Positions 1 through 64,000 of a DNA stretch of 64,000 bases are shown piece by piece. A program made the translations under genes and the position numbers. The DNA is taken from contig NC_043018.1 of NCBI RefSeq assembly GCF_006345805.1, forward strand, positions 8,060,001 through 8,124,000, given 5' to 3'. This DNA comes from Octopus sinensis (lineage: Eukaryota). The notes under the pieces were generated by a model. It ran no database searches. It saw only the letters and a list, made by a program, of their open reading frames with translations, and was not told the origin of the DNA. How positions within the stretch are numbered: the stretch's first letter is position 1; each line of letters starts with the position of its first letter.

Positions 1-118
1 CTCTTGCTCTCATACTCACTTAAGCTCTATCTGTTTCCCATTGTCACTCTCCCTCACACTCTCGTTCTCACTCACACTCTCACTCAGGCTGGTGGAGTCA
101 TAAGCCTGTGATATTTAG

Positions 119-370
119 TTAAGTTAAGTTAATTTTTTGGCTTAAAAAGCAAAAAGCAAGGCCATGGAGTTATGTACAGGGAGGGTGTTCATGCAAAGAG
201 TTCAGGCCATTTCTGGTCAAGAGAGACTTTGAACCGAGCGGTCGTCGGCATCTTCACTATCTCGTCCGGCAGCTTATTCCACGGATCTGCAACCCGGACG
301 GAGAAAGCCCCTCTCCTTCGATTGAGATGAAATCGTTGCAGATAGAGCTTTTCGGAGTGACCCCGCAGCC
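119..370 (-). mobile_element. CR1-type LINE 3' fragment
   Basis: Reverse strand encodes LRGHSEKLYLQRFHLNRRRGAFSVRVADPWNKLPDEIVKMPTTARFKVSLDQKWPELFA; (TTAAC)n-type tail. Confidence 0.85.
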
Positions 371-656
371 ATATGTAGTGTAGAATTAATGTGTGTATAT
401 AGATTTATTTAATTCTATACAGCATATGCTGTATAGAATTAACATGTGTATATACATTTAGCATATGCAGTGTAGAATTATTGTGTGTATATAGATTTAA
501 CATATGCTGTATAGAATTAACATGTATATATACATTTAGCATATGCAGTGTAGAATTATTGTGTGTATATAGATTTAACATATGCTGTATAGAATTAACA
601 TGTGTATATACATTTAGCATATGCAGTGTAGAATTATTGTGTGTATATGGGTTTAA
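371..656. repeat. 39-bp minisatellite with alternating A/B monomers (78-bp dimer)
   Basis: A=CATATGCTGTATAGAATTAACATGTGTATATACATTTAG, B=CATATGCAGTGTAGAATTATTGTGTGTATATAGATTTAA; ABABAB from 423, partial B at 371. Confidence 0.9.
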
Positions 657-873
657 TAAATGATTTGAGTTCAGTTTCTGTGACTCGATTATTATTCTGA
701 GTTCAAATTCTGTCAAAGTGGACTTCACTTTTTCACCCTTCAGGGGTTCAATAGAATAAAGAAACAGTAATGGGACTGGAATCGGTTCTGTTATTGTAGC
801 CTTGATAAGAATGGAATTATAATAGAAGATATTCTTAGTTCTATATTTAAGAGATGAGGTATTATGTACCTTA

Positions 874-1969
874 CTAGCAGTATCGCCCGGCGTTGCTCGG
901 GTTTGTAAGGGAAATAACTATATAAGCATTTTTAGAGATGTAAAGTATAATAGCCATCTCAATATGGCTAACCACAAGGGGGTGGTTACTGTAGCTTTTT
1001 ACGTTCTGAGATTTAATAATACATTTTTAGAGAGTTACTTCCCTTATATAAAGCGAGCGAAAATGCATTAAAAATACAAAAAATAATGGTAAATTTTTTT
1101 AAAATCGTAATCTCATCATAGACACACGCTAATACCCAGAAGGGCTCGATATGAATCACGACTATAAGATACCCGGTTTTGGTTAAACTGCACCGCAAAA
1201 TGTGGGAGTAGTTAGGAATCTAAATCGTAGGAGACAGACACACAACTTCGCTTTTATATATAAAGACTAGCAGTATTGCCCGCGTTGCTCGAGTTTGTAA
1301 GGGAAATTTTTTTAAAAATCGTAATCTCATCATAGACACACGCTAATACCCAGAAGGGCTCGATATGAATCACGACTATAAGATACCCGGTTTTGGTTAA
1401 ACTGCACCGCAAAATGTGGGAGTAGTTAGGAATCTAAATCGTAGGAGACAGACACACAACTTCGCTTTTATATATAAAGACTAGCAGTATTGCCCGGCGT
1501 TGCTCGAGTTTGTAAGGGAAATAACTATATAAGCATTTTTAGAGAGTTACTTCCCTTATAGATGCCAATTCGGGCTTTCTTAGCCATTTCTGTTTTGGTG
1601 TCTTCAAGCCATGAAGTTGTTGTTCTAAAAGAACGCTGGTCTCCTTGACAACGCTTTACGACGTTGATTTCCTTACACTCCCTTCCCCACAGCTTCACGA
1701 GGGGGGGAAGCAAAGAGGTGCAGGTGTGACCATGGACGCCAACTCTGCCGCCATCAACACACGAAATATTATGCATTAAAATGGAATAAAAAATGATGGT
1801 AAATTATTTTTTAAATCGTAGACTCATCATAGACGCGCGCTAATACTCAGACGGGCTTGATATGAATCACGCCTATAAGATACCCGAATTTGGTTAAACT
1901 GCACCGCAAAATGTGGGAGTAGTTAGGAATCTAAATCGAAGGGGACAGACACTCACACAACTACAGTTT

Positions 1970-1975
<6 letters not shown>
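874..1975 (-). mobile_element. Three head-to-tail non-autonomous Helitrons (874-1266, 1267-1480, 1481-~1975)
   Basis: On the minus strand each starts TCTTTATATATAAAAG (third start lost in (TA)n) and ends with a CCCGAGCAACGCCGGG-type hairpin then ACTGCTAG; junctions read CTAG|TC. Confidence 0.85.
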
Positions 1976-2015
<40 letters not shown>

Positions 2016-2763
2016 TACACACACACACAAAGAAAATGGAAAGAATCCCAAACTTTAATACATATCACGCATGCAGACAAAAGCAGTTTATAAGTCTTCG
2101 TTTACATATTTGGTTTGCAAGTCTCTTAATGTGAATTTGTCTGTTGAAACAAGTCTTATGTGGATCATTACACCAATATTAATAAACACATGCACCAGTT
2201 TAATATCACTTCTTTATTAATTAGATATTTAACTCATTGATTAACAATAAAGAAGTGATATAGAACCAGTGCATGTGTTGTTATTGGCATAATGACCCAC
2301 CCAAAACAACACAGTTTATGAATATTATTTCTTTACATATAGTTTTTGCTCTTGTCCACAAATCCCCACCCCCATGTTAACCTACAATCATGTAAAGTGG
2401 TGGTAGTGATGGTTATGGGGATAATGTCCATGCAGCTTCTAGGCCAGTCATCAGCAAATAACAGCCCACAGGACTTTCTCAATGGTACACCAAATGAAAA
2501 ATTACCGTGAATTTTTTTTTCTTTTTTTTTTTTAGTGATGCACCCCTGCCTGATGATAAGCCATGTCTCATGTGGCCAGCTTCTCAAAAAACAGAATCTC
2601 GTAGCTGTTTTAGACAGATATTCAAGAAAGGCAACCCAACTGTTTCTAAACAAAAGTTTTCAAAACCTCATTAGTACACCATGTCTTTCAGCTGTCTCTG
2701 CTATCACTGTTGTTATGGCCTCTACTCTTCTGAAATAAGCAGCAAGTTCTGTGACACTGTGAA

Positions 2764-3105
2764 GGCATATGGCTCAGTGGTTAGAGCATTAGACACACAA
2801 TCATGAGGTAGTGAGTTTGATTCCTTGACCAGGTTGTGTGTTGTGTTCTTGATCAAGACACTTTATTTCACATTGCTCCAGTTCACTCAGCTGTAGAAAT
2901 GAGTTGCGATGTTACTGGCGCCGAGTTGTATTAGCCTTTGGCTTTCCCTTGGACAACATTGGTGGCATTAAGAGGGGAGGCTGGTATGCATGGGTGACTG
3001 CTGGTCTTCCATAAGAAACAACCTTACCTGGATTTGTGACTTAGAAGGAAACCTTCTAGGTGCAATCCCATGGTCATTCATGTCCGAAGGGGGTCTTTAC
3101 CCTCT
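2764..3105 (+). mobile_element. tRNA-headed CORE-like SINE
   Basis: GGCTCAGTGGTTAGAGC head, TCTTGAGCAAGACACTTTATTTCAC core. Further copies near 7405-7735, 26650-26960, 33100-33420, 56200-56410. Confidence 0.78.
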
Positions 3106-3705
3106 GTAACACTGATCTGACTACACCCAACTTCAGTACACTTGATGCATACCTATTTCTTTATTGCCCACAAGGGGCTAAACATAGAGGGAACAAACAA
3201 GGACAGACATAGGTATTAAGTCGATTACATCAACCCCAGTGCGTAACTGGTACTTATTTTAATCGACCCCGAAAGGATGAAAGGCAAAGTCGACCTCGGC
3301 GGAATTTGAACTCACAACGTCAACCGTTTCTTTCTACTGACGCCTCATCATCAGTTTCCGGCCCCCTACATGACTACTCCTGTTTTAAAACAGGAGTAGC
3401 CATGCACCTTCACAGTGTCACAGAACTTGCTGCTCATTTCAGAAGAATAGAAGCCATAACAACAGTTCTGCTCCAGCCCCTTTTTTTTCTTGTACCTTAC
3501 CCTTCTCTACCCGTCATTCTCCTGGCATAAAGTTCACCCCCTCAACTTGGGGTTTCTAGTCTTGCAAGCTGCATAGCAACCTCACTAGTGCTGTTGGTAT
3601 ATAAAAAAGGACCCAGCACATGCTGTAAAGTGGCTGGTGCTAGGAAGGGCATCCAGCTTGAGAAACCATGCCAAAATAGACACTGGAGCATGACAATACT
3701 TAGAC

Positions 3706-3906
3706 CAGTGGTTTTCAACCAGGGTTTCGCCAGTACAGTCCAGGGATTCCGCAAGAAGTTACAAAACTGCTAAAATTGGCAATAATTTTTAATTCTCCCG
3801 TGCAGATATGTGTGCATAAGACTATTAAATTATTGCACAGGGGTTCCCCGAGCCAGTGGAATGTTTCCTTGGGGTTCTGCTCCAGCAAAAAGTTTGAAAA
3901 GCACTG
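3706..3906 (+). mobile_element. hAT-Buster MITE
   Basis: TIRs CAGTGGTTTTCAACC / TTTGAAAAGCACTG; 8-bp TSD ACTTAGAC/GCTTAGAC. Confidence 0.88.
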
Positions 3907-4390
3907 GCTTAGACACATCCTTCAAAACGTCTAACCCATGCCAGCATGGAATATGGACAGTAAATGATGAGTCTTGCCGTATGTTTTACTCATCAGAATC
4001 CATCCATCAAACCCACTTTTTCCATTCTTAATCCAATATTTCCTCTCACCAAACTCAATGCCCAAACACATTTTTCATCAAACCAATCTTTCCTTCTTTA
4101 TTATGTTATATCCACCAAGATCTTCACCTAGAACTAGCATATATTCCTTTTTTTTTTTCTTTCAAGAACCCAATCCCTCCGACCCCTTCTTCCCACCAAA
4201 TTCAGTATTCCAACATCCCCTTGTTCCCTTTTACATCTTAACCCTATAGCAATTAAACTAGCCATATCAGGCCCCAAATATTCTGTTTTATGTTCAAACT
4301 AACCAGATCCAGCCTCTCACACCTACCCTGCAATGTCATTTTAAAAATAAACAATCATCTCCTTGAAGTCTGGAAGCTATAAAATAATTC

Positions 4391-4800
4391 AGATGGCGGC
4401 GAGCTGGCAGAAATGTTAGCATGCTGGGCGAAATGCTTAGCGGTATTTCGTCTGCCACTACGTTCTGAGTTCAAATTCCACCAAGGTCGACTTTGCTTTT
4501 CATCCTTTGGGGTCGATAAATTAAGTACCAGTTACGCACTGGGGTCTATGTAATCGACTTAATCCGTGTGTCTGTCCTTGTTTGTCCCCTCTGTGTTTAG
4601 CCCTTGTGGGTAGTAAAGAAATAGGTATTTCATCTGTCGCTACGTTCTGAGTTCAAATTCCGCCAAGGTCGACTTTGCTTTCATCCTTTCGGGGTCAATT
4701 AAATAAGTATCAGTTACGCACTGGGGTTGATATAATCGACTTAATTTGTGTGTCTGTCCTTGTTTGTCCCCTCTATGTTTAACCCCTTGTGGGTAGTAAA
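4391..4800 (+). mobile_element. tRNA-derived SINE with Meta-like central domain, tandem dimer
   Basis: GGCGGCGAGCTGGCAG head; GTCGACTTTGCCTTTCATCCTTTCGGGGTCGATAAATTAAGTACC core. Further copies near 3155-3320, 9330-9770, 16780-17695, 24648-24870, 36470-37030, 37975-38145, 56925-57335, 60910-61145. Confidence 0.8.
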
Positions 4801-5804
4801 TAGCTATAAAATAATGCATGATTAATTCAAAACATTTAACAGAGTAGTCAAAATGCTAAATGGCTAATCCATCTCCTTTTGTTGGGGTTTTTTGTTGTTT
4901 TTTTTTTAAGTTTGTTTAGAAAAAAAAATGGTAAAAAAACCCTGATGAGAAAGGGTCTTTGGATGCTGGGCCTCACTGATGAAATGACAAGGGTCCAGGA
5001 GATATGGCAGTTTGCTGTACTTGATAAGACATGTCAAGCTAAGTAAAATTGCTGTCTTCCACACATACAGGTGTGTCCTTTCAGGTGCTGGTGCCCTTAA
5101 AATGCACCCCACCTGTCAATGCTGCATTAACACACCCAGCACACTATTAAGTGGTTGGCATCAGGAAGGTCATCCAGCCGTAGAAGCCTTGCCACAACAG
5201 ACAGTTGGAATCTGAACAGCTCCATGTGAAACATATCCAACCTATGCCATCATGGAAAGAGGATGCTAAATGATGATGATGACCAGATCCAGCCTCTCAC
5301 ACCTATTCTACAATGTCATTTTAAAAAACCAATCACGTCTTCAAAATTTTGAAGCTATATGATAAAGCATGATTAATTTGAAACGTTCAACAGAGTAGTC
5401 TAAATGCTAAATGGCTGGTCCTTCTTCCTGTGTAGGGCTTTGACCATCAAACCCACCAATGTTTCTTCAGAAGTGTAAACATCAGGATCCAGTCATTCCT
5501 TTCCAACATTTTCCCTTGAACAGCCTCAACCTTACCAACAAACTTCATTGAACACACTCTCACTCAGTCATAAGAGATCTTATTACCAGATCTAGGACAA
5601 ATGAGGCCCTATGCTAGTTAAGTTGAGAGACCGCTTAGTTGGACATTTGAATGTTTGGCTTTCATAAAACAATTTGGGGCCACTGGTTATTGTGACTACA
5701 TTCTCCCTTCTTCATTTGGAATGGAATTTGTTTTGAAAACGAAAACAAGTTTCTCTGTTTTGTCTCTTCCTTTCAATATCTTTCTTCTGTGTCTCTTTCT
5801 ACAG

Positions 5805-5882
5805 ACTGGTTTACTGTTGAATGAAGAAACCGATAGCATCCTCTTCCAACAAGAAGATTTTGATAACTCGTCTGATTCTATG
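5805..5882 (+). CDS. NDC80: NDC80 exon (first in window; gene 5'-truncated by window edge)
   Basis: Pyrimidine tract+ACAG acceptor, TGLLLNEETDSILFQQEDFDNSSDSM, donor ATG|GTTTGT; 78 nt phase 0/0; positionally matches the linker after the NDC80 CH domain and joins in phase to the next exon. Confidence 0.75.
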
Positions 5883-6713
5883 GTTTGTATATTTTTTTAA
5901 TGTTTTACTTGTTTCAGTCATTGGACTGCAGCCATGCTGGGACACCTTGAAGGGTTCGGGTCAAACAAATTGACCCCAACCACCAGTACTTATTTTTTAA
6001 AGTCCACGTAAAAGGCACCATCCGATCGTGGCCGTTTGCCAGCTCTGTCTGGCCCCTGTGCCTGTGACACTACACTCACGGAGTGGTTGGCATTAGGAAG
6101 GGCATCCAGCCGTAGAAACATTGCCAGATCAGACTGGGCCTGGTGCAGCCTTCTGGCCTCCAAGACCCCAGTTGAACCATCCAACCCATGCTAGCATGGA
6201 AAGCGGACGCTAAATGATGATGATGATGATGATGACTACATTTTAAGTGACTTCATCTCTCCACCGTTATCAGGTGTTTTATTCATGAAATAAAGGTCTC
6301 TCATTTATGTTCCTTTTGATCTCCAATCTTCATCATTTTCTCTTACTTGTTTCAGTCAATTAGATGGTGGTCATGCTGGAGCACTGCCTTGAAGCGAATT
6401 GACTCCAATGTTTTTCTTTTTTTTAAAGCCTGGCACTCATTTACCAAACAAAATAAGTTACAGGGATGTAAACACACCAACACTGGTTAACAAGTGGGAC
6501 AATGGAGGCTAAGTGATGGCAATGTTGACTTTGCTTTTCATCCCTTTGGGGTCAACAAAATACCAGGGTCAATAAAGTACCAGTCAGGGTACTGGGGTTC
6601 ATGTAATTGACTTTCCCCTCACCCTCAAAAACTGCTGGCCTTGTGTCAAAACCTGAAATTATTATTATGATGTTTAGTTTTGTACGAAAACTTTTTCCTT
6701 GTTATTTTTTCAG

Positions 6714-6804
6714 CTGATATTTAAACACCTTGTTGAGTCCTACGATCTTTTTCTGAAAGGATCGGATTTTGATGCCCTGGACCAGATGCTCCATGATACC
6801 TTCA
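6714..6804 (+). CDS. NDC80: NDC80 exon
   Basis: TTTCAG acceptor, LIFKHLVESYDLFLKGSDFDALDQMLHDTF (cf. human [27 protein letters not shown]), donor A|GTAAGT; 91 nt phase 0/1. Confidence 0.9.
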
Positions 6805-8599
6805 GTAAGTATCACATTTCAGACTATTTTTGTCTTCCAGCATCTGTCTTGTGTATCAAGTTTCTTATATGTTGCCTGTTTTCACTTTAACAATCATCAT
6901 TTTAAGTCCATTTCTCTATGCTTGCACGGGGCAGATGGAAGTTGTTGAGGCAGATTTTTATGACTGGATGTCCTCTCTGTGACCAACCCTCAACAGTTTG
7001 CAGGTAAAATAATATTTCCCCATGATCAGACATAAGTGAACAACCTTGTTGTATGATAACGATGATGATGATGCTCATTTACAACTATGCCGTTGCCAGT
7101 GCCACTGGACTGGCTCCTGTGCAGGTGGCACGTAAAAAACACCATTTGAGCGTGGCCGTTGCCAGTACCACCTGACTGGCCCTCATGCCAGTGGCACATA
7201 AAAGCACCCACTACACTCTCGGAGTGTTTGGCGTTAGGAAGGGCATCCAGCTGTAGAAACTCTGCCAGATCAGACTGGAGTCTGGTGCAGCCATCTGGTT
7301 TGCCAGTCCTCAGTCAAAATCGTCCAACCCATGCTAGCATGGAAAGCAGACGTTAAACGATGATGATGATATGTAATGTCTAGACAAGGGCAAAATGGGT
7401 AAAGATCCCCTTTGGTTGTGAATGTCTATGGGATTGCACCTAGAAAGTCCCCTTCAAAGCACAAGTCCAGGCAAGGTTGTTTATGGAAGGCCAGCAGTCA
7501 CCCATTCCATGCATACCAACCTCCCTTCTCCATGCCACCAATGTTGTCCAAGGAAAGGCAAAGGCTGATACAGCTTGGCACCAGAAACATTGCAACTCAT
7601 TTCAGTAGCTGAGTGAACTGGAGCAATGTGAAATAAAGTGTCTTGCTCAAGAACACAACACACAGCTCGATTGAGGAATCAAACTCACTACCTCATGATA
7701 ATGAGCCTGATGCTCTAGCCACTGAGCCATGCACCATCACAAGGGTGTATACACACAAAGCTCTGTGTATCTAAGGTTTGTGTGTGTATACTCTTTACTC
7801 TTTTACTCTTTTACTTGTTTCAGTCATTTGACTGCGGCCATGCTAGAGCACCGCCTTTAGTCGAGCAAATCGACCCCGGGACTTATTCTTTGTAAGCCCA
7901 GTACTTATTCTATCAGTCTCTTTTGCCGAACCGCTAAGTGACGGGGACATAAACACACCAGCATCGGTTGTCAAGCAATGCTAGGGGGACAAACACAGAC
8001 ACACAAACACACACACGCATATATATATATATACATACCTGTGTCGGTGGCACGTAAAAACACCATCCGAAGACCCGGCAAGACTAGTCAGGCCATAACC
8101 TGTGGCCCCTACCTGGGACGTAGTCAGTCCACCTGTGCATACCTTCCTTCTTGTGACACTTGTGAAGACCTGTTGAGGCAAGTGAAAATCAAAACAAATC
8201 AAAATAGATGAACATCAATGGAATTTGTATCTTTGTGGTACCAGTGCCGGTGGCACACAAGAAAACCATCCGAACGTGGCCGTAGCCAGTACCGCATCGA
8301 CTGGCCTCCGTGCTGTGGCACGTAACAAACACCATCCGATCGTGGCCGTTTGCCAGCCTCATCTGGCACCTGTGTCGGTGGCACATAAAAACACCATCCG
8401 AGCGTGGCCGTCTGCCAGCCTCGTCTGGCACCTGTGTCGGTGGCACATAAAAAACACCATCCGAGCGTGGCCGTCTGCCAGGTTGTATGTGTGTGTGTAA
8501 TTTCTTACATTCTGTGTTGTGTAATTTTGCGTCGTTATAGATATGCTTTATGATACCAGTTGATTGTTTTAATTAAAAGTTTCCTTTCTGAATTTACAG

Positions 8600-8694
8600 A
8601 AAACAGACAGTTTACAAATGAAAGTCAACTTCAGAAACTGGCACAGGAGAACGAAAATTTGATCAAGATGCTACAGGAATGTGAATGTATTGAG
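8600..8694 (+). CDS. NDC80: NDC80 exon (coiled coil)
   Basis: TTACAG acceptor, (K)NRQFTNESQLQKLAQENENLIKMLQECECIE, donor GAG|GTGAGT; 95 nt phase 1/0. Confidence 0.85.
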
Positions 8695-8881
8695 GTGAGT
8701 CAAACAAACTTTCTGCTTCTTTTTAACAGCCTCAGAGATCTTCTTTTTAACAGTCTCAGAGATCTTTGTAAGATGAACACTCATGAGTATGACCCTTGCC
8801 TGATTGATTAACTGTTAAAAAAATTTTTTTTTAGACATTCTTTTTATCAGCGGATTTTAAAACATTTTAAAGGATTTTAAG

Positions 8882-9260
8882 GATAGGCACAGGAGTGGCT
8901 GTGTGGTAAGCAGCTTGCTTACTAACCACATGGTTCCAGGTTCATTCCCACTACTTGGCACCTTGGGCAAGTGTCTTCTACTATATCCTCAGGCCGACCA
9001 AAACCTTGTGAGTGGATTTGGTAGACGGAAACTGAAAGAAGCCTGTCATACATATATATATGTGCATATGTTTGTGTGTCTGTGTTTGTCCCCACCCCCA
9101 ACATCACTTGACAACCAATGCTGGTGTGTTTATGCCCCCATAACTTAGTGGTTCGGCAAAAGAGACCGAAAGAATAAGTCGTGGGGTCGGTTTGCTTGAC
9201 TAAAGGCGATGCTCCAGCATGGCCGCAGTCATATGACTGAAACAAGTAAAAAGGGAGAAA
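8882..9260 (+). mobile_element. tRNA-headed SINE (GGAGTGGCTGTGTGG family)
   Basis: A/B-box-like head, internal (TA)/(TG), tail GACTGAAACAAGTAAAA. Further copies near 7790-8030, 23640-23840, 31126-31500, 34240-34510, 44140-44500, 45612-46030, 52200-52600, 58410-58690. Confidence 0.82.
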
Positions 9261-10463
9261 AAAGAAAAAAGAGCCCACTGTGCTTGTCCCCTACACTGCT
9301 TTTCATTAATGTAAAATAATAATAATCCTTTCTACTGAAAACACAAGGCCTGAAATAAGGGGGTGGAGGACTAGTTGATTACATCGACCCCAGTGTCCCA
9401 CTGGTACTTAATTTATCAACCATGAAAGGATGAAAGGCAAAGTCGACCTTGGTGGAATTTAAACTCAGAACATAGCAATGGGTGAAATACCTATTTCTTT
9501 ATTACCCACAAGGGGCTAAACACAGAGGGGACAAACAAGGACAGACATAGGTATTAAGTCGATTACATCGACCCCAGTGCGTAACTGGTACTTAATTTAT
9601 CGACCCCGAAAGGATGAAAGGCAAAGTCGACCTCGGCGGAATTTGAACTCGGAACATAACGGCAGACGAAATACTGCTAAGCATTTCGCCCGGCGTCCTA
9701 ACGTTTCTGCCAGCTCGCCGCCTCTTTAAGCATTTCACCAATGCTAACAATTCTGCCAGCTCACCACCTTAATAATAATACCAATAATAATAATGATAAA
9801 TGCCCTGATGTGGTACCAGGCTCTGGCCCTCATGGCTTTTGATCTTAACTGATTGGAAGTGTTATCATGTACATTGTTTTGTCTTGGTATAACAGATGGG
9901 CTACAGCAAATATTCTGCTCAGTACCACAAATCTGCTTTTTATTTTCTTGACCTTAACTGGTTGAGCATGTCCCTGAGTGGCTGACAATATGTGCATCTC
10001 TGATCACAAGCAGGAGCAGTTGGGGAGCATCATAGCCATGTTTTGAGAGGAATTCTTTGGGGACAGTGTTTCATTCCACATTGTTAACCTTTATTCAGGG
10101 TTTCGATTCCCAGACCGGGCATTGTGTTTATTGAGCGAAAACACCTAAAGCTCCACGAGGCTCCGGCAGGGGATGGTGGTGATCCCTGCTGTACTCTTTC
10201 ACCACAACTTTCTCTCACTCTTACTTCTTGTTTCTGTTGTACCTGTATTTCAAAGGGCCGGCCTCGTCACTCTCTGTGTCACGCTGAACATCCCCGAGAA
10301 CTACGTTAAGGGTACACGTGTCTGTGGAGTGCTCAGCCACTTACACGTTAATTTCACGAGCAGGCTGTTCCGTTGATTCGGATCAACCGGAACCCTCGTC
10401 GTCGTAACCGACGGAGTGCTTCCATCATCCAGTAATAATGAACCTTCTTCTCTTTTTTAAAAG

Positions 10464-10608
10464 GATGATGTGGAAGAAATGCGAGTAAGTAAGGCCATGC
10501 AAGAACAGGACCTCACTCGTCTGACGAATTATCTGACTGAACTGCAGAGCTTTAAAGAGAAACTGGACAAAACTGTGGAAGAGGAAATGAAAGAATTCGA
10601 ATTACTTG
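10464..10608 (+). CDS. NDC80: NDC80 exon (coiled coil)
   Basis: Acceptor TTTTTTAAAAG, DDVEEMRVSKAMQEQDLTRLTNYLTELQSFKEKLDKTVEEEMKEFELL, donor TTG|GTAAGA; 145 nt phase 0/1; absent from the ORF track (<60 aa). Confidence 0.85.
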
Positions 10609-12066
10609 GTAAGACAGTATCAGATGGTACCACTTGTTTTTAATGTCTGTATGTCGGTCTTTAACTGTGGAGGGAACCTGTGGTAGAGGTAGACCCAAGA
10701 AGACATGGGATGAGGTGGTGAAGCATGATCCTCAGGTGTTGAGTGTCACAGAGGCAATAACAAGTGATGGACATCATCATCATCATCGTTTAATGTCCGC
10801 TTTCCATGCTAGCATGGGTTGGACGGTTTTGACTGAGGACTGGCGAACCAGATGGCTGCACCAGGCTCCAGTCTTGATTTGGCAGAGTTTCTACAGCTGG
10901 ATGCCCTTCCTAACGCCAACCACTCCAAGAGTGTAGTGGGTGCTTTTTACGTGCCACCGGCATGGGAGCCAGTCAGGCGGTACTGGCAATGACCTCGCTT
11001 TAATCTTTTTACACATGCCACCAGCACAGGTGCCAGTAAGGTGACGTTGGTAACTATACCATATGGTGCCCACCTTTGGTAATTTGCAGTGCTTGAGAAG
11101 ACCTGTCAAGCCAAGTGAAATTGTTGTCATGGCCAGAGCTGGTGACATGTAAAAAAAAAAAAAAGGCACCCACTATACTCTCAGAGTGGTTGGCGTTAGG
11201 AGAGGCATCAAGCCATAGAAGCCAGGCCAAATCAGACTGGGGCCTGGTACAGCTCTTCAGTTTACCAGTCCCAGTTAAACCAACTAACCCATGCCAGCAG
11301 GGAAAACAGATTCTAAATGATGATGATGATGTCTTAGGTGATGAGCTGTTAATAGTATTATCATCTATTAACAACTCATCATCTGAGACGTGATGACATC
11401 ATCATGTCTTAGGGCTGCGTTGATCTTCAATGTTTCCGTTGGCAAGGTTTCCAGTGGCTGGATGCTCTTCCTATCACCAACCACTTTACAGAATGTACTG
11501 GATGCTCTTTTTCCATGGCTCCAATATGTTTATAAATTTTTAGATCATTAACTTCCATCTGATCGTGGCTGTTTGCCAGCCGTAGAAACATTGCCAGATC
11601 AGCCTGGTGCAGCCTTCTGGCTTCCCAGACCCCAGTTGACCCGTCCAACCCATGCCAGCATAGAAAGAGCATTCTAAACGAAGATGATGATGATGATGAA
11701 CTTCATCGTTAGAGATAAAAAAAAAAGAAGTTTTTCACAGGCCTGGCTGCCTGTTTAACAAGTTCATGCCCTAACCACATGGTTTCAAGTTCAATTCTCC
11801 TGCTTGGTACCTTGGGCAAAGCTTTTCTAAACTCTTGGGTTGACCAGTGCCTTGTGAGTAAAATTTGCTTTACAGAAATTGTATGGCAGCCTGTCAAGTG
11901 GATATCATTTGCTCCACATAGTCACACACACGTATATACACACTGAGTTCCATTCTCATACTCAGATATGCTACCTGTCACTTGATGTATACACTCCCAC
12001 ATACCCCCTCAGGCCAGATTAAGACCCATTGAGGTCCAAAGCACTTAAAAGATTTTGGTGGCTCCA

Positions 12067-12116
<50 letters not shown>

Positions 12117-12373
12117 GATGAGTGTATTTTTACCTTGTTAACAATTAACACGGAAAAAATAAATAAATAGTTACCAGGGCAGCAAAAATCTCACAAGTAA
12201 AGAGGTTGTAAGTCCTTGTTTATAAAGGTAGAAACTTCGTGTTTACGTGGAATATTTTGAATAATATATGAATAAATAAATGGAGTTAACGCAGGTGTAA
12301 TCAAATATTTTTACTTTCGACACATGTTTCGAAAATTCCACTGATACTATTCAAAAGAATAAATGGCATAAAC

Positions 12374-12513
12374 GGGCATCCAGCTGTAGAAACACTGCCA
12401 GATCTGACTGGCCTGGTGCAGCCTTCGGGCTCCCCAGACCCCAGTTGAACCGTCCAACCCATGCTAGCATGGAAAGCGGACGTTAAACAATGATGATGAT
12501 GATGATGATGATG
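12374..12513 (+). mobile_element. 5'-truncated (GAT)n-tailed SINE inserted in the left foldback arm
   Basis: GGGCATCCAGC...GTTAAACAATGATGATG; the right arm shows the empty site (TTGCATT^GTTTAT). Confidence 0.85.
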
Positions 12514-12840
12514 AATGCAATCTTCTCTTCAGGAAAGTGAAAAAAACGAAACTCGTCAATAAGACATTTTAGCAAAAAATGATGGATTTGTATAGCGATT
12601 GACTGAACGCTATTAATATTGCTTAAAAAAACGTTATATGATATATCATCATAAGTAACTAACAGAAACTTTTCCTTTATATTTAACATTCACTATTAAT
12701 ATCCCTACTCTTTCTGTTAGCTACTTATGACGTTATATCATATAACGTTTTTTTAAACAATATTAATAGCGTTCTGTCTATCGATATACAAATCCATCAT
12801 TTTTTGCTAAAATGTCTTATTGACGAGTTTCGTTTTTTTC

Positions 12841-12926
12841 ACTTTCCTGAGGAGAAGATTGCATTGTTTATACCATTTATTCTTTTGAATAGTATCAGTG
12901 GAATTTTCGAAACATGTGTCGAAAGT
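12841..12926 (+). ncRNA. Type I hammerhead ribozyme (Penelope-like element type)
   Basis: Stem I ACTTTC/GAAAGT; core CTGAGGA (12847-12853); long stem II opening GAAGATT/AATTTTC; GAAA (12909-12912); minimal stem III AC-ATGT-GT; GUC cleavage triplet 12918-12920. Confidence 0.8.
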
Positions 12927-12969
12927 AAAAATATTTGATTACACCTGCATTAAACTCCATTTATTTATT

Positions 12970-15421
<2,452 letters not shown>

Positions 15422-15587
15422 ATATACACATATATATATATGTAATTCAATACATAAACAATAATAAACCATAAAATAATTTATTTTTCAAAATGAAACA
15501 AAACTAACAACAAGATGGAAAATAATGTTTATTTTTGTATATTTCCATTTTATTTATATTTGAAATGTTTTTCTACTTTTTTTTTGT

Positions 15588-15665
15588 ATTGCAAAGCCTT
15601 TGATCAGTTTCTGAAAATTAATTTTAATTGCAAAGCCTTTGATCAGTTTCTGAAAATTAATTTTA
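15588..15665. repeat. ~39-bp tandem duplication
   Basis: TTGCAAAGCCTTTGATCAGTTTCTGAAAATTAATTTT x2. Confidence 0.88.
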
Positions 15666-16036
15666 CATAACACATCTGTTTCTATATATAGTAGAGATAA
15701 GGCATCCTGAACATTATTTTACCAGGTTTAAAATGATTTCTTTTGTGTCATGAACCATATACTATTTCTGTGGTGTCCCCTTCCTTCCCTTGATGCCCTA
15801 AGCATGTGCTTATTTTGCTTAACCCTTTAGCATTCAGCTTATTCTGTCAAATGAGATCCTTATTTATTCCCTTTGCTTTGAATTAATCCTGCATCATTTT
15901 GCAGCTTTGAGATTTTCATGATGTGATTGCTTATTTTTGGAAGGACATTGTGGGGTAGGTGTGAGAGGTTGCATCTGGCTGGTTTGATCATAAAACAGAG
16001 AATATTTAGGCCAGGTATGACCACTTTGAATGATTA

Positions 16037-16141
16037 AGATTTAATGGTTAATCCAGCCCTGTGTATCCCACAGATTTAATGGTTAATCCAGCACTGTGTA
16101 TCCCACAGATTTAATGGTTAATCCAGCACTGTGTATCCCAC
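16037..16141. repeat. 35-bp tandem triplication
   Basis: AGATTTAATGGTTAATCCAGCACTGTGTATCCCAC x3. Confidence 0.9.
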
Positions 16142-16276
16142 ACACACAAACTGACAATCTCTCTCTCTCTCTTTCCCTCTGTTACTTGCCTTCTCCCTCT
16201 CCCTTTCTCTATATTTCATCCCTCCACCCAAACCACATCCTAACCCTAAACTTTGATTCACATTTTTCTAAATCAG

Positions 16277-16482
16277 AGAGCGAACGTGAATCCCTGAAGG
16301 AACAGGTAAACTCCCTGCAGGTGATATTTGATAACCAAGAGTACAGCCCTGTGGATGTGGAGCGGATGAAGAAGGAGGAAGAACAGCTGCAGAGTCAGAT
16401 GGAAACGTTGGAGAAGGAAGATGCTGAATTAAGCCAAGAAATCTGGAACAAAGAACTTGATATTGGTAAAATTCAAGAAAAG
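16277..16482 (+). CDS. NDC80: NDC80 exon (coiled coil)
   Basis: (E)SERESLKEQVNSLQVIFDNQEYSPVDVERMKKEEEQLQSQMETLEKEDAELSQEIWNKELDIGKIQEK matches human IIDNQKYSVADIERI...LWNEEL; 206 nt phase 1/0, donor AAG|GTAAAT. Confidence 0.92.
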
Positions 16483-18180
16483 GTAAATAAACAGCAGAAA
16501 TCAACATTTTACCTTTTGTTTTTACTGTTCAGAAATATTGAATTTCTAAATATCTCATTGAGATATGTACGGTGGTGGAGCGATAGAGTGGTTGTATACT
16601 GTCAACTTAACGTGACAGTCCTGTAAGGGAATTACACCACCACTGTTTAGCCCTAGGAAGCATCAACGCTTCCTGTTGGCCTTGACACATTTCCTGTGTC
16701 CTTATATATTTACGAAGGGGGGACAAATACCCCCAACAGCTCTTATATAAGAATCCTTCCTACTTAAGGCACAAGGCCTGAAATTTGGTGTGGGTCGGGG
16801 AGATGGTCAATAACATTGACCCCAGTGTTCAACTGGTACTTATTTTATCAACCCTGGAAGATGGATTAAAGGCAAAGTTGACTTTGGTAGCATTTGAACT
16901 CAGAACATAAGGATAGACAAAACGCTTAGCAGCATTTTGTCCTGCATGATAACAATTCTGCCAGCTCACCACCTATCATTATATAATTAATCCTTTCTAC
17001 TATAGGCACAAGGCCTGAAATTTTGGGGAAGGGGACTAGTCGATTATATCAACCCCAGTGTGCCACTGGTACTTAATTCAGCAACCCTGAAAGGATGAAA
17101 GGCAAAGTCGACCTTAGCGGAATTTGAACTCAGAATGCAGAGATAGGTGAAATACCAAGCATCTTGTTCAGCTTGCTAACAATTCTGCCAGCTCGCTGCC
17201 TTTATCATTATATAATAATGCCAAGTCAGCACTAATTAGTTGACTTATAGTCAAAGACATTCCAGTCATAAGTGACCATCCTATTTCTTTACTACCCACA
17301 AGGGGCTAAACACAGAGGGGACGAACAAGGACAGACAAACGGATTAAGTCGATTACATCGACCGCAGTGCGTAACTGGTACTTAATTTATCGACCCCGAA
17401 AGGATGAAAGGCAAAGTCGACCATGGCGGAATTTGAACTCAGAATGTAGCGGCAGACGAAATACCTATTTCTTTACTACCCACAGGGGGCTAAACACAGA
17501 GGGGACAAACAAGGACAGACAAATGGATTAAGTCGATTACATCGACCCCAGTGCGTAACTGGTACTTAATTTATCAACCCCGAAGGGATGAAAGGCAAAG
17601 TTGACCTCAGCGGAATTTGAACTCAGAACATAACGGCAGACGAAATATGGCTGTGCATTTCACCCGGCGTGCTAATGTTTCTGCCAGCTCGCCGCCATCG
17701 TCATAAGTGACCATCCTGTCTGTTTCATTCAGGAACAGTGTATCAAGAGCTAACATTAGTTCCTTCTTTTTTCATAATTCTATTTGTGTCTCCTCAAGCG
17801 CTAAGACTCACAAGACTGGTTACCCAGTTTCCATGATGCATAAGTGACCAAGATCACAACATTGCCTCTAAAAAAGTCGAAAGGTAAGCTACTATAAATC
17901 GGCACGAACTTTCCAGACAACTCAATATTAGCAGGTGAAGGAGGGCAGGGTAGAGTGGCAGAAACGGAGATGCAACATAAAGAATCCATTGCAACTTTCA
18001 AAATTTCTCATACTGAGTTCAAATTCTACCAAGATTCACTTTGCTTTCCATCAGTTCCAGGACTTAGCTTTTCCTTCCCTCTCTCTCCGTCTCTCTCTTT
18101 CTCTCCAATGTTTGGCTTCATACAGCCAATATAAAAAGTCTTTATTGGAATAATTGGAAGAATATTATACAAAATCAAAA

Positions 18181-18848
18181 TCATCATCATCATCGTTTAA
18201 CGTCCGCTATCCATGGGTTGGACAGTTCAACTGGGGTCTGGGAAGCCAGAAGGCTGCATTAGGCCCAGTCTGATCTGGCAATGTTTCTACAGCTGGATGC
18301 CCTTCCTAACACCAACCACTCCGTGAGTGTAGTGGGTGCTTTTTATGTGCCACCAGCACAGGTGCCAGACAGAGCTGGCAAACGGCCATGCTCAGATGGT
18401 GTCTTTTTATGTGCCACCGACACAGGTGCCAGACGAGGCTGGCGAACGGCCACGCTCAGATGGTGTTTTTTTATGTGCCACCGACACAGGTGCCAGACGA
18501 GGCTGGCGAACGGCCACGTTCGGATGGTGTTTTTTTATGTGCCACCGACACAGGTGCCAGACGAGGCTGGCGAACGGCCACGCTCAGATGGTGTCTTTTT
18601 ATGTGCCACCGACACAGGTGCCAGACGAGGCTGGCGAACGGCCACGTTCAGATGGTGTTTTTTTATGTGCCACCGACACAGGTGCCAGACGAGGCTGGCG
18701 AACGGCCACGTTCGGATGGTGTTTTTTTATGTGCCACCGGCACAGGTGCCAGACGAGGCTGGCGAACGGCCACGCTCGGATGGTGTTTTTTTATGTGCCA
18801 CCGACACAGGTGCCAGACGAGGCTGGCGAATGGCCACGCTTGGATAGT
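18181..18848 (-). mobile_element. (GAT)n-tailed SINE carrying eight 64-bp tandem units
   Basis: CATCATCATCGTTTAACG tail end; units start at 18347, 18411, 18475, 18539, 18603, 18667, 18731, 18795. Further copies near 5990-6235, 7080-7370, 10770-10990, 11160-11330, 23280-23540, 29245-29690, 39499-39813, 47428-47680, 49190-49450, 55390-55630, 59690-59960, 60362-60670. Confidence 0.88.
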
Positions 18849-18920
18849 GTTATGACTCTTCACAATTAATAAACAATTTTTTTTCTCTTTTTCATCCCAT
18901 TTTTTTCATATTATTTCCAG

Positions 18921-19067
18921 TTAAACGAGAAATCTAAGCAATACAACAGACTGGCCCAAAATTTGCAGCTGATACCAACAACTGCAGAAAATGCTGGTGG
19001 CTTAGATTTTGAAATGAAACCAGGCCGTCTCTTTGACAGCACCCAGGAACAATTCAAAAATCATAAG
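18921..19067 (+). CDS. NDC80: NDC80 exon containing the Ndc80 loop
   Basis: LNEKSKQYNRLAQNLQLIPTTAENAGGLDFEMKPGRLFDSTQEQFKNHK vs human [33 protein letters not shown] acceptor, AAG|GTTAGT donor; 147 nt phase 0/0. Confidence 0.95.
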
Positions 19068-19090
19068 GTTAGTCAGATATTATTTTAAAA

Positions 19091-19474
19091 CTAGCAGTAT
19101 CGCCCGGCATTGCTCGGTTTTGTAAGGGAAATAACTATATAAGCATTTTTAGAGAGTTATAGCCAAAAAATAGCAAAAAAATGCATTAAAAATGGAAAAA
19201 AAATTATGGTAAATTTTTTTTTAAATCGTTGACTCATCGTAGACATTTTTAGAGAGTTACTTCCCTTATATTTAAAAAATATGCATTAAAATGGAAAAAA
19301 ATGATGGTAAATTATTTTTAAAATCGTAGACGTGCGCTAATACCCAGAAGGGCTCGATATGAATCACGACTATAAGATACCCAAATTTGGTTAAACTGCA
19401 CTGCAAAATGTGGGAGTAGTTAGGAATCTAAATTGGAGTAGACAGACACACAACCTTACTTCTATATATAAAGA
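19091..19474 (-). mobile_element. Non-autonomous Helitron
   Basis: Same termini as the 874 family; A|T target. Confidence 0.87.
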
Positions 19475-19868
19475 TATTCTTTAAAAAATATTTCTATATC
19501 TTTTATCTTCTAGCTCTTCTAGTCATTAGTCTGCACGACCTTGAAGAATTCTCATCAAATAGATTGACTCCAGCACTTTTTTTTTAAGCCTGCTCCTTAT
19601 TCTATCAGTCTCTTCTGTTGAAGCACTAAGTTACAGGGACATAAATACACAAACACCAGTTGTGAGCAGGTGATGAGGGACAAACAGACACAAAGACACA
19701 CACATATCGGTCGCTGTAACATAACACTTTTCCTCTGCCATAAGGCCGAATTCAATTTGTCTCCAGTCGAAAGACGCTTGTTGTGATGTCCTGTTATTAT
19801 TATTATTATTATTGTTGTTGTTGTTTTTTTTCGTATTATTATAATTCATTAAACCCTACTGTTTCCAG

Positions 19869-19958
19869 ATGCATATATGGGCAGTGAAGGAAAAGATCAC
19901 TGAAGCACTGCACTCCTGCAACACCGAGAAGGGACGTCACATGGATATAAACGAACGG
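19869..19958 (+). CDS. NDC80: NDC80 exon
   Basis: TTTCCAG acceptor, MHIWAVKEKITEALHSCNTEKGRHMDINER, donor CGG|GTAAGC; 90 nt phase 0/0. Confidence 0.82.
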
Positions 19959-20194
19959 GTAAGCTGCCATGTTTTGCACACTGGACCTGCTAGAAATAAC
20001 AGTTAATTTCTCTCCTGTAACATACCACCATCTTAATCAAGGAAGAATACTTTAGATAGAGATGAGCTGATCATGGTTAGAATGTCTGATAAACCAGAAC
20101 TTAGTTGGTGCTAAATAACATGGGTGCTTGAACAAGGCTGCTTGACTTGCTAAAAATAGCACCCAAATCTCACATTGTGTCGTGTAAAACTAGG

Positions 20195-20488
20195 AAGCAC
20201 CTCGAAAGAGCTGTTCTTCACTCCTGCTCCAGAGCGTCGGCTGTGGGGTCAGTCCGAAAAGCTCTATCTGCGACGATTTTATCTCAATCGAAGGAGAGGG
20301 GCTTTCTCCGTCCGGGTTGCGGATCCATGGAATAAGCTGCCGGACGAGATAGTGAAGATGCCGACGACCGCTCGGTTCAAAGTCTCTCTTGACCAGAAAT
20401 GGCCTGAACTCTTTGCATGAACACCCTCCCTGTACATAACTCCATGTCCCCCTACATGGCCTTGCTTTTTTGCTTTTTGAGCCAAAAA
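20195..20488 (+). mobile_element. CR1-type LINE 3' fragment (same family as 119-370)
   Basis: SKELFFTPAPERRLWGQSEKLYLRRF...WNKLP...WPELFA; ends AATTAACTTAAC. Confidence 0.85.
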
Positions 20489-20760
20489 ATTAACTTAACA
20501 TCAGTTCATGTAATCCATGATACGGTAGGTCTTAATGAATGCATTAGATGAGAGATATACAGGGTCAGAGCTGACCTGGCTACAATCACACACCACCATA
20601 ACATGTTGCTTCTGAGATAGCAATAAACTACAGGAACCCCTTTTACCAACACATGCAAAGCAACAAAACCTGCTTCTGTGTAGCTGCTTGGCTTGTTAGA
20701 AATAGCAGACAAACCTCCCCCATGTCACATCCTTACTTTACTTATCTAAGTCCTTTAACC

Positions 20761-21176
20761 GGATCTTTTCGGTTTGAACGGCAGTTTTTTAAAATAATTT
20801 CCACATAACTAAACACTTTTAAACTTCGTATACTGGTAGAATGTGTTTATGAAACATCTTTTTCTCTTGGCTTTATTGAGAAAATTCTATAGTTTGTAAG
20901 ATATTTGTTGTTTTTTTCTTCAGTTTCTGCAATTTCAACCAATCAATGACGTCTATTGAGGTGAAAACATTCTGTGTCGTATGAATATGTCCCTCGTTTA
21001 AGAAACAGATTGGGTTTATTTACATTTCTGAAGAAAAAAAGATACCCTTCCCCCCACCCCTAACCCTAACCCTAAAACAGATTGAAATGCAATAGATCGA
21101 TACTAGGGTCATAATTACGGGTGACAATTTCATATGACACCGCTAGAAAAAACTGCCGTTCAAACGGAAAAGATCC
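20761..21176 (+). mobile_element. MITE with ~29-bp TIRs and 8-bp TSD
   Basis: TIR GGATCTTTTCGGTTTGAACGGCAGTTTTT; TSD CTTTAACC on both sides; superfamily (hAT/P/Merlin) not determinable. Confidence 0.88.
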
Positions 21177-21184
21177 CTTTAACC

Positions 21185-21790
21185 TCTATGGTGCATAGGG
21201 CCATGAATGACTTTTCTCCTGTTCTCAACTCGGGGCTGTCTTTACTGCTTCCCTCCAGTTTGATTCCTATTTTTACTCATCTGCCTCGTTATCCCACCTC
21301 CGGCTATTTTTAGAGTATCCTCCCTCCCACCTCGCTTGTAAGTTCCAGATCAGGTCCTCGCATATGATGTTTCCATCTGGGAAGACCTACCTCTTCTTGG
21401 TCTTGTTTGTTTGGAATTATCAGAGATCCTTTTGTAACTTTGTCTTTGTCTGGGAAGAGGTCTTGGTCCTACCCAAACCCATTTTTACCTCTGGGAAGAG
21501 GTGATATAAGTCTGGGCCCCGTCTTTGATCTGTCCAGTACAGGGGCCCAAGCAAGAGCCTTGTGCTTTACTGGCATAGCTCTTGAGGTCATTGAGGCATA
21601 CTAGTCACTATTGCCTTCCAGGTGAGTTTGTCATGGGGATGCCGCAATGTGTAACCATAGTCTTCTTGTCCAGAAGAGTTCCCTCAAGAGGTGAGAGACT
21701 GCAGCAAGCATAAAGTAGTCGGTTTGAAAGTCTGCAACAACTACAGCTGTTGACCCCTGAGTTACAGCTTCCTCAGTGACTAACCTACAC
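21185..21790 (-). mobile_element. Heavily decayed RTE-like LINE 3' fragment
   Basis: Minus strand LQTF..., YGYTLRHPHDKLTWKA and terminal FMALCT resemble the RTE ORF end. Confidence 0.5.
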
Positions 21791-22384
21791 GCTCTAGGTG
21801 ACTGTTGCACCCCAAGAGGGTCCAGACTATATTGAGGGCTAGCAGTCGGCAGGTGGATATCTCCAGGATCGTTTGGCATGATGCTGGAGACGTCAGCCTA
21901 AGACGCCGTCAGCCTGGCGGGTGGCCGCCGCCTTCGCGCCACCTTGCTTTACGTGCGCCAATCGCCCAGTGCTCCGCCACGCTACCGTGCCCGATATCAA
22001 AAGAACGAACCGAAGCTCGCGGTATTGCCCACGTACATGTGGACGTACCCGCGACTGATGCCAGAAGGCTGTCACGAGATACACGTGGTCGATACAGCGA
22101 CATGGTCCGTCCCGTAAATTCCCGAAAGATGACAACTGCGGCTAGCATAGGTAGGGGCCGCCAGCAGCAGGCCTGCGCCAGAAGAGTTCCCTCAAGAGGT
22201 GAGAGACTGCAGCAAGCATAAAGTAGTCGGTTTGAAAGTCTGCAACAACTACAGCTGTTGACCCCTAATTTACAGCTGTTGACCCCTAACTTAAAGCTTC
22301 CTCAGTGGCTAACCTACACAACATACACACGCATGTGCGACTCCCAAACACCAACTGTTAAATCATTGTCATGTTCTAATTCAG

Positions 22385-22477
22385 GAGAATGACCAGTGCA
22401 GTGAGAAAGAGGCCCATATTGTCCGGCTGAAGAACAACCTGGAACGACTGAAGAAAGACTACAAATGTGACAAGCAA
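22385..22477 (+). CDS. NDC80: NDC80 exon
   Basis: TTCAG acceptor, ENDQCSEKEAHIVRLKNNLERLKKDYKCDKQ, donor CAA|GTAAGT; 93 nt phase 0/0; heptad pattern. Confidence 0.82.
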
Positions 22478-23064
22478 GTAAGTACTCTTTTACTCGTTTC
22501 AGTCATCTGACTGTGGCCATGCTGGAGCACCGCCTTTAGTCAATCAAATCAACCCCAGGACTTATTCTTTGTAAGCCTAGTACTTATTTTATCGGTCCCT
22601 TTTTTGCCGAACCGTTAAGTTACAGGGACGTAAACACACCAGCAACAGCCACGATCGGATGATGCTGTTTATGTGCCACCGACATGGGGCCCAAGCGAGG
22701 CTGGCAAACGGCCACGATCAGATTGTGCTTTTTACATGTCACTGGCACAGGTGCCACACGAGGCTGGCAAACGGCCACGATCGGATGGTGCTTGTTACAT
22801 ACCACTGGCACAGGTGCCAGATGAGGCTGGCAAACGGCCACGCTCGGATGGTGCTTTTTACTTGCCACCGGCACGGGGGCCCAGGTGAGGCTGGCAACGG
22901 TTTACCTTTATTGCGACACACCCCTCTTTCACAATTGTACACTCTTATGAAATAGTCTCTCTCTCTCTGTTTTACAGTGTTATAATGTTCTTTCTTTCCT
23001 TCTCTATCTCTCTCTCCCTCATTCCTACAGTAACATCATTTGTGTCTTTGTGTCTCTTATGCAG

Positions 23065-23204
23065 TTACATGAACAATGTATCGAAACCAAGCAGGAGCTG
23101 TACGACAAAGGTTATGAGGAAATGAACGAGAACAAGAAAGCCTTAGAAATTTGCACATTGGAGTTGGACCTACTTCGTGAGGATTTGGAGAAAATTAAGG
23201 AGCA
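23065..23204 (+). CDS. NDC80: NDC80 exon
   Basis: TATGCAG acceptor, LHEQCIETKQELYDKGYEEMNENKKALEICTLELDLLREDLEKIKE, donor CA|GTAAGT; 140 nt phase 0/2. Confidence 0.82.
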
Positions 23205-24062
23205 GTAAGTGTTTTTGAGGAAAGTGTTTGCCAGGGACCAAATCCTTAGGCTTCCAAACAAATCCCTTCCGTCCTCCTCCATCATCATCATCATCATCAT
23301 CATCATTTAGCGTCCGCTTTCCATGCTAGCATGGGTTGGACGGTTCAACTGGGGCCTGGGAAGCCAGAAGGCTGCACCAGGCCCAGTCCGATCTGGCAAT
23401 ATTTCTACGGCTGGATGCCCTTCCTAACGTCAACCACTCCGAGAGTGTAGTGGGTGCTTTTTACGTGCCACCCGCACAGGAGCCAGAAGGAGCTGGCAAC
23501 GGCCACGATCGGATGGTGCTTTTTACGTGCACGGGGGCCAGTCAAAAGGATAAAATTAATGTGAGAAATAATCAGGTTGATTTGTCGAACAAATGTTAAA
23601 AAATACAGTTGTATGTTTATAAGCAGTCACTTTTTTCTTTTTTTTTACTTGTTTCAGTCATTTGACTGTGACCACCTTTAATCGAGCAAATCAACCGCCA
23701 GGACTTATTCTTTGGAAGCTTAGTACTTATTCAATCGGTTCTCTTTTGCCAAACCGCTAAGTTACAGGGACGTAAACATATCACCATCGGTTGTCAAGCG
23801 ATGTTGGTGGGGAACAAACACAGACACACACACACACATGTGTTGTGAGTGTTTATTGAGTGAAAACACGTAAAGCTCCACGAGGTTCTGACAGGGGTGT
23901 TGGCAATCCCTGCTGTACTCTTTCGCCACAACTTTCTCTCACTCTTTCTTCTGTTGGCCTGCTTGCTTAGTCAGCGGGGTGGCGTCATTTGAAGGCTAAA
24001 ACAATACGAAGCGCATTGTGACCGGCGATGTGTAGCAACATCTGATAGCCTGGTCGGTTACG

Positions 24063-24103
<41 letters not shown>

Positions 24104-25099
24104 AATAGTAAAAAGTGAAAAAACTACAGAAGGCTTGTTTTAAAAGGTTAAAAAATATATATATTTGCGTCAATATGTCTGAAGAATATTAAAAATTTTT
24201 TTCTTACAATGACATAATTTAGAAGAAAGACCGGTTTCGCGTTTAGCTTTTCAATTTCTTGCGACATTATGTTTATCTTGAACATATTATATGTATATAT
24301 TTGTAACAACTGTATTGTGAGCAAGCCATTTAATAACAACCAAAAGGCTTAAATTCATTCTAAATTTAAATTTATTTCATGAGGTGTCAATTCTTTTGTC
24401 ATACAACCTGATTATATATGCATGCAGATGTGTATGTATGTCTGTGTTTGTGTTTCCATGTCTTGACATTGCATGATTGGTGTAATTTCCAATTTTCTTT
24501 GGAAACATCGTCTGTCTTTCGGGAAATATTACCTTAATTGGAAACAAGTAACGGTTGCTGACAAGAATAGCATCCATAGAGAACCTGCCTCAATAAACTC
24601 CATGCAAGTAGGGAAAAGTGAGCATTAAAATGATGATGACGATATATAAGGCGGCGAGCTGGCAGAAACGTTAGCACGCCGGTCGAAATGCGTAGCCGTA
24701 TTTCGTCTGCTGCTACGTTCTGAGTTCAAATTCTGCCGAGGTCGACTTTGCCTTTCATCCTTTCGGGGTCGATTAAATAAGTACCAGTTTCGCCCTGGGG
24801 TCAGTGTAATTGACTTAATCCCTTTGTTTGTCCTCTCTATGTTTAGCCCCTTGTGGGCAATAAAGAAATAGATATATAAGTGTTATCGTCAACGTCTTTT
24901 ATCATCCATTTTCCCATGCTGGTATGGGTTGGATGATTTAACAGGAATTGGTGAGGCTGGGGGCCACCTCAGGCTCCATTTGGCATGGTTTCGAAGGCTG
25001 GATGCCCTTCCTAATGCCAACCACTTCACATAGCATACTAGGTGCTTTTTACATGACACTTGCACTTGCATATGCATTTGGATTTCAGCAGCTGCTTGT

Positions 25100-25500
25100 T
25101 TTCCTCTTTTTTTTTTTCCTTGTTTTATAAAATTATCAACCATCGTACAAACGATAACTCTGAGCACCTTTTCAATCTCCACCCATCTAACACCCGTGGA
25201 CATATTTACAAAGTCAGAAAACAGCACAGCTCCCATGACTTCAGGAAACATTTTTTCACGCTGAGAGTTGCTGAAGCATGGAACAAACTGCCGGCATCAG
25301 TTGTTAGTTGTCGGAGCACTGCATCCTTCAAAACTTCCATGCTTCCTGAGACTCACCAACACTACACCTGATTTTCTCCCTTCCATACACACACAAGCAT
25401 GTATCTGACTCATACACTGTTCACTTCCCAGACATTTGTACATTACTGCATATACTCTGACAAGTTATGGTGCACCTAAGCACTGTATACAATAATTTCA
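25100..25500 (+). mobile_element. CR1-type LINE 3' fragment (second family)
   Basis: SNTRGHIYKVRKQHSSHDFRKHFFTLRVAEAWNKLPASVVSCRSTASFK. Confidence 0.8.
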
Positions 25501-25591
25501 TTATTATTTTTTATTATCATATCTATTTCTTTTTACTCTTAGATTTTCTCTGGTCAACTACACACATATATATTATTTTATTTATTTATAG

Positions 25592-25694
25592 ATCAGCCCA
25601 AGAAATGGCAGAATTTAATAAAAAAGAGAAAGATAGTTTGGAATTCCTGCAGAAGGTCACTAATCGAGTGGCTGAGCATAAATCCAGAATTAAG
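25592..25694 (+). CDS. NDC80: NDC80 exon
   Basis: TTATAG acceptor, (Q)SAQEMAEFNKKEKDSLEFLQKVTNRVAEHKSRIK (cf. human LQRLLEMVATHVGSVEK), donor AAG|GTATGT; 103 nt phase 2/0. Confidence 0.87.
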
Positions 25695-25709
25695 GTATGT
25701 TTTTAGACA

Positions 25710-26076
25710 TCTCTATATATATAAACAGCAAAATGTCTGTGTGCGTGTGTCCTTTATACAAATCCACACTTTTTCAGTTAGAGGGCTCGCACTTTCTATG
25801 GTCATTCAAAACCGTCCAAGGGTGGTTGTGCACATCTTTACATTTCCCCAGTCACCCTGCAAAGCCAGTAAAAAAATCAATAGAAGTGACTTTTTTGTGA
25901 ATTTTCTATCCAAAACCCAATCAAAATGCCCGAAACTTGATACTCCAATTGAATGCTAGCTAGCTGTATATGATTGGTCGGATATTTGGACAGTATTCAC
26001 GTGTATGTGTGCACGCATGCAGCTGTATATGCATGCACTAGCACTATGACCCGGCAACGCCGGGTCATAGTGCTAG
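25710..26076 (+). mobile_element. Non-autonomous Helitron (second family)
   Basis: A|TCTCTATATATATAAAC ... CCCGGCAACGCCGGGTCATAGTGCTAG|T. Confidence 0.82.
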
Positions 26077-27297
26077 TCATTAATAAATGGTTAAATTGTC
26101 TCTTCTGGCCATCAGCATGTATATCTTCCAAGTCCCTTTGTTCTTTGGTCTTTTAGCTTCCCTAGATCTTTAAAATGATTATCAGACAGCAGTCTCTGGA
26201 GCAAAATGTCCTCTCTCCTTAAGATTTGTTTTAATTTCTATCAATATTATGGTAGGAAGAGGGTTTTTTTTTTCATATGACAGGGCTCCTAATTTATTGT
26301 CTAAACCCTAAATTTAGAGAACACTGTTTGTGTCCATGGTAGCCTTTTACTGTCATCTCACACAAACTACAGGCCCTTTCCTTTGGTCCCCAAGTCCTGG
26401 TAAATTTGTAGGGGCAGCATCATGACATATGTGTGTTGGACATTTTAGACATGGCTGAGCTACTCTTTCTCTCTTGGTCTTTAATGTCTTTCAGAGAGAG
26501 AGAGAAAGGGAAAGAAGAATTGAACCCATTACTGTAACAAACCCCTGAAAGGATGAAAGGCAAAGTTGATCCCAGTTAGATTTGAACTCAGTGTGCTGAG
26601 ATCCAAAACAAATAACACAAAAGTTGCTATCTGACACTGTAAAAAAGGATAAAGGGTAAAGATCCTCTTTGGTCAAGAATGACCATGGGGTTGCACCTAG
26701 AAAGTTCCCCTCTACGGAACAAACCCAGGCAAGGCTGTTTATGGAAGACCAGCAGTCGCCCATGCATACCAGCTTCCTCTCTCCATGCCACTGATGTTAT
26801 CCAAGGGAGAGGCAAAGGGGCCGATACAGCTTGGCACCATTGATGTCGCAGCTCGTTTCTACAGCTGAGTGAACAGGAGCAATGTGAGATAAAGAACACA
26901 ACACACAACCTGGTCTGGGAATTGAACCCAGTACCTCATGATTGTGAGCCCGATGCTCTAACACTGTAACATTCTGCTAACCTACTTCTATATTTTATAT
27001 CATCTCCTGGAGGGACCCCTACAACTGGATGCTGACAGACTCCTTGAGATAATATAAACAACACCACTGTCACTACCGTCCCCTATGAGCCTTTTAAGTG
27101 TTTTCCATTGCAGGCCCATGTGTGACTCTAGGTGCAGGTAAGGCTGTGTAACTGGAACAAGAGTTGCTGCAAAGTTCTGAGGTGTAGCACTCAACCTCCA
27201 CTCTCACCCCCACCCTATTCTCTGCAACACCATTCTTTATTCAAAGAATTTGCCATTCTCTGATTTTTTTTTTTTTTTGTTTTTGTTTGTTTTGCAG

Positions 27298-27381
27298 AAT
27301 AACCTGGAAACGGTCAGTTCCGAGATAAAAGGCTACAAAGAAAGAGCACTGGAAACCGTCTATACCGCCCAGCATTCTTGA
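27298..27381 (+). CDS. NDC80: NDC80 terminal coding exon
   Basis: Long poly-T tract+TTGCAG acceptor, NNLETVSSEIKGYKERALETVYTAQHS then TGA (27379-27381); phase 0. Confidence 0.8.
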   Translation, partial: NNLETVSSEIKGYKERALETVYTAQHS

Positions 27382-28068
27382 GTGTTAAATATACATGCAT
27401 ATATACATATATACACAAATACACACACACACACATATATATATATGCTCACACATTCTAATGTGGTTCATTATATTGCTTTGTTAAAACTTTCCAAGAT
27501 CTTACAGAATTGGTGAATGCATGTATGACTGTTAAGGTTTTCTAACCTGGCCCCAGTCAACCCTGCTTGTATAGCTCTATGCCCTTCCGCACAAACACAC
27601 TCACTCACACACGTCAGGGACTAACTGAATTATCCTTCTTGTGTTTTTAAGATGGGAATCTGACTTCATTTTTGGCAGATTGAATGAACACATCATTGTG
27701 TCATTATTTTTTCTATTAAACTGACACATCTAATTCACAGAGTAATGTTTGATGTGCATGTATGTGTATATGCATGTATGTATAGGTATATAAACACACA
27801 CAAATTGATGTGTATTGCTTGTATTCTGTGTGTATTTTACACACTTTCTGTGTGTGTGTGTACATATGAAGCAATTATTGTATGTGTAACTTGCTTGGTC
27901 TGTATTGTGATATTTGATTGAATATATGTGTGTTTATGTGACTATATGTGTGTTTATATGAATGTGTGTTTCTGTGAATGTGTATATAAACATTCTAGGG
28001 CTGACAAGTTCACAAGAAATTATGTCCAACCACTCAAAATATCGGTCACTAAGACGAGTGTGAAACTG

Positions 28069-28074
28069 AATAAA
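28069..28074 (+). promoter_or_regulatory. Candidate NDC80 polyadenylation signal AATAAA
   Basis: AATAAA about 690 nt past the stop, just before the mariner TIR; an ATTAAA alternative is at 27715-27720. No transcript evidence. Confidence 0.3.
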
Positions 28075-28157
28075 ATATTTAATCCATAATCATTAGTACA
28101 CAAGGATATATTTTATCAGACTAACAATTATAGGATTAAGTATTTGAAATATATATA

Positions 28158-29846
28158 TTGGGTCATCCCATAAATAATGCGGTTTTTTAAGACTTCTTTT
28201 ATTTTTCAAAATTAAAATAAAGTTCTTTTTTAATCTAAAATATATTTTACTTTTTTTTTTTTTTTTTACAATGCTCTTCCCTCTGTCTGGTAAACTTGCA
28301 AGGACCATCTTCCAAAATTCACTTGTCCGTGACAGAAAATACTCCTCCAGTACTGTTCTGACCTCATCTACAGAATTCATATATTTTCCATCAAAATTAT
28401 TTTGTAAACTGTAAAATAAATGATAATCAGATGGGGCAATGTCCAGCAAGTATGGTGGGTGGGGCATCGTTTCCCATTCAAACTACTCCAACCTTTGGAA
28501 TATCATCCTCATTGTATGTGGCCGAGCATTATCCTGATAGAAGAACACCACCTTTCATCTTGAAACCAAAGATGGTCATTTTTCTTCTAGTGCTGACTTA
28601 AGCTGCTCACTGTAGCTCTCCTTTGTTATTGTTTGGTTTGGGTTTAAAAGTTCAAAGTGGACTAAACCTTTCATATCCCATCAAACAGATAACAACACCT
28701 TACATGGTTGAAGACCTCCTTTAGCCTGGGGTGCTGGTGTTTATCCTTTACCTGTCTTTGGCACTTGACATTTCTATAGAGAACCCATTTCTCGTCACCA
28801 GTCACTGTTCAGTCCAAAAAAGGTTCATTTGTGAGACGTGACAGCAAAGAAGGTGCGATTAGACTCGGAAAGTTTGTGAGTAACCAATGACCCAATTTGC
28901 TGGCTTTTTCAATGGCACACAGGTGTCGATGAATGGTTGAATGACCAAATCCAAGCTTCTCTGCTAGTTCCTCAACTGTTACGATGGGATTTTGTTCCAC
29001 CAGGGTTTGCAGGACGTCCTCGTCAAGCTCTACAGATCTTCCAGGATGTGGCTCATCATCTAAGCTGTAGTTTCCAGCTTAGAATTTCTGGAACCACCAT
29101 TGATACTGGCTTATGCTTATTGTCCAATTCCCAAATACTGCATTAATATTCCTTGCAATTTCCGTTGCGTTGTTGCCTTTATTGAATTCATAAGGCAAAA
29201 TATGCCGAATATGCTCCTTTGTCACTTCCATTATAGCTTTGAAGAAATTATCATCATCATCGTTTAACATCTGTTTTCCATGCTAGCATGGGTTGGACGG
29301 TTCTTCCAGGGTCTGTTAAACCAGGAGGCTGCACCAGGCCCAGTCTGATCTGGCAGTGTTTTTACAGCTGGATGCCCTTCCTAACACCAACCACTCCGTG
29401 AGTGTAGTGGGTGCTTTTTATGTGCCACTGGCACAGGTGCCAGGCGAGGCTGGCAACGGCCACGATCAGGTGGTGCTCTTTACGTGCCACCGGCACAGGT
29501 GCCAGGCGAGGCTGGCAACGGCCACGATCAGTTGGTGCTTTTCACGTGCCACCGGCACAGGTGCCAGGCGAGGCTGGCAACGGCCACGATCAGTTGGTGC
29601 TTTTTACATGCCACCGGCATGGAGGCCAGTCAAGGCAGTGCTGGCAACAGCCACATTCGGATGGTTCTTTTACGTGCCACAATTGTTAAAATCGAACTGC
29701 ACTCTTCACGACTTATACTAAGAATAAGGACAAGTTATAATTACTACCTGCTTTTATAGCAAGTTGATGCAGGCAGTTTATCCCATCCCCCTCCAGTTTT
29801 TAGTTCATACAATTGAAAAAACCACATTATTTTTAGGATGACCCAA
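28158..29846 (-). mobile_element. Decayed mariner (Mos1/SETMAR-like) transposon, SINE-interrupted
   Basis: TIRs TTGGGTCATCC / GGATGACCCAA with TA; minus strand MEVTKEHIRHIL, VTGDEKWVL, HPPYLLDIAPSDYHLF; SINE at ~29245-29690. Confidence 0.9.
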
Positions 29847-30504
29847 TATATGTAGACATAAACTAGCACAAAAACAACCTTGCCCAGACTTGTACCTGGG
29901 AGGATAACTTTCTAGGTGCAATCCCATGGTCAGTCATGACCGAAGGGGCTCTCAGCAAACCAGCACAAATACCCAGCATTGCCTCGGTTGATGGTAATAA
30001 TGGGATTTCATTAAAAACTTTCATATACCGAGTTTGTTCTTAATAAATTAATTAATGCATTAAAAAAAATTAGTCATTAAAATTGTTGTTTTTTTTGCTT
30101 CATATATTTTACGTCTTCTTCCTCTTCACCCTCTCATCAATTATTCCACCTGTTTTTCTCTTTCTTTATTTATCACACACTGTATTTACAATTTATCTTC
30201 TCTTTCCCCCCCCCCCCGCTGGCATTAATCCTTTTCTCTCCACAACACACACAAACACACTTCTTTCATTTCTCATTCTCTCTTCATTTATCTCTCCTCC
30301 TTCCCTCATACATTGCTTCATGTTCATTTCTCTCATTCTGTCTATCTTTCTCCCCCCCCCCCATCTGGTCCCACTTTTTATATATGTATGCATACAAAGC
30401 TTTTTATTTGTAATAAGACAAGATCTGCAACTATTGAAAATAAATCATCATCATCATTATTGTTATTATTATTATGTTTTTTCCTTCTTTCTCCATGAAT
30501 GGAT

Positions 30505-30800
30505 GTTGTTTTCACAGTGAAAGTGCTCTTCTCAGTACATGAGCCGTTCCAGTTAACATGATTTTTTGCACTTCTTGTAGGGATGGTAAGCCTGGTATCA
30601 TTTTCAAATAGGTTTCAGTACCTTTTTTTATCATTCCTAGAGATCCTACAATCACTGGTACTGTAGTCGCCTTGAGATGCCACATTTTTTCAATTTCTAT
30701 TAGCGAGCTTTTATATTTACTGATCTTGTCAAATTCTTTCACCGCTATATTGTGATCGCAAGGAATACTCATGTCAATTAATAAACACATCTTTTTTGTC
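30505..30800 (-). mobile_element. R4/Dong-like (RLE) LINE C-terminal fragment
   Basis: LIDMSIPCDHNIAVKEFDKISKYK...VPVIVGSLG...LLTGTAHVLRR-like ending, typical of restriction-like endonuclease clades. Confidence 0.8.
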
Positions 30801-31645
30801 TGATCTTTTATAATAATAACAATAATATCCGGTTTATTGTCTGATCTTTTATAATAATAATAATAATATCTGGTTTATTTATTATCATTTATTATTATTA
30901 TTATTATTATTATTAAGGCTGCGAGCTGGCAGAATTGTTAGCATGCCAGGCAAAATGCTTAGCAATATTTCACCTGTCTCTACATTTTGAGTTCAAATTC
31001 TGCCATGGTTGATAAATTAAGTACCAGTGAAACTCTGGGGTCAATGTAATCGATTAGTCCCCTCCCCAAAATTTTAGGCCTTGTGCTTTTAGTAGAAAGG
31101 ATTATTATTATTATCAGGAGTGGCTGTGTGGTAAGTAGTTTGCTTACCAACCACGTGGTTCCAGGTTCATTCCCACTGCGTGGCACCTTGGGCAAGTGTC
31201 TTCTACTATAGCCTTGGGCCGACCAAAGCCTTGTGAGTGGATTTGGTAGACGGAAAATGAAAGAAGCCTTTCGTATATATATATATGTGTGTATTTATGT
31301 GTTTGTGTTTGTCCCCCCAACATCACTTGACAACCAATGATGTGTTTATGTCCCCTTAACTTAGTGGTTATGTCCCCTTTGTGGTTCAGCAAAAGAGACC
31401 GATAGAATAAGTACTAGGCTTACAAAGAATAATTCCTTGCAGTCGATTTGCTCGACTAAAGGCGGTGCTCCAGCATGGCCACTGAAACAGGTAAAAGAGT
31501 ATTAAGGCAGTCAGCTGGCAGAATCCTTCGCACACCAGATAAAATTCATCTTTGTTCTAAGTTCCGATTCCACTGAAGTTAACTCTGCCTTTTATCTCTT
31601 TGGGGTCAATGAAATACGTACCAGCTGAGCACTGGGGTTGGTTTA

Positions 31646-32146
31646 ATCAACAAGCCCTCTCTCATGAAATTTTAGGCCTTGTGCCTACCGTAGTAGTCAT
31701 GGTGGCGGCTGCATATGCTGTAATTGTACTTCACTGCTTCCACCATTTGTTGGTGATTCCCAGCCCCTGGTAGATGACACATTTGCACCACTGGGGTGAC
31801 ATCCCTCCAAGCTGGGTCTGTTTGTATTTTCATTGTTGGTGAATGTTTTACAAAGTCAGAGCACAAATCCTATCTCAACTTTTGGTTGCCTTGGGTTATC
31901 AACAAGCCCCTCTCATGAATTTTAGGCCTTGTCCTACCGTAGTAGTCCGGGTGGCGGCTGCTATGCTGTAATTTGTACTTCACTGCTTCCACCATTTGTT
32001 GTGATTCCCAGCCCCTGGTAGATGACACATTTGCACATTTGCAACCACTGGTGACATCCCTCCAAGCTGGGTCTGTTTGTATTTTCATTGTTGGTGAATG
32101 TTTTACAAAAGTCAGAGCACAAATCCTATCTCAACTTTTGGTTGCC
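31646..32146. repeat. ~250-bp tandem duplication
   Basis: Units start at 31646 and 31898; the second copy differs mainly by small indels. Confidence 0.9.
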
Positions 32147-33722
32147 TTTTATGATACACTTACTTACTTGTACTTATGGCGACATTCACCCTGGGTGGGT
32201 TGAGTCGGCTTCTACCACCCTTGAGGCATCTCGAACCATGGCAGTGGAAGAAGTTTCGTGGGAATATGAATTTCACAAGCAGTCCCCGAAAATTCTGCAT
32301 GTAGAGACATCCTGTTTGCCGCAGAGACAGAACGACCAGGGAGCTGCCAGTTGCTGAAATAGACACTCTGAGGATTTTCACCAGAGCCCCATCTGCTGGG
32401 TTGTGACCCTAATACCAGTTATGGGTGGCCCTACCAGGAACCCTAATACTCAGTTATGGGTGGCCCTACCAGGAACCAAAGTTCCCGACGGCATAGCCCT
32501 GACACTACCCGTTGTCAGCGTCCCCACCACGGTGAGGAGGGGATGGCCTTTTATGACACACTGAGGAAACGAGTCTGTTTTTGGCATGCCAGTCCTGACA
32601 TGGCACTTGCACAATGTGGATTGAAGTGTTTTGCTGAAGAACAAAATACACTCCCTGATCCAGCAATTAAACCCACAATCTAACAATTGTTAGTGTGGCA
32701 CCCTAACCACTAGGCCATACAACTATATTAGAAAGGATTATTATTATTAACCACTGACTTGGAAGTTGTATTGTTTTTGAGCTTAAATTTTGACTTTTCT
32801 TTCCAAATGTGGATATATTTTTGTTAACAATCTCATAGAGAAGTTGATATGCTGCCATTGGTGAAGTTTCCTTTTTCATGTAATTCCTTCAGGCAATCAT
32901 TTGTTAAAATTTTGTAACTTCAGCTTTTCATATTTTCTTTTATATATAAAACAAAATGGATCCTTGTCAGAAAATGCTGTTCAGTGGAGAGAAAAGTAGA
33001 AGGAAGGAAGGAAGGAAACACTATTTAAGGCAAAGAGAAAGTAAGCCAATGCCAAGGCAAAGAATATTGGTGCCATCTCTCTTTAACCCGTTAGTATTCA
33101 AGGCACATGGCTCAGTGGTTAGAGTGTTGAGGTTGTGAGTTCGAATCCCGGACCAGGTTGTGTGTTGTGTTCTTGAGCAAGACACTTTATTTCACGTTGC
33201 TCCAGTTCACTCAGCTACTGAAATGAGTTGCGACGTCACGGGTGCCAAGCTGTATCGGCCTTTGCCTTTCCCTTGGCTAACATCAGTGGCGTGGAGAGGG
33301 GAGGCTGGTATGCATGAGCGACTGCTGGTCTTCCATAAACAACCTTGCCCGGACTTGTGCTTGGGAGGGTAACTTCCTAGGTACAATCCCATGGTCAGTC
33401 ATGACCGAAGGGGGTCTCCGCATTCAAATTAATGTACAAAAATTCTTATTTATTTATGTTGTTTTAAATTAATCATGCATTATCTTGTAACTTTGAGATG
33501 ATGTAATTGTCTATTTCTACAATGACATTGTAGAGTAGGTATGAGAGGTCAGATGTGGCTGGCTTTAACATAAAACAGGTTGAATATTTCAGCTGAATAT
33601 GGATGGTTTAATTGCTAAAGGGTTAAGCTAACAACAATGTTGTATGGCAGCTGTGGCAGAAAGGAGTATCAACATTGTCGCTGAAGCTGTTACAATGACT
33701 GTGATGGCATCATCGCCTAGAG

Positions 33723-33923
33723 CAGTGGTTTTCAACCAGGGTTCCACCAGTACAGTCCATGGGTTCCACAAGAAGTTACAAAGCTGCTAAAATCGGCAGT
33801 AATTTTTAATTCTCCTGTGCAGATATGTGTGCATAAGACTATTAAATTATTGCACATGGGTTCCTCGAGCCAGTGGAATGCTTCCTTGGGGTTCCGCTCC
33901 AGCAAAAAGTTTGAAAAGCACTG
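33723..33923 (+). mobile_element. hAT-Buster MITE
   Basis: Same family; perfect TSD GCCTAGAG. Confidence 0.9.
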
Positions 33924-35294
33924 GCCTAGAGTAACAGACATTAACCCAACAATTTGTAATTACAGCAGCAAGGGCAATAGTTCAATTCAGTTCAGTTCCT
34001 CTTCTCTTGACCACATTGGGCAACAAGTTGACATCATTGGTTTCTTCTCTGTTAGATGTGGTTTTCTGTACATCTGGCCATGCGATATTGGCCTCTCTCT
34101 TCTCAGTTATGAATGTTCTGCATCATAGATTTTCTGCTCGTTAATAATAGCATGGTTCTACTAACAATTATGTATACCAGTAGGACATGGAAGAGCACCC
34201 AATATTAATGAAAAGGATTCTGAGAACATATTGGCCAGGCCAACCAAAGCCTTGTCAGTGGATTTGGTAGATGGAAACTGAAAGAAGCCCGTCGTATATA
34301 TGTATGTGTGGGCGTATATGTATGTGTGTCTGTGTTTGGGCCCCCCCAACATCACTTGACAACTGATGCTGGTGCGTTTACGTCCCCGTAACTTAGCGGT
34401 TCTGCAAAAGAGACCGATAGAATAAGTACTAGGCTTACAAAGAATAAGTCCTTGCAGTCGATTTGCTCGACTAAAGGCTGTGCTCCAGCATGGCCACTGA
34501 AACAGGTAAAAGAGTATTAAGGCAGTCAGCTGGCAGAATCCTTTGCACACCAGATGAAATTCATCTTTGTTCTAAGTTCCGATTCCACTGAAGTTAACTG
34601 TGCCTTTTATCTCTTTGGGGGTCAATGAAATACGTACCAGCTGAGCACTGGGGTTGGTTTAATCAACAAGCCCTCTCTCATGAAATTTTAGGCCTTGTGC
34701 CTCAAAAGAGACTGATAGAATAAGTACTAGGCTTACAAAGAATAAGTCCTGGGGTCGATTTGCTCGACTAAAGGTGGTGCTCCAGCATGGCCGCAGTCAA
34801 ATGACTGAAACAAGAAAAAGAGTAAGACTTCGTAACCAATGGAGACATTCTAAAGAGAGACAATGCAACACACCGCTGCTTACCGAAATAATTAGAGTAA
34901 AGATTAAAACTAACAGAAGTACCTGTGTAATTATTTTCAATGGAAGAGATTCTCCAATTTTGCAGTCTCAAGGGAGAACAGTATCTGCTACAACGATGAT
35001 GATGATGATGATAACAAAACATGATAATAAATAACTGCACAACCCTCTTACCAAAACCATTTCAGCCACAATTTGGCCAAGTATTAGGAAATTGGTGCAG
35101 TTACTTCCTGTGCAGCATCAACCAAGGCAGCAACAGTGAAAATATCAACAAACGCTATGGCAAAGCAGCTGCAACTACAAGAATTTTGGTAAAACAAGCA
35201 GAACGAGGTGTAAACAGTAACTGCACGACAATGTGAGGTATACTTGCCATCTCAATATGGCTAACCACTAAGGGTGGGTGTTACTGTAGCCACG

Positions 35295-35671
35295 TAACTA
35301 AAAAATTTCAAACTTCGTATACTGGTAGAATGTGTTTATAAAACATCTTTTTCTCTTGGCTTTATTGAGAAAATTCAATGGTTTGTAAGATATTTGTTGT
35401 TTTTTTTCTTCAATTTCTGCAATTTCAACCAATCAATGACATCTATTGAGGTAAAAAACATTCTGTGCCGTATGAATATGTCCCTCATTTAAGAAACAGA
35501 TTGGGTTTATTTACATTTCTGAAAAAAAAAGATACCCTTCCCCCTAACCCTAACCAACCCTAACCCTAAAACAGATTGAAATGCAATAGATCGATTCTAG
35601 GGTCATAATTATGGGTGACAATTTCATATGACACTGCTAGAAAAAAACTGCCGTTCAAACGGAAAAGATCC
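35295..35671 (+). mobile_element. MITE (same family as 20761), 5' TIR missing
   Basis: Internal sequence and 3' TIR CCGTTCAAACGGAAAAGATCC match 20761-21176. Confidence 0.82.
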
Positions 35672-35946
35672 GAAAATAGTGGTCTTCAAGCAAAATTGAT
35701 TGGATTTGTTCTTTGGTTCCTGTCCACGCAGGTCAAAGTGGACATTATATTAAATGGAAGTCTGGTGTTGCAAGAATTTCGGGATCTTTTCTGTTCAGAT
35801 TGATTTCATATTCAGTGTAATGATAAACCTTTATAGACTAATGAATGCCGTGAGAATCATTTTCACCATAAATCAATAACGAGAGCAATTAAAGTTTTAA
35901 TATTTCATTATTACCGTTTTTATTATTTTATTTTGATGATACTTAT

Positions 35947-36127
35947 TATATTTGCCATTTAAATATGGCTAACCCCTAAGGGTGGACACTACTGTAGTTT
36001 GGAGCCCCAGGAGGACGCCTCCTCCAGCTGGCTTTAGACACATTTTCTGTGCCCTGTGTCCTCCTGGGGCTACAAACTACAGTAGCATCCACCCTTAGGG
36101 GTTAGCCATATTTAAATGGCAAATATA
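35947..36127. mobile_element. Hairpin MITE with ~68-bp TIRs
   Basis: TATATTTGCCATTTAAATATGGCTAACCCCTAAGGGTGG...GAGGAC and its reverse complement; TA at both ends. Confidence 0.8.
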
Positions 36128-36469
36128 CATCACGATGTGTTGCAGCTACTGTTTATAACTCACTCTAAGATTTATTAATGTTTAATAAAAATGCTTTTGG
36201 CATTAAATCAACTGGAAGTTTTTATAATACATTGAAATAAGACTTCTCGTTTTCATTTAATTGCAATTTATAAAGTAATTTAGTTCCATATATTGTTTCA
36301 ATAATTGCCACTTTAAAACTGTAATGGTGAAAAAAAAAAAATCACTCGATAACAAATGAAAATGGAATTGAGGAAATTTTGGATCACAAAGAGGGTTTGG
36401 TGGAATTTGTAACCTAGGACACTGAGAGCCGCTATAAGAAGGTAAGTATACAGCAGTGGTTGGGTATGG

Positions 36470-37030
36470 CGGTTGAGCTGGCAGAAACGTTAGCACGCCA
36501 GGTGAGATGCTTAGCCGTATTTCGTCTGCCGTTACGTTCTGAGTTCAAATTCCGCTGAGGTCAACTTTGCCTTTCATCCTTTCGGGGTCGATAAATTAAG
36601 TACCAGTTACGCACTGGGGTCGATATAATTGACTTAATCCCTCTGTCTGTCCTTGTTTGCCCTCTCTGTGTTTAGCCCCTTGTGGGTAGTAAAGAAATAG
36701 GTATTTCGTCTGTCTTTACGTTCTGAGTTCAAATTCCGCTGAGGTCGACTTTGGCTTTCATACTTTCGAGGGTCGATAAATTAAGTACCAGTTACGCACT
36801 GGGGTCGATATAATCGACCTAATCCCTTTGTTTGTCCTCTCTGTGGGTAGTAAAGAAATAGGTATTTCATCTGTCTTTACGTTCTGAGTTCAAATTCCGC
36901 CGAGGTCGACTTTGGCTTTCATCCTTTCAGGGTCGATAAATTAAGTACCAGTTACGCACTGGGATCGATATAATCGACCTAATCCCTTTGTCTGTCCTTG
37001 TTTAGCCCCTTCTGGGTAGTAAAGAAAAAG
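36470..37030 (+). mobile_element. Meta-like SINE with three tandem body units
   Basis: One head followed by three TATTTCGTCTG...GTAGTAAAGAAA units. Confidence 0.82.
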
Positions 37031-38265
37031 GTTATTGTCTGTATTATTTTGCTTGACCAACTAGTCTGGCATATTCTAATGTTATTAAATTATTTCTATA
37101 ATGTGGTTTCAGTCTGACTTAATCTTAGCTTCTGGGTGTGTATGATTAGAATTGAAAACCACTTAGAAAAAGTTTATATCATGATACTGCAAGAAAAGAA
37201 TTGTTACTTTAAAGAAAATTTACCATGTTGATAGATGTGCAGCGCTCACCTTCACTCGCTGCGAGTATACGACCCAATCTTGGTACGTAACTCCAAACAT
37301 ACGTCATTTTCGGTTTTAAAACATTACGATGGATTTTGAGGTATATTTGACTGCTATTTTTAGTAGAGCGAACGACCTAGTACAGCTTCTGTAGAATGTT
37401 CGTCTGTCAGTGTATATATATTGAACAAATTATGCATTTCACTCAGTGGATTCTCCGTCAGACTCGACGATGAGCATTCACGGGTTTAACGAACTGAATT
37501 TCTACCTGTGAAATCAACATGTAAGCGATTGAGTATTTCGCAATTGCTTCCACTCTTAACACAATGTGACAAGCTGGACTTTCGAATTGCAGCTATAATC
37601 TAGAGACAAAAGGGGAATCAACTTCCAGTATTGTACTCAACTGGTATTTATCGATTCTCAACAGGATAAAGGGCGAAGTTAATCTCGGCGACATTTGAAC
37701 TCATAAAGCAGAGAATTGAAACAAATACCGCTTAACACTTCGCCCATTGTGTTAATTTATTCTATTAATTTGTCGTCTCCATATAGTAATCCTTCTTTCA
37801 CAAAGTAATTTTGTAACTATATTATGGTTGGCATAAGTCCATTTTATTTCCACTACATCTCTTGGATTCAGATGTCAAAATTTACATGTAGGAAGAATTT
37901 TTTAAATTCTCCAAAAGACTTTTGGAATTTCCGCTTACACCACTTTGTGTGTATGCTTATATACGTATGGATGTATAGTTACGTTCTGAGTTCAAATTCC
38001 GCCGAGGTCGACTTTGCCTTTCATCCTTTCGGGGTCGATAAATTAAGTACCAGTTAACGCACTGGGGTCGATGTAATCAACTTAATCCCTTTGTCTGTCC
38101 TTGTTTATCCCCTCTGTGTTTAGCCTCTTGTGGGCAATAAAGAAATATATATGTACGTATATATGTTCTCTTTGTCTTCTTAATTAGAATAAATTTTGAC
38201 CGGCCACCTACTTGTTAGCAAATTTGGGAGGGAAAGCGTCTCTTTTTAACCACCATTCTCTAAAA

Positions 38266-40460
38266 CAGTGTTTCCCGACCAGGAGTGTGAGTGCCCAGCC
38301 TTGCAGCCAGGCACTTAATTAGTATAATACTCTCCTGTGGTTTCTCCGTTTTCTCTTGCAACAAATTGCAAGAGAAAACGTAAATATTTTGTCGAGAAAA
38401 GGGAGAAATTCTACGTCGTGATATCTGGCTGCCTCAGAAGAATACGTTAACAAATCTATTAGCAACCAACAATAACGAAATGCAAAAACAATGTATAGTC
38501 AGGGAAGGGCAACATATGGAACGCCTTTGATCACACACGCTTGAGAAAATTACATTAACAGTGATTTGCAAGTAGCAATTGTCATAAATTCAATCGTGAA
38601 TATTGTTTCATGAAACTTTAAAAAAAACTTTATCTACCTAAACGGCTGATTGTGAAAACTTTATTCATTTTGTGAAACAAGCTATCTTTATTAGAGATCT
38701 GTTAATTGTGAAAATATATGAAGTAGATGTGAAATTAATATGATATCAATTTGAATATACATATGTATATACAATTGTGAGTAACGTTGCTCTTTTTAAC
38801 CACTTTTTGTGTGTTCAAATTAAGCTAGTCTAGCCTAGCTTAAAGCCTACCATTAAATTAGGGAATTAGAGACCAGCACCCGTCGCCGCGATTATGCATG
38901 TTACCAGTTTTTGTTTTTTTTATTAATATTATTATTATTACACTTATTTCCGGATTTAATGGTATTATTATCAGTGCGTTAGGTCCCCCGTTTTTCTTCC
39001 AGTTGGCCTTATCTATATTCTTATTTCCTTTTTCAAATCATAATTTAATCATCATGTCAACAAAAAAAAAGAAAGAAAGAAGAAAGAAATGGAATGATGT
39101 GCGTTTTGGTTTCACTTTGCACAGGGAAAAACAGGATTTGCAAAAGGCTACAATGCATGCTTTGCGATACTGTGTTTCCCAACGCAAATTTGAAGCTATC
39201 TAAGCTGCAAGAACACTTCAACAACCAGCACGATGGAGCTGATGCTGTAGGCTATGATGTTGAATCATTGAAAGCTAGAAGAGCCTGTTTTGGTTCTCGA
39301 GCAACCCTTCCTAAATTAGGTTTTGTATCTGTTGATAAACTACTGCTGATGGCTTCATACCTAGTAACGTATAAAGTAGCCAAGTCCTAGAAGCCCCATA
39401 CAATTGCAAAAGAGCTTATCAAACCATATGCATTAGAAATGGCAACAGTTGTTCTGGGAAAAGAACCAAGAAGGAAGCTGGAATTAGTGCTGCTATCATC
39501 ATCATTTAGCGTCCGCTTTCCATGCTAGCATGGGTTGGACGGTTCAACTGGGGTCTGTGAAGCTGGAAGGCTTCATCAGGCCCAGTCAGATCTGGCAGTG
39601 TTTCTACAGCTGGATGCCCTTCCTAACGCCAACCATTCCGTGAGTGTAGTGGGTGCTTTTTACGTGCCATCCGCACAGGTGCCAGACAGAGTTGGCAAAC
39701 GGCCACGAACGGATGGTGCTTTTACGTGTCACCGGCACGGGGCCAGGCGAGGCTGGCAATGGACACGAACGGATGGTGCTTTTTACGTGCCACCAACACG
39801 GGGGCCAGACAGAGCTATCAAATAATGTTTTTCAGAGCCTAATTGGTGATTTGAGTTTGGATATTTTGGATTAAGTTATCACATATATCAAGACTAGTCC
39901 CTTGAAAATCCCTCTTCAGTTGGACGAAACAACTGATGTTTCAAGTTGTAATCAGCTCATCGCATTAGTGAGGTATGTCCATGATGGCACCGTAAAGGAA
40001 GATTTCCTCTTCTGCAAAGATCTGAAAACAACCATGAAAGGAGATGTGTTCCAGTTTGTGAAAAAATTCTCTCCAAAGCATGATTTAGTAATCCAAATTA
40101 TTGGTTCTGTGTGTACTGATGGTGCTCCTGCTATGCTAGGAAATAAATCTGGATTTTCTCCACTGATGAAGTGGGAGATTTCACACTTGCAAGACACCCA
40201 TGGCTTCCCTCATTGTCATGCTTCGGCATTGAAAATGTTGCCTTCAAAGTTGAAAGTCCTCAACACTTCTATAAAGATCATCAACTTGATTAGGGGTCGC
40301 ACTCTGAACCACTGCCTTTTTAAGTTGATTTGAGAAGATCTTGGAAATGAACATACAGTTTTGCTTTTCCACACAGAAGTCCACTGGATTTCATGCAGGA
40401 GAGCTTTAACTCATTTCTTTGAACTGTGAGAAGAAATCAAGGCTTTTCTGGAGGAACGTG
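38266..40460 (+). mobile_element. Decayed hAT (Buster/Charlie-type) transposon, 3'-truncated
   Basis: 5' TIR CAGTGTTTCCCGACC preceded by CTCTAAAA (central TA); ATG 39054; BED-finger QCMLC..H, KPHTIAKELIKP, LQLDETTD, VCTDGAPAMLG; stops, frameshifts and a SINE at 39499-39813 (TSD GCTATCA). Confidence 0.9.
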
Positions 40461-40469
40461 ACTAGGATT

Positions 40470-41877
40470 TGTCTCTGTCTGTTTGTCTGTCTGTTCCCAA
40501 TGCATTCTCAAACGGCTCAACCAAATCAAATCAAATTTTACATAGTAATAGCATCAGACCCCATTAACATTGGCACTGGTTCAGTATTACATGTCAAAAG
40601 TGAAAGAATAACATCTATATTGTAATGTGATGTAATATTGTTTCACTTTTAATTCTGATTATTGATATACATATAAAATGCTCCTATCTATGATAGTTAA
40701 TTTGCTTATATTTGGTTAATTTATACTGCATACAAAAATAAAGACATACTACATACATACAACTACTTACAATAATAGGGATTAATGTATAATGTTCATA
40801 ATTTTTGATATACAATATTGAAAAAAATATGCCACCAAGGAAAAGATATAATCTCTCCAGAAACAAGTATAAAGCAAGGAGGATTGTAGAAAACCAAAGG
40901 TGAGAGACTGAAGAGAGAAAGGAGATGAGACTTTCTCAAGCTCAGCAAACACATGCTGTAGTACGTCAAGTGGAGTCTCAAGACAGAAACGAGATGAGAC
41001 TTTCTCAGTATCAGCAAAGGTATACTGCAGCACATCAGATGGAGTCTCAAGAGAAAGGGAGATGAGACTTTTTCAAGATCAGCAAATGCATGCTGCAACA
41101 CTTATAGACAGCGGTCCAATAGGAGATCTCTCAGAAACAGACTACGTACAAATTCGTTCTTCACAACTCCTGGAACTGCTTTCAGATATGATCCATCCCA
41201 TTCTTGTAAAAATGATAATTTTGTCCAAATTGGTGTGCTAAACTCAAATTGTCATTTCTGAAAAACTTCAAAATTTCCAAATGAAACTAATGGCATGTGC
41301 TGTTCAGGCGGTAAGGTAAGATTGCCAGCACTACCAGCTCCTCTCAACCTCTTTTAGATCTTCAGGTAGGCACTTCCATCCACTCAAAAGATTTTTTTAA
41401 CAATATCAGACAATACAACTCTGCATTTCAAATGACATCTTTTGGTACATCTAAGGAGATGGATTTACGCCAATGTTCAAAGTTCAAGGGCAAGTCTATC
41501 ACCGAATTGGTTCCCTGTTACTCACAAATGAGTATGAGTGATGTAGGACAACAAACCCTAAAGAGGTGTAAAAACCTCAAAGGTGGGTCATGTTAGACGC
41601 AGCACTGACTGCCACAAAGGAGAGTATATCCACTGACTGCTTTTCGGTGCATTCAAAAATCATATACCCCCCCCCAATTTTTCATGACAGGTTAGGGCCT
41701 GAAATACTCCAAACAGAAGCATAGCATGTTGCCTAGTCGAATTAGCCCATCATTTACTTCAAATGTTTTGTGGTCAATGCTGCACTTTCCCGTATCACCT
41801 GTTTCAATATAACTATACACACACACACACACACACTATGCCATTTTATCCCGAGCAACGCCGGGTATCTCTGCTCG
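40470..41877 (+). mobile_element. Decayed autonomous-type Helitron with N-terminal RepHel coding remnants
   Basis: ATG 40829 MPPRKR; charged repeats; frameshifted MCCSGGKVRLP, NIRQYNSAFQMTSFG and FKVQGQVYHRIGSL motifs; 3' CCCGAGCAACGCCGGG hairpin with CTCG (degenerate CTAG). Confidence 0.85.
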
Positions 41878-42220
41878 TATAATTATATATTTCTATATAT
41901 GAATTTTATCTAAGAGTATTTTTATGCTGGCCACTGACAAAATTCATTAATTTTAATGATTTTATCCTTTACTAATACATCTGTTTGTTTTGTACACCAC
42001 CTGTATTCGTCTTTTGTTTTTTTCGTAAACTTTCCCTATATATATATAAAATGAGATAGGGGTTGTACATTCAACCCTCCATGGGATAACATATATCCAA
42101 TATACTGCTAGAGAAGTACCCAACAAAGCTAATACATAAATGTTAAAAACTGCGATGCAATTAATTCATTTACTGTATTAGGTGGGCAAAGGTAAAATTA
42201 TTTTTACCGTAAATTAATAA

Positions 42221-42569
42221 TACAAAATGAGAAAATGGAGAAATATATCTAAATCAATCATCAACTATCAGATAATACCGAATCATATACTTTATTAAAA
42301 ACACTACACAATAGCAATGAGATTAGACATTAATACAGTACAATAATTACAATCAATATGGTGAGATATAACTAAATAAATATAACAAACTATAAAAATA
42401 CATTGTTATATTTATCTAGTTATATCTCACCATATTAATTGTAATTATTGTACTGTATCAATGTCTAATCTCATTGCTATTGTGTAGTGTTTTAATAAAG
42501 TATATGATTCGGTATTATCTGATAGTTGATGATTGATTTAGATATATTTCTCCATTTTCTCATTTTGTA
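42221..42569. repeat. ~165-bp-arm inverted repeat in a (TA)n-flanked, Penelope-like element
   Basis: TACAAAATGAGAAAATGG...TATAACAAA mirrored by TTGTTATA...CCATTTTCTCATTTTGTA; same family as ~58960-59400. Confidence 0.8.
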
Positions 42570-42798
42570 TATATATATATATATATATATATACACGCAC
42601 ACATATTTTCTTCTAAATGTATTAATTTACAACTGCATCCCCCGTCCTCGGTATTTTTAGCAAAGTACAAAGTATTGAAACCGGCACAAAGTTCACGAGA
42701 CGCAGCAATTTATTATATTCTAAATTAAAACAATAACAATAATAAAAAATGATTCTACCCAGATACGAAAATAAAAACGTCAACCCATTTTCGGCTGA

Positions 42799-42827
42799 TT
42801 TGGCGGGAGTTTTGCAGACAGCACGTG
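42799..42827 (+). promoter_or_regulatory. Candidate E2F-like site and E-box upstream of the UNG start
   Basis: TTTGGCGGGA (42799-42808) and CACGTG (42822-42827), 57-85 nt upstream of the ATG in a locally CpG-richer stretch. Motif match only. Confidence 0.35.
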
Positions 42828-42883
42828 GTGGTTTGTGTTTATCTCTCGAGCTTATCTCTGTTGTCAATTTATCTGTAATCGCG

Positions 42884-42958
42884 ATGCCCGGACAAGTCAA
42901 AATATCTTCGTTTTTTACTCCTTCGCCTGCAATGAAACGAGCCAGGAGCCCTTCCCCG
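42884..42958 (+). CDS. UNG: UNG exon 1 (nuclear UNG2-like N-terminus with PIP box)
   Basis: MPGQVKISSFFTPSPAMKRARSPSP: QxxIxxFF PCNA-interacting motif like human MIGQKTLYSFFSPSPARKR; donor CCG|GTAAGT, 75 nt phase 0. Confidence 0.88.
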
Positions 42959-43243
42959 GTAAGTTGAAGAAACAATAAGAATGTTTTAATAAGTTTTAGC
43001 TTCAGTTTATTATTTTTAAATGTCCCCAGACAGTGTGTTTATAGTTAATGAGGTTTTTAGTTAACACAGGTGCCTCCCGCCTAAATTTTTTCCTCACAAC
43101 TTGCAGAAAAATTGATATTTCTGAATGAAATTTTCTACAAATACGTTTCAGATGGTGTGGATTCCGGTTATATCGGAATTTTTCGTGAAAAACATTTCCG
43201 TGGCTGCGGAGAAAAGTTTCGGAAATTTTACGGATAAAAACAC

Positions 43244-43290
<47 letters not shown>

Positions 43291-43296
43291 TACATG

Positions 43297-43342
<46 letters not shown>

Positions 43343-43549
43343 CACGTGTGTGCATATATATATGCACTCACACACATATATATCTGGTTTGCTTTGTACA
43401 CCACCTGTCTTCGTCTTTTGTTGTTTTTATTTCGTAAACTCTCCCTATATATATATTCTAATAACAAAGGGTAAAATTAATTAATGGCAATAATTTCACC
43501 AAACTTCGATATGTCGTGAAGCAAATCTTTGCTGAACCCTAATTATAAA

Positions 43550-43594
<45 letters not shown>

Positions 43595-44639
43595 ATAAAT
43601 TATAAAGTATATATATATATATATGATATGTCTTTTGATAGTGTGTGCGTGTATGTATATATATATACATACATACACACACACACTATCAAAAGATAGT
43701 CTCATCTAATTGCTCTCTGTCTCTTACCCTTCCCCCAAAATTCTTCAATTTTGACTTTTTTTCCCCTAACACTGACCCTAACCATAATGTCCGTAATTTT
43801 GTGCATATTTAGAAAAAAAATTCAGAAGTAAGTGAAAAATGAAGGAAATGGGATGGGGTAATTTAAAAATGCCTTTTTGTTTTGCACATTTGTATTCCCC
43901 GTTGCCGAAGAGTTGGGGGTTGTGTCGAAAAAATTTTTTGCTTCAGTCATTCGACTGCGGCCGTAGTGGGGCACCACCTTGAATGGCTTAGTCGAATAAA
44001 TCGTCCCAAGTAACTTATTCTCTAAGTCTGTCTCTTATTCCATCGGTTTCGTTTGTGAAACTGCTAATTCACGGAACGTCAACCAACCAGCACTGGTTGT
44101 CAAACAGTGGATGAGGGACACGTGTGTGTGTATATGTGGTAAGTAGCTTGCTTACGAACCACATGGTTCCGGGTTCAGTCCCACTGCGTGGAACCTTGGG
44201 CAAGTGTCTTCTACTATAGCCTCGGGCCGACCAAAGCCTTCTGAGTGGATTTGGTAGACGGAAACTGAAAGAAGCCCGTCGTATATATGTGTATGTTTGT
44301 GTGTCTGTGTTTGTCCCCCCAACATCGCTTGACAACCGATGCTGGTGTGTTTACGTCCCCGTCACTTAGCGGTTCGGCAAAAGAGACCGATAGAATAAGT
44401 ATTAGGCTTACAAAGAATATGTCCTGGGGTCGAGTTGCTCGATTAAAGGCGGTGCTCCAGCATGGCCGCAGTCAAATGACTGAAACACGTAAAAGAGAAA
44501 GGAGATTGGCACAGTTGTTGGAGCATCAGACTAATTGCTAATGATTTTTGTTCTGGTATTTTACATTCCGAGTTCAAATCCTGCTTAAATCAACTTTGCC
44601 TTTCGTCTAGGGTCATTAAAAATAAAGGACCAATTAACT

Positions 44640-45135
44640 ACTGGTGTTGAGCAGGGTCTGGAAGAGTAGAGACATCAGACTCGCTACCAAATGCAGATTG
44701 GTGAATGCAATTGTCTTCCCAATAGCAACATATGGATGCGATACCTGGACACTAAAGAAAGCTGACCAGAAGAGAATTAATGCATTCGAGCTTTGGTGTT
44801 GGAGAAGACTTTTACAGATTCCATGGACAGCGAGGCTCACCAATGGAGAAGTTCTTAAGCAGATAAGGCCAAAAATGTCGCTAGAAGCTGGGATCACCAA
44901 GCGTAGATTGGCATATTTCGGTCATGTTATGCGGAGAAAATCTCTGGAGAAGGACATCATGCTCGGAATGGTCAGTGGCAAGAGAGGAAGAGGCCGACCA
45001 AGAACCCGCTGGCTTGACACCATCAAGAGTGATACCGGAATGGACATAGCCAATCTGAAAGAAGTGGCCCAGGAGAGAACTGACTGGAGGACACTGATCC
45101 ATCGAGTAAATGAGAGTCGACTTTGACTGAGCGGA
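44640..45135 (+). mobile_element. RTE (BovB-like) LINE 3' fragment
   Basis: TKCRLVNAIVFPIATYGCDTWT...CWRRLLQIPWTAR...YFGHVMRR...GKRGRGRPRTRWLD. Confidence 0.92.
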
Positions 45136-45234
45136 TAAATAGATAGATAGTTGATCTAATTATACCCATCACCTCAAATTTTCAGCCTCAGCTGTGTTAA
45201 AAATTATTATCTGCATGCCATTCTTGTATTTCAG

Positions 45235-45434
45235 GTTTCCAAAATCAGTGAAAATGGGGAGAACTGCCCCCATCACCATCTCTATCTGAAGACCAACGTG
45301 CCAAAATTGAACAGAATCGGTTAGAAGCCCTTGCTAAACGCCAAAAGAGTATCTCAGATGGTTTGTTGGTGGATGTTGGTGATTCCTGGTTCAAACTTCT
45401 GGAACCAGAAACCAAAAAAGATTATTTTCAATCG
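45235..45434 (+). CDS. UNG: UNG exon 2 (RPA-binding helix; apparent 1-nt deletion at C5 45267-45271)
   Basis: TTTCAG acceptor; VSKISENGENCP then, after a frame change, PSPSLSEDQRAKIEQNRLEALAKRQKSISDGLLVDVGDSWFKLLEPETKKDYFQS (human SPLSAEQLDRIQRNKAAAL...GESWKKHLSGEFGKPYFIK); 200 nt where phase 0/0 requires 201. Confidence 0.9.
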
Positions 45435-45780
45435 GTATTATTTATTTATTATGAGTTTTTTTCTTTCAATTTTTTTCTGCTCCTTTCTCCTAGCCAATTA
45501 ATTGTTCATGTCTTCCCAACACCTAGGGCAAAAAAAAAAACCTCACTGTATACATTAATAGGCCAAAGTCAAATAAAGTTTTGTAGAAAGAAGAAAAAAT
45601 TATCTATATAATAGGCGCAGGAGTGGCTGTGTGGTAAGAAGCTTGCTTACCAACCACATGGTTCCGAGTTCAGTCCCACTGCGTGGCACCTTGAGCAAGT
45701 GTCTTCTACTCTAGCCTTGGGCCGACTAAAGCCTTGTGAGTGGATTTGGTAAACGGAAACTGAAAGAAGCCCGTCGTATA

Positions 45781-45834
<54 letters not shown>

Positions 45835-46059
45835 TGTATGTGTGTGTATGTTTGTGTTCCCCTAACATTGCTTGACAACTGGTGCTGGTGTATTTACATC
45901 CCCGTAACTTATAAGTACTAGGCTTAGAATAAGTACTAGGCTTACTAAGAATAAGTCCTGGGGGTCGATTTGCTCAACTAAAGGCAGTGCTCCAGCATGG
46001 CCACAGTCAAACGACTGAAACAAGCAAAACAGTATATAGGTTATCGTTCCCACAGTGAC

Positions 46060-46560
46060 TGGCTCTTCTCAATACATGTGACCAACCAGTTAAGACAATC
46101 TTTTGCACTTCTTGCAGGAATCATTCTCAAAAAAGTTCCTTTTTTGGTCATTCCTATTGGTCCTGCAATCACTGATATTGAAATTGCCTTGAGATGCCAC
46201 TGTTCTTTTTTTTTTTTTCATTGAACAAATCTTTATATTTTCTGAACTCATCAAATTTGCTGAGATATGATCACAAGGAACGCACTCGTCAAACAATAAA
46301 CGGACTTTAATGTTTTGGTCTCTCACAGCAACATCTGGTTTATTAGCTTTGGTGATTCTGTCAGTATCTACAGGAAAGTTCCAAAGAATTGTATCTTTTC
46401 CCAACATATTAACCAGTGTTAATGTCATGAATTGATTTATATCCAACTGGTGCTAAAACTTCACATCCAGAGATTCAGTGGTCCACTGTTTTAATTTCAT
46501 CGTTGCAAAATTGGCATTTTGGATCTACTCTATTTTTCAAGACATTGGCTTGGTAGTTCC
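46060..46560 (-). mobile_element. R4/Dong-like (RLE) LINE fragment
   Basis: TILWNFPVDTDRITKANKPDVAVRD (KPD endonuclease motif). Confidence 0.78.
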
Positions 46561-47201
46561 GAGTCAGTAAGCATTAACCCTTTCGTTACTGTATTTATTT
46601 TGAGATGCTCTGTGTTTCTTTCAATTACTTTAAATATAACAAAGAATTTAGTAAAATAACTTAGTTATCATTCAGCTAGTGTTAGGAACATAAATTGTGA
46701 CTGAGATTTGCTGGAAGATTTTAATTCCAAACTTATGAAAACAAGACATTTGTACTACAGAGCCAAAGCCAGTTTCAGCCGGGTTGGTAACAAAAGGGTT
46801 AATGTTGAGCAGTTAAGATAAAGCCACTACCCTCTGCCTTTAGCCCCTGAGCTTTGTAGCCACTAATACGTGTGCTTCTGGTTACATCAGCTTGTTTGTT
46901 ACAAGCCACATATTTGCCATGCAGAGGTTTCCGCTCCTTTCTCTTAGCCAATTAATTGTTTGTGTGCTTTTCTCTTTGCCATTAATTTTACCTTCTTTGC
47001 AACTCGCTATGCAAGTACATCTCCGTAATAAATATAAATAAATGAATAAGAATTCCATTTCACTGAATAATCTGAATGTTAAATGGTTAAATGATATTTT
47101 TTTTTTTTAAGATGCTGATGAAGAATGTTATGGCTATTATTTTATTTTATATTTTGTATTGCTAAAAGGTTTATCTTTTCATCACTTTTATTGTAAAACA
47201 G

Positions 47202-47297
47202 CTGTCAAAGTTTGTTGCTGCTGAGAGAAACAAGCACACCATCTACCCTCCAGCCAACGAAGTGTTTTCATGGACTCAGTTGTGTCCCCTTAAAGAT
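47202..47297 (+). CDS. UNG: UNG exon 3
   Basis: LSKFVAAERNKHTIYPPANEVFSWTQLCPLKD; AAACAG acceptor, GAT|GTAAGT donor; 96 nt phase 0/0. Confidence 0.95.
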
Positions 47298-47384
47298 GTA
47301 AGTCTAGCACTCTTCGTTCCTCCTCCTCCCTTTCTTTAATGGTGTCTTTCAGACAACACTAATATAGAGTTGGTCCTCTGTGCA

Positions 47385-47429
<45 letters not shown>

Positions 47430-47679
47430 CATCATCATCATTTAGCGTCTGTTTTCCATGCTAGCATGAGTTGGACGGTTCAACTGGGGTCTGGGAAGCC
47501 AGAAGGCTGCACTAGGCCGAGTCTGATCTGGCAGAGTTTCTACGGCTGGATGCCTTTCCTAACGCCAACCACTCCGTGAGTGTAGTGGGTGCTTTTTACG
47601 TGCCAGGCATGGCTGGCGAACGGCCACGGTTGGATAGTGCTTTTTACGTGTGAGGCGAGACTGGCAACGGCCACGATCG

Positions 47680-48010
47680 GATGTTTAGAATGGCACTCAA
47701 TGTCTCCTGGAAGAGTCATACAACAAATGCTGACTTGTACCAGGGACTACCAAAAGTAACATTGAAGATACAGCATAGAAGGAGGAGGCTAGCTGGACAC
47801 TGCGTCAGACACACTGATGAAATTGCTAACAAGCTAGTGCTCTGGCAGCCAACAAGAAGGAAGACGACCTACATCGACAACTTGCTGGAGGTTACTGGTA
47901 TGGAAGGGGTACAGGAGCTGAGGACCATTATGGAAGATCGAGATGAATGGGAAAAAACGTGTGGAAACAGTCTTGGGGTGTCCTATGGGATGACCTAGAT
48001 GAGATGAGAT
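47680..48010 (+). mobile_element. RTE-like LINE 3' fragment
   Basis: MFRMALNVSWKSH...RRRLAGHCVRH...LVLWQP. Confidence 0.8.
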
Positions 48011-48273
48011 TCTGTTCTGGTTCATTTAGAAAAATAAAAATTTATTTTATGGTTTATTTTTGTTTATATTTTGAATTGCATGTGTGTGTGTGGGCACCAA
48101 AATGTTCTAGGTGCTTAGGGCCTCTATAGGTCTTGATCTGGCCCTACCCACCCCTTCCGAAAGACTAAAAATTATACAAGTACAGCATTGATTTTCTGAA
48201 TGACTGGCTTTCCAAACCAAGTACAGTCACCTTGGACATCATGCTTTAAACAAATATTAAATTTACTTAAATA

Positions 48274-48745
48274 TGAAATGTAGGCACCTTAAATATGACA
48301 CGCAGGTACCTTAGACATGACACGCAGGTACCTTAGACACGACACGCAGGTACCTTATACATGGCATGCAGGTACCTTAGACACGTCACGCAGGTACCTT
48401 AGACACGTCACGCAGGTACCTTAGACACGACACGCAGGTACCTTATACATGGCACGCAGGTACCTTAGACACGTCACGCAGGTACCTTAGACACGTCACG
48501 CAGGTACCTTAGACACGGCACGCAGGTACCTTAGACACGGCAAGCAGGTACCTTAGACACGGCAAGCGGGTACCTTAGACACGGCAAGCGGGTACCTTAG
48601 ACACGGCACGCGGGTACCTTAGACACGGCACGCGGGTACCTTAGACACGGCACGCGGGTACCTTAGACACGGCACGCGGGTACCTTAGACATGACACGCA
48701 GGTACCTTAGACACGACACGCAGGTACCTTAAATATGAAATGCAG
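48274..48745. repeat. 22-bp minisatellite (~21 units)
   Basis: Consensus YGRCACGCRGGTACCTTAGACA; 20 units 48296-48735 plus degenerate edge units. Confidence 0.95.
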
Positions 48746-49002
48746 ATAGCAGTACATAAATATAAATATTACAAGTTTATTAATGCTGTCCTGTGCAAGA
48801 TACCGTTAAACAGGGATGCCCAGTTAACTAGCCTATTGGCCATGGGAATTTGAAGTCGCAGCTTGTAAATTAGTGCAGGTTATAAGAGGTTCTGGACCCT
48901 CTGTGTCTGAAAAGTCAGTGTTGCACCTGTATTTACTTGAGTAAATATGATGAGTTGTAAAATTCTTCCAAGAAACTCTTTGAGTTCCATTTCTATTTTC
49001 AG

Positions 49003-49057
49003 ATTAAAGTAATCATTGTGGGACAAGACCCTTACCATGGCAAGAACCAAGCTCATG
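49003..49057 (+). CDS. UNG: UNG exon 4 (catalytic GQDPYH water-activating loop)
   Basis: IKVIIVGQDPYHGKNQAH(G); TTTCAG acceptor, G|GTAAGA donor; 55 nt phase 0/1. Confidence 0.96.
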
Positions 49058-49954
49058 GTAAGACAAATGTTTATCATCACATTAACGATGCTTACTGTAG
49101 TTATTATTTATCCTAAGTCAGTTTTGAAATAAATCTTGTATTAAAAAGGGATTTCCCATCTTGGCAGATACTGGTCTCCTACTTCCCCTCATCGTTTAGC
49201 ATCCGCTTTCCATGCTAGCATGGGTTGGACGGTTCAACTGGAGTCTGGGAAGCCAGAAGGCTGCTCCAGGCTCCAGTCTGATCTGGCAATGTTTCTACGG
49301 CTGGATGCCCTTCCTAACGCCAACCACTCCGTGAGTGTAGTGGGTGCTTTTTACGTGCCACTGGCACAGGTGCCAGACGAGGCTGGCAAACAGTCACAAT
49401 CGGATGGTGCTTTTTACGTGCCACTGGCATGGGGGCCAGGCGAGGCTGGCACGTGGTGGGTGTATTTAAGGATTGAGATGGGGACAGCTAAGTGGCTAAC
49501 ATTTTCATTGTTTTAATGTCTACTTTTCCTTGCTTGCTTGCATAGGGTAGATTGAATTTGTTGAGGTAGTCTTATGGCTGGATAACCTTCCTAGTGTCAA
49601 CCGTCGCCTCTTTCCAAACATCGTATTTCCCCATGGTTGGGCATGCTTCCATGGAAGATCAGAAACAAAGGACACTGCTTGTATGACGGGGACATTCGTT
49701 TACAACCATCATACAATGTCAAGGCATCACACACCCACATCGTTGTCATGAGCATTTAACATCCACTTTTCCGGCTTCTTTCAGTTTCCGTCTACCAAAT
49801 CTAATGTTTGAATTGGACTGGAACTATTGTAGAAGATACTTGCCAAAGGTACCACACAGTGGGACTGAACCTAAAACCATATGATTGGGAAGTAAGCTTC
49901 TAAACCACACAGCTATGTCTTTGTTCTCTCTCTCTCACTCTCACCCCTCTTCCC

Positions 49955-49987
<33 letters not shown>

Positions 49988-49989
49988 GT

Positions 49990-50285
49990 GGAGGCGCAAT
50001 GGCCCAGTGGTTAGGGCAGTGGACTCGCAGTTGTAGGATCGCGGTTTCGATCCCCAGACCGGGCGTTGTGAGTGTTTATTGAGCGAAAACACCTAAAAGC
50101 TCCACGAGGCTCCGACAAGGAGTGGTGATCCCTGCTGTACTCTTTCACCACTCTTTCTCCCACTCTTTCTTCTGTTGGCCTGCTCGCTTAGACAGCGGGG
50201 TGGCGTCATTCGAAGGCTAAAACAATGCGAACGCATTGTGACCAGCGATGTGTAACTACATCTGATGGACTGGTCAGTCACGTGA
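49990..50285 (+). mobile_element. tRNA-headed SINE (GGCGCAATGGCCCAGTGG family)
   Basis: A-box TGGCCCAGTGG, B-box GGTTTCGATCCC. Further copies near 10100-10425, 23850-24065, 55905-56190. Confidence 0.78.
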
Positions 50286-50299
50286 TATATATATATATA

Positions 50300-51181
50300 T
50301 TAGGTCATCCCATAGTGTGGCTTTTTCAATAAGTCAGAGGGGGATGGGATAAACTACCTGCATCAACTTGCTATAAAAGCAGGTAGTAATTTACCTTGTA
50401 TTTATTCTTAGTGTAAGTTTTTAAGAGTGCAGTTCAATTTTAACATTTTTTTTCCAAGCTATAATGGAAGTGACAAACAAGTATTTTCGGCATGTTTTAC
50501 TTTATAAGTTCAATAAAGACAACAACACAACAGAAAGTGTGAGAAATATTAAATGCAGTGTATGGGGATCGGATGATGAGCATTAGCCAGTGTCAACAGT
50601 AGTTTCAGAAATTCCGAGCTGGAAACTACAGCCTAGAAGATGAGCGTCGACCTGAAAGATCTGTAGAGTTTGACAAGGACATCCTGCAAACTCTGGAACA
50701 AAATTCCATCGTAAGTATTGAGGACCGAGCAGAGAAGCTTGGATTTGGTCGTTCAACCTTTCGTTGACACCTGCGTGCCATCAGAAAAGTCAGCAAATTT
50801 GGTCACTGGTTTCCTCAAAGTTTCCAAGAGTGAGTGTGTGTTCTTCTTTGCTGTCATGTCTCACAAATGAACCTTTTTTGCCCCACTCACCACATTCGCC
50901 AGACATTGTCCCATGTTATCATTTATTCCGTAGTCTTCAAAATCATTTGGACGGAAGAAATATGAATCCTGTAGACGAGGTCTGAATAGTACTGAAGGAG
51001 TATTTTTCGTCACAGATTAGTGAATTTTAGAAGAGGGGCCTTGCAAGTCGACCAGATAAATGGAAGAGCATTGTAGAAAATGAAGGAGAATATATTCCAG
51101 ATTAAAAAAGGACATTGTTTATCTTAATTTTGAAAAATAAAATAAATATAAAAAAGCTGCATTATTTATGGGATGGTCCAA
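50300..51181 (+). mobile_element. Internally deleted mariner (same family as 28158)
   Basis: TIR TTAGGTCATCCC ... ATGGGATGGTCCAA; remnants PHSPHSPDIVPCYHLFRSLQNHLDG. Confidence 0.87.
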
Positions 51182-52689
51182 TGTATCAAATGTACAGAAA
51201 ACAAAAGACAGACAGGTGAGGGAACAACAAGCAGGTGTATTAGTTTGTTGCTTGGGAAGAATGGAAAAGTTTTTGACATTTTGAAATACTCTTTGACAGA
51301 AAGAGATGACAGGGAAAAATGGGGAGAGAAAATGTGTTGGGTTTAACAGTTTAAGTGACTGGAAGAAAAAGGCTAAGCGTGCACACACACACAACTGGCT
51401 TCTTTCTGTTTCCGTCTACCAGATTTACTCAAGAGGCTTTCATTGGCCTGGAGCTTTGGTAGAAGACACTTGTTCATGGTGTAACAATGGGGCTGAATGC
51501 AAAACTATATTGTTGGGAAGCACATTTCTTCACCACAAAATCAACCTTATTCAATCAGAATGATTTTAATTATTTTTAACAAATCCAACTCTTTAAGTTA
51601 ATTATGATGTTACAATCTTTATTTTGTTTTCTCGTTAACCCATTAGCATTTAAACCATCCATGCCTGGCCAAAAATATTCTATTTTAGGCTCAAACTGAC
51701 CAGACCTGGCCTCTCACACCAACCCTGCAACATCATTCTAAAAGTTATGTTAGCTCATCAAAATCTCAAAGCTACAAAGATAATAAGGGATTAATTCAAA
51801 AACAATGTGAATAAGTAAGCATTTCATTTGACAGAGGAATCTGAATGCTAAAGAATTAATGGAGTTGGGGGGGCAGGGGCTATATCATTTTATCAATATC
51901 TAATGGGATGTGACGGATCCTGACGTTTCCATGTTAAGACTCACTACTTTAGATAATCTTGTGGCATCCACATTCTAACACTTACAGTACCTTGAAAATA
52001 TTTACAACTAAGAATCTAGTTGTCTTCCAATTATTTTTAACCCTTAAGCATTTAAATCAGTCATGTCTGACCCAAATATTCTATGTTTTATGTTCAAACT
52101 AGCTGGACCTGGTCTCTCAGGTTTCCTCCTATAATGTGATTCTAAAAGTAAATAATATCATTGAAATCTCAAAGCCACAACATAATCTTTCCTTTTTTCT
52201 TTCTTTTTTACTTGTTTCAGTCATTTGACTGCGGCCATGCTGGAGCACCGCCTTTAGTCGAACAAATCGACTCCAGGACTTATTCTTTGTAAGCCCAGTA
52301 CTTATTCTATCGCTCTCTTTTGCCGAACCGCTAAGTGACGCGGACGTAAACACACCAGCATCGGTTGTCAAGCAATGCTAGGGGGACAAACACAGACACA
52401 AACACACACACATATATATATACATACATACATACGACAGGCTTCTTTCAGTTTCCGTCTACCAAATCCACTCACAAGGCATTGGTCGGCCCGGGGCTAT
52501 ACCAGAAGACACTTGCCCAAGGTGCCACGCAGTGGGACTGAACCCGGAACCATGTGGTTGGGTAGCAAGCTACTTACCACACAGCCACTCCTGCGCCTAT
52601 AATGCACAATTAATTTAAAGCAATGTGAATAAATAGGCATTACATTTGACAGATGGTCTACTAGGTGGTCAGGTGGACAGAAACTTCAC

Positions 52690-53390
52690 GGTGAGTGGGC
52701 TTGAGGATCAGCCGGGAAAAGACAAAAGTGCTGTGCATCAACAACAAGCAGGAAGAGCCAATCCCAATCGAGGGGGCACCTGTGGAGGACGTTGGTGAGT
52801 TTGTCTATCTTGGCAGCAAGATCAGAAAATCAGGTGGATCAGACGAGGACATCACGGCAAGAAGCAAGAAGGCTTGGCAAGCCTTCGCTATTCTTTGGCC
52901 GGTATGGAAGTCCACTGCCATCTCAACTCTGCTTATTTAGTTCATACGTAAAATCTGTGCTTTTGTATGGCTCTGAAACATGGAGAGGCACCTGCAGCAA
53001 CTACAAGAAGATCCAGACCTTCATCAACAAATGTCTCCGGCAGATCCTCCATCTGAAGTGGTTCAGCAGAGTGCCAAACACCGACCTGTGGGAAAGGGCC
53101 AACCAGGAACCCATACATATTCAGACTAGACAAAGGAAATGGAGATGGATCGGACACACACTGCGGAAAGAACCCTCAAATGTGACACGACAAGCACTTG
53201 ACTGGAACCAGCAGGGGAAAAGGAATCAAGGACGCCCAAAGCAGACATGGAAGCGGAGCATTTTGGACAAGCTCAGGACCACCGGCCTGACATGGGAAGC
53301 AGCCAAGAAACATGCCAATGACCACGGAAAATGGAAAACAACTGTTGAGGCCCTATGCTCCATAAGGGGCAAAAGGATTAAGAAGAGAGG
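52690..53390 (+). mobile_element. RTE LINE 3' fragment
   Basis: GLRISREKTK...FVYLGS; VKSVLLYGSETW...RWIGHTLRK...GRPKQTW, with a frameshift. Confidence 0.92.
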
Positions 53391-53674
53391 ACATTTGACA
53401 GAATAATCTGAATGCTAAAGGGTTAAACTAGTCATATCCAACCCAAAAATTCTATCTTATGTTTGAACCTGTCAGATTCAACTTCTCACACCTACCCTTC
53501 AATGTCATTCTGAAAATAAACAATCACATCATTGAAATTACAAAGCTATAAGTTAATACAGGATTAATTCAAAATAATTTAAATCTATAAGCTTTACATT
53601 TGACAGAATGCTAAAAGTTTAATCATTTAAAAATTTTTTTTTATTTATATTTTTGCATTTCATCTCTTCCTTAG

Positions 53675-53717
53675 GTTTGTGTTTCAGTGTGAAGCCTGGG
53701 GTTAAAACCCCTCCAAG
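53675..53717 (+). CDS. UNG: UNG exon 5 (GLCFSV, Pro-rich loop)
   Basis: (G)LCFSVKPGVKTPP(S); CCTTAG acceptor, AG|GTAAAG donor; 43 nt phase 1/2. Confidence 0.93.
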
Positions 53718-54158
53718 GTAAAGATTTCTTCATCTTTTAAATACTCCTCCTTTTTAAACCCTTCTCTCCTAATTTTTTTTACTGGTTTCAGTCATTTGAC
53801 TACGACCATGTTGGGGGGTCACTGCCTTGAAGAATTTTTAGTTAAATGAATGAACCCCAGTATTTATTTATTATTTTTTTAAAGCCCAGTATTTATTCTG
53901 TGGGTTGTTTTTGCCAAACCGCTAAGTTATGGGGATGTAAACATACCAACACTGGTCATCAAGGAATAGGGGCAGGGGACTTACAAACACTTACAAGACT
54001 GGGTTCTTTCACTTTCCATCTACCAAATCCATTCAAAAGGCTTTGGTCAGCCTGAGGTTATAGTAGAAGACTCTTGCCCCAAAGTACCATGCAGTGGGAT
54101 TGAACCTAGCAAACTTCTTACCACACTGCTGCGCCTATATATGTAGTATGTATGTATG

Positions 54159-54243
<85 letters not shown>

Positions 54244-54244
54244 G

Positions 54245-54419
54245 TGTAAATGTAATATGTGATAATTATTCGGTAGCCAAGATAAAACTCTGAGTTTCGG
54301 ATACCGAGATGGAAATCCACCAGATAACTGAGGAGATGGTGGTGTGGATTTCCACCTCGGCATCCGAAACTGAGAGATTTATCTTGGCTACCGAATAATT
54401 GTCACATATTACATTTACA
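54245..54419. repeat. Foldback (~75-bp arms) between (TA)n tracts
   Basis: TGTAAATGTAATATGTG...GGAAATCCAC mirrored by GTGGATTTCC...CACATATTACATTTACA. Confidence 0.85.
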
Positions 54420-54663
54420 GATAAATTCCTCTATTTACATAATATTGAGGTCCCTTTCTTTCTTTTGTTATCTTACCGTTTTTACCAATATATATATATA
54501 TATATATATAATATAAATGAAAAAATGTATTGTAAATGAATGACATAACGTATACCCTTATATAAAAAGTGTAAGTGTGAAATCACTATGCTTGTCTCAG
54601 ACAAAAGCTTTCAGTGATGCAAAATCTTGGCCATTCATTGTTTCAGCTGAGGACACCAATGTC

Positions 54664-55126
54664 TTAAGTTAAGTTAATTTTGGGGCTCAAAAAGCAAAAA
54701 GCAAGGCCATGTAGGGGGACATGGAGTTATGTACAGGGAGAGTGTTCATGCAAAGAGTTCAGGCCATTTCTGGTCAAGAGAGACTTTGAACTGAGTGGTT
54801 GTCGGCATCTTCACTATCTCGTCCGGCAGCTTATTCCACGGATCCGCAACCCGGACGGAGAAATCCCCTCTCCTTCGATTGAGATGAAATCGTCGCAGAT
54901 AGAGCTTTTCGGAGTGACCCCGCAGCCTACGCTCTGGAGCAGGAGTGAAGAACAGCTCTTTCGAGAGGTTACACTTTCTGCTTATGAAGTTGTGAGCAAG
55001 AATGAGATCACCACGGTGGTGGTGTTTTTCTAGAGAATAAAGGTCGAGCGTCTTCAGCCTTTCTTCACAAGACAAATGCTTGAGACCAAGAACCATATTG
55101 CTTCCCACCAACTCTGCAACAGTCAT
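54664..55126 (-). mobile_element. CR1-type LINE 3' fragment
   Basis: ORF 54746-55126: LSCEERLKTLDLYSLEKHHHRGDLI...WNKLP, typical CR1 ORF2 C-terminus. Confidence 0.88.
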
Positions 55127-57742
55127 GCTGCTACATTACATGAGATGAGATGACCACTCACCAAACTGTTCTCTTAGCTAGATGTCTTCAACCCTATCCA
55201 CTTGACCATTTGTGCTTGCAGTACATGAAACTGGTTTCCACTCCATCTTCCTCTATCAAATTTCTCTCAATCTGTTGATGACGTTATCACTATGTCAGAA
55301 GGCATTTGCTAAAGATGGTGTGCAGGGAGTTTCCATGATGTGCTTCGTTAGAAAGTTTTGCTTATATGACTGAATTAAGTAAACGAGCTGCATCATCATC
55401 ATTTAGCGTCCGCTTTCCATGCTAGCATGGGTTGGACAGTTCAACTGGGGTCTGGGAAGCCAGAAGGCTGCATCAGGCCCAGTCTGATCTGGCAATGTTT
55501 CTACGGCTGGATGCCCTTCCTAACGCCAACCATTCTGTGAGTGTAGTGGGTGCTTTTTATGTGCCACCGGCACAGGTGCCAGACAGGGCTGGCAAATGGA
55601 CACAGTTGGATGGTGGTTTATACGTGCCACCGGCTTCTGTTGCAATAATGCTTGTTTGCAACCATGTTAAGATGAGACTACACACATGCACATGTGTGTA
55701 TACATGACTGGCTTCTTTCAATTTCTATCTACCAAATCCACTTATAAGGCTTTGGTTGGCCCAAGGCTATAGTAGAAGACACTTGCCCATGGTGCCATGC
55801 AGTAGGAATGAACGCAAAGCTTCGTGGTTAGGAAGCAAACTTCTTAACCATACAGCCACGCCTGTACCTTTATGTCTGTGTGTATGAGTATATATACTCA
55901 TGTGGAGGCACAGTGGCCCAGTGGTTAGAACAGCAGACTCGCAGTCGTAGGATCACAGTTTCGATTGCCAGACCGGGCATTGTGAGTGTTTATTGAGCGA
56001 AAACACCTTAAACTCCATGTGGCTCCAGCAGGGGGCAGGTGGTGAAACCTGTTGTACTCTTTCACCACAACTCTCTCTCACTGTTTCTTCCTGTTTCTGT
56101 TGTACCTGTATTTCAAAGGATCAGCCTTGTCACGCTGAATCTCTCCAAGAACTACGTTAAAGGTACACGTGTCTGTGGAGTGCTCAGCCACTTGCACATA
56201 AATAAATGAGTTGCAATGTCACAGGTGCCAAGCTACAGCTTGGCACCTGTGACTTAGCCTTTCCCTTGGATACCATCAGTGGTGTGGAGAGGAGAGGGTG
56301 GTATGCATGGGCAACTGGTGGTCTTCCATAAACAACCTTGCCCGGACATGTGCCTTGGAGGGTAACTTTCTAGGTGCAATCCCATGGTCATTCATGACCG
56401 AAGGGGGTCACAACAACGCAACATGCACACATACACACACACTGAGTAGCCTTCAGTCTTTAACCAAGTGTATGTATGGGGTGTTAGGGCTAAATTTGAT
56501 GTTTTGTTTCCTTTTCTCAGGAGCAACTTGATGTATCAGAGAGCATAAAGATTAATGTTGTAGTTGAGAAAAAGTTAGCTTACATGGAGGACTGGAAGCC
56601 ATCTGAATATTGGAAAAGAGTTCCCTGTATCGTGATGGTTCATGTTTGCCATCAAATTGCTGAGACCATGACTGCTGCTCTTTGCTCTGTGAACACTGTA
56701 AAGGCTGTTGGACATAACATGGGCAATTGCAATGGTGACGTCCAGTAGGAATCGACATGGCAAGTATTCTCGCTGTGTCTGCATGTCAGGACTCATTCCT
56801 ACATCCTTGAACAAGACTTTCGGCTCAATTTAGACAGCTATGTGAAACTGCTGGGAGGCCAGATTCTGCACCTTGCCATATCTCTGGAGAGAGTCAGAAG
56901 TGGCTGTCAAAGAATTTCTTATTTCTTTATTGCCCACAAGGGGCTAAACATAGAGGGGACAAACAAGGACAGACAAAGGAATTAAGTCGATTACATCGAC
57001 CCCAGTGTGTAGCTGGTACTTAATTTATCGACCCCGAAAGGATGAAAGGCAAAGTCGACCTCGGCAGAATTTGAACTCAGAATGTAAAGACAGACAAAAT
57101 ACCTATTTCTTTACTACCCACAAGGGGCTAAACACAGAGAGAACAAACAAGGACAGACAAATGGATTAAGTTGATTATGTCGACCCCAGTGTGGAGCTGG
57201 TACTTAATTTATCAACCCCGAAAGGATGAAAGGCAAAGTCGACCATGGCGGAATTTGAACTCAGAACATAACGGCAGACGAAATACCACTAAGCATTTCA
57301 TCCAGTGTGCTAACATTTCTGCCAGCTTGCCGCCTTTCAGAGAATTTCTACAGCTTCACCAAATCCAATTCCCCCAATTGTAATCATGGATTTCCATGTG
57401 AAACATAGTTGAAAAAGACACCAACAGCTCTGCCTGCTACAACAAGGCCAAGGAGGTGTTTGAAGATCTTCCCAGGGGCAACAATAAGGAACACATGCAC
57501 CGATTCCATTGCCATTTTGAGACTGGTGGAAGCTGAGGGCGACTGCTTGGAGTAAACTGTTGTCTCCCAGTCATAATCTAGTTAATATTTTTAGATTTTT
57601 TAAAAATACTTTTATTTTTGGATAGGATGTTGTTTTCTTTTCCTTTTATGCAAACTATTGAATTTACTCTGAACACTCTCTATATTGTGTGTGTGTGTGT
57701 GTGGAGAGAAGTGTTGTCTGATGTTAAGATATCTATTTGCAG

Positions 57743-57831
57743 TTTAGTGAATATTTACAAAGAACTCGAAACTGATATTCCTGGTTTCCAAATTCCAAAC
57801 CATGGCACACTTACAGGATGGGCAAAGCAAG
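57743..57831 (+). CDS. UNG: UNG exon 6
   Basis: (S)[29 protein letters not shown](G); TTTGCAG acceptor, G|GTAGGT donor; 89 nt phase 2/1. Confidence 0.96.
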
Positions 57832-57879
57832 GTAGGTTGTTTAATTAAATATCTGATTTGATGAATCTTATATTAATAA

Positions 57880-58274
57880 CTAGCAGTATCGCCCGGCGTT
57901 GCTCGGGTTTGTAAGGGAAATAACTATATAAGCATTTTTAGAGAGTTATAGCCAAAAAATAGCAAAAAAATTCATTAAAAATGGGGAAAAATGATGGTAA
58001 ATTTTTTTTTAAATCGTTGACTCATCGTAGACATTTTTAGAGAGTTACTTCCCTTATATAATAACGAAAAAATGCATTCAAATGGAAAAAAATTATGGTA
58101 AATTTTTTTAAAATCGTAAACTCATCGTAGACGCACGCTAATACCCAGAAGGGCTCGATATGAATCACGACTATAAGATACCCGGTTTTGGTTAAACTGC
58201 ACCGCAAAATGTGGAGTAGTTAGGAATCTAAATCGTAGGAGACAGACACACAACTTCACTTTTATATATAAAGA
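57880..58274 (-). mobile_element. Non-autonomous Helitron
   Basis: TC...CCCGAGCAACGCCGGG...CTAG; A|T target. Confidence 0.88.
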
Positions 58275-58815
58275 TAATCTGGTGGAATGGTAGAGCAAGA
58301 ACGTTTTGTCCCATTCTTTGGAGATGAGGCCTACGGCTGTTTTTACATTGAGAATGACATCCATTTTAATCAGCTTAACAATGTTACCCTTCTGCAAATA
58401 GACATTATATTCTTTTATTTGTTTCAGTCATTTGACTGTGGCCATGCTGGAGCACTGCCTCGAAGGGTTTTAGTTGAACAAATTGACCCGACCCCGGGAC
58501 TTATTTTTTAAGCCTAGTACTTATTTTGTCAGTCTCTTTAGTTGAACAAATTGACCCCGGGACTTATTTTTTAAGCCTAGTACTTATTTTGTCAGTCTCT
58601 TTTGCCAAGCTACTAACTTATAGGGATATAAACACAACACCAGTTATCAAGCATTGATAGGGGGGACAAACACAGATACAAAGACACGTAACACATAAAT
58701 TTGTGTGTGTTATATAAATTACAAAATACAAAGCTATATCTTGAGATCGTTAGTGACAACAACACTCAAAATATATAACAGACTGGAATTGTAGTGCTCA
58801 AATGAGCTGTATTCA

Positions 58816-59499
58816 CTTATTAATCCAAGGGGAGGCAATGTGAGCAGCAACTAAAGGAACATTACAAAATCCACAGAAATATCAAACACATACATATATT
58901 CATTTATATCTACAGAACAGATATAAAGCCCGACGTTTAAAGATATAGTAATATATATATAACAAATTGAGATAGGGGTTGTGAGTGCAACCCACCATGG
59001 GATAACATATATCCAATATACTGCTAGTAAAGCACCCAACAAAGTAATACATAAATGCTAAAAATTGCGATGCAATTAATTCATTCACTGTATTATATGG
59101 GCGCAGGTAAAATGTTTTACCACAAATTAATAATACAAAATAAGGAAATGGAGAAATACACCTTAATTAATAATCAACTACCAGATAATACCCAATCACA
59201 ATTTATTAAACCACTACATATGAACATTAAGGTCAAACAATAATATAGAACAAAACAATGTACATGAAAGAGTAATATGATACAATAAGTACAGTATGTA
59301 TAAGTGAATATAAATAAATACAAATATAAATATATTTATATTATCTGGTAGTTGATCATTGATTAAGATGTGTTTCTCCATTTTCTTATTTTGTAATATA
59401 TAAATATATATATTTATATTATGTATGTGTTTGATCTTTCTGTGGATTTTGTAATGTTCCTTTAGTTGCTGCTCACATTGCCTCCCCTCGGATTAATAA

Positions 59500-59500
<1 letters not shown>
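58816..59500. repeat. Nested inverted repeats of the same Penelope-like family
   Basis: Outer arms 58816-58885 / 59436-59500; inner arms ~59130-59190 / 59338-59396. Confidence 0.75.
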
Positions 59501-59552
<52 letters not shown>

Positions 59553-61312
59553 CACATACATACTATAAAGTATATGGAAAGGAAAAAAATATATAGGTGT
59601 AGACGATCTTTAATTGCTTGGATTGTACCTGTGGACTTGAATGTTTGACATCCCTTTGAAGAATTTCGATCCTCACCTCCTTTGTGATGTCATCATCATC
59701 ACCGTTTAACATCCGCCTTCCATGATAGCATGGGTTGGACGATTTGACTGAGGACTGGTGAACCAGACGGCCGCACCAGGCTCCGATCTTGATCTGGCAG
59801 AGTTTCTACAGCTGGATGCCCTTCCTGACGCCAACCACTCCGAGAGTGTAGTGGGTGCTTTTCCATGCCACAGGCACGGGGGCCAGTAAGGCAGTACTGG
59901 CAACAACTGCGCTCGAATGTCTTTTCACACTCGAATGGTGCCATTTACATGCCACTGGCACGATATATACATACATATATATATCTATATATATGACGGG
60001 CTTCTACCAAATCCACTCACAAAGCTTTGGATTGATCTGAGGCTATAGTAGAAGACACTTGCCCAAGGTACCACACTGTGAGACTGAACCTGGTACCATG
60101 TGGTTGGGAAGCTAGCTTCTTACCACACAGCCATACATTGTTTAACATACACTTTTCCATGCTTGCATGGGTCAGATGGAATTTGTGGGGAGAGATTTTC
60201 TCCAGCCATATGCAATTCCTGTCACTAATTCTCGCCTGCTTCCAAGTAAGGTAATATTTCTCAATGGCCAGGCATGGTTTTCATGAATGTTTTTAAAATG
60301 AAGAATATTGCTTGTATGATAGTGACATTTATTTACAACAAATACCTGATATCAAGACAATTATCATCATCATCATCGTTTAACGTCCGTTTTCCGTGCT
60401 AGCACAGGTTGGACATTTTGACCGGCGTCTGGGAAGCCAGGAGGCTGCACCTGGCTCCAGTCTGATATGGCAGTGTTTCTACAGCTTGATGACCTTCCTA
60501 ACACCAACCACTCCGAGAGTGTAGTGGTTGCTTTTACGTGCCACCAGCATCGATCGGTTGGGGCTTTTTACGTGCCACCAGCACAGAAGCCAGTCAAGGC
60601 GGCGCTGGCATCAGCTACGTTCAGATGGTGCTTTTTACATGCCACCGGCACGGGTATCACAACTACAATTTCCATTTGATATTTATTAGGAGACACTAAT
60701 TCATACACATGTTCAATGGGATTCTTTCAGTTTCCATCTAAATCCATTCACAAGGCTTTGGTCAGCCTGGCACTATACACAGTAGAACTGAACCCAGAAC
60801 TAAGTTGTTTGGAAGCAAGCTTCTTAACCATACAGCCATTCCTGTGCCTCTGGTAAAATGGAATAAGCCTTCACAATCGCACTTTTATTCTGCTGTTTTC
60901 TGGACATACACCTATTTCTTTACTGTCCACAAGGGGCTAAACACAGAGGGGACAAACAAGGACAGACAAACGGATAAAGTCGATTATATTGACCCCAGTG
61001 CGTAACTGGTACTTATTTAATTGACCCCGAAAGGATGAAAGGCAAAGTCGACCTCGGCAGAATTTGAACTCAGAACATAACAGCATACGAAATACCGCTA
61101 AGCATTTTGCCCGGTGTGCTAACGATTCTGCCAGCTCACCGCCTTTTCTGGACATACAGAAATAATGAACGAAATAATATTTGTAGCTCTTGTTTTAAAT
61201 CGATTTGTTTTCACCATATTTAAGGCTAAATTTTCATGACATTTTGTGTGTTTCTCTTTTTCCATTAAATTCCATTCTGACTGAGTAATTACCTTTATCT
61301 TCTGATTGTCAG

Positions 61313-61491
61313 GTGTCTTACTTCTCAACTCCTGTCTCACTGTCCGAGCTTCACAGGCTAATTCTCACAAAGACCGTGGCTGGGAGCAACTGACCGATGC
61401 TGTTATCAGATGGCTTAATGATAATTCTTCTGCTCTTGTCTTTGTCCTATGGGGAGCATATGCTCAAAAGAAAGGTGCTTTCATAAACAAG
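61313..61491 (+). CDS. UNG: UNG exon 7 (LLLN uracil-specificity motif)
   Basis: (G)[59 protein letters not shown]; GTCAG acceptor, AAG|GTGAGG donor; 179 nt phase 1/0. Confidence 0.97.
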
Positions 61492-62024
61492 GTGAGGAAT
61501 ATACATCATTATTTTGGCTTTGGGCATCTCTTTTTACCTACTTCCAAAATGTGTGGAAATCATGTGTAGTAATTTCAAAGCTTAATTGTTTCCCAAATTG
61601 GAATTCTACTCGTATATCTTGGACAGTACTGTTGCTACACACCCAAACATTGGAGGTGCATGGCTTAGTGGTTATATATTAGAGGTTCACAGTCTGGTCA
61701 TTTTTAGTCCAATCATAAAACAGTAATTGGAAGCCCTGCAGAAAATGCATGGTAGCTGTCTGTTACAAAATGACAACAGGCACAGAATGATATTGCTTGT
61801 CAAAAACTTGTGGTGGTGAAAGTGTCACAGTTGCACTTGGTACAGCATTCTGGTTACTATGAAAACAAGGAAGGCTACAACTTTGTTGCTATGGAAACAG
61901 ACACCAATGTGAGATTTATGGCTATCTCTATAACGATGGCTTTCAATTGGCTAAAATTACCCAAGATTTTCAAACTTTAAAAGGTATTAACTTTATTAGT
62001 TTATGACAAAAATGAATTTCATTT

Positions 62025-62437
62025 GGATCTTTTTGGTTTGAACGGCAGTTTTTTCTAGCAGTGTCATATGAAATTGTCACCCATAATTATGACCCTAGTA
62101 TCGATCTATTGCATTTCAATCTGTTTTAGGGTTATAGCTAGGGTTAGGGGTGGGGGGAAGGGTATTTTTCTTCTTCAGAAATGTAAATAAACCCAATCTG
62201 TTTCTTAAACGAGGGACATATTCATATGGCACAGAATGTTTTCACCTCATTGATTGGTTGAAATTGCAGAAATTGAAGAAAAAAAAACAACAAATATCTT
62301 ACAAACTATAGAATTTTCTCAATAAAGCCAAGAGAAAAAGATGTTTTATAAACACATTCTACCAGTATACGAAGTTTAAAAGTGTTTAGTTACATGGAAA
62401 TTATTTTTAAAAACTGCCGTTCAAACCAAAAAGATTC
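62025..62437 (-). mobile_element. MITE (same family as 20761)
   Basis: GGATCTTTTT...AAAAAGATTC; TSD TTTCATTT/TTTCCTTT. Confidence 0.85.
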
Positions 62438-62707
62438 TTTCCTTTTCATAATTTGCATACAAAACCAAATCAGTATAACCAAATTTTAAAAAATACGAAA
62501 TTTGACAGCAACTGAAGATCTGGTTGTGGGAATAGTAAAGACTTGTGTATTGGAATGGGAGAGTTGTAAAAGTGGTAAAGACTAGTATAACTGGAGGGGG
62601 AGGTTATGAGAAGGATAAAGATTTGGGGGTCATGTATTTATGGTAAAGATTTTATATTTCATTTTGCTGTTTTGTTTGATTTCTTTTTACTTTTTCTCTG
62701 CTTTCAG

Positions 62708-62851
62708 CAAAAACACTGCATCCTAAAAAGCGCCCACCCATCTCCTTTCTCAGCCAACAACGGGTTCTTTGGTTGCAAACATTTCTCCAAATGTAATGCC
62801 TACCTTTCAAAAAACAACAAAAAGACCATTGACTGGAAAAAAGTTCTGTAA
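62708..62851 (+). CDS. UNG: UNG exon 8 (HPSP intercalation loop, C-terminus)
   Basis: [50 protein letters not shown]; TTTCAG acceptor, phase 0. Confidence 0.97.
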
Positions 62852-63161
62852 ATTTCTTTCAAATCATATTTTTAGAAAATAACTTCAAATCATTTAAAAA
62901 AAAAAAAGAGAAAAAAAACCTTCAAACAAAAACTTTCATCAAGATTCAATGATTTGTTTTTAAATTCAAAATCTCATTTTTATCTTTATTAACCAACTTG
63001 CATCTGTTAAATATCTTTTTTACCTCATTTCATATCCAGTATTTCATCATTCCAACAACATTAACAGCTACTTCAAGACTGTTTCTTCTTCACATTTCCA
63101 TTACATCTAGTTGAGAAGCATTCTAGCTCTCTCAATCAGTAACCCTTGGATCTCTATATGC

Positions 63162-63354
63162 CAGTGCTTTTCAAACTTTTTGCTGGAGCAGAACCCCAAG
63201 GAAACATTCCACTGGCTCGAGGAACCCCTGTGCAATAATTTAATAGTCTTATGCACACATATCTGCACAGGAGAATTAAAAATTACTGCCGATTTTAGCA
63301 ACTTCTTACGGAACCCCTGGACTGTACTGGCAGAACCCTGGTTGAAAACCACTG
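63162..63354 (-). mobile_element. hAT-Buster MITE
   Basis: Same family; perfect TSD CTATATGC. Confidence 0.9.
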
Positions 63355-63599
63355 CTATATGCATTGAATGGTGCATTGAATAGTGTCATACAGTATTTTT
63401 ATATGTTTTTAGCTACATTTATGTTTGCATTTGGACTTGCAGAGTCTTTCGTGATTTGTACAATTAAGTGAATTGCCTCCAGTCCGAATTTTGTTTGTTT
63501 GCAGATGTTTCGTCACTTATTGTCATTTAGTGTCAATAGTCAGAAGCAACCTAATCTGACCTCTAAATCAGAGCCTGGACAATACATCTATATTGATCA

Positions 63600-63978
63600 C
63601 TAGCAGTATCGCCCAGCGTTGCTCAGGTTTGTAAGAGAAATAACTATATAAGCATTTTTAGAGATGTAAAGTATAATAGCCATCTCAATATGGCTAACCA
63701 CAAAGGGGGGGTGTGACTGTAGCTTTTTACGTTCTGAGATTTAATAATAAATTTTTATATATGCCAAAAATGCATTAAAAATGGGAAAAATTGATGGTAA
63801 TTTTTTTTTTAAATCGTAGACTCATCGTAGACGCGCGCTAATACCCAGAAGGGCTCGATATGAATCACGACTATAAGATACCCGGTTTTGGTTAAACTGC
63901 ACCGCAAAATGTGGAAGTAGTTAGGAATCTAAATCGTAGGAGACAGACAGCACACAACCTCTCTTTTATATATAAAGA
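63600..63978 (-). mobile_element. Non-autonomous Helitron
   Basis: Same family; TC 5' end and CTAG 3' end. Confidence 0.87.
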
Positions 63979-64000
63979 TTATCTGTTTAACCCTTTCGTT

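What the first reader, a model, noticed from the sequence alone, without database searches (positions are those of the whole stretch)
12841..12926. Intact type I hammerhead ribozyme on the sense strand of an NDC80 intron
Seen: every catalytic element is present. Stem I is ACUUUC/GAAAGU (6 bp) and the core is CUGAGGA. Stem II is long (GAAGAUU/AAUUUUC, then CAUUG/CAGUG, AUAC/GUAU, UAUUC/GAAUA), followed by GAAA, a 2-bp stem III with palindromic ACAUGU, and a GUC triplet predicting cleavage after C12920. Established: Penelope-like retroelements carry minimal type I hammerheads with short palindromic stem III that are thought to cleave as dimers. Inference: it is in the NDC80 sense orientation, so it is transcribed in the pre-mRNA of an essential kinetochore gene and could cut the 5.7-kb intron. 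The long stem II is atypical for minimal PLE hammerheads.
Basis: partly seen in the sequence, partly recalled or inferred. Interest (0 to 1): 0.7.

Follow-up and report, generated by a model that had tools for sequence, protein, structure and literature searches.

The report
Transposon-borne hammerhead ribozyme in octopus intron
A complete hammerhead self-cleaving RNA motif really does sit in an intron of the Octopus sinensis NDC80 gene, but it is one half of a young inverted pair of mobile-element fragments in a TA microsatellite, so it is most likely an ordinary transposon passenger and not a regulator of the gene.

Summary
The motif is real. 12841-12926 (+) has every hammerhead core position: helix I of 6 bp, a G10.1-C11.1 pair opening a long helix II, a 2-bp helix III with a self-complementary loop, and a GUC cleavage triplet. 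It lies in the sense strand of a 5,668-nt NDC80 intron of Octopus sinensis. Structure-aware descriptors found nothing comparable in 500 simulated windows.

The motif is the right arm of a ~600-nt palindrome centred at 12689/12690. The left arm holds a second, inverted copy split by a SINE. The unit sits between two (TA)n arrays and is absent from the orthologous O. bimaculoides intron. Head-to-head 5'-truncated copies, a hammerhead near the 3' end and a (TA)n target match published Penelope-like-element (PLE) and retrozyme insertions.

In the pre-mRNA, 85 of 86 motif nucleotides are predicted to pair with the upstream antisense arm, so cleavage of NDC80 RNA is unlikely.

No other family copy could be reached, so covariation is untested and chance in a foldback element is not excluded.

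Verdict: a new member of a known kind, of low to moderate interest.

The parts
12841..12926 (+). Intact type I hammerhead motif. Helix I 12841-12846/12921-12926; core CUGAGGA 12847-12853; helix II with structured extension 12854-12908; GAAA 12909-12912; helix III plus loop 12912-12919; C17 at 12920. Predicted cleavage between 12920 and 12921.
   Evidence: Sequence; MFE fold; only descriptor hit in the window; 0 hits in 300 and 200 simulated windows.
12690..12970 (+). Right arm of the palindrome: one ~280-nt AT-rich non-coding unit carrying the hammerhead about 45 nt from its outer (3') end.
   Evidence: Self-BLAST and alignment of the arms.
12514..12689 (-). Left arm, inner part (inverted copy). 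12514-12538 is the 5' part of the second hammerhead on the minus strand, with core CUGAAGA.
   Evidence: pairing partners.
12252..12373 (-). Left arm, outer part (inverted copy). 12313-12373 is the 3' part of the second hammerhead on the minus strand.
   Evidence: 94-97% identity to 12866-12987; gap-free join across the SINE.
12374..12513 (-). SINE inserted into helix II of the left-arm hammerhead after the palindrome formed.
   Evidence: More than 15 copies of this SINE in the window at 83-92% identity, and 97% to a copy in L001; exact insertion point shown.
12117..12251 (-). One-sided unique extension beyond the outer end of the left arm, with no counterpart after the right arm and no other copy in the window or loci.
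12073..12116 (.). (TA)22 array flanking the insert on the left.
   Evidence: TRF.
12971..15441 (.). (TA)~1250 imperfect array flanking the insert on the right.
   Evidence: TRF.
10609..16276 (+). NDC80 intron that holds everything above. Flanking exons are 10464-10608 and 16277-16482.
   Evidence: Mapping of the O. sinensis NDC80 protein P0001 onto the window, with GT/AG boundaries; PDB match to human NDC80.

Best explanation
The motif is a genuine, retroelement-derived type I hammerhead. It is the ribozyme module near the 3' end of a short non-coding unit of the Penelope-like-element (PLE) / non-LTR-retrozyme kind.

Two 5'-truncated copies of that unit integrated head to head into a (TA)n microsatellite inside an NDC80 intron. 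This happened in the O. sinensis lineage after the split from O. bimaculoides, roughly 6 My ago judging from arm divergence. A SINE later hit one copy.

In its home element the hammerhead would process multimeric or read-through element transcripts at GUC, alone or as a helix-III dimer with a tandem neighbour (inferred from the literature).

At this locus it is a passenger. The sense copy in the NDC80 pre-mRNA is expected to zip up co-transcriptionally with the upstream antisense arm into a ~300-bp hairpin, so self-cleavage of the intron should be negligible and without consequence for NDC80 (inferred from the fold prediction).

Shown here: the motif, the palindrome, the SINE, the TA flanks, the absence in O. 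bimaculoides and the predicted sequestration. Inferred: membership of the PLE family, the native processing role and the lack of activity in situ.
For: - All core positions are present, with G10.1-C11.1 and a self-complementary helix III. Descriptor hits were 0 in 300 and 0 in 200 simulated windows.
- A second, inverted copy lies at 12313-12373 + 12514-12538. Within the hammerhead it differs only at N7 (G to A, the one free core position) and by A-U to G.U in helix II. Both changes are structure-neutral.
- The hammerheads read outward from the palindrome centre, about 45 nt from the outer ends. The unit lies between (TA)n arrays. It interrupts a repeat whose uninterrupted paralogue at 48014-48143 has only a short microsatellite there.
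- These features match published PLE insertions: an inverted 5'-truncated copy adjacent, hammerheads near the 3' ends in pLTRs, a (TA)n target preference and an extension at only one end (PMC8557442). Pairs of minimal hammerheads 100-700 bp apart on opposite strands are also described (PMC4209133).
- O. vulgaris locus L003 carries a textbook PLE minimal hammerhead, also in a head-to-head inverted pair. PLEs are annotated in O. vulgaris (PMC13282606).
- The unit is absent from the O. bimaculoides orthologous intron.
- The arms are 95.8% identical. With the calibration quoted (JC 0.09 at about 25 My) that is about 6 My, younger than the 13-33 My species split.
- The pre-mRNA fold pairs 85 of 86 hammerhead nucleotides with the antisense arm.
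Against: - No third copy of the unit was found, so there is no family alignment and no covariation test. Searched: the window, about 63 kb of other octopus DNA (the part of L001 outside the window, plus L002 and L003), a pseudo-ORF protein search and two metagenome pattern scans.
- No PLE RT/GIY-YIG coding remnant lies nearby.
- No Rfam hammerhead model scores the motif.
- The published PLE minimal hammerhead has an extra nucleotide between A9 and 10.1. This motif lacks it.
- The one-sided extension is ~135 nt, against the published 30-40 bp.
- The hammerhead is not significantly better conserved between the arms than its flanks (2 differences in 86 nt against 9 in 178 nt).
- The fold z-score of the isolated motif is weak (-1.48).
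- The right arm alone is not a self-paired rod like retrozyme RNAs (z -0.75).
Confidence: 0.68

Rival explanations
1. Chance look-alike. The palindrome is a foldback/MITE-type DNA transposon or a local inverted duplication in AT-rich DNA. One arm happens to spell a hammerhead consensus that has never been used as a ribozyme.
For: - No further copies were found and there is no covariation evidence.
- Rfam gives no hit.
- Helix II is very long and no recognisable loop-loop contacts are present.
- TA flanks also suit TA-targeting DNA transposons.
- By rough scaling of the relaxed rate, I extrapolate a handful of chance motifs of this quality per 2.7-Gb genome.
- The first stage read many windows, so selection could have picked out a chance motif.
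Against: - Descriptor hits were 0 in 500 simulated windows.
- The G10.1-C11.1 pair and the self-complementary helix III are features not forced by the core pattern, and both are present.
- Both inter-arm differences inside the motif are structure-neutral.
- The outward orientation and near-terminal position of the motif match PLE copies.
- The one-sided extension makes the termini asymmetric, which a simple TIR element should not be.
- A second, unrelated PLE-type hammerhead, again in an inverted pair, turned up in only ~63 kb of other octopus DNA.
Confidence: 0.17
2. One reading: an active cis-acting ribozyme that cleaves the NDC80 pre-mRNA intron and so influences expression of an essential kinetochore gene.
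For: - The core is intact and in the sense strand.
- Helix III of 2 bp with a tetraloop is the form described as usual for invertebrate hammerheads, and a mussel retrozyme hammerhead cleaves as a single motif at ~0.1/min (PMC7229834).
- Intronic sense-strand hammerheads exist in amniotes (HH9/HH10; from my own knowledge).
Against: - Predicted sequestration in a -415 kcal/mol hairpin with the upstream antisense arm.
- Absent from the O. bimaculoides orthologue.
- No tandem partner on the same strand.
- Cutting an intron that is spliced out anyway has limited effect.
- Vertebrate retrozymes are reported as depleted from introns, which suggests selection against such activity (10.64898/2026.07.22.740005).
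Confidence: 0.04
3. The relevant product is the long intronic hairpin itself. It would be a ~300-bp dsRNA acting as an ADAR hyper-editing or small-RNA substrate, with the hammerhead irrelevant. This reading is compatible with a transposon origin.
For: - The arms are 88-97% complementary and fold at -415 kcal/mol.
- A-to-I editing correlates with dsRNA abundance across Metazoa, according to the title and abstract of PMC5625713 listed. I did not read that paper in full.
Against: No expression, editing or small-RNA data could be examined. Nothing singles this hairpin out among the many inverted repeats of this repeat-rich genome (1607 inverted pairs in the window).
Confidence: 0.09

Closest known systems
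Hammerheads in the pLTRs of Penelope-like elements (min-HHRs; Cervera & de la Pena 2014, PMC4209133; Craig et al. 2021, PMC8557442)
   Same: - Type I topology with a complete core and G10.1-C11.1.
- Enlarged helix II (7 bp before the first mismatch, against 6-8 bp published).
- Short self-complementary helix III.
- Position near the 3' end of a non-coding terminal region.
- Occurrence as a pair on opposite strands a few hundred bp apart.
- Head-to-head 5'-truncated copies in a (TA)n target, with an extension at one end only.
   Different: - No unpaired nucleotide between A9 and 10.1.
- Helix I is 6 bp (published 4-5 bp).
- Helix III has a 2-bp stem and a 4-nt loop, where published min-HHRs have none or 1 bp.
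- Helix II carries a 39-nt structured extension.
- No RT/GIY-YIG ORF is at hand.
- The extension is ~135 nt, not 30-40 bp.
Canonical type I hammerheads of metazoan non-LTR retrozymes (Cervera & de la Pena 2020, PMC7229834)
   Same: - Helix I of 6 bp.
- Helix III of 2 bp capped by a tetraloop, described as the usual invertebrate form.
- Carrier unit of about 300-400 nt with low G+C.
- A mollusc precedent: mussel hammerheads also lack the archetypal loop 1/loop 2 contacts.
   Different: - Retrozymes are direct tandem repeats. Here the two units are inverted and no direct repeat exists.
- Helix II is 7 bp plus an extension, not 4 bp plus a loop.
- The unit is not a self-paired rod.
Ultraconserved intronic hammerheads HH9/HH10 of amniotes (Rfam RF02275, RF02277; de la Pena & Garcia-Robles 2010; recalled from my own knowledge)
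   Same: A type I hammerhead in the sense strand of an intron of a protein-coding gene.
   Different: Those motifs are conserved at orthologous positions across distant species. This one is lineage-specific, absent from O. bimaculoides, embedded in a transposon palindrome, and scores with no Rfam model.

Membership tests
Hammerhead ribozyme (generic, type I) | Conserved core C3 U4 G5 A6 N7 G8 A9 / G12 A13 A14 / A15.1-U16.1 / H17, with three helices and helix I open | tested here: met
   Read directly from the sequence. Helices I and II are the MFE fold. It is the only descriptor hit in the window.
Hammerhead ribozyme (generic, type I) | Self-cleavage at H17 that depends on the core | not testable with these tools
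   Needs in vitro transcription or end mapping.
Hammerhead ribozyme (generic, type I) | Covariation of helices I-III among homologues | tested here: inconclusive
   Only two copies (the two arms) exist in the data. The two differences in the motif are N7 G/A and A-U to G.U, both neutral, and none is compensatory.
Rfam Hammerhead_1 / Hammerhead_3 / Hammerhead_II / HH9 / HH10 | Covariance-model score at or above the gathering threshold | tested here: not met
   No hammerhead model is listed at gathering thresholds or at E<=10 on 12700-13000. The same models also miss the minimal hammerhead in L003.
PLE minimal hammerhead (Cervera & de la Pena 2014) | G10.1-C11.1 pair and an enlarged helix II | tested here: met
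   G12854-C12908 opens a 7-bp helix; published features.
PLE minimal hammerhead (Cervera & de la Pena 2014) | [quoted passage not shown] | tested here: not met
   A12853 is followed directly by G12854, which pairs with C12908.
PLE minimal hammerhead (Cervera & de la Pena 2014) | Self-complementary 15.2-16.2 and loop 3, allowing a helix-III dimer | tested here: met
   ACAUGUGU pairs with itself over 8 bp including 2 G.U pairs, at -7.4 kcal/mol. A competing register scores -6.6, and a 24-nt self-duplex of the 3' half scores -22.8.
Penelope-like element insertion | ORF with a telomerase-like RT and a GIY-YIG endonuclease | tested here: not met
   tblastn of Poseidon_Ac against the window and loci found nothing. 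No ORF of that kind is present. Heavy 5' truncation is usual for PLEs, so this does not exclude a PLE origin.
Penelope-like element insertion | Inverted 5'-truncated copy adjacent, hammerhead near the 3' end, microsatellite target, extension at one end | tested here: met
   compared with PMC8557442. The length of the extension differs from the published 30-40 bp.
Metazoan non-LTR retrozyme | Direct tandem repeats of a 170-400-bp unit, each with a type I hammerhead | tested here: not met
   There is only an inverted pair and no direct copy in the window.
Metazoan non-LTR retrozyme | Expression as small, highly self-paired circular RNA | tested here: inconclusive
   Expression is not testable here. 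The arm alone folds no better than shuffles (z -0.75).
Conserved intronic hammerhead (HH9/HH10-like) | Presence at the orthologous intron position in related species | tested here: not met
   The O. bimaculoides intron lacks window 11783-15980. O. vulgaris has an assembly gap there.

The most novel reading that the evidence does not exclude
The sense-strand hammerhead escapes the hairpin some of the time, for example during transcription or after ADAR editing loosens the duplex. It would then cleave the NDC80 pre-mRNA within the intron, giving O. sinensis a lineage-specific, transposon-donated brake on an essential kinetochore gene. A weaker form of this reading is that the long helix II makes the motif a monomer-active variant not covered by current hammerhead descriptors or Rfam models.
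Probability: 0.04. Interest if true: 0.6.

Novelty: new member of a known kind. Interest (0 to 1): 0.2.

Why it matters
Hammerheads carried by Penelope-like elements and retrozymes are known in thousands of copies in many animal genomes. One more copy in an octopus intron does not change the picture.

Three things are of modest value.
- It is a concrete example in a cephalopod. None of the hammerhead papers I read described one.
- It shows that Rfam models miss this class of motif, both here and in O. vulgaris. Genome annotation of cephalopods will therefore under-report ribozymes.
- It is a clean, datable case of the PLE-style head-to-head insertion into a (TA)n array, which afterwards grew to about 2.5 kb inside an essential gene.

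The idea that it regulates NDC80 would be interesting, but the evidence here speaks against it.

Tried and rejected
- **Rfam.** The whole window at gathering thresholds and 12700-13000 at E<=10 listed no hammerhead. The only hit near significance was a weak snR75 C/D-box match (20 bits against a gathering score of 40), which I treat as noise. A control on the L003 minimal hammerhead was also negative.
- **Family copies.** Five searches found nothing.
  - Self-BLAST of the window at word size 7.
  - BLAST against the three octopus NDC80 loci.
  - A protein search with the stop-free 83-aa frame of the right arm, as a proxy for DNA copies.
  - Two exact-pattern scans of JGI metagenome contigs.
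- **Genome sampling.** I tried to sample more octopus genome through LINE RT homologues. The octopus hits carried no contigs. The JGI contig I compared (L004) is not octopus: only its LINE matched the window, at ~75%, with no SINE matches. L005 was not compared because the script failed.
- **PLE coding remnants.** tblastn with Poseidon_Ac found none.
- **O. vulgaris orthologue.** It cannot be used because the assembly has a 100-N gap that removes several NDC80 exons.
- **Assembly artefact.** I considered whether the palindrome is a long-read chimera and rejected it. The arms differ at about 4% of positions and only one arm holds a SINE.
- **Retrozyme-like rod.** The arm alone folds no better than shuffles, so this was rejected.
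- **Exon peptide 10461-10640.** On its own it gave no NDC80 hit in Pfam or PDB. The next exon did.

Full report
**Observation.** The sequence at 12841-12926 (+) is a complete type I hammerhead.
- Helix I is ACUUUC/GAAAGU.
- The core is CUGAGGA.
- Helix II opens with G12854-C12908 (G10.1-C11.1) and runs for 7 bp. It continues past a G/G mismatch into a 39-nt structured extension.
- GAAA follows at 12909-12912.
- Helix III is A-U plus C-G with loop AUGU.
- The GUC triplet puts the scissile bond between 12920 and 12921.

RNAfold returns helices I and II as the MFE and centroid structure of the isolated 86-mer. The energy is -18.1 kcal/mol, and the z-score is only -1.48 in this AT-rich sequence.

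Rfam lists no hammerhead family, at gathering thresholds over the whole window or at E<=10 on 12700-13000. That negative is uninformative. The same models also miss a textbook minimal hammerhead that I found in an O. vulgaris locus.

**Chance.** I wrote RNAmotif-style descriptors and ran them on first-order Markov simulations of the window.
- Relaxed form (helix I >=5, helix II >=4): 3 hits in 300 windows.
- Form matching this motif (helix I >=6, helix II >=7): 0 in 300.
- Form also requiring G10.1-C11.1 and a self-complementary helix III: 0 in 200.

In real octopus DNA, the window plus about 63 kb from three loci, the last descriptor finds exactly two distinct motifs: this one and the O. vulgaris one. 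By rough scaling I extrapolate a handful of chance motifs of this quality in a 2.7-Gb genome. Chance is therefore unlikely but not excluded by statistics alone.

**Gene context.** The peptide of the downstream ORF matches human NDC80 residues 339-413 (PDB 9n9g, E 3e-7). A query built from the window's exon pieces retrieved NDC80 of O. sinensis, O. bimaculoides and O. vulgaris. The O. sinensis locus L001 is 100% identical to the window, so the window is O. sinensis chromosome CM016880.1. Mapping the 608-aa protein gives exons 10464-10608 and 16277-16482 and a GT..AG intron at 10609-16276 of 5,668 nt.

The motif is the right arm of a palindrome centred at 12689/12690.
- The right arm is 12690-12987.
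- The left arm is 12514-12689 plus 12252-12373.
- A 140-nt SINE at 12374-12513 splits the left arm. This SINE has more than 15 copies in the window.

When the SINE is removed in silico, the left arm aligns without a gap across the insertion point. From 12711 to 12974 the arms differ at 11 of 264 positions, or 95.8% identity.

The left arm therefore carries a second hammerhead on the minus strand (12538-12514 and 12373-12313), broken in helix II by the SINE. Inside the hammerhead the arms differ only at N7 (G to A) and by A-U to G.U in helix II. Both changes are structure-neutral. The motif is not significantly better conserved than its flanks, however (2 of 86 against 9 of 178).

The divergence between the arms and the one-sided SINE rule out an assembly artefact.

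**The insert and its target.** The unit is bracketed by (TA)22 at 12073-12116 and an imperfect (TA)~1250 at 12971-15441. A ~135-nt unique extension (12117-12251) follows the outer end of the left arm only.

The sequences just outside the TA arrays (12012-12060 and 15440-15504) are contiguous in a paralogous repeat copy at 48014-48143, where only a short microsatellite separates them. The palindrome therefore sits inside a microsatellite that has since expanded.

In O. bimaculoides the orthologous intron is about 0.9 kb. Window 11783-15980 is replaced there by 113 nt of an unrelated SINE fragment.

In O. vulgaris a 100-N assembly gap removes this region and several exons. That is why its annotated protein has only 410 aa.

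Using the calibration quoted for octopus repeats (JC 0.09 at about 25 My; O. vulgaris/O. bimaculoides split 13-33 My; PMC13282606), 4.2% arm divergence corresponds to about 6 My. That fits an insertion after the split.

**Comparison with known systems.** Craig et al. describe PLE insertions as highly 5'-truncated, often with an inverted 5'-truncated copy immediately adjacent. They also report hammerheads in the pLTRs near the 3' ends, a bias for (TA)n targets in some clades, and an extension present at only one end (PMC8557442). Cervera and de la Pena report pairs of minimal hammerheads 100-700 bp apart on opposite strands, enlarged helix II, a conserved G10.1-C11.1 and a palindromic helix III (PMC4209133).

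The locus matches these points. It differs in four ways:
- there is no unpaired nucleotide after A9;
- helix I is 6 bp;
- helix III has a 2-bp stem with a tetraloop;
- the one-sided extension is longer than published.

The helix I and helix III features are those of the canonical invertebrate hammerheads of non-LTR retrozymes. Their units are 170-400 nt and AT-rich, and in mussel they lack the usual loop contacts yet cleave at ~0.1/min (PMC7229834). Retrozymes are direct tandem arrays, which this locus is not, and the arm alone is not a self-paired rod. A 2026 preprint argues that animal retrozymes derive from PLE pLTRs (10.64898/2026.07.22.740005), which would reconcile the mixed features.

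No PLE coding remnant is present.

The O. vulgaris locus L003 holds a textbook PLE minimal hammerhead at 12009-12054. It has a bulged A, a 6-bp helix II and a CG helix III, and it too sits in a head-to-head inverted pair with a different truncation point. Octopus genomes therefore carry such insertions.

**Activity at this locus.** Folding 12240-13000 as the pre-mRNA strand gives -415 kcal/mol. In that fold, 85 of 86 hammerhead nucleotides pair with the upstream antisense arm and none pairs within the ribozyme fold. The antisense arm is transcribed first and the helix can zip from the central loop, so sequestration should be co-transcriptional (inference).

A helix-III dimer is thermodynamically possible (8 bp, -7.4 kcal/mol). 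A competing register and a 24-nt near-palindrome covering the 3' half of the motif (-22.8 kcal/mol) favour inactive pairings. The only second copy is on the other strand and is interrupted.

**Conclusion.** The motif is most likely a genuine, transposon-derived hammerhead that is a passenger in the NDC80 intron (confidence about 0.68).

The main rival is a chance motif in an unrelated foldback element (about 0.17). It cannot be dismissed, because I could not reach any other genomic copy. Regulation of NDC80 by self-cleavage is unlikely (about 0.04). A dsRNA-based role of the hairpin is possible but untested (about 0.09).

Novelty: a new member of a known kind. Interest is low to moderate.

Noticed in passing
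L003 11944-12078 (hammerhead at 12009-12054, +): The O. vulgaris NDC80 locus holds a textbook PLE-type minimal hammerhead: GACAC/CUGAUGA/A/GGCUGG...CCAGCC/GAAA/CG/UU/GUGUU. A decayed antisense copy abuts it, forming a head-to-head palindrome. Rfam reports only miRNA-precursor-like hairpin hits there.
   Followed up: partly
window 12903-12926: The 3' half of the hammerhead (AUUUUCGAAACAUGUGUCGAAAGU) is a 24-nt near-palindrome, with 20 of 24 positions self-complementary and a self-duplex of -22.8 kcal/mol. Its register differs from the helix-III dimer register. It could trap dimers in an inactive form or be a protein-binding site of the element.
   Followed up: partly
L003 12894-12993: A 100-N assembly gap in O. 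vulgaris GCA_951406725.2 removes several NDC80 exons. The annotated protein (P0003, 410 aa) jumps from ...LTELIK to KEEEQLQ.... The gap coincides with the (TA)n/palindrome region in O. sinensis.
   Followed up: partly
window 45252-45440, 61306-61500, 62700-62848 (+): These look like exons of a uracil-DNA glycosylase gene downstream of NDC80. One piece gives a weak Pfam UDG match (E 7e-4). The others I recognised by eye only.
   Followed up: partly
window 16037-16142: A ~35-nt unit (atttaatggttaatccagcactgtgtatcccacag) is present three times in tandem upstream of the NDC80 exon that starts at 16277. O. bimaculoides has one copy. Each copy ends in a 3'-splice-site-like ...cccacag.
   Followed up: no
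window 39049-40330 (+); 44638-45123 (+); 52705-53403 (+): Transposon coding remnants. The first is a transposase-like pair of ORFs with no Pfam hit, which I took by eye to be hAT-like. The other two are C-terminal fragments of non-LTR retrotransposon RTs. Homologues of the last one carry RVT_1 and DUF6451 and are widespread in molluscs and in eukaryotic contigs of metagenomes.
   Followed up: partly
window 18211-18978 and 48178-48814: Tandem arrays with 64-nt and 22-nt periods. The 64-nt array extends from a SINE-like repeat and gives long spurious ORFs.
   Followed up: no
window 12807-12890 (+): A weak Rfam match to the yeast C/D-box snoRNA snR75 (20 bits, gathering score 40, E 0.034 for a 301-nt search) overlaps the 5' half of the hammerhead. 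I treat it as noise.
   Followed up: no
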